Positions 1-64,000 of a stretch of 64,000 nucleotides of DNA are shown here, in pieces (the first letter of the stretch is position 1; each line of letters begins with the position of its first letter). Under the pieces are notes generated by a model. It saw nothing but the letters and a program-made list of their open reading frames with translations, had not been told where the DNA came from and ran no database searches. The position numbers and the translations under genes were made by a program. The stretch covers positions 310,001 to 374,000 of the forward strand of contig BCIN01000001.1 of assembly GCA_039545335.1 (NCBI GenBank), read 5' to 3'. The DNA is from Kondoa subrosea. Taxonomy: Eukaryota.

Positions 1-66
1 GGCTTTCCAATATACAGCTACTACTCCGTTTCTCTCTTGTTGTCATCCGCTCTCTTTTGCCTCCCA

Positions 67-547
67 ATGTCAATCACTGAAGCGCATTTGTTAGCCGAAG
101 ACCATCATGCCAAGGAAGGTGTTTTGCATCCTTACGTCCACGTCTTTGGTCAGTCTCTTCTTGACCGTATATACTATATGAAGCTTATCAGGTCGAGAGC
201 TAGATGTGATGGACGCTAAGGCATACGAAACTCGTCGACTTGAATTAGCTCATGAAGATGCTATCAACCGAGCCGTCAAACTTCATCATCTTTTTGATTT
301 AGTAAAAGATAAGACAAGTAGTAAAGAGATGGAAGATTTGCATCAGCAGGTGAAGGAAGCTTCGAAGTTGTATGCTCAATCACATCCAGGTCAGTTAGGA
401 ATTACTTCTGCTTCGAATTTCTAGCTGATCTTGAGGTCACTGATAGATCCATTGCAATCGGAAGAAGTGCTGAAAGCTTTCCATGACAAAACCCTTCAGC
501 TTCGAGAACAAAGCAAAGGAGGCGAAGAGGGACAAATTGGTACATGA
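67..547 (+). CDS. Small hypothetical protein, 3 exons (~125 aa)
   Basis: ATG at 67. GTCAGT donors near 150 and 390 with AG acceptors join MSITEAHLL..VHVFG / RELDVMDAKAYETRR..SHP / DPLQSEEVLK..GQIGT* in frame. No recognised domain. Confidence 0.55.
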
Positions 548-944
548 AGAAAGGGACACGGAGTACTACGCGTTGCATTGGATGAATTACAGATCTCAAG
601 CGGCAAGACGTGGATGGGATTGATAAGCCATGCAATGCAATGCTACATTCATGCGGTTCCAGCGTTTTACCTTTAAACGCCAATGAGATGGCAACAGTCC
701 GCCTGCAGTATTGAGCGCGTCTGTACAAGTTTCACTTCCTGCAGAGCGAAGTGGACAGAGAATCCAAACAAATGACGGAATCCCGTCTTCGCGCTGACTC
801 GGTAAAAATTTCTTTATCTCCCTTTGCTTGGTACTGCCTTATTGTTTCTTCTCGCTCCTTTTCTTAGACTCCTTGTGCGATCTTCCTGTACACTCTCTGT
901 TCCGTTTCTCTTGTGCTTCTTTATACATTCGATAAGAAGAAATC

Positions 945-2425
945 ATGAAGGGAGATCAGTTTGCAATAGACGAAGCAGCGCTCAAGATTACTCTGCATGA
1001 GAATCCACCTGCGCCATTGAAAATCGCTCAGCCGTATGTCGCTAGAGATTTTGCAGGAGGAAACAGGAGAGCTTACCTTGACTCACTTCAAGTGGACTGA
1101 AGACTTTCACTCCTCATATGCTTCGACTCGATTGGGATTCAATCACTGGTTGGTCTGCTCCGTATATAGAAGCACGACAGAAGATCGCTCTCGATCCTGC
1201 TGCTTCAGTTTTCCACTATGGTTCCAGTTGCTTCGAGGGAATGAAAGCGTACAAAGGAGCAGATGGTAGAACGCGTCTCTTTCGACCTAAAGACAATATG
1301 ACTCGCTTCAATCGCTCTTGCGCACGGCTCTGTCTACCTTCTTTCGATTCCGATGTACTTGTGCGCCTTATTGCAAAGTTGGTAGCGATTGAAGCTACTT
1401 GGATCCCTTCGGAGTTAGTCCTTTGCGCTTGAGATGAGACATTTTTGACCTGGCATGATGAGTAGTTACGGAACTTCCCTCTATATTCGACCCACTATGA
1501 TCGGTACTGGCGACTCTTTAGGTATTCACAAAGCAACGGGAGCAACACTCTTCGTCATCTGCGCACCTATGTTCTCCTACTTCGCCAAGAACACAAACCC
1601 AGCACCAGAAATGAACTCTCTGCAAGAACAAGATCCTGACCCAGAATGGCCTGCTATGCCGATTGGTCTTCATGCATCGATGGCAGCTGTCAGATCCTGG
1701 CCTGGCGGAGTTGGTTCATACAAGCTCGGGGGGAATTATGGCCCGACACTCAAACATATTGCACAGTACGCAAATCCGTATTCTTGATTTGCCAAGCTCA
1801 TTGCTGGCTTAGTGTTGCGAAAGATGGTTATGCGCATAATCTGTGGCTTTTCGAAGAGGGCCAGTTGACAGAGTGCGGAGGTGAATTGATATTCTGGTGA
1901 AGTGAGACACGCATTGACAGCATCTTATAGGCATGAATCTATTCGTTCTCTTCAAACGAGGCGAAACTTATGAACTAGCAACACCTTCGCTGGACGATGG
2001 TCTTATCCTACCTGGTATCACTCGCATGTCCGTCTTGGCTTTGGCTCGTCAACATGCTGCTGCACCTCGGGATTCGGATCTGGATCTGCCAAGCAAGCTC
2101 GTTGTCAACGAACGCAAGATTTTGTTGGCGGAAGTCGTGGATGCTGCAAAGGAAGGAACCTTGATAGAGATGTTCGGTACTGGAACAGCAGGTTTGTCCT
2201 CACATGTGTACAGGTGATTTGTAGCTGAACTTCAGAACAGTCGTTATCCAGCCCATCAACCGACTTGGCGTATCTACCGATTGTCATCTCAGCGAAGAAG
2301 ATTTCGATATCAATGTACCATGCGAGCTAGTGAAGGGTGGAAGAGCATCAAGATCCTTCTTTCACGGCATCTACAAGCGTCAAACTGGCGCGATCCCTTC
2401 AGAATGGTCATACCTGGTCGATTGA
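945..2425 (+). CDS. BAT1: Branched-chain amino acid aminotransferase (class IV PLP enzyme), multi-exon
   Basis: Motifs FHYGSSCFEGMKAY, LYIRPTMIG, YKLGGNY (catalytic Lys), MNLF, ILPGITRMS, EMFGTGTA across ORF fragments 1118-2217. Confidence 0.93.
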
Positions 2426-2839
2426 ATACTCGTTGACAATTTCTCGAAATGGACAATATAGATTTCACGGACTGTATTTGTGTCGAGGAGCATCAAATTA
2501 GAGCATTGAATAGACTTGTATAGGCACCATGTAATAATTCACAAATCGTTCAGTTTTTGCAAAAATCATGTTCGCATCTATTCTTCAGTTCCTTCTTTTC
2601 TGCATTCTTGCGTGAGATGATATTATCCGTTATCCTTTGTTTCTTGTCAGCTTTTGTGCTGCTGATAGGCCTGTGCGTCCAATCGAACCATGCTTCGCAT
2701 AGAGTTGTTTAGAAGGCTTGGTAACGCTTGCACTCTCCTTTTCTCGCTCTCGTTTTCTTGTCCGCAAACGCTGTCCCCATCGTTACATATCCGTACTCGC
2801 TTTCCAGCGCTCCATTCCACTCTTTTGCACACATACACA

Positions 2840-4527
2840 ATGTTTTCTACAAGTCGTTTACTTCTAGTGCTGTCTTTCTGCTCTGTCATCCTTGCTCAAG
2901 ATGGAAAATACGACACTTCTCACGGTAAAGGCGTAGGTTGTGCATACCCCTTTGAGGACTCAGATCTCATTGAGTGGTCTAGAATCTGAATAATGTGAAA
3001 GTCGCGAGGTGAGACTATAGATGGTTCCTTCTTACTTGTTTCCTGACTGTATTGCAAATACAGCACGGTCGAAGATGCCATGACCAATCTACCCGACGGG
3101 TCCTACACCTTCCAGAATGTCGCTACGGGTCAATACTTGCATTACAATCACGATAACGGTCAAGCAATCTTTCCTGTCGCTGATGTTTCTCAAGCTGCTA
3201 AGCTCCAGCTTACAAACATGAATAATGATGGCAGTCGGATTGCCAGTGCGGGATCATGCATCGAGATTTAAATTGTATTGCTAACTTTTCCGAACAGCTA
3301 GCGATGACTATGGTCGAATCAACTGTTTGAGGTCAGCAGACGACTCTGGTAGCAATTGGGTTAGCTCACTAACTCTATGAATCTAGTCAGCAATGGTGGT
3401 ACGCTGGCGGTCAGCGGTATGCACTTGACCTGCTGCATGAGCTGATGTCCGTACAGACCAAACAAACACTGGTAAATCTGTCGTCGGTCAGTAAAGCACT
3501 CGTTATAATTATCAAAACTGACAGAGCATCATAGGCGGCAACTGGCTTGCTGCTCTGTACAAATGTGCTATTGGTCCGGATGCTATTGATGGCTCCACAG
3601 TCGAGCCAGCGAAGCAAGTCAGTGCTTCTTCAAATCTCAGCTGTACAACAGACTCAATTTGGCTCAGGTTTTCGCTTTCGTCCCTGTCCGAAAAGAGGCT
3701 GCAGTCGCTGTTAGCAAAGGTGTAGAAGAAGCTTCCGGTTCAGAAGTACGCTTCATCTCTTGAAAGGTAGTCCGTTTATCTGACGAAAATGTTCTAGCTC
3801 AGCATCGCTCGAGTGGTCTTGAAGGAAATCGGAATTGATGTTTCAGCTAAGGTGGAAGAGGAACCAAAGAAAGAGGTCAAGGTTGAGGCTAAAGTTAAAG
3901 CACCCAAGAAAGAAGAACCTGAGTTGAAACAGGCAGCTGCGAAGGCACCTGCTCCTGCACCGGAACCAAAGAAGGAAGGACAACCTCGAGCAGATGCTCC
4001 TACGCCTGCTCGCAAATGCCTTCCTCGTCGGTCAACCGATCTAAGGAAGCGGAGTGATAGCGCCTTCGAGAAGTATATGGTCGCCGTGGCTACAAGAGCT
4101 GCTGAGCGATTGACGAAACGTCAAGAACCAGTCACTTATATTCCAAACGGTGAACAAATTTGAGCAAATCGATAGAAGCGCACTGAACGTATGGCTTTCT
4201 ACTACAGAATACTTCATCGTTGGTCGGGATCATTTATACGACATGCAAACTCGAGCTCGTGAGTCTTCGAATCCTTAATCAGTACAATGCTGACATGTCA
4301 TAAATTTCTGTCGCTAGTTTCTGGTCTAAGAGATCAACAGACTGACACTGAGACATGGAGCACTCGCCTTGAAGTATTCGACAAGGTCAGTCTTTATTCA
4401 ATACTTCTCTGCTTGTAGATGCTGACCATGTGAATCCAGTCATCACTTCAACGATGGATGTGAGTTTCGCCCTGTCCCTTTCGGGCACTTCTGATGATCT
4501 TTGACTAGCGTAACCAAAGTTGATTAG
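2840..4527 (+). CDS. Secreted protein with ricin-B/beta-trefoil-like lectin segments and a K/E/P/A-rich insert, many small exons
   Basis: Signal peptide MFSTSRLLLVLSFCSVILA; LPDGSYTFQNVATGQYL start typical of fungal ricin-B-like lectins; terminal SSLQRWIVTKVD* (QxW). Confidence 0.6.
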
Positions 4528-4729
4528 ATAGGTAGATAATGGAGGAGGTCAACAATACTCAGATCCAGGCGATCATTCTGTACAATTGCCATATCACAAT
4601 AGTAGCAAGTCGATTAGGATATCATTTTATTCCATAGTACATATGCAGTGTATTTTCCCTTTCTCTCTCTGGTCTTCCGAAACCCGTATATCGACATTTG
4701 CCCTTCTCCCCTTTTTCGCTCGACTCAAT

Positions 4730-5927
4730 CTAAGAAGCTGGATGATCTGCATCAAAGATTGGTCGATCTGCTTTAGGTGATGGACTAGAAGCAGCAGCAG
4801 GAATTTCTTCAGGCTGTAAGATCGCCTTCATTATGAAGCTTCCAAGCAAGCTTACAAAGAAAGGCGACTTACGACAAATGAGCTTTCAGGTAAATGACTT
4901 TCATCAACCTGTTCCGCATTCTCCACCACAGTATACAGAGCACTTGCGGCCTCCGGTGCAGGAATTTGACCAGAAAGTAAAGCAGCGGCTGGAATTCGTT
5001 GACCATAGAAAGCAGCATTAGTGTCTTTCTGTATGTGTCACATTACTTCTTAGCAAGCGTAAAATTGCAGAAGAAGGCACTGGGCCTACCCTTTCTATCA
5101 AAGCTGTCCCTTCCAGCGACACGCCTGCATAGAGACCTTTTGACTTGGAGTCTGTCATTCGATTGTCAGCAAGATAGAGGAAAGCCGCAGGAAGCCACTT
5201 GACTGACAAGTGAATAGCGGAGTAGGTTCTCCTTTAGCTAGTACAGCATCTATACTTCCACCAGTGCCGACCTTTCCATAAAAGATTCAGATCTAGATTG
5301 GAGGAATGCAAATGTGAAGAAACGTACTGGTCCAGCTGAGGCGCCTAAGGAGCCTCCAATGGTAAGGTTTCCACCTTGAGCGAAAGCCCTTACAGCATCA
5401 TCGCTGTTCTACTCAAGAATCAGCCTACTTCAGCCGCAAGCGAGACATGGAGCGCACCAGTACAACAACGAAATCACTGATATCTGCGCCTACTTGAAAG
5501 CCGACACCAACACCACCAGTAAAGATACACGAAGGAGCACTCCAACTTCCGTCTGCTGTTCGGGCTATGATCAATCCACTTCCTGCTTTGCCCTATATTT
5601 TCTCGGTTATGCTTGTATCGCGTGATGCATTGAAAGGTAACACACCGACCAAACGAAGCCTGCCTTAACAATAGTGAAGACTGCTAAACCTCTAGCTTTC
5701 CTCAACACAGCTTTAGGTATAGAATTCAATGCGGAAGAAGGATGAGCAGGATCAGCTAAGAAAGAAGCTAAAGTTTTTGCTGCTCGAGTACATTCTTTCT
5801 CCAAAGTGAAGCCGCCTTGCAATTGCTTGAAACCATCTTCGGATTGAGCAGTGACGACTGTCGCAATGGTTGCTGCTTCTCTTTGCACATCTTTGGCTAT
5901 AGCTTGGAATTTCTTGAACAGGCTCAT
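4730..5927 (-). CDS. SYLF/Ysc84 (DUF500) actin- and lipid-binding domain protein, no SH3 seen
   Basis: ECTRAAKTLASF..IPKAVLRKARGLAVFTIVKAGFVWS, then GSGLIIARTADGSWSAPS, GVGFQVGADISDFVVVL, GLYAGVSLEG. Last exon ends ..DADHPAS*. Confidence 0.88.
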
Positions 5928-6165
5928 GATAGTAGACTTAAGGGTATAGCAATGCCTTGCTTGGGGTTATTCGCCAAGTTCGTGGTCTGGGTCAAGAGAC
6001 AATCAGCTCGTTGTTCTTGAGCGCCATGAAGGCAACATTGTGGCAGCGTGAATTTGTCGTACTCTGGGTGTCGAAGCAGAGGCGTACGCCTCATATACGT
6101 GCCAATGAATGCCCAAGAAACTGGAAATGGTCTGCCTCGACCGATAACGTCCAACTCGACTCAGA

Positions 6166-7885
6166 ATGAAAGTCTCTGCCAAGATTGCTGCTCTCAAAGC
6201 AGAAATAGCCAAATTAGAAGCTCTAGAGCAAGAGGAATTGGACGAATCTAGCAATGCGGATGATTCGCTTACGTTACCTGAATTTCGGCGGTATGGCAGA
6301 CAAATGATCTTGGAAGGCTTTGGATTACCTGGTCAGTATTCTTACATGGATTCAATGAATTACAATGCTCAGAAGGGAATGCAGGTCAGCTCAAGTTGAA
6401 GAAAGCCAAAGTTCTTGTCGTTGGAGCTGGAGGTTTAGGTTGTCCTGTTCTGCAATACTTGGCAGGTGCAGGAGTAGGTGAGCATTGGTTGAAGATGGCC
6501 TATGGCCTTTGTTTTGACCACTTGGCTCACAGGATCCATCGATATCATTGATCATGACACGGTCGAACTCTCCAATTTACACCGTCAGATCCTGCATACA
6601 GAAGACAGGATAGGTCTTCCTAAAGCTCTCTCTGCAAAGATGTACATTCACGAGTTCGCTTTATCCTTCTTTCAATTCTCCTTCCATCTCATTCCATATT
6701 TTGCAGACGAAATCCTTCAATTCATGTTCAAACACATTTATCACCTCTCACTCCATCCTTCATCACTTCAGCAGAATTGAATTTCCCTTCGTTCGATTTA
6801 ATACTAGATTGTACCGATAATGCCCAGACTCGCTATCTACTCAACGATGCTTGTGTAAAGTACAACAAAGTCCTTTTATCGGGTGCAGCAATTCGAATGG
6901 ATGGACAAGTAGTTTTCTGGAACTTACCTTCTCTGCAAGCGGGAGAAGAAGAGGAAGAGAAAGAGGAAAGTAAAAGTAGTAGAGGACCTTGTTATAGATG
7001 TGTTTTCCCGGAAACGATTCATACGATGAGGGATAGTCAGAATTGTGAAGATGAAGGAGTTTTAGGTAGTGTGACTGGTGTGATTGGGACTTTGATGGTT
7101 TCGGAAGCAATCAAGTTTTTGATCGGTTTACATGGTTAGCAATTTCTTTCTTCCATTTTGATCTCGAGAAGCAGACTTACTGATTGTTTTTAATTTCCAG
7201 ACGGTCAACCTGCTCTTACTATCTATTCAGCTCTGTCAAACCCTGCTTTCCGAACCATGAAAATACGAGGCAAGAAACAAGCTTGTCCAGCTTGCAGCGG
7301 AGAAGGAGCGAAAGCTCTACTGGACAAACAGCTAGCTTTAGAAGAAGACGGGAAATGGTCTTTCGGAAGTTGTGGCTTAGGTGAAGGCGTTCCAGAAGGT
7401 GAAGAGAGAATCAACGCTTCCGTGATTTCGGTTTCAACGTGCATCATGATGTAAGCTGATATATGCCTCTATAGACGCTGGCGGATCTTTTGAGGAGTAA
7501 ACCTGATATGCGGATATTGGACGTCAGATCGAAACCTGAATATAGTATTTGTTCCCTGTCCAACAGTAGTAGTAAGTCTGTCTGTCCTCCTTGGCTGTAC
7601 TCCTGATACTGATATTCGACCAGACATACCGATAACGCAGCTTCTGCGAGATCCCAAAGGCAACCTAGCCGATTCTGGTTCGTCATATCTTAGAGCAGAT
7701 TGTCATCTTACTGATACTGTCTTTCAGCACTGAGTTCCGACCCTGTGTATGTCGTTTGTCGAAGAGGAAACGATTCTTTAGCAGCCGCCAGAGCGCTCAA
7801 TGCAGCGAGTATACCAGCAAAAGACCTAGTAGGAGGGCTGAGGAGCTGGTCGACGACTGTCGATACTTCATTCCCAATCTATTAG
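6166..7885 (+). CDS. UBA4: Urm1/molybdopterin-synthase activating enzyme (ThiF/MoeB adenylyltransferase plus rhodanese)
   Basis: [53 protein letters not shown], CxxC (CPAC), rhodanese CRRGNDS; ends DTSFPIY*. Confidence 0.93.
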
Positions 7886-7995
7886 AAATTCTACAATTAC
7901 CCTTCATATATACACATATGCACATTACGATTACAAATGACAATAACACATCTAGTGGGTTAGTACAATATTGTCCATGATGTTACAGTAACGAC

Positions 7996-9711
7996 TTATG
8001 TATGAGGAAGTTTGCAAGGCAGACTTGCGACGATTGCTTTCCGGCCTTCGATCTTGATGGGCTTGATACTCAAACGAGAAGACTTTCGTTCGATTTCGTA
8101 CGAAGCGCGAGGGTTGACGACGAGCGCAGATAGTTCTTGACCATAGACGGCACCTGTTACCAGATCAGCTTTACTGGTAAGAGCCTGGCAGAATGACCGA
8201 CCTGAATCGAGACCGAAAGTATGCTTCTTGATCTTGAGACCTTGCGCTTTCCAGTGACCATATCTGTGGTTTATCAGGATTATCCTACCGGAAACGAAAC
8301 GCATACTCACATCACGTTCAGCTTTCGACATTCCTTCCTTTGCATGCTGAAATTCTGCGAGTCTTCACCCACATCTGACATCTGAATATCGTCTTGATCA
8401 TCTCCTTCTTCCTGGGCCTCGTCAAGATCCATGTCTTCATCATCATCATCATCTTGTTCTATTCCGTTCCATTCTTCTTCCTCAACATACTGCCTCTTCT
8501 CTTCATCTACACTCAATCCGAACTGATCTCGCGTATCATTGGAGACATCACAAGTCTTCATCGCTCTGTTCCAGATCTTCCACCATGATTTACCCTTGTT
8601 CCCATCTTTGTTCGGTTTGCCTCCTTTTTTCACTCCACGCATCTCAATCAATGCTGTTGATACTCTGATATTAGCATATATTCTCATCATATAAGAATGG
8701 AAATTACTGTATGGATTTCTGTTCTGGTTGACAAGAAGGATAGAATGTTCGAGCGATTTCAATAAATAATCTGAAGTTCTTTTATCGACCGGAGTGAATT
8801 TTTCAGGATTTGCACTGCTTAAAAGACTAGGCGGCGGAGGTACTTCTTCTTTCACTTTCTCTGCTGCAAGTGAAGTGTTTGTTGATGACAGATCGGAAGA
8901 TCCAGAATTAGGAATAGACCAAGGTAATAATCCAGCATGAACGATATAAGTATGTAGTGCTCTTATATGTATCGTCAGTGGTAGATTAGCCAACCATTTG
9001 AAATCGCTTTCAGACATTCGTTGAGCTAGTTTGAAATGTTCGGAATTGTATTCCCAATCTTTTGGGTATGATGCCCAATGTTTCAATATAGCTGGATCTT
9101 GTCTGAGATCGGTTGAATAAGTAGAAAAATGTTTATGAGAATCGAGGTAAGTTCGCCAACTGATGACTTTCTGATCGTGGTTTCCTCTTACGGCTACTGA
9201 TTTGAGTGAACGGATATAAGAGACAGTATCGAGGGAAGCTTGAAGTGAAGGATGTTTAGCAACTAGATCCCCAACAAAGACCAGCGAGTCTTGTCCATCT
9301 ACATAATGTAGCTCCTGGAGTAATTCTCTGTCAATTGAAAATTAGCTATAGAGTCGTTACGACGGCATTCATAGCTCACTTCAGTGATTCATGCATTCCA
9401 TGAACATCGCCAATCACTATCAATCTACCTCCTAGAGATTTCCGATCGTCCCAAGTATTTAAATCCCCATGCCATTTAAAGGAATCATAATCCGGTCTCG
9501 CTTTCTTCTGCTTGTGCTGACCCATTAAGACTTCCTCTGAAGTTCTGAACCAATTAGAGACAGTAGCAGCGCGTGCAGTTGAAGTGGAATGAGTTGATAA
9601 ATAAGTTACGATGACAAAGAAAAACAAGGCCAGCGCAAGAAAGAAGGGCTTTCGTTCTCGAGCCTGCTGGGTGTGCAGGAAAGGTCGCTGCTCTTCTAAT
9701 GATCGACCCAT
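7996..9711 (-). CDS. Calcineurin-like metallophosphoesterase with N-terminal TM anchor, PPN2/ApaH-like (vacuolar endopolyphosphatase-like)
   Basis: Motifs IGDVHG, GDLVAK, RGNHD, IVHAG, YGHW, GLDSG/AVYG; hydrophobic FFLALALFFFVIVTYL near the N-terminus. Confidence 0.85.
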
Positions 9712-10633
9712 GCCTTGCAAGATGACGGCTGAGGAGAAAAGGGAGATTTTAAGATTATTGCACGCACGTTCTTTGTGAACAATGACTTTGTACTTATACC
9801 CTCTCTGTGCTGCTATGTTTCTGCTGTATATGTCCTGATGATATGCGGCCACTGAGAATGCCTTGAGCGATGTCTGCCCTCGCGAAATAATCTTCTAACC
9901 TTCGTTTCAAACGCTGCTCGCCTGTTCTTGGCTTGTCCTGCCTTACTTGCTTCTCTCTGCATGTCTTGCGAATCATCGGGTAATCAGTGAGCTGTCCTGC
10001 GTGTTCATCCCAAGTGAATACAATGATTCGAAGGCATTTTAATACTCTCAGCCTGAGAATCTATGGATTCTTGCTGCTAAATTCCTGTTCGTGATTGCCT
10101 GTCCGCTCGATCTCAAAAGGTTTCTCAATCGTTGGAGTTGCTTTGCTAGGCACTAAGCTGCCAATCAATCACACAATGTATCCATAAAGTAGGACAAGTC
10201 GTGCAATTCGTGATTGTACAATGGGACCTTGATTCAATGCATGTTTCCTCTTTTTCTCTCAAGAATAAGCTTCGCCGGTGATGTTCAAATCCTTTGGGCT
10301 ACTGTGCGGACAGAGACCTGATTGCTGTAGCATTCTTCCCGTGCCATTTTGATGAGCTTGACGCAAAGGGATATGTTGGCTGCTCACAAGGTTTGATCGA
10401 CACTAGGTATTAAAAGCAGATGTCGCAGATGTAACTTGAAAAAGAGAGAGAGGTTTCACGCGTCTTCCTGGTCAAAGATACTATTCGCAGGATATACAGC
10501 ATAGATCAGAGCAGAACGCATTCCTGAATCTGCACAAAATACCTTCCAATCTTGACACGCGATTTTGATTGTTTTGATTTTTTGGCGCTTCGACTCTTGT
10601 AGTTCTGCATCAACCACACTCCTTATAACAAAG

Positions 10634-12866
10634 ATGCCAACTCTAAGCGTAGTTATCGACAATGACTTAAGCAATCACAACAAAGACGCTGTCCGCACAC
10701 AGCACAAAATCGCAAAACACAAGTATGTGCTTCTACCCCTTATTTGGAACGCGCTCTTTGACACTCTGCAGTCTTTTTTCCGTCGTCGCTCTAGACACCT
10801 CATCATCTAATATATTCACTTTCAGCGGAATCTCACCCAGACAGCGCATATTGAAAATCAGCTCGACTTCCATCGAAGCACCATCCAAGGAATCCGATTT
10901 CCAATTCATCAGACAACAACGCTTCAAACCAGATCAAGAGATTGATTACACTTATATTTACAAGACTCCTTCCGATGAAGAAGAAAGGATTACTAATCTC
11001 AGGTTTGAATGGTTTTATGAAATTGTTGAAGAAGGGGAAGAAGATTTATTGGTCTTCCCTACTGAATGGGCTCATACTCAACTCTTCCATGCCTTTTACT
11101 TCGATTGTGAGTGGTCGACGTCAAACAAGCTCGTTGGCCATAGAAACTGAGCGAATCTGTCCAACAGCCGCATTGTTGGCTGAACCATCAGAAGATACTT
11201 TGGACGAATGGGAAGGTCTCGAATATGTGGCCAATGCGGAATTGGGTCAATTGATGAGCAACGCTAAACTCTTTCCTACTTTACATAATGAAAAGGAGGC
11301 CGCTAAAGAACTCAAAGCTGGTATGGCTTCTTACGTTCTTTACTTGTGTTCTTGCTAATCTGGTTACGAGTGTAGCCATCGCTTCTTCTTTCTCCCATAC
11401 TTCACCGGATCAAGATGATTCAGGTTTCATCGATTCACACTCTTTATCAACCAAATCCAAATCTATCCCTTCTTCTTCCTCCTCATCATCAGCACCTGTT
11501 CTTTTCCCTAACGTCACCTCAGCATCTCATTCACCTAATCACAAGAACAACAAACAAGAGAAATTACCTGAACCAAGTGGGAAGGATGGGAAAGTCTTCT
11601 TGAACTCTTGCACCCAAAGTAAGAAGCAGAAAAGAATGAAGAACGCTTTTGTAATGAAGTTGGTTAATCCTAAGAAGAAGAAACCGGTTACAAAAGAAGA
11701 TGAAATCAAGCTATGTGTAAGTTGCGGATTTTGCTGACACCCTGTTGGAGATAGGCTAAAGCTGAGATGCTTTAGGACTGTGGTTGTGGTCAGCCTGCTG
11801 GAAAAGACGCTTCTGTGCATTCTTCCGAGGAAGAAGATCAATCGGAAGAAAGCGAGGAAGACGACAATAACGAAGATGAAGAAGATGAAGATGAAACAGA
11901 GGAATCGTCGTCTGAGAAGTCTGTAGTACAAGATCAACCTGTTGGACGATGTCCATGTGGTTGCGGTGACCGGGTTGCACAGGCAAAAGAGCAGAGTACT
12001 TCTACCTCTGAGAAATCTTCTTCTTCCCATCATTCCTCTTCTGAACAATCTGAAGAATCTGATCCAGCAGCAACGCAAGTATGTGCGGATGTCAAAACGG
12101 AGAAGGCTCCATTTCATTCGGAAGCAACCACTTTGAAAGCCGCTCCTTTGAAAACGAACAATTTACTGCAAGCCAGAGTTGAGAAGGAGAAACTGGTTAA
12201 GGCTCCTATTCCTACATCTCATCAACCTTCAGGCGTCAGTTGGAGGATAGATGAAGATGAAGCTGATCAACAGACTTATGCGATTCAACATGCTTACCTT
12301 TCTGAACGAGTTTCGATTTTGAAACAGCAAGCCAAAGAATGGATCGAGAATTTCACTACCATCCATGAGAACTCGCAGGTATTGATGAAAAGCGCCAACA
12401 TGGCAGAATTGGCATTGCTCGATTACGAGAAAGAACACTCTTTAGGTCTCATCAGGAAAGACAATAAGAGAAAAGCTCAAGCTGATGAAGGAGAGGTGGT
12501 GGAGGGTGCTTCTGCACCTAAACGAGCAAAAGTCGCTGTCAAGGATTTAGGTCTTACACCCTTTATGTGTCGATTGAGTAAGTCTCGTTCAATCTTGCTA
12601 CCTAGATTGTAATTGAAGTGCTATTTTGTAACAGTCGAAAAGCATCCTGCTTACGGTCGTCAGCTTTTCGCGGTGAAGAATACGTTGGACCGTAAAGTAG
12701 ATTCTCAGCCATTTGCTTTTCTGTTCGATGGCTCACGCCTGCTTCTTAGAATTATGGAATGAACACTCTTTTGAATTGCTCGGACGCGATGACCGTCAAG
12801 ATCAAGTGTGAAACCTCAGCTGAAGTTGCTGCTTTGGTGCGTGGAGCTATAGTAAACGGACTTTAG
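10634..12866 (+). CDS. Hypothetical multi-exon protein with acidic low-complexity centre and two CxCGCG motifs
   Basis: Long ORF pieces 10725-11150, 11288-11737 and 11815-12612 joined by GT-AG introns. Exact exon boundaries and the stop are uncertain. Confidence 0.6.
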
Positions 12867-13065
12867 TCATACGGAGCTGGACTTTTGCTTTGCTTTCTTC
12901 TATGTATTTTGATATTGTACTGGGTTCATACTGCTTGCGATTGATTTGGATTTGGGTTTTAGCGCGATGAACATGCTTTGCTACCTTTGGTGATTACATG
13001 CAATAAGAAAGACAACAACATGCTAATAAAATCTCTGCTCAATACACCGTACATCTGTTCAGCTT

Positions 13066-14871
13066 CTACGGATCCACCTCTAATACATTGCCGCGAGCCA
13101 GTCCCTCGCCCGTCCATTGCCAAGCTTGAAACTTGTGATTCAATCCTTTATCTTCGTGCACTTGGTACACGCTTCCCAAACCGCCAGCATGAGGACTCTT
13201 GCGTAGGTAGTATACCACTGCGATTCTTGAATGCAAGAGTGACATCGAACACATCAAACAAGGTTCATGCGTCGTGAAAAGACTCAATCCAGATAGCAGG
13301 TAGGGAGGAGGTGAACCTTGAACCAGTCGTCCTCCCTTTCGATCAATAGCCGCCACAGCATCAATAACATGAGAAACCGAATGACACAACAGATTGCCAG
13401 TCGATTTCCTTCGATCCACAGCTTCCGCTAATGGTGGACCTAAGACAGAAGAAGCGACCATAGACGCTATTGGCAATTCCCCTGCTTGGCTTGCTGCTTC
13501 GTTGGCTAATCTCTCCACTCTCTTGAGCATCGTTCGGACCCAATCAAGGTGTTCTCTCTTCCAACCCTTTGATAGTATTTCTGCTGATCCACCTATCCGA
13601 ATGGGTACAAAGATTGCAGGCCAGATTGCTGCGAACTCGGCAATTTGCTCTCGAGTGACTGCTGGTCGGGTGGGAACTGGAACTTGATAAGGAGGAACAA
13701 CAACATTGTCATGTATTTGAAGGAGCTCGAGAAGAGAGTCTGGGATTGGTGGATCAGTAGGATGGACGAGAACAGATATTCGGTCGGTGGATTGACGTTT
13801 GATTCGCTTCAAGTGTTGCATTGGCGATGGAGGAATTCCTGCATCTCGAAGAATTCTGTGAAATGGATTAGCATAAATGATAGCGACTTAATGTATACGT
13901 ACTCGAATATCACAGGAGCATGCTTGGCCTGTATATCAACTACCCAAGCAGTAGCTGTGAATACGATTCAGCACAGGTCAGACGAATCTATTGTGCGATG
14001 CAGCGGACTCACTCGTCTCCAGCGGTAAATCAGCGAGACATATCTCGTCCGTCACTCGATGACAGGGTAGGTCTCGAAACAGAATCATCTCTTCGGGATC
14101 CGCACACTCTTGAACCTCTCTACACCTTCGATCTTCTTCCTCTATCGAACTTGACAGATCCTCTGAGCCTATCAGACCGTTCACAGCCGATATCGCTTCC
14201 CAGCCATCGAGCGTCTCTTCTTCCTCGCTCTCATCCGGCTCGCCATATCTTGCATGAGGACCGTAGTAGATGCAAAGCTCTTCTCCAGCAACCACATCCT
14301 TGCAAAGTGTATATCGAATTGTCTGAGTTGGCTTATCCAATTGAAAAGAAACGTTTGGAAATTTAGCATGATTGAACATGGAACCTTTTTCAGAAACAGA
14401 ATAGTAAGAGTCAGTCACCGTCCTCTTGTCTTGTTTTTGTATTATCGAGGATCTTGTATCGCATCGATTACACTTGCCTGTTCCTAATGCCAATGCCATT
14501 GTCTTTGGCCTGTTCCATACAAAGACGTAGTCCTTCAAGATTGACTCGCTCACTCCTCCTCCTGCGCTTGTAGACTTGCTGTACTCTTCTGGTGGAATGA
14601 CTAGAACTGGAGAGACGTCCAACAGTGTACCTCTTGGCAAGTCTTGAGTAGCAAAGACCCCACGACCTTTGCCATCTGGTGTGTTCAAGATCCGAAAATT
14701 TGGATTCAAGATGCGAGGTGTTTCGTCTGGGTAATTGGAGGGAGTAGAGGGTGAAGAGGTTCCAAGTACTCGAAGGACATCTTTGGGCTTGCTGCAGCTC
14801 GCAATCGGCTTGTCTTCTAATGTACAAGCAGACATTCTGTTCGATGCATTTGACTCGAAACAAGCAGCCAT
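13066..14871 (-). CDS. TAD3: SET-domain methyltransferase fused to tRNA adenosine-34 deaminase subunit Tad3
   Basis: SET motifs GKGRGVFAT, GSMFNH, GEELCIYYG. TAD3 motifs HLKRI, CHSV (pseudo-catalytic), HEPCLMCSMSLLHSR, LNHKFQAWQW. Introns 14385-14477, 13955-14012 and 13856-13902 join them in frame. Confidence 0.88.
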
Positions 14872-15385
14872 ATTCGGTCTAAAGGGGATATAACAGAGAA
14901 GAGGTGATTTGTCAGTTGGTATATGCTATCTCAGCCGCATACAACGTGCGGAGTCAATCGTTGCAAGTCAACCAAATAAATTTTTACATAAGAGCGATTC
15001 CGCTCCCTATAAGCCTATTCGCTCTGATCCTGCATCTCGTGTGCATACAAGAGCCATCGCGACACTTCTGCTGGAATGCTGATTTGATCAAGAGTCTCTT
15101 ATGACCTATGACCACTGTTGAATGATGCCAAGTCTAATCTATCAGGAGCTCTGTACAATTTCATCAGTACATGGATAGACTCCGGGAATGCCAATCGACT
15201 TACTATGATGAGTCAGTCTTTGAGGTAGCTCGACATTCAGATTCCCGCAGAATTGCAAAATTAGACTTGACAGCTTCACTTCTGCAATGTCTTCTGATCG
15301 CTTCCCTGACTTGCATTGGTATCTAATTCATTTAGAGGTCAGCTTAGTTCATGGTATCGATTGAAACCCCTCACCAAGCCAAATC

Positions 15386-16197
15386 CTAGGCATACAATCT
15401 TTGTTCTTTCACATACTGCTTCACTTGCGGGCATAACAAAGCATCCAACACTTCCTCATCTCTTTCTTGACAAGCTTTCCTAATCTTAGTAGAACTGATA
15501 TCCTGCAATTCTTTTTCGATCCGATGAATTTGGTTACTATATCTCTTGACTTCTTCTTGTTCAAAGAATTTTGTTTCGTCATCTTCTTGCTGTACAGTAG
15601 AGGAAGGTCTTCTAGCCCATATTAAAGACGATTGTTCCTTTTGGAAGAATTGACTGAGTTTGTCGTGCATTTCGTTAGGAGGATAGAATTTCGGATCGAA
15701 GAATCGAGTGACTGTATCCCAACCAAGAATAAATGAGAGGGTAGATCCTTTTGGTAGTTGCCAGAGAAGAATAGTGGATTTGCCTGCAAAGGTTGGTTCG
15801 GATAAGCAGCCAATGGAGATGCGCATTTTCGAAGATGAATTGTCTAGCAGATCCAGAGCGAAGCAGTGCATCATTTCCTGTACAGCACATCAAGACTATG
15901 TTGATGTTAGCCGAAAGATTGACGGACCAATTTGTTCACAAATGAAGGTTTCTCAGTCGCTGCTTTCTCGACATTCTTGGTAGAGAGGATCAAGAGAACA
16001 TCGTTTGAGTCAGAGGTACAAGATGAATGGATAAGGCCGGCATGAGCTTTATGCGGAGGATTGAAGGACGAATCCAGCACGATTCTATGACCAGATTGCG
16101 CGAAGGGAGACTCGAAAGAGGACCAAACGAGAGAGAAAGGTCTCGATTCTGTAGGCATCAGTGCCTTTAGAGCTGCTGAACTTGGAAATGCTTTCAT
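15386..16197 (-). CDS. Cytidylyltransferase-family nucleotidyltransferase (POF1-like NMN adenylyltransferase)
   Basis: LDSSFNPPHKAH (HxxH), FILGWDTVTRFFDPKFY, ISSTKIR. Confidence 0.85.
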
Positions 16198-17566
16198 CTC
16201 GTAATCTCCGTGTTCAGTTGGATTGGCTGCAATTGGCCGATTGAGCTACAGCGACTTCGAGAATTGCAGGATAACGAGGTATGATCCAAGAGCCTGCCCT
16301 GAGCTGTGTTCCGAACTTCAGATGGACGCTTGAGGCAAGATAATTCGGCCTCTTTTCTCGCGACGAGCATGACTTCGCCAAAGTTTCTTCTGCTCCTCAA
16401 ATGGACACCTAGAAGGTGACTACGCATCAAGATGAACACAGCATAGGTAAGCGAGCATTTCAGTGTCTGATTCTGCTTTTTTCTTCCGTTCGAGATGTGA
16501 CAAGGGATTCAGAACAGAGCTGCAAGCTCTTGTTGACAACTCCTATAAACTTACAACCAATTGATCCTACTGAAACTTCATCTTCTTCGTCTTATAGATC
16601 AGAGAAAAGTCACTGACTTTCATAAAACCAACAGATTTCGCCGAGATGACAGGCGAGGGACCCTCAATAACCGATGTGCAATATGGAATTCAGTCAGCTT
16701 ACTCGTCGCCTTTGTGTCTCTTCTTCCAGCCGTTTTGTTTGCTATTTTTCCCTTATTGTCATTTCTGTTCGTTTGTCTGTCTATTTGCCTGTCTGCCTGT
16801 TTGTTTGTCTAGATCGATCGTCCCTCTGCCATTTGGTTTGCGCATTTTGAGCTCCCACAGATTGTCAAGCTATGAGCACGCCATGTCCAAGTTGTTGTTT
16901 CTGCATGTGTGATCTGGCTTTCGATGCGTATCATATCAGTCATTAGCCATATTGGGCGCACGTAATACTCTCTGATTGACCTCGCGTGTATTGTACTGCT
17001 CTCAGCGCATCGCTTATTCACGAAAGCGATACAAGTTGACATCTTATCCGCTTCAGCATTCATTGTCGCTCGATTTCTGTCCAAGTTATACTGTGTCGTC
17101 TGGAGTACATATTGTGGCTGTAGTAGACGAATGCTTTAGCGCGAAGGTTGTCCAGGACATTGGGAGTTCACTTTGTTTGAAAGATAGAAGGTTTTCGAGA
17201 CGTAATGACGCTTTCTGCTTACTATGTAGCATATGTGACACGTATATATCTCTGACACAAGGCGCCTGGCTGGTTCAGAAAGCTAAATCAGAGCCGCAAA
17301 ACGATTTAGAAGGTCGAGCGGAACTCCCGAGCGGAAGTGGCAAAACATTCTGATGCACTTTCTGTCGACTATGTAAATGCTACAAAGTACAAAGTAGTAC
17401 CATTCGATGCGTATGCTCAGGCTCTAGCTTCCTATGCGGTGCACAAAGGTTGGCTAAGCCTACAAAGCGAAGAAAAGGCCAAAAACTCAGAACTCGCTCA
17501 AATTACATCGGAATCGTCTGCTAATGGTCCTAGGGCGTCTGCGAACGGCAAAAAGAGAGGTTACGA

Positions 17567-17683
17567 GGCCTCCTAGCGGAATTGAACCACTGATCTTCGG
17601 TTGACGGTAAGAAACTTTTCTCGACGACGAAATCGAGAAAAGAGGCATACAAGACCGACGCCTTACCACTTAGCCAAAGAGGC
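17567..17683 (-). tRNA. tRNA-Thr(TGT) with 45-nt intron (17603-17647)
   Basis: Minus strand reads GCCTCTT TG GCTAAGTGGTAAGGC G TCGGT CT TGT A [intron] A ACCGA AGATC AGTGG TTCAATT CCGCT AGGAGGC C. Cloverleaf stems pair, the intron is at the canonical 37/38 position, and a T-run Pol III terminator follows about 13 nt downstream. Confidence 0.93.
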
Positions 17684-18066
17684 CTTTCAAATCAATGATT
17701 CTGGCAAGCTTCCTAGCTTATTCTGGTTCCAAAAACCAGTAATTTGTCGTGCGTTTTGCGATTTTCCATAGATTTTTCGCGCGTNAGATCGCAAGACATA
17801 GCATATAGATGTCTTCAATCCTATTCTCGCTTGTTCTTGTTCCAGCCTGGTCTATATGTGTGGTGATAGGGTTTAATGCGAATTAAGCTACATCCGCAGA
17901 ATGTGAGAGCGAAGCGAGACGATTGGGAAAAGCGATCGCGTAATTCACTGTCAGGAGAATACTGGCAATAGTCTTGCTTGACAGAGTATGCGAAGGCATA
18001 ACAAGCAGGTGCATAGACATAGCAACAAGCGCTGTTGGCGAAATGGAAGGTGCGATGCTCAACGTA
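17645..18066. repeat. Left arm of ~420-bp inverted repeat (pairs with 21581-22000)
   Basis: Manual alignment to the reverse complement of 21581-22000 shows 3 substitutions, two 1-nt indels and a shared N (17785/21862). Weaker similarity continues inward to ~18165/21488. Confidence 0.97.
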
Positions 18067-18361
18067 CTTGCAGAAGGAGAAGGGAGACTCAAGGTGAGGT
18101 ATGTAAAGCTCTAGCAGTATTATCGGACGAGTAAATAACGGCATCCAGTGGCAGAAGTGGATCAAATTTGCGCATTCTGAAAGCCGATTCCGTTTTTGGT
18201 ACAGACAAGATCACTCAACACAAGAAGACCTCTGGCGCTAGACTCTTTTCACAGGAGAGGCAAGTCCCGACCACGACGGTAGAGGTACATTGCGCTGAGT
18301 GAAAAGAAAACAATAGAGGCATAAATTGTCCGTGAACATATAGCAAGCTTCGATCTAGTGT

Positions 18362-20418
18362 TCAAGCCGAGCGGCGCGGTGTACCAGCAGGAGTTACGGG
18401 ACGAGATCGTAACCCTCCCGGCGTGACAGAACGAGATCCTGTTGATCGAGCACGAGCTGAGCTTCCGTCGTATATGCTCATTTGATCGAATGCCGATGGC
18501 AAGGATGGCGGCGTGCTAAGAGTCTTTTAAGTCAACTCCGTGACATGTAACAAAGGAAACACGTACGCAATACCTGTCAATTCCGTGTTGCAGCGGAGGT
18601 CACCTCTATATCCTCGGTGAACCTGGTTCTCAGCGAAGTGATCGATCTTGGCCCGTAGATCGAGGGACAGTGGAAGTTTCTGACTCAGGCTGGGTCCCCT
18701 CTCATGATTCATGTACGCTGCCAATTCCGCTTGTTTACGCGCTTTCCTTGAGTCGCCGTATTCATCCAACCTGAGCTGCTCGATCTCCTTGAACCAAACC
18801 GGAAGATTAGCTGCAGGTAAAACAGGCGGCAAAGTAGCTCCAGCTGCGCCAGATGGAAGACTAGCTTGGGTGGTGGAAGTCCGGCCATAAGCTAGCAGGA
18901 ACATCTTGTTCTGGGTGTAATTAAAGCTCGCTATCAGCTCCGGCAAGACTCAGCGCGGCCGACGTACTATTGTTTTACTTAGAGTGAAAAGTTCGTCGAT
19001 AGCATCACAAATCTTGCGGACTTGATGCCACAATGAATTCTGAACGATACAACAAGACAGCGGTTGGCAGGGTCCAGAAAGATAGATAGAGACCATACCT
19101 CCGAAGCGAGTTGAGACTGATAGTCGGCGCGCTCTTCGCTCAAGTATTCTTGCTGAACCATGTCCAAATAATGCCTAGCTTGCAAACAATACGAGATAAC
19201 TGCAACATAGTTAGGCTTGTCCGATGAAACGAAGTGAAACCTACTTTCACTGACCTCAGTAGCGAGTTCGCCGCCTGCAAATTTTAGCTGTCGTTGCTCT
19301 TAATGGCATGGAACTCACAAGAGCGTTGGACAGCGTTTGCGATTTGAGCTAGATTGGGACCCTTAAGCTCAGGTACGGCCGCAATCCAGTATAGGCTATA
19401 AGCCACGGCTTCGCTAGCGAGCTGAATTTGCCTGATGATTTTTTTGGCTTGAAATATTTTGTCTGCACGCGCATACGTATGGATCTGGATCTCCGATAAA
19501 AGGTTCTGCATCAGACACTGAGTAGGCGTAACATAAACAAGCTGCCACATACGCGACAATCATCTACTATAGGGTCCTCCATCGCCTTTTTGATGTTCTG
19601 CAATACCGATGAAGCAATCTTGCGTTTCTCCAGATCGCGCCGCTAGATTCAAAGTCAGAATTTATAAGAAGAGGATAGGGAAATGCCAACTTCGACATGT
19701 TGATAATCTGGTAAAGTAGCCCCGGACTGGAAAAGAGTCAAATTCAAGGGGCGACAGTGTAGGCACAAGCGACTTACATGTTTTTCCTCGAAGCTTTTCG
19801 CCAAAACGTCTGGCTTCACACTAGCTTGATCATTTGAACCTTGCTTCTTAGCATTCATGTATTCCATTAGGGCCAGTAGTGGATTATGAGGCTACACAGA
19901 GGCTATCAGTCTTATCGATTGGGCACACAAAGCAGTCGTACAGCTGGCGCATTTGAGTGAATTTTTTGGGCGAATTTCTGCCCGTACTGGTTCAAACGTC
20001 CCTCCATGTTTGTTCCCATTGTGATCGGTATGTGAGTGAGTTCTTCACGGACGCTAGCAATACGATGACCAGCTGCAGAGTCCCAAACACGACGCAAAGC
20101 CGGTGTTGTGAAGGTATTGGGTCCAGCAACATAGGGAGAGGGTGCATTCAAAGACCTGGGCGTTCTGGCGTATCGAGGAATAATGGGAACAGCGAAAGTT
20201 GCATTTCCAGCGGTAGCAGCAGCCATCGGACTCCAGGGAGCAGAGTTTACGCTATGAGCCAGAATCACCGACGGCGAGGGTGATCTGCCTCTAGCTCTCT
20301 TGGTATCAGGTACAGTAAGATGACTGCCTGCTTGCTCTAAGTTGCCAGCATCGGGGTGAGGCGAGGCAGCTGGTCGCTTTGAGCCCTGCATCTGCGAAGG
20401 TTTGGGATTGGTTGCCAT
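18362..20418 (-). CDS. Orphan multi-exon protein (~9 exons, roughly 500 aa) inside the inverted-repeat-bounded segment
   Basis: MATNPKPSQ..NAPA / PHNPLLALMEY..EEKH / SGATLPDYQHVE / RRDLEKRK..DDCR / NLLSEIQ..VQRS / CGELATEVSE / IISYCLQARHY..ASE / NSLWHQVRK..SKTI / NKMFLLAY..TGIA / TPPSLPSAF..PRRSA*. All junctions are GT-AG and in frame. No known motif. Confidence 0.75.
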
Positions 20419-21580
20419 CGCGGTGTTATTTTAGATGACAGAGACGTGAGAGATGATCTATATGGAGGAAGAACAAGATAAGAGTATACGAAGGAAGAAG
20501 AGAGAGAAGAGAGCAGATCGATTCGGGCTAGCGATTTGACAAAGGGGATAGAAGATGCCTTCGAATCCAGCTTGACATCATTGTCAGGTATAAGAGCCTG
20601 TATATCAGGGAGCGAAATGTAGCAGACTAGTTGTCACTTTTCACTTGAAGCATTGACGACAAGCTAACGGGATTCATATGATGTGACAGCGTCGCAGCAT
20701 AAAGACAATAGCTAGACAAAGAGACAATGATCGACGTAGCTGCAGACCAACATAGCTCGAGATTCGGACAGGTGTAATGACCCAGACGAAGAAGCAGAAG
20801 TTGCTCGATTATATCGACAAGGTCGCATGCAAGGCTGTGTTCTTTGCGCTGATATCATTGCACCGGGTATCTAGCGAATTCACACATGTAAAGCTTGCGC
20901 ACGTCGCTGTCCTTCGTCGACGTGATAACTTATTCTGCTTCAACCATCCGCAAAGTTATAGTCTTCAAGGCAGTGCTTGTCAGCTGTAGGCGTCGAGTTT
21001 TGCTGCCAAAGCTTTGCTGACATTGCGGCAATGAAAACCTCTTCAGCTGCTCTATAGAATGCCGTTCATGCTCATACGAATCACGATGCTCGAGAGTTCC
21101 TCTCGCTTCTCGCTTCTCTTCCTGCTGCTGGTCTAGTCTCGGACTCTTGTGATGCCACTCGAGGCATATTGCTTCACCTTGCAGTCGCACCGGCGCGTTC
21201 GCGCTTTCTCAAGTTAAGCTCCTTCATTTTCGACGAGGGTAGTTATGTTAGCCTCATTCAATGGTGTCTGTGTCACGGTCTCTTTATCTACTTTGCCTGA
21301 ATGGGCACACTGTTGTTGCCTACATTTCCGCTTTTTCCGTGTTATGTCGATCTTTATATGTACGCTCATACATACGTGTCTATTGCTCTCAGTCTGAAGC
21401 GAATGTACTCGGCATCGCCAATATAAAGTCAAGTTATCGCTATTTACATGGTTACAATTACGAGCCGTCGTGAACATCGCAAGTCTGACTTGGTCCATCT
21501 CTTCCAGCAGATGCCGGCACTTGCTCGTCTGGTATCACTGCTAGAGCTTTAAATCCTCACCTGCAATTTCCGCTGGCGGA

Positions 21581-22000
21581 TACGTTGAGCATCGCATCTT
21601 CCATTTCGCCAAAAGCGCTTGTTGCTATGTCTATGCACCTGCTTGTTATGCCTTCGCATACTCTGTCAAGCAAGACTATTGCCAGTATTCTCCTGACAGT
21701 GAATTACGCGATCGCTTTTCCCAATCGTCTCGCTTCGCTCTCACATTCTGCGGATGTAGCTTAATTCGCATTAAACCCTATCACCACACATATAGACCAG
21801 GCTGGAACAAGAACAAGCGAGAATAGGATTGAAGACATCTATATGCTATGTCTTGCGATCTNACGCGCGAAAAATCTATGGAAAATCGCAAAACGCACGA
21901 CAAATTACTGGTTTTTGGAACCAGGATAAGCTAGGAAGCTTGCCAGAATCATTGATTTGAAGGCCTCTTTGGCTAAGTGGTAAGGCGTGGTCTTGTATGC
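21581..22000. repeat. Right arm of the inverted repeat
   Basis: Reverse complement of 17645-18066. Confidence 0.97.
21963..22000 (+). pseudogene. Truncated tRNA-Thr 5' half (acceptor 5' strand, D arm, anticodon)
   Basis: GCCTCTTTGGCTAAGTGGTAAGGCGT-GGTCTTGTATGC equals tRNA positions 1-37 plus 3 intron nt, with one C missing in the anticodon stem. No T arm or B box follows. Confidence 0.85.
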
Positions 22001-23397
22001 GTCGTCTTCCTGCATTCTGCGTGATTGTGTCTGATATTCCTTTACTTCTGTGGTTGTCGTATCGCTTAGAATTGATCTGAGTGAATTGTCCAGAGCTCTA
22101 ATTGGAAGGATACTCTAGACAAGCGTTCTCGATTCACCAATGGCGCGCTACCTGTCAGTTGCTTCACACCGATCTGTCCTCAGACCATGCTTTCATGCTT
22201 TTCTAAGTCATCTCTTTCACTGAGTCGCCTGTGCAGTCCTTGAAATGAGCTAACCTTATCAGAGGCCGATAGTACTGGCCATTTAGCAGCTCTCTCCCTT
22301 TCTCACGCAAAAAAAACTTGTGAAAGCAGGCTTGAACGTACAACCCAAAAAATTTCGGAGCACTTGCGTGCGGAAAGATTGGGACAATCGACTTCAGAGG
22401 TCTTGACATGGTTATCCTTAGTAAAAGGCGAAGAATAAGTTCAAGATATCTTGACCTCGTCGATGATGGAAGAGAACTCGTCCCGTTGTGCGTATACACA
22501 CTGTCAATGCAAGTTCTGTAGGATTTACTTTCTATCTCGACTTGGTCCATGGACAATCTGATCAATTTGCAATCATCCATCGTCTCATGCTTGGATTCAG
22601 GTGTGCCTCAATGACGTGACTGCGAATACGAAATTGCAGGTAAATATTCTAACAGCTATATCCTGTATCCAATGCAGTCCTCCCTGAGCCTTAACCCTAG
22701 CTGCAACCCAGCATCAGGACAAACTGAAGTGACATAATCGCTGTGTAGTCAGAGGTAGCGGATGAGTATTGCGTGAGCTTCGGATGTACGGCTAGATCTG
22801 CGAGAAGGAAGAGCAATCCTGTTTCATAAATGCCACATGCAGAAAGACAAGGAAGAACAATACGCGAAAGCAGAAGAGAAGGGAGGGAAGAGAGAGACAA
22901 AATTCGCGCAAGGCGGAGCTCGTACGGTACCATGCAAAAGACCAGAAGCAACATTCACGGCGTATTTTGCATATGCTGCGATCTATACAGTGCAACAGGT
23001 GACTACCTGTGCCGTCCGAATGCTACTGGCTCCACCAGTCAGAATCTAACAATCAATAAGATAAATCAGCTGTCATCGGGCCGGCGACTAACTTCCGCTT
23101 CCTCTAAATCTGAGCATCGATGCTTGGCTGCTACGAATCTGAAATCTTGCGTACCACGACTTTCTGCAAACCACCAAGATCAATGCAATCTTTACGCAGC
23201 ACATGCAAGGACTTACATACCTGCATAAGCAATTTTCGTGTAATGCAACGGATGTTGAGATACTCGCGCTGATCCACTTGCGGTCACGTAAGCATACAGA
23301 ACTACATTGATAAGTGTCAGCACAATGGCTTGAAGCATGTATTTGCAAGCTAACCTGAAATCCATGATAGTCGTTTTCGCTTGCCTTTTACTATTCA

Positions 23398-23997
23398 TCA
23401 ACTTTCAAAGCTCAACAACCCTTTCTGCCTCTTCTTTTCCTTTTTCTTCTCTTTCGGCGTAGCTTTAGCCTTTTTCGCTTGATTAGGTTTCGTTTCCCCT
23501 TCTGCTACTTCATCAGGTTCTTCTCCCTCAGTAATGATGATTTTCCTCTTTGGTTTTCTTGAAGCACCATTCACTCCAGCAATAGTAGTATTAGGTTGAT
23601 CGACTTGTTTGCCTTTACTTGATTCCGCTAAATTCGGTTCAACTTTCACTTCCTCTTTCATTTCTGTTGATTCTGGTTCCCCATCTTTCACTAAATACTC
23701 CCATCATCAATATGTCATATATACCATGTTAATACAGAGCTCACATCGCTTGACTTGTTCTAAAGTCAGATCCCTTTTCTTAATTTGTACAACTAAAGGT
23801 GCTTCATCCCCTTCTTCCTCAGAATCAGGATCAACATAATCATCATCTTCAGGTCTAGTAGGTATTGGTTCCCTTCCACTCCCATTTCCATTCGCATCAG
23901 ATCCTCCTGGTATACGACCTGATAACATTTGGGAAATGAATTTAGGTTGTGAAGGTTTGGAATAGGACATGTTCTTGTATTGATGAGAGCCTGACAT
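23398..23997 (-). CDS. Small low-complexity protein, DUF4604-like
   Basis: KNMSYSKPSQPKFISQM start, DEAPLVVQIKKRDLTLEQ, and Lys-rich end KKRQKGLLSFES*. Confidence 0.7.
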
Positions 23998-24309
23998 GGT
24001 GTTTGAATGTGTAGAGGTATATGAGTGATCGGCAGAGAAAAGAGATGACGGTTTGTGGAAGAGAAAGCGAAAGTCGAAATTGGAGCGTGCTGGTAGTGTG
24101 CGAATTGCTAGCTGCATTATTCGCACGATAGTTATTACAATGGGCAATCGTATTCAACGTCTGATTCGCTTCTTCGACCGGAATGCCAATACCGCATGAG
24201 ACCTGTTCACTAAGACCTGCTTCTCCCCTCATGATCAGCCGAGTCTCTTCAATCTCCCTAATATACTGTATATGACCAGAGATCTTCCCTGCTAAAGATG
24301 TACTTGATG

Positions 24310-24882
24310 TTACGCTCGACTTGGCGGTGACAGTAGGACCCTGTTCCGCATTTCAGCCAAAGACATTGAAAACGCTAATCATGCATCTTACACTCCATCT
24401 CCTCTTACCTATCGCGTTAATCGTCAGCTCTAGTATCCAGCTGCAGGGAGAGCAAACAACTGACAAACAGCATCTCGCAATTCCTCTTGACCGTCTTTAA
24501 TGGAAACCGCACCATTCAGCTTGAATAATCTACGCAGGAGAGCAGTAATACTGACCCGTAAAGATTGAGCTTGAGTAGTTTCATCTACATCCACTATTGT
24601 AATAGTTTCTTCCACATCGCCCAAAATCATGTTCATATGTCCATCATAAGCCTGGATCCATTCCATTGAGCTTTACGTAATGGTAGAAGATGGGAAGACG
24701 GAACGAACGTGTAGTACTCCTTTAAGTTCTCTGTCACCACGCAATTTGATAAAGACTCGTTCAGATAAAGACAGTCGAACTAAATCAAACTGTGTATTGT
24801 TCATGCATTCAGTGTGCGTCAGAGTAACACAGTAAAGAGAGAGGGCACGGACGGGCTCTTGTACTCCGCCATCGTCTGCCAT
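24310..24882 (-). CDS. LSM3: U6 snRNA-associated Sm-like protein Lsm3
   Basis: [45 protein letters not shown]...MLFVRGDGVVLLSPP over 6 exons. Confidence 0.93.
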
Positions 24883-24943
24883 TTAAGTAATTGGGAGGCC
24901 GTTTGCTCTTGACCTGCTACTGCCATTAAACACTTGTGAGACA

Positions 24944-25792
24944 ATGCCGTGAGTCCCGATAAAAGCTACAGCTCTGTCAAGTGCTAAGTGATTGGCGGAC
25001 ATCACAGGAAATACTATTGCGGTTCGTCCTCATTGGAGCGCAATTGAGATTTGTTCTCATTGCGACTGTTGATGGAGTGAACAGATTACTGCGATGTCTT
25101 TCTAACGCACGACTCTTCATCTGGTCAGTCCTCTATATATATCTGTACTCCAATTTCAGAAGCTGATAGAGAGAAACAGTCCGGAAAGCTCATAACGCTG
25201 GAAGAAATCATTTGACAAACGTTAAAGATTACTATGCCTGTTCGTTCTTGCCTACTCCTCTAGCTGAGTAATCAGCTGAGGTAATCGTCCAAACGGACAG
25301 CACTGGGACATGATACGGCTCAAAGTTTGATTGATGAAATCACTAAACAGTATGAAAGAGGTGATATGAGAGGAGGCATGCGTGCGTCTATCTTTTTCCC
25401 TGTTCAGCTTGATACAAAGAACTCAACGGGATCTGATTAAAGGCCCGCCTATGAATATGGGTGGACCACCAATGGGAGGTTTTGGAGGTCCGCCTCCTGG
25501 AGGATTTGGAGGTTTGTCTTCTCTTCTCTTTGCTCATTCTCTTTCCGTATCAATAACATGCTATGATAGGTCCACCACCTGGATTTGGAGGTTTTGGACC
25601 ACCGTAAAGCTGCTTTGACTGCTTTTCAGTATAATACTGATGAGCAAGAAAATTGACATCTTTTACAGACCTGGCGATTTCATGAACATGGGAGGACCAC
25701 CACCGCCTCAACAATTCTCTGCTCCTCCTCCATTCCAGCCTATCAATAGCAATATGCCATTAGGGAAACCACCTATTGAAGTGGTTCGTTAA
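24944..25792 (+). CDS. YHC1: U1 snRNP protein C (matrin-type zinc finger plus Pro/Gly/Met-rich tail)
   Basis: Micro-exons assemble to [57 protein letters not shown]. The zinc finger is missed by the ORF track. Confidence 0.92.
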
Positions 25793-26145
25793 CTTGGCTT
25801 TTCTATCTCTTTAAGTTGTTCTCATATCGGGATGACAGGATACTGGTCCAGCTAAACCACCTTTTATCAATCCGTGCGTTGTCGTATCACTGATTATTAG
25901 CGTGTGCTGATTTTTGTGAGCTTCCGCGTACAGTGAAAGAGCTAGAGCTTTAGGATTGTAGAAGAATGTATTACTAGAAGGCAATGCTATCATTTTAATG
26001 TACTAGACACGTGCCTTTGCCAGCTTGTCATCATCATTACGCTCGAATCCATCGCTTGATTTCAAACTGCCACTACTTTTGTCATTCCCATAACTGCTCA
26101 AGTCACAAGAGTAGAGATCGACACGAGAGAGAGAGAGAAGGAGAA

Positions 26146-26788
26146 ATGAACCCTACTCAAGCTCGTCTAGCGGATTTGGCCCAAAAATCAGTCGTTCTCA
26201 GTTGCGTCTTTGAAATCTCGTATTCAGCATAAGAAGCTGACGAGTGTGTGTGTTATATAGCTTGTGTAGCTGCTTCTGCTTGGGGTTAGTCCATTCTTCT
26301 TTACTCAGGCTCTCTTCCTTGGCTTCCCTCTTTCCGTCGATCTTCCTCCAAGCTCTAAGGAATAGTAATGAAGGCCGAAGAACAGTGACTGATTCATTAA
26401 TGAATATAAAACAGGATTGTATGGAATTTATATCATGCATAACGCAAGATTGGAACAAGGTAGACAAGCTTTGGCTCAACATGAGATGTGAGTTTTTGTT
26501 TTACTATTACTTCTTTCCATCGTCTTGTCTTGTCTGTCCTGGTCCTGATCTTCTTTCCTCTCTCTTCTGTGTCCTTGTGATGTTGTCTCTTGCTTCTTAG
26601 CTCAGATCATAGAGCGTATGACTTACATCTATTCAACGGACGTTTTCTCCTTCTTCCTGTCTAATCCAATATAACATCGAGCACTTACTAATGCACAATC
26701 CGTATCTTACAGGGGAGAACTCAAGACAATGAGAGATTCAGCAGCAGGCAAGTTTAACACTTCGCCGGAGGATAGCAAACGGATATGA
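26146..26788 (+). CDS. Small single-TM protein, Cox14-like cytochrome oxidase assembly factor (tentative)
   Basis: 4 exons give MNPTQARLADLAQKSVVLTCVAASAWGLYGIYIMHNARLEQGRQALAQHEMGELKTMRD..KRI*. This resembles the Cox14 pattern (LAD..hK/R.V followed by a TM helix). Confidence 0.55.
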
Positions 26789-26932
26789 GTTTGAAGGAGA
26801 AGAAGCAGGACACAAAGAGAGTTTCGATTGTAACAATAGCCTGTAAAATATCCATCATATTAGAGTTACACACATGTCTTTGCTATTTTCGAATTTCAAC
26901 ACTGCTTGTTCGCAAACCATCATTGACTTGAA

Positions 26933-28030
26933 ATGGAATATCCTTCCAACAATAAGCGAAGAAGACTAGAAAGTTATGCTCAGTTGAGATTGGTCATACC
27001 TGATTGCGCTCAATTGGATTCCTCTTTGGCTGGACAAGCGAGAATCGTTATTCTGAATGGCGACAAACCAGTTTCTATAGGTCGAGATAGGTCAGTTCTG
27101 CCCCATACGTAGGAGCTTGCCTGTAGGCTCATAGTATGTGCAGATCCTACGATGCTCGAATAAGGATTAAAAGAGATATAATGGTTTCCAAATCGCATGG
27201 TCAGTTGCAGGCCTCTCAGCTTCTCATTCATCTCATACTTACAATGTTGCAAAAGCTTCCATCTACTTTGATGGAGAAGAATGTACTTGGAATATAGTCG
27301 ATTTAGGCTCAACGCATGGAACGATTCTGGTTCATCAAGAAGATGGAACGGGATTGAGAATAAGTGAAGCGAAACAAGCTTCTACCCCAAAAAGGCTCTA
27401 TCATCTCGAGTAAAGCAAACCCTTTTCTTTATCCTCTTGGAAAACAGAATTGAGGCTTATTCGTATGTTGTGGACGAAAGTCGGATTCAGATTGGTTCAA
27501 CAAGTTTAATCGTTCATCTACATGATCTACCTTGCGAACTTTGCATGCTTCAATCCAAAGAGGAAAATTTACTCAGTTTATCTTGTCCGCCTACTATGGA
27601 TTCTACTGCATCTGTTTCTTCTTCAACAGCAAAACAGAAGAAGAAGAAAGTGAAAACGAATATGAAACCTTCTTCTGTAGCTCTACCTATCCCTGTTGCT
27701 CCTGTTGTAGTACCAGAGGAGGAAACGGAAAAGAAGCACTATGTCGATCGAGCGAAATTGCGTAGAAATTATTATGGTCATTCCACTACTGCTGCTTCTG
27801 CTTCTACTCCTTCCACTACAGCTACTTCAGGGTCAACTTCAACTTCATCATCTATACCTACTATTGTTTCGAGTGGAATACACGCTAAATCCATGTCGAT
27901 GATTACTCCTCGAGCTGGATTAGGCAGCGAAAGATTGGTTGATGAAGAAGAAAGAGCAAGAGAGAGTGAAATGGATTGGAGAGAGAAAGTAAGAGAGAAA
28001 GCTAGGAATAGGTTCAGGAATTTGGATTAG
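26933..28030 (+). CDS. FHA-domain protein, AGGF1-like, with a degenerate G-patch-like C-terminus
   Basis: FHA motifs VSIGRD, VSKSH, WNIVDLGSTHGT, RIQIGSTSL; CxxC (CELC); YVDRAKLRR; RAGLGS. Confidence 0.75.
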
Positions 28031-28372
28031 CTGCTTTCTCTCTTTTGTCGAATGCTTGTGTGGGAAAAGACAGATGGGGTGATGCAATAGAGGTAAGTGT
28101 TATTGGATGTCATCGCTGCCCTGCGCTGAACCACTCAATCACTCTGCTGACAGGCCGAGTACTGCGTCGACTGAAACTTGAAGAAAGGACCTTCATTCCG
28201 AACGGAGAAATTAGCGCAATCCCGAATAAGTACAAGGAAGATGACCTTGTACAAATGCGAAAATCGACACCGCTATGTAATTCAGGAACGGCAGTTGTAA
28301 AATCAATCTTCAACCACCACAAACGGAACAAACCATCAACACACTCTCTTTCTCAAAACAGCAGTCTCAGAA

Positions 28373-29355
28373 ATGGCATTCAATTGGGTCCCAATCTTGA
28401 ACTGTCAACCGCTACACGGACATCCTGACTACAACCTCGATCTACTAAAGAAGTTTCGTTCCGCTCTCGACAAAAATGAACATCTCCGATTATCGTTCTG
28501 CTGCATTTTTCTGGGCACAGCAGCGGCACCGCTCGACAACCTCTTGCTCGACAGCTTACAACAGTTCAACTCTACCTTCGACAATTTTCTGAATAGCAAC
28601 CTCCCCTCTGTTCAAGCCAGTCCCGTGTGGAAAGGGAAATACGCCTGGACTACTCGCTCAGATCCTGGAGCAACAGCAATCATCTACATCTCTAGTAGTC
28701 TCATGAAGGCGTTTCAAAGAGCATCCGAGGAGAGTTCGTCTACAGCCCATCAGCAAGAAGCCTTAGCCTTTATCATCTTGACAACCCTAGCACATGAGCT
28801 AGCGCACATCTTTGTCTTCTTCCTAGGCCCAAAAGATGAACCACCTACTCTGTCCCTTGTTGGCAAAACTGAGCGGGTTCCGAAAGTATTGCCAAATGGT
28901 GAAAATGTGGTAGGCGATGATGGGAAGAAGGTGATGGTCGAAATTGGCCACAGCGGAGATGTTCAAGAGCGGGACTTCATTGGCGGTATCCTTAGAGTCG
29001 TTTACCGAGCCGAAGAAGCTGGCATGTGGAGCAAATTGATTCGACTTGAAGTCGAAGATTGTCAGACTCAGCAATTTCATGAAATTCGTGAGCCTATGTC
29101 CTACATGAGATGCACGAGCTGATTTGTATTGTTTTAGCTCAATCCGCCCTTACACATTATATGAACGACTTCAATTCTTACACGGCAACACTTCCTGCTC
29201 GTGGTCAATTGATTTCGAACCTGTTCACTGACCATGTGCGACACAAAGCGATACTGCTCTTATCAGTCATTGTATTTCACCACCCGTCAATCCCAGCAAA
29301 GCTTCACTTGGCTTCAGCACAAGTCAGGTGCATAAGTCGCAACCAGCATTGGTGA
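28373..29355 (+). CDS. Hypothetical protein with HExxH (zincin-like) motif
   Basis: 249-aa ORF containing IILTTLAHELAHIFV, then GTGAGC donor and a short second exon. The 3' end is uncertain. Confidence 0.6.
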
Positions 29356-29606
29356 TCGACCTCGAAATAGCCCAACGCACATGCCTGATGGTAGATTGAT
29401 CAAATACTGAGCTCCAAAGGGGAAACGATCAGTTGCTGCATTATAGTTGGCGTGTCTGCTGTATATCATCAGTCCCGTCATTGTATTTATAAGCCTTGCA
29501 TACTGCTGCTACTGTTGTATTTCTTGCGATCGGCCATAACAACTGCTCGTCTTTACTGCCATGATGTTTAGGTTGTTGACATCCGACAGCCACTATCGTC
29601 CAAAGC

Positions 29607-31149
29607 ATGCGGATCATAGGAGCTCTGCTGCTCGCTTTGGCGTATACCGCAGCAGCAGCGCAGATACCCTTCATCTCTACCAGCAGTCCCAGCATCAAAA
29701 CCTTTACCAATTCGCACGATGCATCATTCCAAGCGAATTCGCAATCTACTACCAAACGACTTTCTTTCACCAATTACAGGCGACCACTGCCTTTACCACA
29801 CATGCAACTAGCCCGCAAGTATTATCCCTTGAGCGATATGCGACTGAAAGCGATTAAACAGAAGATCTGGAGACCCAGAGCTAGAGGAGGTTCTGAGGAA
29901 TTCATGGCTGCTCGCATGGCTTCAGTCAGGGAAACGAGAGGTCAACCTCATCCAGCGGATTATGTGCCAATGGAATGGGATCAAGTGGAAATTGAAGCTC
30001 CTGATGTGACGGATGTGGATACTTTAGCTGGATTGGCAAAGATGACTAGTAATGCTTACATTGATAGCACACATCAAGGGAAAGAGGATTGGTTTGATCT
30101 GAGCAATGGAGGCTGGAATTTGAGCCAATCGTTTGGCTGGCAAGAAGATGGTATACGAGGTCATGTTTTCGCTATGGAAGACAACAGCACAATTGTTATT
30201 GCTATCAAAGGAACCTCAGCAAACTATATTGTTGGAGGAGGTGGATCTACTCAAATCAATGACAAGCTCAACGACAATCTTCTCTTCTCTTGTTGTTGCG
30301 CTCGAGTCGATTGGTCTTGGTCGCCAGTGTGCGATTGCTACGGCGGCAACTGGAAATGCGACGAAACATGCGTGGAAGATGCTCTGATCAGTAAATCAGT
30401 CTATTACCCTCTCGCGACCGATCTATACAACAACATCACTCTCGCTTACCCAAACTCTCAAATCTGGCTTACTGGTCACTCACTTGGTGGTGCTTTGGCT
30501 TCTTTTCTCTCCCATACTTTCGGTGTACCTTGTGTGACATTTGAATCACCTGGCGATCTCTTGCCAGCTCGAAGATTACATTTACCTCTTCCGCCAGGTC
30601 AAGATCCTTCTACTTACGGAGCAGTAACGCATGTATATCACAACGCAGATCCAATACCTCAGTACGTCTTTGGTCTTCTACAGATTGACTATCATGAGCT
30701 AATATGTGATGTGAATCAGAGGCGCCTGTACCGGTTCTTTGTCTTCTTGCGCTCTAGTTGGTTTCGCCCTCGAATCTCGCTGTCATTCAGGTCAAGTAAT
30801 CCTCTACGACACAGTAGGTGAATTGGGTTGGTCAGTAGATGTACGAACGCATCCGATAAGTCAAGTGATTGAGAAAGTACTCAAGCAAGATTGGAATGCC
30901 AAGACCAGTAGTAAAGCGAATAGTAAAGTAAAGAAATGGTGGTGGAAATGGCCTGGGAGTGGTGGCAAGAAAGGAGAGGATGATAATGAAGATGGGAAAA
31001 GAGGTGGGAAGAATGTCTCTACCGTTCCGAAAGCGGAACCGGAATCAGGGTGCTTTGAGTGCACCAAATGGACGTGAGTAGCGTCGTTGCGTCATCAAGT
31101 ACAATTCTCATGCCTACAATATAGATTCGGCGATTTCAAGCATTATTGA
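29607..31149 (+). CDS. ATG15: Autophagy-related vacuolar lipase
   Basis: LAKMTSNAY, FGWQEDGIRGHVF, IAIKGTS, DKLNDNLLFSCCCARV, TGHSLGG nucleophile, FESPGD, ESRCHSG. Confidence 0.95.
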
Positions 31150-31362
31150 CAAGTGGTTTATCTAATATCAATTTCGTATGTAGTATAGCATTTTCATGGC
31201 TCTTTTGATGTAAGCATAGGTTGTTGTAACATTATTGCATTGTGAATAGCTACGCAAAGGACAATTGGGTGTCCTTGTGACGTTGTAAATTACACAGGCT
31301 CTACATTTTGACTTGTTCTGTCTAATGCCTATCTCTAAAGTATGCTGCTATTGTGGTTTTCT

Positions 31363-33034
31363 TTAGTTCTTGAGAACATATCTAACAAGAGAAATTAAGT
31401 ACTGGTTGCGGCGGAAGATATCAGCACTTACCTGTATCTAGATTTGCCAGCATGCATGTCTTTTACTGCATCAGAAGCCTCGGACATGGGTCGCACTTGT
31501 ACCCAAGATTGAATTTTCTTGTCAACAGCCTAGCAGACTACTTTCAGCGCCCAGAATGACTCGCACACAATCCACTGACGAATTGCAACATCTCGGCAAT
31601 GAGTTTTGGCGAACCGATGATAGAGCCCGAAATTGAGACTCTGAATGAGAGAAGTCAGAAAAGGTCCTAGCCCGAATACAACAAACTATAACTAACCCTT
31701 TCCTGATCAAAGAGCCAGCTCCATATGCTGGTAGTTTGGATTCAGGTAAAGCGACCATGCAGACAGTGCCTTCAGGCTTGAGCAAAGGAAGGTAGAGACT
31801 TTCGATTGGTACATCATCTCCGAAGGCGGTAACAAGAATGATGTCGAAAGTTCTGGTGTACTTCTTCACGACAGCCTCGATGTCTTTGGCGACGATGAAG
31901 TTTTCTGGCTTGACACCCATCTTCTCTGCGTCGGCCTTCTTGGAATCAGAGTGAGACAAGGCGAAGACGTTGGCACCCATAGCTTTGGCCCACTGAAGGC
32001 CACTGAAAACATGACATGTCAGCGGAGATATGTTTTGGGTTTGAAAGAAGAGGACTCACTAGTGACCTAGTCCTCCGATTCCTACAATTCCGACTGTCTT
32101 TCCAGGTCCGCAGCCGAATCTTTTGAGTGGGTTGTATGTTGTTACCCCTGAATCAAGAGATACAGTCATGTATCATTCTATCGATTGTAAGCTTCAGTCT
32201 TACCTGCGCACTGTGAAGTTTCCGCATACGATTATAAGTTTTCTTTGCTGCTTAAGTCTGAAACTGACCATCATAGGAGCAGCTTGCTCGTCTGAAAGCT
32301 GTTCTGGAATCTTGACAGCGAAAGCACCTCTGCAACGAACGTAATCTGCGTAGCCTCCCATTGAAGTGGAACCATCTTCCCATTTGCCATTATATGTACC
32401 AATCATGCGTAAACATCTAGTACATAAGCCTTTTGCCTACTTGTATCAGTGGATCCAAACATATCTTTAGCACAATATTGAGGTAAATCTTTCAAGCAGT
32501 ATTCGCATTCCAAGCAGGAACCGGATTGAGCTCCAACACCAACTCTGGATCCAACTGAATGACCTGATTTGCTGCCAGCTAAAAGTTGCAGGGGTAAGCG
32601 AAGAGAAATGGAAGCTTGATAGTAGCGATTTACCCTTGACAATTTCACCGATAATTTCATGTCCAGCTACGCCTGTAAAATAGGAGAGAATGAGTATGTG
32701 GAACAGATTCGATCAACAATATAGCATACAAGGATATTTTGTAGCTCCCCAACCTGTGCAGCGAAACTTGTATTAGTTTATCTCCTGCACCATTACATTA
32801 CATTACATTACCAGAAGTGAGAGTGTGAATGCAAGAACCACAGATACCACTTCATTCTTTTTTAAGGACCTGGCTCGAGACGGAGGTCAATGGAACTGAC
32901 CAGTGGCTAATTTTGATATCCACATCTAGTTCATTCCATTGCTTAGGTGCATATTTGTGCTGAACCAGATCTAACTTCTTCCCACTCTCAACATCAAGCG
33001 CTGCGTATCCGTTGAATTGTTCAGGGTAGCTCAT
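31363..33034 (-). CDS. NADP-dependent medium-chain alcohol dehydrogenase (cinnamyl-ADH/ADH6-like)
   Basis: GICGSCIHTLT, GHEIIG, RVGVGAQSGSCLECEYC, GGYADY, VGIVGIGGLGH, RYVLKN*. Confidence 0.9.
32791..32811 (-). repeat. (GTAAT)4 microsatellite at an intron 5' splice site of the ADH gene
   Basis: Plus strand CATTACATTACATTACATTAC directly abuts the exon. Confidence 0.85.
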
Positions 33035-34561
33035 TGTTATAAAGATAGTCTTGGTTCTGGATCAAAGAGAGAGAAAAGGAAGGACGAATTAACTCCAGGT
33101 GAGCCGAAATAATGACGGAACGATTATTTTTCTCCCAGAGACGGGCTGAAAGACCGATCGGCGGTGATTTGTAATTGGGCCTCGAGTGGTTTAACCGTAA
33201 GGCAGATGGGAAGAGATAATTCCAGAATATGGACAGACTTCACGCGGAGTGCTAGTAGAAAGGATCGCATGGGAAGTTGGATAGAGCGACAGGCGCTGAA
33301 GTCATCTCAGAAGGACAGCGGGAAGACAGTGTCATTCTATTTCGGTCTCTTGGCGACAAGAGTGTCAGTTCAGTACGAGTACTGTATATAGCATTGAGTA
33401 CGATTGCTGAGAATCACTGATCATGCTTCGCAATATCGTCCAAGGAATGATCAGCTCACACCGCGAAATCGGATAACCTCAACTAATCACAGCGAGATAG
33501 GTGGATCTAGACGTGAAATGATAACAGAACAGATCGAGAAGATAGGCGAGAGATTGTCACATAGCCCAACGACATGAGTATCGCGTAAGATGCAGAACTT
33601 AAGCGCGAGATGAAGACCTATTGAGACTCTGATGCAGCATCAAATGGTCAGACATAGCACGATAGCAGACAGAGTGATATCATGTGAATGTGAGGAAAAG
33701 GTACGAAGCTCTCGTCCATGCGCACAACGACACAGAGAGAGGGAGAGAGAGAAGAGAGGACGACAAAGAGAAAGCACGGCACAGTACATAGCAACGAGAA
33801 GACAGATCTCACTACGGAACACGAGACCAAGGGATCTCTAGATATCCGAAATTCAGAAGATTGATTCCACAGATAGATTGCATGAACTGAGTCAGTTCGA
33901 CTTTCGGTCCTTGGTCGCGCTAAAGCGAGTCAGGTTTAGCCCTTGGTGATGTCCTGCTTGCCAACTTGGTGTGTCTCAGAAACCAGCAAGTCTCGGCCAA
34001 ATTAATTCGTGCCTTACGCTTGAGATTTACCCAGAACGGTATTACTGTAGTCCTACGCCGCTCGTATTCCCAACAGCTCACTTGCTTGGACACACTGAGC
34101 ACCAACTTCAAGCGATAGAAGTGGAGCCGCCTCTTGTTTGAAACCTTAAGGCATTAATAATCTGTCTCTCAAGACTCAACGACATCCCGCTTCAAGTTTG
34201 GGTTCTGGCTTGCCCTCCAAACAATACTGGCTGGCTCAGTAACAGAGATATCTATATACAATCCAGCTTCCCGCCATAGACTGTTGCACCGGAATTGCAA
34301 TCAGCTCATTCCATTCCAAAAGGCGCCACTATTCAACACACCGTCGGAGCTCTACACAACAGCCCGCTCTGTTCAAGACCCAGCCCTCGTGATCTATTGT
34401 GTGGAACCCGGCCTAGATCCCTTGCCTTTAGACAAGAAGTAGCGTGTCAAGAATATCATCACTCAAAGACCAGAAGGGGAAGCTTCCTATAAGCCAACGT
34501 ACTTCCATCGCTCGCATCTCTCCCAATCTATCTCTCTTTCTTTCTTCTCCAGTCAGTCAAT

Positions 34562-36368
34562 ATGATGGCGTCTCCCCTTTCCATCGCTTCAAGCCGAGGT
34601 CGCACTTCTGGCTTCGCTCAATACTCGGGTTCACCATTGTCTTGGTCTCGTGATGTTACGTTTACCAAGGATTACTCAATGTCAAGAGAGCTCTCTAAAG
34701 GGCCGGCTTATGCAGAGTGAGTCTCCGCTGTTTTAGTGCTGCGCATAAGGCCTAACGCCGCCACTTTTGCCATTGTCTAGAGCCAACATCTTTGATCACC
34801 CAACTCCAACTTCCTTCTCTCATCTCGCTTTCTTATCCACCTCTGCCTCATCATTCACTTCCGATTCAGAAGACCGTCTGCCTCGACTTGAGCAGTCATT
34901 CTGCAAGGGCTACTCGTGCTGCGGCTTAGAATTGGATGATCTGCATGGTCTGTTGGAGCACTTTGAAGAGCAGCATGTCCTTGGAACAAGTCCTGCTGGT
35001 TCCCTTCTCTCTACTCAAATCGCTTCATCCCTTCCACCTTCTAAATCTCCTCGAGCTGCCGGTCAAGCTCTCTCACCCAACTCTACTACGGCACCATCAG
35101 CCTTCACCTCTATCCAGAACAAGGTCTCGCCTCTCACTGAGCAGAATGTGGCGGCTGCCTCGCAATCGTTTCCCGCTGGTGCTCCATTCTCAATGGATGA
35201 CATGGACATGGATATGGATTTGACAGATGATCACGTGTCAAGAACTGATGATTCTGGTTTCGGTGCTCAAACTGCGATTGCTGGCGCGTCCAGCAAAGCT
35301 TTCAACTTCACTGCAGCACTTGGCCGAACTCGTCCCATTCATCCTCTAGCTTTCTCCACTCGTCGCTCTGCCAGTCCCAAATCCGCTGCTACCTCACCTG
35401 AAGCAAGCTGTCCGAACACGCCGACTTTGGACAGTGACATGGAATCTGATTTCGATCCATCAGCATCCAGTTCTTCCCTCAACCTCTTCCCGCCAATGGG
35501 CACCATCACTCCAGCTATGCTCTTTCCTCAATCTCGAAGCTCGCAATCACCACCAGCAGATTCCCCGGCAGCCGAATCCCCAGCTCAAGCCACTACTTTC
35601 TCACAAGAAACTCTGGCTCAACTTTCAGTTCAAGCTACTCCAGCCAATACTCAACCTAATGGAGCAACGATCATCATGGGCAACGATCCAACTTCTTCTA
35701 CTTTAGCTCCAGTCAGTCTAGGTTCAGGTCAACAAGGTTTCGTTGCTCCTCCTCCTACTATGCCATCAGGCAGAGTTTGGACACCACCTGCTGCGAAACC
35801 TTTCAAATGTCCTGTTCAAGGTTGTGACAAAGCTTACAAGCAACAAAATGGACTCAAGTATCATCGTTTGCATGGTCATTGCAATAATCGAGGAAGAGAT
35901 CCTTCTGCGGCTAATGGAGGTGATGAAGATGGTAGAGAGACTTTGGAGGAGAAACCGTTTGGTTGTTATGTTGGTCAAGCTTGCGGAAAGCGTTACAAGA
36001 AGTAGGTTGTGTTGAGGTCTGAAACGAGATGCGATGTTGATGAGTTTGGTACAGCATGAACGGTTTGCGCTATCACTACCAGCATAGCGGACCCCATGGA
36101 CAGATTGGATTGGAGGTGAGCATCGATGTGTCGTACCTCAGGTTAGCACTGATTTCGTCCATCTGTTACATCACAGATGCTTGCTCTTGGTTCACATCCA
36201 GCTCCTTTACTTCCAGCCGGTACACGAAGCAGACCTGCCTCAGCAGCTTCATCTCGCAACGTTTCTCGAGCCAACAGTCCTGCACCTTCCCCTCTTCTTC
36301 AAGCTGCGCAACCAGCTCCGCCTCAGCTCAGCTTCGCCTCTCCAGCATTTCCTATCTCTGGTCACTAG
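34562..36368 (+). CDS. SFP1: Sfp1-like split C2H2 zinc-finger transcription factor
   Basis: FCKGYSCCGLELDDLHGLLEHFEEQH; KPFKCPVQGCDKAYKQQNGLKYHRLHGH; EKPFGC..CGKRYKNMNGLRYHYQH. Confidence 0.88.
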
Positions 36369-37174
36369 ATTCTTTCTTGGTTCTCTTTCTGTCAACTGCC
36401 ATACTGTTCAAAAAGAAGCTGCGTCAAGCCTTCGAAGATACCAACTTCATCAGTAACCCTCTGTATAGAGTTTCTACCGATACTGCTCTCTTTCTGTCAT
36501 GCTCTTCTCTCTCTCATCTGTCTGTTGTACACCTGCCACATGCTAACCTTTTACTTCTACTCCGTAATCCGACAAGCGTCAACCTAATGTGTACTCCTTT
36601 CTTGGTCAAGGTCAACCTTAATTTCTCACTGCAATCATGTCTCTTTGGCCAACATGGTTCTTGTACACTACCCCTCGCTGAACTCGGTTTCGTTACTTGT
36701 TTGGAAGAAGAAGCAATAGAGCAAGCACAACCCTTTTTTCTTCTCCCTTCCAACCATGGAACAAAACCTTCTCATCAATCCGACAACAGGTTCTCTGCGA
36801 ATGTAGCATAGTATGTATTTGAGCTTTCTCGGACTTTCTATGATAGAGGTATTAGTTTGTGATACGTTGTACTCGTTTTGCCTGCTTCAATTTCTTTTGT
36901 AGCCCCGTTTTTCTAGTGATCTTTGTCAATAGTCTTTTGCAATAGAGGTATCATCCGTCCGCAAAGAAAGTCGTTTCCCCTTGAATTGCTTCTGTGCCTG
37001 CAACATCGAGCTTTGAAGACAAAGCTATAGCTTTGGCGTCTCCGCTTATCATCCCTCGACCAACATGGCGTAGGATTGATCAGATCCCAGCTTGATTCAT
37101 GCACTTGTAAATATGCTTCTCATGCCACAGCATGGTGATTTTCGTTCCCCTTCTTGACCACAGAAGAACACAGC

Positions 37175-37667
37175 TTAAGCAGCGACGGCAACTGTAGCGC
37201 TAGCAGCAGGAGTAGCAGCAGCCATTGTATTCACAGGTTCATCTTCCGTATAGTCTTCGAAATCCATGTAATCGTAAATACTGTTCCCAGAAGTCAGATG
37301 GGAGGAGAAAAGAGAAGAGACGAAGATAACCGACACTCGAATGATTAGAGAACATGAAGGGCACATTGCTACTTCTTCGCCTTCGGAAAGCTGGAGCTGT
37401 TGCAAGCATAGTGACCTGATCAGAAAATACACTGAAAGGTCAAGGACGGCAGCAACCTTTGAGATCTCAAATCGATCACCACATGGACTGTTTCAGGATA
37501 TCAGCGGAAGCATGCGATGATAGCAAATGAGGCAAACCAAGGATAATGAAAAACTCGAGCTTTCTCGTCCCACACCATATCTTCTATCTCAATCTCATCG
37601 TCTACACAGTATACGGGTATCAGCACAGTCCAAGAAGCAGTAGATCAAGCGAACAATAAGAGACCAT
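37175..37667 (-). CDS. KTI11: Diphthamide/elongator CSL zinc-finger protein Dph3/Kti11
   Basis: [43 protein letters not shown]. Confidence 0.92.
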
Positions 37668-37764
37668 TTGTGTGCAAAATGGTTGCAGATCAAGATGTAA
37701 GGTCGGCGCGTAATCTCGAGGCAAAAAGTGGCAATGCTATTAAGATGCCATACAGACCAAGAGC

Positions 37765-40564
37765 CTATTGCAAAGCTACAAGTGATTTACCCTGCTCCGT
37801 AGAAAGGTCATGCATGGAGAATGGTGTCGCATTCGCCTGCGATTGCGATGTCTTCTGCTTCTCGCTGTGCGCTTGAAGCAATCTCTGTTTCCGAGCTTTC
37901 CTTCGAGCGTGTCGAGCCATACCAACTGAGTGAATCCTCTTCTGTTGATTTGATTGCTGCGAGATTACTTCATCTACTGCCTTGATTGCATCTGCTTTGA
38001 CTGGTGTGTACGGTCGGGCCTTAATTGCTCTAGCCTGAGCTGCTTCTCTTCTTTCTGCTGCTGAAATCTTATCTTCCTTCGCGCCCTTTGCTGCTAGATC
38101 TCGTAATTCTCTGATGAAGGGGAAAGGCAGGACATATTTGACTGATGATATAATCAGCTCGAGCTGCTATGCTGAAAGAAGCGATACTCACTGCCAGGAT
38201 TGAGTTCGAACGGTAGAGCAGCGGCATCTTTCTCATCTATAGGAATTTCTGGGTTCTCGTTATGCTGTTTCAGAACATTCATTCCCTCTGCTGATAAACC
38301 ATACGGTCTGAAAAGGTTGATGAACTGTAATTGTCGTTTTCTAGTAGCCTTGAACGCGTCTTCGACCGTTGTTTGATCTGAAATTTCCTCTTTGGTCAGG
38401 TAAATGGTTTCGTCTTCTGTTGATGCGTCTTCCGCATCTTGCTGCTGAATGCGGAAAGTAAATTGTTTCAGAGGTTCTCCATCTTGACGTAGGAAAACGA
38501 CCATAGATTTCCGGTCACCAGTAGTTTCAAAGGTAAGATTGAAGTGGTTCTGTGAAGTTCACAGACCTCACCATCAGAAAGATTCCGATTGGCAGAGCTC
38601 ACGAACTCACCTCTGCTGTCACATGCGATAAGACAGTATTGAGACAATCTTCCATAACGGCCACAGCAAGCTTGAACTTCCTTTCCGCTTCTTCGTAGCT
38701 TCCTGAAGTACATTCGTCCATTTCTTCTAATGGAATATATTGAAAACCAAACATTTCCTTCGTATTGTGATGGGCGACGAAAATACCATCCATTCCGCCT
38801 ATTCGGGCTTGCATACTGTACGAGACAAAGTCTTCAACTAGAAAAATGGTTGAAAACAGGTTCGCCTACGAGTATTTGAGATAGGCAGAACGCATCAGGT
38901 CATAGATTTCTCGCTCATACTATGAGATAAGCACAAAGAATTTCGATCAGTGGTTCGAATGGAACGATTCTCCGCCTGTGCTCACGGATTCTAATTCTCC
39001 TTTGATCGTTCGAAGTTTGTACCCACTGCCTTGCTGTACAATCACCAGTCCGTCAGTCTGAGTAGACAAAGGAACTATTCGACGTACCTCATGATTCAGT
39101 CTATCCATCCTGATGGAAACAGTAGCTCTAGTTTTAATATCCTGTCGACATTCGATAACAACATAAGCTAACACAGCTATGTTTTCATCGCAACGACTGA
39201 CGAAAGTTTTTCTTGGTAGATTAGGATCTTCACAATCGATCTGACTTCGCATCAATAAATTCCCATACTAATAATCATCAAATCAAATCAGTCTAACATC
39301 CAACTTGAATGCAAGCAAAAAGGATTCTACCTTGCAATAAGCATAAGCCATAGGTTCGTCCAAAACTTTCTTTTCCCATGCAATTGGATCAGGATGTCTG
39401 TAATCTAATCGATATTGAGCGAATTCGTTAGGAGAGACTGTTAATTGTTTTTCGCCAATATGACCCTGTTCGATATGATATCAGAACATAGAGCACAGCG
39501 CTCAATATTCTGACACAAGAACGAACCAGATCAGCCAGTAGGTTATTTGTCCCCTGTAGAAGAACATCAGTTGGTAATTACTTGATAGGTAAGTGAAAGA
39601 CTCACTTCTGACGGGTCCCATGTCTTGTCATTGTCGACAAACCATACACCTCCTTTCTTTGTAAGCTGAACAGAAGGCGGTATCATACTCCCAGCTCCAA
39701 TTTTCCTAGGCTGTGGGTCCCCGAATGATTCTAACTGAGTAAAACAGTAAAGAATATATTATGGGGACGCACTTTATCGCTAAATGCGTTACTTAGGGAA
39801 TCCATATTGAGTTCTCTACCCTGATTGAGTAAACACCAGATATGCGTCAAGACGCCTGTTAAACTTGAAGTTGATCCAGCGAAGAGGACTTGACTCTTTT
39901 CGGCTAGTTTGGCCTGTTCGAAGAGACCAAATTCTGAGCATAAGACAATGCTAAGGAATCTGTACCAACGAACGAGTACGGTATCATCTGAAGGTTTCGT
40001 GAAGCCAGATAAAGCTTTCATATTCATTTCAGCAGGACTTGGTATTTTAGCTAAAGAATTATCAAAATTCCAAACTGTTGAATTCTTCGTTCTTGGATCT
40101 TTCATTCTATGAATTTGACCAGGGTTATGTAAAACTCGATGTAAGTTGTGTGCTAATCTTGCGATTTTTGCTTTCGATTCCTTGTTTATTGGTCTTTCCA
40201 GTATAATAGCAGAAGAAGATAAAGTAGTAGCATTATCAGAAGAAGGTAGTGATGGTGTTGAGGAAGCGGTGGGACTAGCAGGTTTGCGATCGCTTTTCCT
40301 GATTCTCAAAGATCTCCCTCTAGGTTTCTTTGGCTCTCCTCCTTTTTCAGATGAGAGCACATCCTCTGTCATGTCCTCCTCCCCCTCTTGTGTAGCTCTA
40401 GCAGGTCTAGGATCATCGTTTAATGAAAATTGAGGACTGTCCAAAGTGACAGCAGAAGTTGATGGAACAGGTTGTTGTTCTGCAGAATAGTATCGTCTAG
40501 GTATACTCCTCAAAGTAGGTATACAGCTAGATCCACTGCTAGTCAGGTATTTCAGATTTCGCAT
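37765..40564 (-). CDS. PET127: Mitochondrial 5'-3' RNA processing nuclease Pet127
   Basis: LAHNLHRVLHNPG, FAGSTSSLTGVLTHI, MRSQIDC..LP..TFDIKTRA, RSAYLKY, QARIGGMDGIFVAHHN..MFGFQYIPLEEMD; basic presequence-like N-terminus. Confidence 0.9.
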
Positions 40565-40656
40565 TGGTCGTCCTTCGTCATCAACCCTTTGCTCTTGATA
40601 CAAACAACCGCTTGCACCTCGTCTTTCTCGCCTCTCACTCTCTCTTCCGTGTAGCA

Positions 40657-41674
40657 ATGGGTTGGTTCAGTGGGATCTTTGCATGGCTACAGGGCTTGTT
40701 CTGGTCAAAGGAGATTGAAATCACGCTCGTCGGTTTACAGAACTGTGCGTTTGCCCTTCTTTCCTCGTTCGATGGCATAGCAAGCAGCCGGCTCATTCGT
40801 TGATTTGGATACAGCTGGAAAGGTATGCCTTCTCTTGAGCGGTTTCGCTGAGCTGTAGCTGAGTGCCGAGCAAGACTTCATTGGTCAATCTATTAGCTGT
40901 AAGTCTTGCTGCTTCACCTGCGCATTGAGTTGCTTAGGAGTATGTAATGGCTTACAGAGTGGATCGTACACGGAAGAAGTAGTCCCAACTATCGTTCGTC
41001 AAAGCTAGTCATTATTCGTTCAATCGAATTGTTGACCAAGCCCTTGTGAACAGGGTTTCAGCATGCGTAAAGTCAAGAAAGGCAATGTAACAATGAAAAT
41101 CTGGGATCTAGGTGCGCCTGGACAGACTGTTATAGCTATATATATATAAGCTAACAAGTTCTGCTTTTGGCTCACAGGAGGACAACCCAAGTTCCGACAG
41201 ATGTGGAATCGTTATTGCAGAGGGGTCAACGCAATCCTGTCCGTATCTCAATTCAATGTGGTGATTTGCTCACCTATTTCATTGGGGTCATGGACAGATT
41301 CATGGTCGATTCTGCTGATTTGACGAAAATCGATACGGCTCGAACGGAATTGCAAGCATTGTTGGAGAAACCTGAACTAGCTTCTATTCCATTACTGGTT
41401 CTAGGAAACAAAGCGGATCTGAAAGGCTCGCTAAAAGTCACTGAACTGATTGATCGACTGTGCGTGATATGGTACAATGCTTGCTCCTTCCGAGCTTAAA
41501 GCGTGCCATTTCGTGTACAGAGAACTAGGGAAGATCACAGATAGGGAAACGTCTGCTTATTCCATCAGTGCAAAAGATGGCATTAATATAGATGCTGTAC
41601 TGGCTTGGCTAACGAAGGTAAAGTCATTTGCTGCTTGTACAGGGTAATAACTAATGTCTGAGCAGAGGAGTTGA
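40657..41674 (+). CDS. ARL8: ARF-like small GTPase Arl8
   Basis: [75 protein letters not shown]. Confidence 0.93.
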
Positions 41675-41796
41675 CGAAATCCGTAATTAGAATCAAACAA
41701 TTGTATCATATAAAACACATTGATTTTCGCATTTCTTTGGCCTTCACTATCGTTCATGAGCATACAAATCAACAATTGAATTCTTCAGTATTCATA

Positions 41797-44700
41797 TTAT
41801 ACATCATATACAACTCGAGCACCAGCGAAAACATAAGGATCTGAAAGGGCAGAAATTAGCGATCTTCACTATGAGCAGGCAAACTTGAGCATACATTGAG
41901 ATTGATACCAGTTTCTGAACGAGGCTCGACCAGCGATACGAGGGATGGTCGCCCAGGATCCGCCGAGTACAATCGAATGTGCGCCTGGAAATGAGAGTAT
42001 ATCAGTATTGTGAAGCAGTTTCAGAAACAACGGAGTTGAACAAACCATCAAAGAAATCACTCTGTACGTGCCAGATCAGCTTTCTCCCTTCCTCGTACTC
42101 AGGAGACGTACAGAATAGCCAGGATAGAGGATTGAGGAAGAATAACCCTCGTGCTGTTCAAGGACAGTCGACGTCCATTCAAAGACACCGCCATTGTCAG
42201 CTCCAATGAATTTTCCAGTTCGAGTTTCGAGAGGTAAAGCAGGTCTATACACACACACTCCTATGTCAGCTTCTACGGTTCTGACTCGAAGATGTTGCTG
42301 AACTTACGGGACAGGATGCCAATTCCTAAATCCAATGTTCGCCCCTGGCTTATCAACTAGATGCTTGTTCATGAAGACTCGCAATTCAGGTTCAGTAGGT
42401 AATCGACCGCCTTTCCATTTAGCAAATGCGGCGAGTTGTCGGCCACTAGCTTGAACAGGCCATTCACCAGCGATATCGAAGCTGACGTGGCCTGGTGCGT
42501 ATACGACTCGAATGCTGTAAGAGTTTGAAGAAAGAGGCATCCAGGAGGAAGGGACTTGTTTAGCCTCGAAAGAGGTTTGTTTAAGGTATTCGAGGTATTC
42601 ATTGTTGGAAATAGGAAGCAGAGATGCCTTGAAAGCTGATACTGCAATGGTACTGAGTCTTGGCCTCGAGTTGGATACTCTCAACACACCTTGCACTTCT
42701 CTGACACCGTGTTCGTTATCCCACCCAAACGAATGAGCCGCATCCACAGGATTCTCCAAATCAGCCGCATCGCTATCGTTTTGTCCAAGTCGAACGGTAG
42801 AGGCAGGGAAGCTCTCGACAGCTCGTCTTGCTTCCCCACCATCGCGATCAATACGAGCTTGCCATTGTTTGGAAAGACCTTGCCAATCTGGTTGCATGAA
42901 ACCTTGAGGCGGTTCAACTTTATCTGATATCTGCAAAAGCATGCTACAATTGCGGACAAAATCAGATCAAAGCAGCCAGGATAGAAGTAGGCCTACTAAA
43001 GCAGAGTTTCCAAATGTAGCGCTTCATGCTCATAAACCTGATGTGCCAGATCAGCATTTCTAGCGACCGATGAAGCGCATTACATACCATGCAAATAGTT
43101 CGAGCTAATCTTCGACTCTTCTTGCCCTGTTCTTCAAGCTTTCCGCTCTTGTAAAGGTTTCGCAATCGTTGGCGAACCCGATCGCGATAGTCTAAGATTT
43201 CAGTCAGAGTTGGCCATTCGTCTTCTTTATCAGGGACGATCGAATGGTCATGACATTTCGTCGGACTTTCGTACGCAGTATCAGCTTTCTTGTCTGCCTC
43301 ATTGTGAAAAGACTACTCACTCATCGATATCCGGGTCGATACCTCGCTCGAAAATTTGAGTGTAGGCTGCTGGTTCCGTATACGCCTCTTTTAGTGCTCT
43401 AGAAAGGTGTATCTGTAGGAAAGTCGGTCTGCCAACTAAGTTTCAGCTTATAATCAAAAGCACAGAAGGCAATTTTGAAGCGCACATATGACCAATGTAG
43501 AATAGGCAGATATGCCTCAAGTCGATAGGTTTAGTATGTAAGAGATGAGAAGGAACCATATCGAGTGTAACGGTATCGAAAGCTTTCCAAACCTGTTCCC
43601 AATCTTGTAAAGTAGGAAGACCAAATGGATTGGCAATAGGTTCATAAGTTGACGGGAAGTAGAACTTGGGTTTCTCAACTAGATGTAAGTTATAGGCTCC
43701 AGTCGGGTCAGACCACTTTTGGACTGAACGGAGTTGGGCATGATCGAGTAGAAACTGGGTATCGGTTGAAGAGAACTTGTATGATCGCTCAATAGCTAGG
43801 AGTTCGCCTTGACTGATCTTAAAGTTGCCTCGAGAGCCACAATCAACGTTGATATCCTCCTTAGCCCGAATGTATGCCTAAACATGCATAAATCAGCTTC
43901 CATCAATTTTCGGAGAAAGAAATACAAACTTCATGGCACCCATCGACAGAGTTGTATCGATGTACATAGTCAAATTTCTCGCCAGCTAAATCATTCGGTA
44001 CACCAGTAGCCGTTTTCAAGATTCGAGACGCATTGTCCACACCATTCAGAATGAAAGCTTCAGTAACGCCTTTCGGATCTCCATAAGCCAATTCGACAAG
44101 TTCAGCATCATCAGTGGAATCGATGCCAATAAGGAAGCTATCTCCAGGTTCCATTCCTTCTTTGGCGAAAGTGCGCAAGAATTCAGCTGCCTCTTGTCGA
44201 GTGAAATTGCCCAAGCTGCTACCGAGCCATAAGAGACATTTCCTAGCCTCTGGAACAAAGATTTCCGTCTTGCTTGACAATTGAGGTCGGACTTCATCGT
44301 AACTTGCTTTCACACCTTGAATATGAACTTTAGACGAGTCAGGAGTCGCTGAGACAGATGATGATTCTGTTTGCTGTAATGCTTCGAGGGTATCGACTAA
44401 TTGAGAATGTTCAAGATCGATCTCCATTAATCCCTCGTTAGGCAAATATCGCATCGGTATAGAGATCACAAGCTCACAGCGAAATAAGAAAGCTTGGTCT
44501 TGGCTGTGGCTAATTGGGCCACAGACCTGAGTAAGACGCTGGTCTTCTTCAAACTTCCGGCACCAAGTTCAATAACTGATAGAGCTTCAGAGGGTTCCAA
44601 GCCGACATTGCCATTAACGCCGTAATTATGTTTCCCAGACTCAAAATCACCCCAATGTCCGTTACCGTTTGGCTTGCTATCTTCTTCTGGATAGACTTGC

Positions 44701-45233
44701 TCTTCATCTTGTTTCGGAACTGAACCGTTGAGATGCTTCGTGGACTTTGAAGCTTGAGCTGTCTTGCCAAACATGCGAAGAGCCTGAGTGAATATCGTCG
44801 GCAATTCGACAGTCATGCGAACAAGACGAGACAAACGATCTCATTTCCATGCTGCTTGAAGATCTCCAATTCCTTCTTGAACAAGTAATATTCATCTTGA
44901 TCCGTGATAGAGTCATATAGAATCAATCCCTTTTCATCATATAGTACAACTGCACAAACAAGGCCTCGATTAGTAACTTTGTAGGGTAGAAGCTTAGGAA
45001 GTAGAAACTCAACCTGGAAACGCAGACGATTAGTAATGTATCAGACTGAGGTAGGAAGAAGGCCCACCTGTAGGAATATGCTTGATATACTTGTAGGCTT
45101 CATCTTCTGAGCGGTTGCCAGGGACTTTGACTGAAGATTGGCTCAGCCCTTCTATGATTGAGTCGGCCAATGAAGGTCCCTCCGATTGCTGTACTGAACT
45201 CAAGTCATGGATCTTGATCTGGCTTCCTGTCAT
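41797..45233 (-). CDS. EGT1: Ergothioneine biosynthesis protein 1 (histidine trimethyltransferase fused to hercynine sulfoxide synthase)
   Basis: LYDEKGLILY..EYYL, IELGAGSLKKT, WLGSSLGNF; KPIDLRHICLFYIGHI, FERGIDPD, HEALHLET (iron ligands); FGE-like GWDNE, RLPTEPE, GGVFEWT, VLGGSWAT, RASFRNWYQ. Confidence 0.93.
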
Positions 45234-45784
45234 GTCGAGCCGAACGAACTCGACGTGTTCGAATGGAAGTGAACTCCACTCGATTTGGCAAGCCGCTGAT
45301 TTGATTACATAAGCGAATCATGTCTATTCCTCGAGCGATTGCAGTAGCTGCTTGCAAGTTGAGCTCCTGTCACAACGGAATCAAACACTCTTCACCTAAC
45401 GACCGTGCTTAGCTCACCTTGGGCTGTTGCTTTTTCCCGACGGTGAATTTCTCGCCTGTTCTGCTCAAACTTACCTTGTTCCCATGCCGTAGCTGGTTAC
45501 TTCCCAAGATCTCGGTTACACGACCACAAAGGGCAGAGCGGAACGAAGATCAGCGAAGTCGCAGAGTCAGATGAAACATTCTAATGATTTGATGCTCATT
45601 TCTCTCGCTCTGTTTTGCACTGAATACGAGGCGCTTTCTCTTGTCTCCGGCCTAAAATGCTCTAGTTTTCTCACCTGTCGTCTCTTCTTCCGTCTCTCTT
45701 ACAATCCAACGATTTTCACGACCTCCCTTTCCCTTCCTGCTCATTTATAATCCATCCTGTCTCCCTCGCGTTTGCTCGCTCAAA

Positions 45785-46827
45785 ATGGCTCAACAAACTC
45801 ATCCCGATGGACATAGCTCATATTTGCTTCGTGAGTATTTCTTGCTTTGTAGTAGCTGTCTTTGCTGAGATTGCGTTCAAGCATATCCTCATACCTCACC
45901 CGAATCTCGCAATACTCGTTGGGAACCGCCAACCGCAGCAATGTCTGAACGTCTGGATGGTGATAACAGTCCAGCTTATAGCTTCTCTCCAACCACCCCT
46001 CTCTCATCCAGCGCAATCTCAACCCCAACTTTCCCATTTTCTCCTTCTTCTTCTTCTTTATATTCATCATACAGTAACTGCGAATATCGTTACCCATCAT
46101 TCGAATCACCTTCACCTTTCTCTGTTTCTGAAGGTTTACAAATCGATTTCAACCCTTTTGGTCCAGCTGCGGTACCTAGAAGTATGCTTGGTTCACCATA
46201 CAAGAGTTTGAAGTTACATCAAGCTAAACCTACTTTCGCTCCTTATCCACCTAGGAAAAGATTAAGCAGAGAGGAAAGTTTGGAAAGCTGGAATGGATCG
46301 CCTAAAGAGGAAGTTATAGAAGAGGGAGATGAACTTACGTGAGTATATGTTCTACTTCACTTTAATATAGTGTAAGCAGTCTCTCATATGACTCACAGGG
46401 ACAGGAAGAAGCAGCTCAAGAGAAGCCGATTGCTGTCCGAGAAGAAGCGCCGCGATGATCTGGTTTGTCCCTCTTCTCACTTTTCAAGTCAATAGCTGAT
46501 CTCTTTGACCAGAGGGATAACCTCAATGAGATTCAAGATCTCTTGCCTGATGATTATCTGCCTCACAAATGCACGAAATCCAGAGTTGTGAGTTTGAGCT
46601 TGCTGCGGTCTTTGAAATTTAGGCTGACGACTGTGCTTCAACAGCTGGATCGAGCTGCTCATTATATCAGACATCTTCAACAAGCTCAGATGGAGCTTGA
46701 AGCTACCTGTGCTGATCAAGCTGATGAGATCGAGATGCTGCGGTCAGTCTTTATGATAAACCCGGTTCACACAAGCTCATACTCAGTATACAGACGTGAG
46801 AAGGGAGCAAAGAAAGTTGCTATGTGA
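45785..46827 (+). CDS. bHLH(-zip) transcription factor
   Basis: RSRLLSEKKRRDDL-RDNLNEIQDLLP..TKSRVLDRAAHYIRHLQ at the C-terminus, with an S/P-rich N-terminus. Confidence 0.82.
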
Positions 46828-47049
46828 GCATTAGAAGGAAGAGAAAGAAACAGCTACGCAAGAAAGTCACGACCCCTTATGCCAAAATCATCAAACCTGT
46901 CTACACATGCTATTCTCTCCACGATGAACGAAGAACACAGAAAAGTACAATATCAAGCTCATGCAATATCCATCAACAACTTCTTTCGCATGTAAAATAA
47001 TTTAGACGAGATAACCAAAACGAAATACACATTGCATAGCTCTGAATTC

Positions 47050-50000
47050 TTAGAAACCAAAACTACCCATGTCGAACTCTGGGACAGCTGTGACTTGTTT
47101 CCTAGCTTTCTTGAGCACTTCTTTCAGATCAGGATCGTTATTGAGAGGTTTCGATACGGAATTCGATGTAGGTGACGGAGCGCGAGATGGTTCAGCAGAA
47201 GGGATCGTTTCCACTAAGCGCAAGTTATGAGCATGAGCTTGAATTGTAAAACAGTCGCTTACAATCCATTATGACCATACTATGAAACAATGAGCTTGTG
47301 CGCGACAAAGCGGAATCTCAGCTCACGAGTCTCGTCTACCAAGCATAGACTGTCTTCTTCGATTCATGGCCGGTCTACTGTTCATCTCGCTCGCTCGCTT
47401 GGTCGTAGCACGAGGGTGCGGTCTAGCGAATTTCCAATTGTTGACTAGGTCGAGCGCTAACCAATGACAGCCTAGGCAAATATTGGCGTGGCCGATTCGA
47501 TAAGCACAAGAGCCTTACCTAGATCACGAAGTATAGAAGCCATGTATAGCACGAACTACATGTCGTCAGTCAGAAAGAGTACAAGAGTCTAGGTGCGTAC
47601 GTTAAACTCAGTCTGAGGAGAGATAGTACTAGCTCCTTGTAGAGTCTGTAATGACCAGTCTCTTAGTTGAACATAAGCTAGGGCCAGCGAAGGGTCGTCA
47701 TTCTGGGCAACCCCAATCTCTTTGACCGATGAAAGTGATAAGCTCTCCGCTATCTTGCTGAAAGGAGTCTATCTTGCAGTTGAGAATGTATCTGCGAGAC
47801 ACAGATGATACTTACCACTAGCACTCGAATGGCCAAATCCCGTCGATTGATCTTCCAGAATGCCAAACTTGCCATCCATCTATTGCCTTGTGTCATTGCT
47901 CGAGGAATGATATGGTCTTCCAGTAGATACCGAACGACAGGACTGTCTTCGCCAGCGTATACTCTGGCGATCGCCAGAGCCAAATCAATATCTTTGAGCT
48001 GCTTGATGCACACATTGACTGCGTCCTTCACAGCATCGCCTAGGAGGAAGAAAGACACTGCAAACTCTGCAAAGCAAATAAGTTATTGATATCAAACAGA
48101 TTTGGCTCAATGAAAATTTACCAAAACGTTGCTTCGCCAAGAGAGCATAAGCATTTTTCAAAGCCGCAGTCTGCCAACGAGGTTCAGAAAAGTCGTTCCC
48201 AAGGAAGTTCATCATGTTGTTCCGATCCTTGTGGCCGTAACTTTGCTTCCATATATTCTGCACAAGTCGCTTCTTCCGCAGAGCCAGGTAAAAGAGAGAA
48301 CATGATATTGGATTACGATCTTCATGAGCTGTGAAGGTATTTCGAGCTATTGCTTCCATCTGTGTCACCTACAAAGCAACATATAAGATTAGGTGGCAGC
48401 AGATTTGTCATACATACTAGAGCTTCAGGTTCTTTCAGCCAGGCGAAAAGACCTAGATGCTTCGCATCCACCCACAGCATTTTATCTTTGCAGGCCTTGT
48501 TACATTCTTGCACCAGCACTTCTTGACTAGAAGTATGCAGAGCCCAAACAAAATCGCGATAGCTTAGCGACTTTTGCAGCAGCGGATCTTGAGAGGACAA
48601 TGAAGAAGAGTAAAGGGCTATAAGATATCGCATGCCATTCTCGTCAATAGAACGTTTTTGGTCTCGGATCTGCAATGCTTCATTAATCTGGGGCGATTCA
48701 GTAAGTAAGCATGGACTTACCTTATAAGCAATTTGTATGACATCCTTCAGACTCAGCACTTCTATCGAGCTTAGATCTGGCAGCAAGCCGTCTTCAAGTG
48801 CGGCCATCAAGCGTTCGCGAGCTTCTGGCGATATTTCTTGGGTTGCATCACTGAACCATCGTTCAGAATAGGTGTCGATTGCTAGAGTTACGTGCTTACT
48901 CTATCACTTGACTATCTAATAGACCATTGAGAGAAGTGTGATCTGTACTGCCGACAGCCTGCTCAAGATGTCAACCAAGCCTGATTATAAAGCGTGATAT
49001 AGACTTACTGCTTGCAAAAAATCTCCTTCTGGCCAATCCTTCAATATACCGAGCCATTGTTCACTTCGATGTGAGGTCAGGTTACACAAAGCGAGAATAA
49101 TTCGATCGACCAAAGCAGTCTTGTTCCATATCAAATGTTGTAGCAGAAATTGGGGATGGTAAATAGCAACAGGACCATTGAGAGACCGATAAATTTGGGA
49201 AAGAGTTTTCTTGTTCGACAGAAGAGGATGAAAGCTGTAGATTTGGTTCGATGCACAGACAACGAGAGAACCATCGAAAAGCCAAGTAACGGCCGTGATA
49301 CAATGAGGACCGAAGCTGAAGATCATGTAATCAGTAATAGTCAAGAAGTTTGAGTATGACCTACACTTCTTTGTCAACTTGAGCTATTACTTGCCATATG
49401 GGAGAGTTCTGCTCAAGGTAGTTTCTTCGTCGCTGAGTGTACAGGAGAACTCGAGATTCGAAAGCAACGCAAAGTATAGCTTCTCCAGGTGCAAACGGAA
49501 GCCATTCGAGCGCAACCACCTTGTTCTCGCTTCTGCGCGGACGAAGTAAAGACGCACACACTTCAAAAGAGATGCATTGTCATGCTCAGAGGGTACATAC
49601 AAGATTGATATTTTCGCCTGAAGACCTGAAGCAAACTCGCTCTCCTTACTATCCCAGATCGAAAGTTCGTAACCATCTGTAGCTTTCTGCACTATTGCTA
49701 CTAGGCCTCCAGAGCTACCGGAAAGGTGTATTGGATCTTTAACATCGTGTTTCAGAGTAGAAGAAGATGACCACGAGCCGTTTTCGAAGTTTGGCCAAAT
49801 AGTCAGCTGACCACTTCGTGATTCTGATAAAGAGCAACTTCTCGATTGTAATAGATCAAAGCTGCTTCCATCTAGAGGTGTCGATATGGCGAAGGATGCG
49901 ATGCGAAGGTGCTCATCAATCGTCCAAGCTTGACAACCGCCTGTCTCGAAAGTTGCCAGCAAGACATGAGAGACAGAAGCAGAGGTCAAATTTCGCGATA

Positions 50001-51772
50001 GACTGATATGTCGTATTGATGCTGATGATGAGGTAGACAGGGTCTCGGCGAGATTCAGCTGTCCGCCCTTTTGTCGAAGAATGCGTAACTGATTTTTGGT
50101 ATCGACCAGCACGAGGCCAATGGTATCGGTGAAAACTATAGGTATTGATTGTCGACCACCTCGAGCGCTACGGGAAAGTACATGTAGAGCCAAAACCTTG
50201 CCATTGGCCTGTTTCGCTTTCCAGAGCACAGTCTCATGGCGTGAGGTCGTGCTGAAGTATCGGCCATTACTAGCAGCAGTACAGTGTTCAACAGCATATA
50301 AAGGCTGTCCACGATACGTCCTGCACGTTACGGACGACATCGATCCAGAAAAAAGGACACCGAGCGGCAGATGAATGCTGCTGACGGAAGCTGAAACTAG
50401 AGAGGCGGCAAGGATTGATATGGTAGGATGATCGTTCGTGAAGAGAGATGTCGAAGAGAGTATACAGAGAGGATTGACGGGCCCTGACAATTTTGCTGCG
50501 AGACTAGAAGAGATTCCGGTAGAAGTGTGTAGAAAAGTTGATTTCTGGCTGATGCAGGTTGGCGGACTCCGGGTCAGATTCTGGAGTGATATCAGCGTGG
50601 CGCAATTGATCATGCTGACTGCTTACAAATACTTCAACGATACCAATCGAACCATCTGTAAAAATCACAAGTACGCAGTCGTCAGGATCTTTAACGTCTA
50701 GTTGCGTATCAGCCAAAGCCAGAGTGCCTTGTATGGTTGCAGCGTCTATCCAGACAGATAGTGCAGGTCTCGCTTTTCGATAAGGGTGGGTGACCGTGGC
50801 GTAGAGCACAAAGAAGTCCGGTTCGTCTAATAGGGTTGAATAGATCCGGAATATCCCACTATCCGTCTGTGTGAAGAGAGTTGCACTATTGAGACGTTAA
50901 CACTAAGTACTTGATAGCAATACTTCAGCTGACTTCGTGGCATTCGCATCAGGTTTCCAGCTGTATGATGTGACGAGATCGGGATGAAAGATCTCAGAGA
51001 CTAGAGTTGGCTCAAATGATTTTGAGCTAGACGCTGCTGCTGAGTTTGTTTGTATGCGCCAGACTTGTACGACATCACTTCCATCTTGAAGAGATGCCAA
51101 AAGACTTCCGCAGGAAGAAATGGTACACCTCACAGTTTCGCTATCGAATTGATATTCCCACGTCTTCATCCATGTAGGAAGCGATCTCGCGGTGTCTAGC
51201 TGCCAAAGACTAAGCAGGTCGCCGCCAAGTGCAAGCACATCTGCACTGATTTAGCGGGATTGAAGCTCTTGTTACAGGGCCTTACCATTGCGCAGGTCTA
51301 ACCAGCTGATAAGATGCCCAGACTTGAACGTAGAGTGGACCTTCCAAGTTCGAGTTGACGAAACATAGATCCATAGAACCACATTATCGCCCGAAGCAGC
51401 TGCCATCTGTTGCGAGCGAGTGAACCTTGTGATGAGGCATCGAATTCAGGCACTCACAATGCCGTTCGCTGAATCTATCGTTACCGCATTGACAAACCAG
51501 CCCTTGCCAGCTGAAGCAGGATAGCCATCGCTGAAGAGGAGGGTTTGCACCAGGCGATGACTTTCATCCAGTAGACAGACATGATCCAGCGAGGCCACAG
51601 CCTGTCGGCCAGAATGGCTAGCTCAGACCCGAAATGCATTTCGAAGCGTAATCTTTTGTCGCACAATTATTCGCTTGTCGTGAACAAGACCAGTGGCTAG
51701 ACTCTGTCGACATGGATTCGGACTGCCCCATAGAGTTTGCAGTCGCTTCAAAGAAGGCACATCATCTGACAT
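47050..51772 (-). CDS. RAV1: RAVE complex subunit Rav1 (WD40 plus Rav1p_C; rabconnectin-3/DmX-like)
   Basis: YHPQFLLQHLIW, SIDENGMRY, RDFVWALH, CSLFYLALRKK, FLGNDFSEPRWQTAALKNAYALLAKQRF, FFLLGDAVKDAVNVC. Confidence 0.92.
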
Positions 51773-51881
51773 GCTTCGGCGGCAGCTTCGCGGTATATAA
51801 TCAACAAGAGCCTGTCATTCGCGGTTTCTTATGCGCGTCTCGACTGCAGCAATACATTCGCTCTCGCACACAAGGAAGACT

Positions 51882-54800
51882 TCAAAGCTCAAAGAGATCC
51901 GCGTAATCCTGAGCCGATCCACCTTCAGGTTTGATCCCGTTTGCAGCATTGATCATTGCAGTCTTGCGTTGTTGGATCTGCTGAACTCTGTCTTCGATGC
52001 TGTCTTTCTACAAACAGGTGCAGTCTCAGACAGAATCTACGCGTTGGAGCCTATACTCACGAGCAGAAACCGAGTAATGATGACTTCGCGCTCTTGACCA
52101 TAGCGGTGCACTCTGATCAACACGTGAGCAATTAGTCTACTGCATAAGAGACTTGATTACCGGTCAATAGCTTGACTTTCAATAGCCTCATTCCACCTAT
52201 AAAATTCAAAGCATTAGCTTCCGCGTGAACCAGTCAGCAGTCCAGACGCACCAGCAATCCATCATGAACAATCGATTGGCAATAGTCAGGTTCAAGCCTA
52301 AAGAAGGCATTTAGCAGGAGTGAGCTACGAGACGACATTGTACTGACCAGTCCCTCCGGCTTTGAGCGAAATGAGAAGAACGCATGCATTTTTTGGGTCA
52401 TTAAAGTCTGCTAAGACTTGGGTACGTCTCTTTTGCGTCAGCGAGCCGTCGAGTCGAACGTATCGAATGCGTTCGCGATTGAGAACATGTTCAATCCTTG
52501 ACAATAATCCCATTAGACATCGCTACTGAGGTACAAGCAACTCACAATGTGATGAAAGTGGTAAATTGGGAGAAGACGATAGCATGACTGATGAAAGTCA
52601 GCAAGTTCTGGACAGGCTGAACAATTACCTACTACTTGGACTCTTCGGATTTCAGTTGCTTTAGGTGACGGACCAAGGCGCGCAATTTAGTGCTGCTTGA
52701 GCTCGTCATGACTTGTCGCATCTATGATAGAATAGTGCGTACGAAGAGCGGAAGTCAATCTCATCATCTTCCTCTGCAGCATCAGCCTCTACAGCAGGAG
52801 AATCAGAGGCCTCGCGAAAGAGGGGAGCGGCATCTTCATCGCTATCAGAATCACCGAGCTCGATGATCTCGTTGACGACCTTCTTTCCATTTTTGCTGCT
52901 GTTTTTGTTCCCGTCCACAGCGACTTCGATCAGACTGTCTTCCTCGGTCGGAGCATTGCAGATCGGGCAGCTGCTGGGTTGACCTTTCTGCTGCTGCGCA
53001 CTGAAGTTCTCAAGCACACATTCTTTGCAAGCAGTGTGATGACAAGGAAGTAACACAGGCGATGTTAAGGGCTGTTAGACTCTGTTAGTGTGTGCTAAGG
53101 CACAGCCAGGGCATCGACTGACTTCCGTGCAGAAGAGACAATCAGCCGCTTCAGATTTGCTGGTGTCAAGAATAGGCATGGTCCCTGCTTGATAGCTAGT
53201 GATCAGCTTGATGATGGCTGCTTCTTCCTTTGCTTCTTCAGGCTTCACGCGATCTTCAGCTTTCTTCTTCTTTAAGCTATCAAGAACGAGTCCCGGGTGC
53301 AAGACTGCTTGTCTTAGTCTTGTTAGGATGGCGAAGCTGCAGGGCGGATTCAGCTCAGACACTACTTCTGAAGAATTTGCGCTCACATAGCAGTATAGTT
53401 CTTGGTCATTGTGCCAGCTTTCTGGAACCCAAGTAAGGTGGAACGAGCATTTTGATACAGGCAAGTGTAGATTTCGCGTTCTTGAGGCGTGAACTCCAAA
53501 GTCTCGTTGTTGACGGTCTTCTTTGGTAGAGGAACAATAGAATTACCATCCTTGTCCTTCATTCGCTTTTCTCGGCGCAGTACTGACACACACATTAGCT
53601 CCTCGTGACTATGCAAGGTAAATCACACTTACAAATCTGCTCAAGAATGACTTGCACAATTTCGATGGCTTTGGGATCCTTCGCCTCGAATGGTACAGTC
53701 ACAAAGCTCCTGAAGAAGGAAAAATTGCCCCAAGGTTCTAAGCGAATAAAGTGAAGTAAGCTGTAAAGATCTCTGCATCCAGAGTCAGCTAGAGCCCAGG
53801 TCAGAGAGACAGTACTTGCTCGAGACCTGTTGCCAGAGTTTGTATCAGTTGCTGACCTGTTATGTTTGTATGCATGGCACTCACGATTGACGATTGGCGT
53901 CCCACTAACACACCAACGACGCTTGCCAGACAGAGAATAGGCAGCTTTGGCGCTCTTGGTCGATCGACTCTTAATGTTGTGCGCTTCATCCAGGATAATA
54001 CGGTACCAAGCAATGGCGTAAACCCCTGAACGATCTTCCTTGGGCAAATTCTCATTCTTCTGATATTCGCTTGCCAAAGTTCCGTAACTATTGCCCGCTA
54101 CGTCAATATTTATGGTATATCAAACATTGAGCTTACCTGATCAAGACTACATCGACACCATCTTCTAGCTCTTCTTCTAGATCCGCTCTACCAGCTCCGT
54201 GATACAGATGAACGCGCATATTCTTCCCGCTGCATCGCTCGATTTCATCACGCCATTGAGAAAGCAGACTCATAGGCGCTACAACGAGAGTCGCGTTAGA
54301 TTTCCCACCACCGCTTGGAGCTGTAGTAGATAGGCCAAAAGCTGTACTTGATAGTCGGGCCTGCTTTCGAGCGCCTATTTTCACAGGTGAAGGTACATAA
54401 TCGGCTTCATCATCATCTTCCGAAGTACTGGGATGCAGCCCAACATCTTCGCTGCTCGAAGGTGCTCGCTGTACTCTAGCTCCTTCTCGATTGGTATGGA
54501 TCAGAGCAGTCAGCACTGTTCACCGTATAAGCGATGTCTTGAAGTGAAAAGCCTAAGCTTACTGATCGTTTTGCCCAAACCCATTTCGCTGTAAACGGCG
54601 CAGTCATATTAGTACGAGACAGTACGCAATGCGACTATCGCTTACTCAGCTAAGATACCACCTCGACATTTCTTGGAAGCAGCAGGGAATTGCAGACTCA
54701 GTTCACCCGAATATGGAGAATAGTAGAAATGCTCGTCTGGCTCATCAAGATCCATAGCAGTCGGTTCTTTCGGAAAACGATACTCTTGCCAGAGTGGATG

Positions 54801-56304
54801 AATGGAAAGACCTTCACGAGCTTCATCGCCCTTCTCCATCTTCACCATCCAATTCAGGGCCTGTTTCTGATAAGGACGAAGGTTGAGCTTGAAGGTACTG
54901 GCTGGATCCATCTCACTGTATTCTAGTCGATTATTATCTAGTCAACGCTCATGAACAATCTCTTACGGCATGCTGGCATCATGCTTGACCGCTTTAGCGA
55001 AAACAGCATTGACCTGTTTCTCATCCATATCGCCTTCTTCGTCATCTGAACCTTTGATCACTTCAACCTCTTCTTTGCCTTTTCCTTTCTTATCCTTCTT
55101 CTTTTTCTTCTTGCCAACCATCCCATCTTCCAAACCAGTAGTTTTGTTCAAAGCAGAATTCGATTGAACAGGTTTTAAATTCATCGCATCAAACAACTTG
55201 ATCAGAGCGGATTTCCTTTCCCTTAACTTTCGTTCTTGATCTGTTTCTTTCAAATCATCGTAGAATCCACCTTTCTTCTTCTTGCCATCTTCTTTCTTAT
55301 CGCTTTCTTTCGATTTGGTAGAAGATCTCTTTTTCGCAGGAGGAGGAGAGGATTGTTTAGCTTGAGAAGATATAGGCATGTCATCGTCAATAGATCGCGG
55401 TTGAATGGATTCAAAAGCAGAAGCATGAATGTAGACTTTTAATGAAAGAATCGCTTCGGCTCCTGTGTTGTAATACTGTACATCAGTTTTGATTGAGATG
55501 ATCAGATCTGAAAATGTACCACTTGAGAAGGAAGAAGGCACATCAGTAACAGTCCCGGAAAGTTTGACAACTTCTAATTCCAACAGCCTAGATACCCAAG
55601 TTGCAGATTCCTCAACTAATCGACCAGCTTCGAAGCCCTTCTTGTTGCGGAATCGGACAAGAATATTCTCCTTCTTTTGTGAAAGGCTCTTTCAATTATA
55701 CGTCAACGAGAAGTTGTTGAATTGGGCTCACCTTAGTTGTAGTTTTCTTCCCTTTTGTAGGAGGTAATTCCTTCATCTTTGATAATTCGATAGTAACGGT
55801 TTCTTTCTTGGCCAATTTGACCAGTTTCGAAGAACAGGTCAACCAACCAGTAGCTAAGAAATCGCCAATATACTTCCAAGACCAATCAGGACCATCATCT
55901 GAGATTTCAATGGCTTTGCCTTTGCCTTTTGACGCTGCTGCGGTAGTTGAAGAAGCTTTAGTTTCTTGCTCAGAATCGGAAGGTTGAAAGAGTTTTTGCT
56001 TCTTCTTTGCAGGAGCACTCTTCATAGTAGAAGAAGAAGTAGTAGCGACTTTCTTGCCTTTGTGTTTCGTAGCAGCAGCAGCACTGGGTTCAGCTTTGCT
56101 CTCGCCGACGAAGACCAGTTCTTCGTCACTCGAATCATCTCGCACAGGCGAAGCAGCACGCTTCTTGGATTTCGATGCAGACTTGGATTTCGTCACAGAC
56201 TTCGCAGCAGGAGCGACAGTGTCAGAATCGGAAGCTTGCTCATCATCGGTAAAGAAAGGTTTCTTGCCAGGTTTACGCGCAACTGGCGGTTCGCTGTCGC
56301 TCAT
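51882..56304 (-). CDS. RAD5: Rad5 DNA repair translocase / ubiquitin ligase (HIRAN, SNF2, RING)
   Basis: [14 protein letters not shown](D/E)[70 protein letters not shown]-like [14 protein letters not shown]. Confidence 0.93.
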
Positions 56305-56483
56305 GATGAGACGAGAGCTACAGAGCGAAGCAGGAGATACGCGAATAGAGCCAGAAATCACGGTTCTGGAACAAACTTATTATCTTTTCGAAATCCGACA
56401 AGCTTGCACCCAGACCATCATCTCCGATACCCTTAGGATTGCACTAGATACCTCATATATAATCTTCTATTTGTATTCCTCAC

Positions 56484-57172
56484 ATGTCTAAAGCTCTGAA
56501 GATCGATACTTCCCTAAGTCAAAGTGCTCCTGCCAGTTCGGCGACTACAAATGTGAAGCCTGCTGTTACCTCTTCTTCTCCTACTTCCTCTTCCTTGCTA
56601 GATGAAATTCGTACTCTATCGAATGAAATATCTAAAGAGCATGCCAGAATCGAGAAGATAGGCGAGGCCAAATCATCTGCTTCAGCACCTGGCAACACTA
56701 CTTCTCCTAATCCAAATCATATAAGACCTTCTCATACTCGAAAGAATACTGCTACGAATAAAGAATCAGCAACAGGTGAAAGCAGTAGTGGGAAACATGG
56801 AGCTTCTGCGGAGAAAGACAAGAATCCGAAATCGTATGAGAGTTTGGAGAACGAATTCAAGGATCGTAGAACCAGCGCAGACGAGATATTCAAAAAGGTT
56901 AGGACACAAGTTGTTCGCGATGATGTCGAATGCATGCTCATATATGACATGTATTACAGCTAGATAAACTTGCCAATGTAGTCAAAGCTTTCCATGATCT
57001 CCCTTCTGAAAAACTCGCTCCTTCACCAAGGGAACCTCAAAATCGCCAGCGATCTACTTCCAACCCAGATGGTTGGTTACCGGCGGATTTGAGTGAACTT
57101 CGATCCCCTACTTCAGTTGGTGCAACTCAGCAAGCCAATCGTTTCACTCCTCGACCTCGTTTTCCTCTTTAA
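56484..57172 (+). CDS. Hypothetical Ser-rich protein, 2 exons
   Basis: ORF 56484 to FKK|GTTAGG donor, acceptor TACAG at ~56959, second exon LDKLANVVKAFH..PRPRFPL*. Confidence 0.6.
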
Positions 57173-58408
57173 TCTCTTGCTTTTCTACTACTGCCGGCGG
57201 ATCCTTCATTTTCGCCTTTAACCATTGTGAAACATTAATGCTCGTCATTCCTTCTTCTTCCATTTCAGTCAACCTCTCACCATTCTTGAATCGATCCGAT
57301 AATTCTTTCACTTGTCGAAACAAAGCAATAGCCGGATCACCTTGATAAGACACTTCTAAGCCAGAAGGTGAAGGTAAAGCGAAGATGATCGTTTGCATTC
57401 CGTCTTCATCATAGACAAATTGAATCTTTTGGAATCCCATGACGACTTTGTTGGGAGGAATAGGTTTCGGAGGTGCAGGGAAATAGACGGAAGTGCTGGA
57501 TGGATGTCTGCGTGCAATGGGAGAAAGGAGATTGGATTGTAAAGTGGTGAAGACTCGTTTACCGAGACAAGCAATAATCCTATATCAGGAATGAGCAAGT
57601 GCGAGCCAAAGAAAGAGGCAAAGGTGTACCTCGGTCTGTACTTGTCCATCTTTGCTAGGAAAGCTGGAATAGCTTCTAGCCATTCTTCTTTACTCAATTC
57701 AGCTTCCTATAGTATATATTTTAGAATCAGAACTTTGTAATATGCGGTGCGCCATACAGCTGAAGTTGGTCGGGCAATGAAATTCGTTATAGACATATTG
57801 TGCGTTTCGACCAACGTTAGATCAGCTTCCGGCTTAAGCTGCTCTTCTGTGCACCCTGATCTGTGCAGATACTTCCAGAAGCGATTCGTTGGGTTGGCGA
57901 ACTAATGTAACATGAGTTGCATGACCGGAAGGACTGTAAGGGCTTACGCTATGCCCTCTCTGAGCAGAGCATTTGCCTGGACTGAAAGAGACTCAGCACC
58001 ACTCGACATAAGGACATAAGCACAGAGGCAAGCCTACTTGATACCTATCCAAAGTATATCCAGACCTTAATCTCAAGTCAGCGCACAGATACCTGAGGAA
58101 TATGCTCACTAACCCGTTGCTAACTTCTCTGGCAGTGGCTTGAGCTCAGGATAGAGCTTATAAGTCTTCTTTGGTGCTCCCTTCTTGAACCTCCCTTGCC
58201 CGCCTTTCATTTCCTTCTTTCCTCGCGGATGAGGTGAACTATCAGTAGGATAAGATGAATAAGAAGGAGAGGGAGAAGCCACTTTGAGCCGTTTAGTAGG
58301 AAGAGGAGAACACGTCGAGGATCGTTTAGCAGGACTAGCGGAAAAGGTAGACAAACGCGATAGAAAAGCTGGCGATGCAGCGACTGGCTCATTGTCTGTA
58401 TCAGACAT
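57144..58408 (-). CDS. G/T(U) mismatch DNA glycosylase (TDG/MUG family, Thp1-like)
   Basis: LKPLPEKLATG-LDILWIG-INPG, ANPTNRFWKYLHRSG, ELSKEEW, IIFALPSPSG. Confidence 0.88.
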
Positions 58409-59016
58409 TGCCTTTGATATACTTATAAGGGAATATAGGAGCAGGATTATCGATAGTCAAGGAAGAGAAGCAAAGTCAAAAATCAGGAGTGCTAAGTGAG
58501 GCGTGAGTATCAGATGAGGTTGTATTACGCGATTATAGACAAGAAGAAAACCCAGCATCAAGCCTACATTGTTACCCAGATGCTACCAAAACACCGCAAA
58601 AGACGCGACTTTTCTTTTTCTCGAACGCGTTTGCCTACTTATCGCTGACTATCAACGTGCAGTAAGAAGAGACAGGAGGGTCAGTTGAGCTGTGCATCGA
58701 ACAGTAGTAAAGTATGGACAATTCCAGCGAATGCTCACCAGAAACAACCAAATGACTTTCCAAGTAACATGAAAATGAGACAGAAGATAAGTAAATGCAG
58801 CACATATGGGACCACCAATGCAGGAGATGACTATGAATATTCATGTCTAGACCTTTGCTACTTCAACTGCGCTGCGCTCCTTGTCCTTCTTCCGTGCCCA
58901 TGGCTCATTCTCCGCTACCTCGACTATCGAGGCTGTCCTGCTCGAATCAATCCACGGCACTTGAATCAGTCCACGGCATCCTCCTTTGTTCTCTTCTTCA
59001 TTTCCCAAAATAGCAA

Positions 59017-59579
59017 TGCATCTCATCTCCCGTGTCACGTTACGCTTTGTTTCTGTAAATCTATTGATGTCCAGCCTCAAGCTTTCTGGTCAGATTCATG
59101 GCTGGCCCATTTCGCTTGATCTGACGACAAACGATCCTTCACTTATCCTCAAAAGAGAACGCTCTTACAGTTCAAGCAATACAGTCTGCTGCGCTCCAGC
59201 AATCAGGAACGTTCGAGCTATCTTACTTCCAACCAGCCAGAACGACGGCCAAAGTTTATTGTTGAATGATCAGAAGCAGTTGGCTATTTCTGTTAGAGCT
59301 CCATTATATCTGTTACGATCTATAGAAGTCCGATTGCAAGTCAGGGTGAACGAAGTGATCTGTATGACTTTGAGCGGGGAAGATGAATGTCATGATTATA
59401 TCGATGAATCTTCTTGGTGCGTTTTTGAAAGCAGGTTGGAAGATGCTTTGAGCTGTAAGCCAGACTTTTCCGACTTGGAGACTGATCTGATGAGAACAGA
59501 ACACAGTGTTCAGACTTCAACAAAGTACAGATTTACTCATTTCGATTCGAGTGAAGAAAGGGAGAAGAATCGATTCTGA
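59017..59579 (+). CDS. Possible hypothetical protein
   Basis: ~190-codon ORF with protein-like composition; no motif recognised; start uncertain. Confidence 0.35.
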
Positions 59580-59755
59580 ACCCAATGCCATCAATGATTC
59601 GGCACATAATAATTCAATAGAACGGCAGGTCCGACTAGTAATACCGCAAGAAGAAGAAACGAAGAAGGAACCGAAAGTAAAGAAATTGTTAAGAAAGTTG
59701 AAGTGTAGAATGAATTGTTACGATCTGTGATTTGTCTTGCATATCATTGTACTCC

Positions 59756-60224
59756 TTATACTGATGGGGTAAACTCTTCGTGCCTTCGAAGATCCATCTA
59801 AGAGCATCTAAGCGATACTTCAAGCGAATGACACGCGAAGAACAAACATCTTCAGATAATAATGGGATACAACGGGGATCAAATGTTTTCCAGTATGGAT
59901 TTTCGAGATGAATCTTCTGCGATCTAAGAGGTCGAGAAGTATAAGAGATAGAAATCTAGCTGAGAAGCAAGACAAAGGCAATGCACTCTTCTTTCGTGAA
60001 TCTCTCGACGATAGTAAACTTCCTAGGATCATGAACGTCTTGCATGACCTAATAAGGGGTATATAAGAACAGGCGCTGACGGTATCGAGCCAAGGACGGC
60101 ATACAAACCAAGACTCGGTTTCTGGGTCTTTCTGATAAACGCCGCTAGCCTCGTGAAGCAGGTCTTTCAGAGCTTGAATGCATTCTGGTTTAGCGACCAT
60201 ATGAACCACGATGGTGTAGACCAT
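59756..60224 (-). CDS. ABM-family dimeric alpha/beta barrel protein
   Basis: MVYTIVVHMVAKPECIQALKDLLHEASGVYQKDPETESWFV-MQDVHDPRKFTIVERF..HLENPYWKTFDP..MDLRRHEEF. Confidence 0.85.
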
Positions 60225-60570
60225 CAGCGCGTTGCAAGTTATGGATGGTTTGGGTCAAGAGCAGCGAAATGAATTTTACTGATGTGACGAAGGCAGCCGG
60301 CTCGCTGAACCACCTGCAAGGTACTTGGGTACTCATGGTTTCAAATCATAGTTTGATCATAGGCTGATCAAACGTATTCAATATTCGCGTGAAAGTCTCT
60401 TCCGTAACTTGCTTCGTTTGGTCTACTTCATTTCTCGCTTTCGCAAATATCTGAGTTGAGCCTTCTGGAACAGCGAAAGCGAAGAAGAGTTCCATTGCAA
60501 GAACTTCGCGTAAAGGAAAAATGCCGCTTTTGCCCTGCCGCTTTTGCCTTCTCCTCTTCTCTCCTCCTCT

Positions 60571-61655
60571 TCATCTGTTGGACTTCGCCACACGTTCAAG
60601 CTCTGTTGTTTGGCCGGCGAACAGTAAGCTAGATTCTCAGCACAAAAGCGCTTCACTCACCATCCTTTTTCTTGATAGCATAAGAGTTGGAAGATCCCTT
60701 GGCGGCGTTGATGAGTTCATCAGCAAGGCATTCGCTGTGAGAAAGCGCTGGTTTGAGCAAATATTGCATAATTCCAGTAACCCCGCTCACCTGATCGACT
60801 TGACGTTCCTGAAAGCAGATTCACGAACACCAATGGTGATGAGAGTGACGGCTTGGTTGACTCTTCGAAGTGGTGAAACATCGACTGCTTGTCTTCGGAC
60901 TGTACCTTGAGAACCGATACGAGTAGAATCTTCACGAGGACCAGATTGAATGATAGCATCGACTATCCTTCATAATGAGACCAGAATCACTCGTGATCAG
61001 TCTCAATAGACGAACCTAAAACTTGAATTGGGTTCTGGTCGGTGAGAAGGTGAACGATTTCGAAAGCGTGAGCGACGATTCGGACGGCCATTTGCTTTTT
61101 ACCTGGATTACAAAGAATCGACAGGGATAACATCAGAGGCATATCTGATTTGCTTCTAACGGAGCAAAGTACCGTTGTTGCGTCCGTTCATCATCAAACT
61201 AGAAAATTATGGTGAGGATCTCTTGAAGACCTGGGTAAGACAGTCCGCACCTGTCTACTAGACGTTCAACGATGGGCATTTGTGCCTTTCTGAACTGCTT
61301 GGTAGCATATCGGCCAGCAGTGTGAGGGAGCCAGACTGCGTTTCTGATCTGAATGTCTGTTGAAATGAAATGCCCTGTATCAGCCCAGATCCCTTCTCTC
61401 TCATGTATACGAGCACTTGCAATCAGTCAAAGAGATATCCTTCGCTTGATGCATCAGCCAAAGCCCATTGTCTATCTTTTCACTTAAAGCTAACCTTGAC
61501 TTCTACATCAGATCTGTGACGCAAAGAAGGCGACATCAGTACTTTAAGCTGATACAACCTGCTTCTCAGCCTCACGAGTCCCATTTTCCGAAAAGCTTGA
61601 CTGATTCCTGCGCAGCGAGATTCAACTCTTGCGGAATAACTGGTTTGGAAGCCAT
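60571..61655 (-). CDS. RPS5: 40S ribosomal protein S5 (uS7)
   Basis: [94 protein letters not shown]. Confidence 0.96.
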
Positions 61656-62073
61656 GATGTGCTACTGTATCACTCGTCTCAGGGGTATGCTACGCTACTC
61701 TAGCGAGGATATGGGCTCACAGCTCTTGAACAAGCTCTTCCTTTGAAATTTCAAGTTGACTTCTTCGTCTGGACTTAACTCGACCTTAACATAAATTGAG
61801 GGATGGGAAGAGAGAAGGCTCAAGGTCTTTCCCTCTCTGCTTCATACTCTTACACCGTCTCTCTCCTAACAACCTGAGATGCTTTCGTTGGATCTCGTGG
61901 ACCTTGCTGGCGACTTTTCGTTTCAAAGCTATACTGCTGAGTCAGCTCCAATCGGAATACGCAAACAACTCTTGAACTCCACCATACAAGCACTCAGGAC
62001 CTCATCTACACCTTGATCGATGTCTCGTTGCATCATAATGGCTATCTAAATCTTACCTATTCTTCAAACCTGC

Positions 62074-62930
62074 ATGGCCTTCCCTAATCAACATCAGGCA
62101 GATCTCGCTTCAGCGCAGCTCGTAGAGTCTGGCATAGCTGATATCTACATTTCTTGGCCATCGTCTTCCGTAGCGCCTGCAGTCTCTTTCGAGCCTCACG
62201 CAAAAAGCACTGCTTTCAGTTATAAGCTGGATAACATTCCTCACCTCAAATACGTCAGTCTCTGTGCGATATCTCTTCCTCTGAATGTACTGATACCGTA
62301 ATCATCAGCTCTCGATAAGTCGTCCAGCCGAGGAAATTAGTCTGCAGGATCTCAAGCAAATGGAAGATAATATGAAACGTCTGCTCAGTCAGCTTGCCGA
62401 TCAATTGGGACGTCTGCTCATATCTCTTGGCGGACGCTATGTCTTTCACTTTGTGGATTTGGAGTTATGGCTTGTAAACCGCTTAGCTTTAGATAGGTTC
62501 GCATCTCGCTATCCAAGTCACAAAGTAAAAAGTTGATCGTTATTCGTACGTAGGCAATTTGCCAAAGCTGAGTGGCAGATCGCTGGTCAAATCATGCTAT
62601 TACACAAACTGGTAGCGATTTTGGAGTCTCTGTTTGGTGAGATTCACTTTTCTACTGCCACAGGCTTGGCTGATGCATTGTATAGTGCAACTGGCTTCAA
62701 AAATTGCTCTACGGATAGAAACAGAACAATCTCTGACCTCTTACAAATACAAGCTACTATCCTGGTTTCGTGACAATAGCAATGCAGGAGGTCACGTTGG
62801 GGAAAGTCCAGCCAATTTTATCCTCTGGAATGCTTCCAATCAAGCCCTAGAATCGTCACCTCCAATCTCGCCAGAACCCTCATCACACCTTCCACACAAA
62901 GAATTTTTCGAGAGCCGAAAAGATCAATAG
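62074..62930 (+). CDS. Hypothetical multi-exon protein
   Basis: ORF fragments 62074-62301 and 62634-62930 with intervening GT-AG intron-like segments; the model is not resolved. Confidence 0.4.
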
Positions 62931-63219
62931 GACTGCTGGACCTTCATTGACATGAAGCTTACAGGACTTCTAATCGGTGGTGGTGAAACACAGTTATTGT
63001 ATTACAATGATTTTGTATGCAATGGAATTCTTGTTATCATTACAAGTCGTTGGATCTCTTGTTCCACCAACCCAGCTTCTTCATCAGCTTTGGCAGTCTG
63101 AACACTCCAGCTCCAGGTACTCGTAATCTCGGACCGTAACATAAGTGCTTGAGATGGCAATGCAGGGGGACGGATAAAAAATGCAGGAATACGCTATGCT
63201 ATATCTTCTACTATGTACA

Positions 63220-64000
63220 TCACTGCCCCGACTCAGCTTTCCCAAAATGGAAACTCTTCTGCCATTTATTCGTATTCACCCTCGCATTCGCTTTCGCAGG
63301 TAAAGCAGAAGGTTTAACAAAACAAACCAGAGAACGAGCATCGAAAATAGATTGCGCTTTCGTTGCAAAAGTATCCACTTGTTTTGGCGATTTATCGTGT
63401 AAAAAGGCAGTGGAGTGAAAGAGTTCTGACCAAGGCATACAGGATGGACCAGGTAGACCGCCTAGCAGTGCTCTAATTCCCATCAATTAGACTTGATACT
63501 AATGAAAAGAAGGCATGACACTCACGTTACTTTGTTCGCTTCTGCTTTGAGTTCCGGTGCATTGGAAACAGCAATACCGAAAGCGAAAGAAGACTGAGCA
63601 GTAGAAGAGCTGATTGTATTGCGTGCCAGATAAGTATTCCTCGCTATCGGTTTAGCACCACTGCCGATGAGAATACCGGCGCTGAAGTATCCTCGCCAAA
63701 CGTGAATCGTATTGTCGCTGTCTTAAGACTCAGCAGGTATCAGGTGTGAAGTGAGACGGGATCTCACCTGATGTACAATCCTTCTTCCGTTGCAGAAGTC
63801 GAGCTATCTGATCCAGCTTCAATCAACATGCCTGCTACGCCAGTGCGGTCTGAAGATATCGAGACAGTATTGTCCAAGACATTGGTACGAGCTGAACCGA
63901 TGACATGAATACCGGAACCAGCGAAGTTCTGTTGGTAACATTTCAGTGCGCGATATCAGAGCGAGAACAAAGCGACTGACTGTAATCATGCTATTGCGTA
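63220..64000 (-). CDS. 3' part of a right-handed beta-helix (pectin-lyase-like fold) protein; gene starts beyond the window
   Basis: Repeating NFAGSGIHVIG..TNVLDNTVSI..GMLIE..LYISDNTIHV..GILIG..YLARNTIS..FGIAVS pattern typical of PbH1 repeats. Stop at 63220, or an alternative last exon to ~63040. Confidence 0.6.

What the first reader, a model, noticed from the sequence alone, without database searches (positions are those of the whole stretch)
17645..22000. tRNA-anchored 4.36-kb cassette bounded by ~420-bp near-perfect inverted repeats: candidate invertible switch or novel mobile unit
Seen in sequence: 17645-18066 and 21581-22000 are reverse complements. There are only ~5 differences, all near the arm edges, around an identical ~310-bp core. 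The outer end of each arm is the 5' half of tRNA-Thr(TGT), ending 3 nt into the tRNA intron. The left arm continues into an intact tRNA; the right arm is a dead half-tRNA pointing outward. No target-site duplication and no transposase or tyrosine-recombinase motif is visible. The segment sits in a ~7-kb gap (16.2-23.4 kb) in an otherwise tightly packed housekeeping region. Established knowledge: IR-flanked flip/flop segments drive mating-type switching in Ogataea/Komagataella, and many integrative elements duplicate part of a tRNA, though normally as direct repeats. Inference: a crossover within the arms would invert the ~3.5-kb interior and its orphan gene while leaving the tRNA intact. This could be a regulated inversion, a tRNA-targeted element, or a fold-back duplication.
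Basis: partly seen in the sequence, partly recalled or inferred. Interest (0 to 1): 0.85.

Follow-up and report, generated by a model that had tools for sequence, protein, structure and literature searches.

The report
Inverted duplication anchored in tRNA gene
A fungus-like genome carries a real two-copy inverted duplication of half a threonine tRNA gene plus its upstream DNA around one lineage-specific gene, most likely a scar of an old small inversion and not a switch or a mobile element.

Summary
Arms 17645-18066 and 21581-22000 are reverse complements with 5 differences and a 311-bp identical core. The left arm's outer end is the 5' exon of an intact, intron-bearing tRNA-Thr(UGU). The right arm ends in a dead half-tRNA. 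New points follow. The repeat continues inward for about 100 bp at 72.5% identity, while the outer edge is sharp. k=31 contigs from two runs of one sample, possibly the assembly's own source, show the core at about 2x depth. They show both flanks and a 3640-nt interior contig at 1x. So the repeat is real in the reads and has just two copies. The same contigs cannot show which way the interior points. The interior holds one multi-exon gene, modelled at 504 codons, with no detectable relatives. No transposase, recombinase, MAT gene or target-site duplication was found. Best reading: a one-off inverted segmental duplication, probably the footprint of a small inversion with a staggered break inside the tRNA gene. 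Its centre is kept identical by arm-to-arm gene conversion. Occasional flipping is plausible. A regulated switch and a mobile element are unsupported. Interest is modest.

The parts
17565..17684 (-). Intact tRNA-Thr(UGU) gene with a 45-nt intron (about 17602-17646). The 5' exon, about 17647-17684, lies inside the left arm. A B-box-like site sits at 17578-17588.
   Evidence: Rfam RF00005 scores 49.2 bits against a gathering score of 29. ARAGORN -i calls tRNA-Thr(tgt), intron (39,45). B-box match with 1 mismatch (the consensus is recalled).
17645..18066 (.). Left arm of the inverted repeat (422 nt): the first 2 nt of the tRNA intron, the 5' exon and about 380 bp upstream of the tRNA.
17723..18033 (.). 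The 311-nt core, 100% identical between the arms (mirror 21614-21924). It holds the N at 17785.
   Evidence: A separate contig at about 2x depth in both runs.
18067..18165 (.). Decayed inner extension of the left arm, 72.5% identical to 21490-21580 with small indels.
   Evidence: (I2)
18362..20418 (-). Interior gene. The model has 7 exons and 6 GT..AG introns (50-140 nt) and gives 504 codons. The N-terminus is rich in A, P and S. No relative was detected. Boundaries of the middle exons are uncertain.
   Evidence: Splice-aware dynamic programme (0 of 30 shuffles exceed 87 aa). In-frame codon-usage score is positive in 6 of 7 segments. No Pfam hit. No homologues.
20419..21489 (.). About 1.07 kb of unassigned DNA upstream of the interior gene. 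I take it to be its promoter and 5' region. No ORF has a family hit.
   Evidence: the promoter role is inferred
21490..21580 (.). Decayed inner extension of the right arm.
21581..22000 (.). Right arm of the inverted repeat (420 nt). It holds the N at 21862.
21962..21998 (+). Dead half-tRNA: a copy of the 5' exon with a 1-nt deletion in the anticodon stem. The rest of the intron and the 3' exon are missing. No B-box-like site lies downstream.
   Evidence: One search finds no B-box match within 1 mismatch between 17589 and 29210. Rfam finds no second tRNA.

Best explanation
This is a genuine, single-locus, two-copy inverted segmental duplication. About 520 bp was duplicated: the 5' exon of a tRNA-Thr(UGU) gene, 2 nt of its intron and the DNA upstream of it. 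The two copies lie in inverted orientation on either side of a 3.3-3.5 kb segment. That segment carries one lineage-restricted multi-exon gene with its own upstream region. The most likely origin is a small inversion whose left break was staggered, with one nick at the tRNA exon/intron junction and the other about 520 bp away. Fill-in of the overhangs and end joining then leave the stretch between the nicks duplicated, inverted, at both ends of the inverted segment. This produces no target-site duplication and needs no enzyme encoded by the segment. The event is old, because the inner about 100 bp has drifted to about 72% identity. The outer 422 bp, and above all the central 311 bp, have been kept identical by arm-to-arm gene conversion. 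The same exchanges can occasionally resolve as crossovers and flip the interior. Such a flip changes little: the intact tRNA, the gene and its upstream DNA all stay whole, and both ends of the segment keep the same arm sequence. The element is therefore a passive recombination substrate, not a regulated switch or a mobile unit. Shown here: the repeat, its copy number, its edges, the tRNA and half-tRNA, and the gene model. Inferred: the inversion origin, the gene conversion and the occasional flipping. The confidence given is for the core statement (real, two-copy, non-mobile, passive substrate with concerted evolution). The staggered-break inversion origin on its own I put at about 0.35-0.4.
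For: It is real in the reads. In both runs the left-flank contig ends at 17715 and the right-flank contig starts at 21932. A single 3640-nt contig runs from 18004 to 21643 and carries both inner-edge variants at 1x depth (51.2 and 135). The core is its own contig at 96.6 against 51-53.5, and at 299.2 against 135-142.4, which is about 2x. That depth excludes further copies. No other repeat occurs in the 64-kb window. None of 78 ORFs matches a Pfam family, and there is no target-site duplication. The outer edge is sharp and the inner edge decays. The 5 differences avoid a 311-nt central run, with simulated P = 0.007 under uniform placement, as expected for conversion tracts centred in the arms. 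Ranz et al. 2007 (PMC1885836, passages read) report that 17 of 29 Drosophila inversions carry inverted duplications of non-repetitive breakpoint sequence. The median duplication is 321 bp, the range is 46 bp to about 1.9 kb, and 12 inversions are duplicated from one breakpoint only. They explain these by staggered breaks. The present 422-524 bp one-sided duplication fits that description. In yeasts, tRNA genes are about three times over-represented at evolutionary breakpoints and at sites of gene gain (PMC2675101, passages). The 20 Saccharomyces inversions are all reported as flanked by tRNA genes (a second-hand passage in PMC3302566). An orphan gene beside a tRNA at a rearrangement scar matches that pattern.
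Against: No relative or second strain could be found. The ancestral single-copy, opposite-orientation state that the inversion model predicts was therefore never seen. An inverted insertion made by a template switch at a fork stalled at the tRNA gene would leave the same picture. Gene conversion is inferred from one pair of sequences. The perfect core may be overstated. The two arms carry an N at mirror positions, which suggests a shared consensus. In run X1 the contig set shows only one allele of the known 17722/21925 difference, so contigs can hide differences between the arms. Both runs come from one sample that may be the assembly's own source, so they are not independent of it. The decayed extension could also reflect two separate events rather than one old repeat partly homogenised.
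Confidence: 0.6

Rival explanations
1. The inverted partial copy arose without any inversion. A replication fork stalled or broke at the tRNA gene, a template switch or fold-back priming followed, and about 520 bp was copied in inverted orientation 3.5 kb away. Everything else, including conversion and passive flipping, is as in the best explanation.
For: The outer break lies inside a tRNA gene. tRNA genes are described as fork-stalling sites and rearrangement hotspots (PMC2675101, passages). Inverted duplications induced by fold-back priming are documented in yeast (PMC10622511, abstract start in the search listing only). The present-day structure is equally compatible.
Against: By my recollection, fold-back events usually give a palindrome with a short spacer, not a 3.5-kb unique interior. 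No microhomology is visible at the outer junction (beyond 17645/22000 the sequences differ, apart from a 2-of-3 nt match). No outgroup is available to decide.
Confidence: 0.2
2. The segment is a functional invertible switch of the flip/flop kind. Recombination in the arms is induced or selected. Orientation then changes expression of the interior gene, or of neighbours such as the tRNA or U5 snRNA, through position effects.
For: Near-identical inverted arms flank a gene-bearing segment. The edge-clustered differences imply that the arms do exchange. Flip/flop systems evolved at least 10 times in budding yeasts (PMC6692504, passages). Non-induced flipping of IR-flanked segments occurs in nature in K. 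phaffii (PMC5010909, passages).
Against: No promoter/gene split lies across an arm. The gene (18362-20418) and 1.07 kb upstream move together, and both ends see the same arm sequence. No MAT-type or recombinase domain was found: 0 of 78 ORFs hit a Pfam family. The arms are 0.42 kb, against the 2-2.6 kb IRs quoted for A. rubescens and the K. phaffii outer MAT IR. Neither a telomere nor a recognisable centromere lies next to either arm in the window. Heterogeneity of orientation was not testable.
Confidence: 0.08
3. The segment is a mobile or integrative element with about 420-bp terminal inverted repeats that targets or captured a tRNA gene.
For: Terminal inverted repeats bound a discrete 4.36-kb unit, and one end lies in a tRNA gene. 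The cargo gene has no relatives.
Against: The core is at 2x depth, so the two arms are the only copies in the genome. No transposase, integrase or reverse-transcriptase domain was found. There is no target-site duplication. The duplicated tRNA part is the 5' half in inverted orientation, not a direct repeat of the 3' part as in integrase-mediated insertion (recalled). The 'terminal repeat' is ordinary tRNA-upstream DNA that continues into an intact gene. The cargo gene has host-like introns and codon usage.
Confidence: 0.04
4. The second arm is an assembly artefact, and no second copy exists.
For: The mirror-image N at 17785 and 21862 are the only N in the window. They show that the arm consensus was shared. 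Assembler-made inverted repeats are documented for other yeast genomes (PMC6692504, passage on DISCOVAR).
Against: Independent k=31 contigs give the core at 2x depth. All four arm/unique junctions lie inside 1x contigs in both runs. The interior contig carries different variants at its two ends, 18034/18050 versus 21613/21597. The orientation of the interior could still be arbitrary in the assembly.
Confidence: 0.03
5. The segment is a small inverted-repeat centromere of the K. phaffii, C. tropicalis or S. pombe imr-cc type, lying in a gene-poor gap with a tRNA at its edge.
For: The geometry is an inverted repeat around a central segment of a few kb, in the largest stretch of the window without conserved genes. 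IR centromeres with polymorphic orientation of the core are known (PMC5010909, passages).
Against: The central segment holds a 504-codon spliced ORF with host codon usage. Its G+C (0.46-0.50) is not lower than the window's. The arms are 0.42-0.52 kb against 2 kb or more. There are no CenH3 or transcription data.
Confidence: 0.03

Closest known systems
Inversion-associated inverted duplications from staggered breaks (Drosophila melanogaster group; Ranz et al. 2007, PMC1885836)
   Same: A non-repetitive sequence from one breakpoint is duplicated in inverted orientation at both ends of a segment. The size lies within the reported range (median 321 bp, up to about 1.9 kb). The duplication is one-sided, and one copy is a truncated dead gene fragment. 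There is no target-site duplication and no element-encoded enzyme.
   Different: The segment is only 3.5 kb and sits in a fungus-like genome. The break lies inside a tRNA gene at the exon/intron junction. The copies are far more alike (98.8% over 422 nt, 100% over 311 nt) than the roughly 88% reported for Drosophila, which implies later homogenisation. The inversion itself is unproven because no outgroup is available.
Yeast evolutionary inversions and gene gains next to tRNA genes (Gordon, Byrne & Wolfe 2009, PMC2675101; Saccharomyces inversions as quoted in PMC3302566)
   Same: A small rearrangement (1-30 kb class) has a tRNA gene at its end, and a lineage-specific gene lies beside the tRNA.
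   Different: In those cases the flanking repeats are separate tRNA genes. Here the repeat is mostly unique upstream DNA plus half a tRNA, so it is a segmental duplication and not two members of a tRNA family.
Flip/flop mating-type switching (Ogataea polymorpha, Komagataella phaffii, Ascoidea rubescens; PMC6692504)
   Same: An inverted repeat flanks a chromosomal segment that can invert by homologous recombination in the repeat.
   Different: There are no MAT genes. No silencing centromere or telomere is evident beside one arm. The arms are shorter and the segment much smaller (3.5 kb against 19-138 kb; the 19 kb figure is recalled). Switching has not been shown.
Palindromes kept identical by arm-to-arm gene conversion (mammalian sex-chromosome palindromes; search listings only)
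   Same: The arms are near-identical around a unique spacer, and identity is best explained by conversion between the arms.
   Different: The scale is 0.4 kb against more than 10 kb. The arms carry no gene. Conversion is inferred here from how the differences are placed, not measured.
Inverted-repeat centromeres of K. phaffii (PMC5010909)
   Same: An inverted repeat surrounds a short unique core, and in K. phaffii the orientation of that core varies among isolates through IR recombination.
   Different: The core here is predicted to be coding. The arms are a quarter as long. There is no evidence of CenH3 binding or of a transcription coldspot.

Membership tests
Inversion-associated inverted duplication (staggered-break footprint) | Inverted duplication of otherwise unique sequence at the two ends of one segment | tested here: met
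   (the only repeat in the window); about 2x depth means two copies genome-wide
Inversion-associated inverted duplication (staggered-break footprint) | Duplication size within the described range (46 bp to about 1.9 kb), with no target-site duplication and no transposable-element sequence | tested here: met
   422 nt, or 524 columns with the decayed part; range from PMC1885836; 0 of 78 ORFs have a Pfam hit
Inversion-associated inverted duplication (staggered-break footprint) | An outgroup shows a single copy and the opposite orientation of the segment | not testable with these tools
   No whole genome is held. No relatives in metagenome contigs. The only runs are from the same sample.
Flip/flop mating-type switch | Inverted repeat flanking the invertible region | tested here: met
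Flip/flop mating-type switch | MAT genes (HMG, alpha-box or homeodomain) at the ends of the region | tested here: not met
   0 of 78 ORFs of 35 aa or more in 17600-22050 match any Pfam family at E<=0.01. The single gene inside has no known domain.
Flip/flop mating-type switch | One arm lies beside a silencing centromere or telomere | tested here: inconclusive
   Both arms lie at least 17 kb from the window ends among ordinary genes. A centromere cannot be recognised from sequence here.
Flip/flop mating-type switch | Both orientations found among cells or strains | not testable with these tools
   k=31 contigs break at the arms, and no joints are reported
TIR transposon or tRNA-targeting integrative element | Transposase, integrase or recombinase encoded, or supplied by other copies | tested here: not met
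   (0 of 78); the core is at 2x depth, so there are no other copies
TIR transposon or tRNA-targeting integrative element | Target-site duplication, or a direct repeat of the tRNA 3' part at the ends | tested here: not met
   The flanks outside 17645 and 22000 differ. The duplicated part is the 5' half, inverted.
Inverted-repeat centromere (K. phaffii type) | Gene-free, untranscribed core bound by CenH3 | tested here: inconclusive
   Prediction argues against it: a 504-codon spliced ORF with coding codon usage. No RNA or ChIP data exist (one search lists no RNA holder).
tRNA (Rfam RF00005), Thr-UGU | Cloverleaf scoring above the gathering threshold; anticodon; canonical intron position | tested here: met
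   Left copy: 49.2 bits against 29, and ARAGORN Thr(tgt) with the intron at 39. Right copy: not detected as a tRNA.

The most novel reading that the evidence does not exclude
The arms are an active flip/flop. The 3.5-kb segment inverts at appreciable frequency within populations. Orientation then matters, for example by changing whether the lineage-specific gene is read toward the highly transcribed, probably single-copy tRNA-Thr(UGU) gene or toward the U5 snRNA gene. That would make this a non-MAT invertible gene cassette in a eukaryote, anchored in a tRNA gene.
Probability: 0.07. Interest if true: 0.65.

Novelty: new member of a known kind. Interest (0 to 1): 0.3.

Why it matters
If the reading is right, this is a clean small example outside animals of an inversion scar: an inverted duplication of breakpoint sequence with one break inside a tRNA gene, exactly at the exon/intron junction. 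It adds to the evidence that tRNA genes are fragile points and sites of gene gain in fungal genomes. It also shows arms of only about 0.4 kb staying identical by conversion while their edges decay. There is a practical warning too. The orientation of the 3.5-kb interior in this assembly is not supported by anything a short-read graph can see. The locus could reward a cheap orientation PCR. It does not open a long-standing question.

Tried and rejected
- **Whole genome.** None is held for this window. A genome-wide BLAST of the arm was not possible, so contig depth served as the copy-number proxy.
- **Sequencing runs.** Only two runs were listed, both from one sample that may be the source of the assembly, and both kept as contigs. 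No RNA holder is listed. Expression and orientation heterogeneity therefore could not be examined. Read laying reported no joints, no loose ends and no other letters.
- **Relatives of the interior gene, all blank.**
  - Word-indexed search with the 140-aa ORF found none, and with exon 1 none; both used 'longer' lengths only.
  - phmmer against 1.84 billion representatives gave 2 hits. P0001 is a 4728-aa tandem-repeat protein that matches only as repeated 42-residue stretches at E 0.037 each. P0002 has E 2.8e-4 over a 26-residue stretch and was not followed up.
  - The ESM Atlas gave no usable hit for two exons.
  - In metagenome contigs, 599 pattern matches gave 0 confirmed relatives.
- **Arm core in metagenome contigs.** A 26-mer from the core had 0 exact matches.
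- **RNA families.** An Rfam E-value scan of 16200-23400 found nothing beyond the tRNA and U5.
- **Earlier findings of this scan.** Nothing by place, words or sequence.
- **Gene finder.** The first two settings of my script stopped at early stop codons. The 504-codon model needed a looser donor pattern, and its middle exons are uncertain.
- **RNA-mediated origin, considered and dropped.** The idea was a read-through transcript cut at the tRNA 5' splice site and then reverse-transcribed. The copy reaches 2 nt past the splice site, and nothing else supports the idea.
- **Taxon.** It was not determined. A neighbouring SET-domain protein has its best hit at only 47% identity, and the best-scoring relatives are unnamed.

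Full report
**1. The observation.** The inverted repeat is real and sits at the stated place. The repeat finder reports arms 17686-18066 / 21581-21961 (381 nt, 99% complementary). It also reports 17658-17686 / 21960-21988 (29 nt, 100%) and a weaker collinear pair, 18101-18165 / 21490-21554 (65 nt, 75%).

A global alignment and a local alignment with coordinates define the arm as 17645-18066 against 22000-21581. It has five differences:
- single-base indels at 17657 and 17685;
- substitutions at 17722/21925, 18034/21613 and 18050/21597.

The 311 nt from 17723 to 18033 are identical. Self-BLAST of the whole window at E<=1e-8 finds this pair and nothing else (524 columns, 92.6%).

**2. The tRNA.** Rfam finds one tRNA at 17567-17683 on the minus strand (49.2 bits, gathering score 29). 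It also finds a U5 snRNA at 22357-22464 (-). ARAGORN in its default mode finds no tRNA. With introns allowed it calls tRNA-Thr(tgt) c[17565,17684] with a 45-nt intron at position 39.

The arm therefore contains the whole 5' exon and the first 2 nt of the intron, or 5 nt if one mismatch is allowed. The first 26 nt of the 5' exon occur exactly twice in the window.

The right copy has lost one G of the anticodon stem (17657 has no partner). It lacks the rest of the intron and the 3' exon. No B-box-like site lies near it: the only such site in this region is in the intact gene at 17578-17588 (the consensus is recalled). The right copy is a dead fragment.

**3.

(a) The repeat goes on inward in decayed form. 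Positions 18067-18165 align with 21580-21490 at 72.5% identity over 91 aligned columns, with small indels. The local score is 39, against 8.3 +/- 1.3 for 2000 shuffles, none of which reaches it. On the outer side there is no similarity at all: 639 of 2000 shuffles reach the observed score. The repeat thus has a sharp outer edge inside the tRNA gene and an eroded inner edge.

(b) Identity forms a gradient, read from the outer edge inward: 96.2% (78 nt), 100% (311 nt), 93.9% (33 nt), then 72.5%. A difference-free run of 311 nt or more, given five differences placed uniformly in 422 nt, has simulated P = 0.007.

(c) The only two N in the 64-kb window are at 17785 and 21862, exact mirror positions in the arms. 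The assembler probably called both arms from one pool of reads.

**4. Is the second arm an assembly artefact?** No whole genome is held. Two public runs hold 98-99% of the sampled words of 16900-22700. They come from one sample, which may be the source of the assembly, and are kept as k=31 contigs.

Laid on the stretch, both runs show the same graph:
- The left-flank contig ends at 17715, which is 30 nt past the indel at 17685.
- The right-flank contig starts at 21932.
- One 3640-nt contig runs from 18004 to 21643, from 30 nt before the difference at 18034 to 30 nt after its mirror at 21613.
- The core is a separate contig of 348 nt (X1) or 288 nt (X2).

Depths are 53.5, 51.2 and 53.1 for left flank, interior and right flank, against 96.6 for the core in X1. 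In X2 they are 142.4, 135 and 141.5, against 299.2 for the core.

The core is therefore present twice per genome and no more. All four junctions between arm and unique DNA are supported at single-copy depth. This removes the artefact reading and the multi-copy element reading together.

The same graph fits either orientation of the interior, and no joints were reported. So the orientation printed in the assembly, and any mixture of orientations, could not be checked.

One caution applies. X1's core contig carries only one allele of the known 17722/21925 difference. Contigs can therefore hide differences between the arms, and the 100% core is slightly less secure than it looks.

**5. What lies inside.** On the minus strand a start codon at 20418 opens a 159-codon first exon. 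A splice-aware dynamic programme using GT..AG introns of 40-150 nt, a branch-point-like motif and a codon-usage score finds a continuous 504-codon reading frame. It has 7 exons and 6 introns and ends at 18362. With the same programme, 30 shuffles of the sequence gave at most 87 codons. Tighter settings had stopped early, and the middle exons are uncertain.

The codon-usage score was trained on the 15 longest ORFs of the window. It is positive in frame and negative in the other frames for six of seven exon segments. The seventh was scored in a wrong frame.

The gene therefore looks real and native, but it has no detectable relatives:
- no Pfam family at or above its curated cut-off for 16 ORFs in and around the segment;
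- none for all 78 ORFs of 35 aa or more in 17600-22050 at E<=0.01;
- nothing in the word-indexed protein collection for two exons;
- only two hits by phmmer against 1.84 billion representatives; P0001 is a repeat-driven artefact and P0002 is a 26-residue match at E 2.8e-4 that was not followed up;
- no usable Atlas hit and no metagenome locus.

The lineage is poorly sampled. A neighbouring SET-domain protein finds nothing closer than 47% identity. 'Orphan' is therefore weak evidence of novelty.

The gene's stop codon lies 197 bp from the inner end of the decayed repeat. About 1.07 kb of unassigned DNA separates its start codon from the right-hand repeat. The whole transcription unit probably lies inside the segment.

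**6. Mechanism.** Four features describe the structure. Unique sequence from one place is duplicated in inverted orientation at the two ends of a segment. There is no target-site duplication. No enzyme is encoded. One copy is a truncated gene fragment.

This is the published footprint of an inversion formed by staggered breaks. In Drosophila, 17 of 29 inversions carry such duplications. The median is 321 bp, the maximum about 1.9 kb, and 12 are duplicated from one breakpoint only (PMC1885836, passages read). Applied here, one nick fell at the tRNA exon/intron junction and the other about 520 bp upstream of it.

That a tRNA gene is the break site fits what is reported in yeasts. tRNA genes are about threefold enriched at evolutionary breakpoints and at sites of gene gain, with fork stalling among the proposed causes (PMC2675101, passages). 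All 20 inversions among Saccharomyces species are reported as flanked by tRNA genes (second-hand passage in PMC3302566).

The identity gradient then says the event is old and that the arms have since exchanged sequence by gene conversion. Large palindromes are said to behave this way (search listings only). Conversion between inverted repeats can resolve as a crossover, so occasional flipping is plausible. K. phaffii shows such non-induced flipping at its centromeric and inner MAT repeats (PMC5010909, passages).

I put about 0.6 on the core statement: real, two-copy, non-mobile, a passive recombination substrate with concerted evolution. Within that, the staggered-break inversion is somewhat more likely than a replication template switch.

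**7. Why not a switch, a mobile element or a centromere?**

A switch needs something that differs between the two states. Here the gene and its upstream DNA move together and both ends keep the same arm sequence. No MAT-type gene is present. Nothing marks either arm as lying next to silencing chromatin. Flip/flop MAT systems are defined by MAT genes at the ends and by a silencing centromere or telomere beside one repeat (PMC6692504, passages).

A mobile element is contradicted by four points: the copy number, the lack of any enzyme domain, the lack of a target-site duplication, and the fact that the 'terminal repeat' is ordinary tRNA-upstream DNA.

A K. phaffii-like centromere is geometrically possible. 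It is contradicted by the predicted coding core and by its G+C of 0.46-0.50, which is not lower than the rest of the window.

**8. Verdict.** The exciting interpretations are not supported, although heterogeneity of orientation remains untested. This is a new example of a known kind of rearrangement scar. It has two uncommon details: a break exactly at a tRNA exon/intron junction, and 0.4-kb arms kept identical around an orphan gene. Interest is 0.3.

Noticed in passing
window 17785 and 21862: These are the only two N in the 64-kb window, and they sit at exact mirror positions in the two arms. Contigs of both runs pass through these sites without a reported alternative letter. The base and the reason for the N remain unknown.
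   Followed up: partly
window 22357-22464 (-): A U5 spliceosomal snRNA gene (Rfam 56.5 bits, gathering score 40) lies 357 bp outside the right arm. The tRNA, the dead half-tRNA and U5 are thus clustered within 5 kb.
   Followed up: no
window 17565-17684: The left-flank contig passes through the whole tRNA-Thr(UGU) gene without a break in both runs. This suggests that no other locus shares its exon 31-mers, so this may be the only gene for this tRNA in the genome.
   Followed up: no
window 13066-14925 (-): A SET-domain ORF (13978-14925) and a cytidine/dCMP-deaminase-domain ORF (13066-13887) lie next to each other on the same strand. One database relative (P0011, 514 aa) carries both domains, and another SET-only relative is named 'tRNA-specific adenosine deaminase 3' by its source. 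They may be one gene here.
   Followed up: no
window 17310-17573 (+): An 88-codon ORF has the second-highest codon-usage score in 16200-23450 and runs into the 3' end of the tRNA gene. It has no Pfam hit. An ORF overlapping the U5 snRNA scores similarly, so this may be chance.
   Followed up: partly
window 21489-21761 (+) and 17886-18110 (-): An ORF runs outward through each arm (91 and 75 codons, identical over the shared part). It has a moderately positive codon-usage score and no family hit.
   Followed up: partly
window 23398-24153 (-): Two adjacent ORFs match the two halves of Pfam DUF4604 (E 2.9e-08 and 1.9e-06). They are probably one intron-split gene bounding the gene-poor interval on the right.
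   Followed up: no
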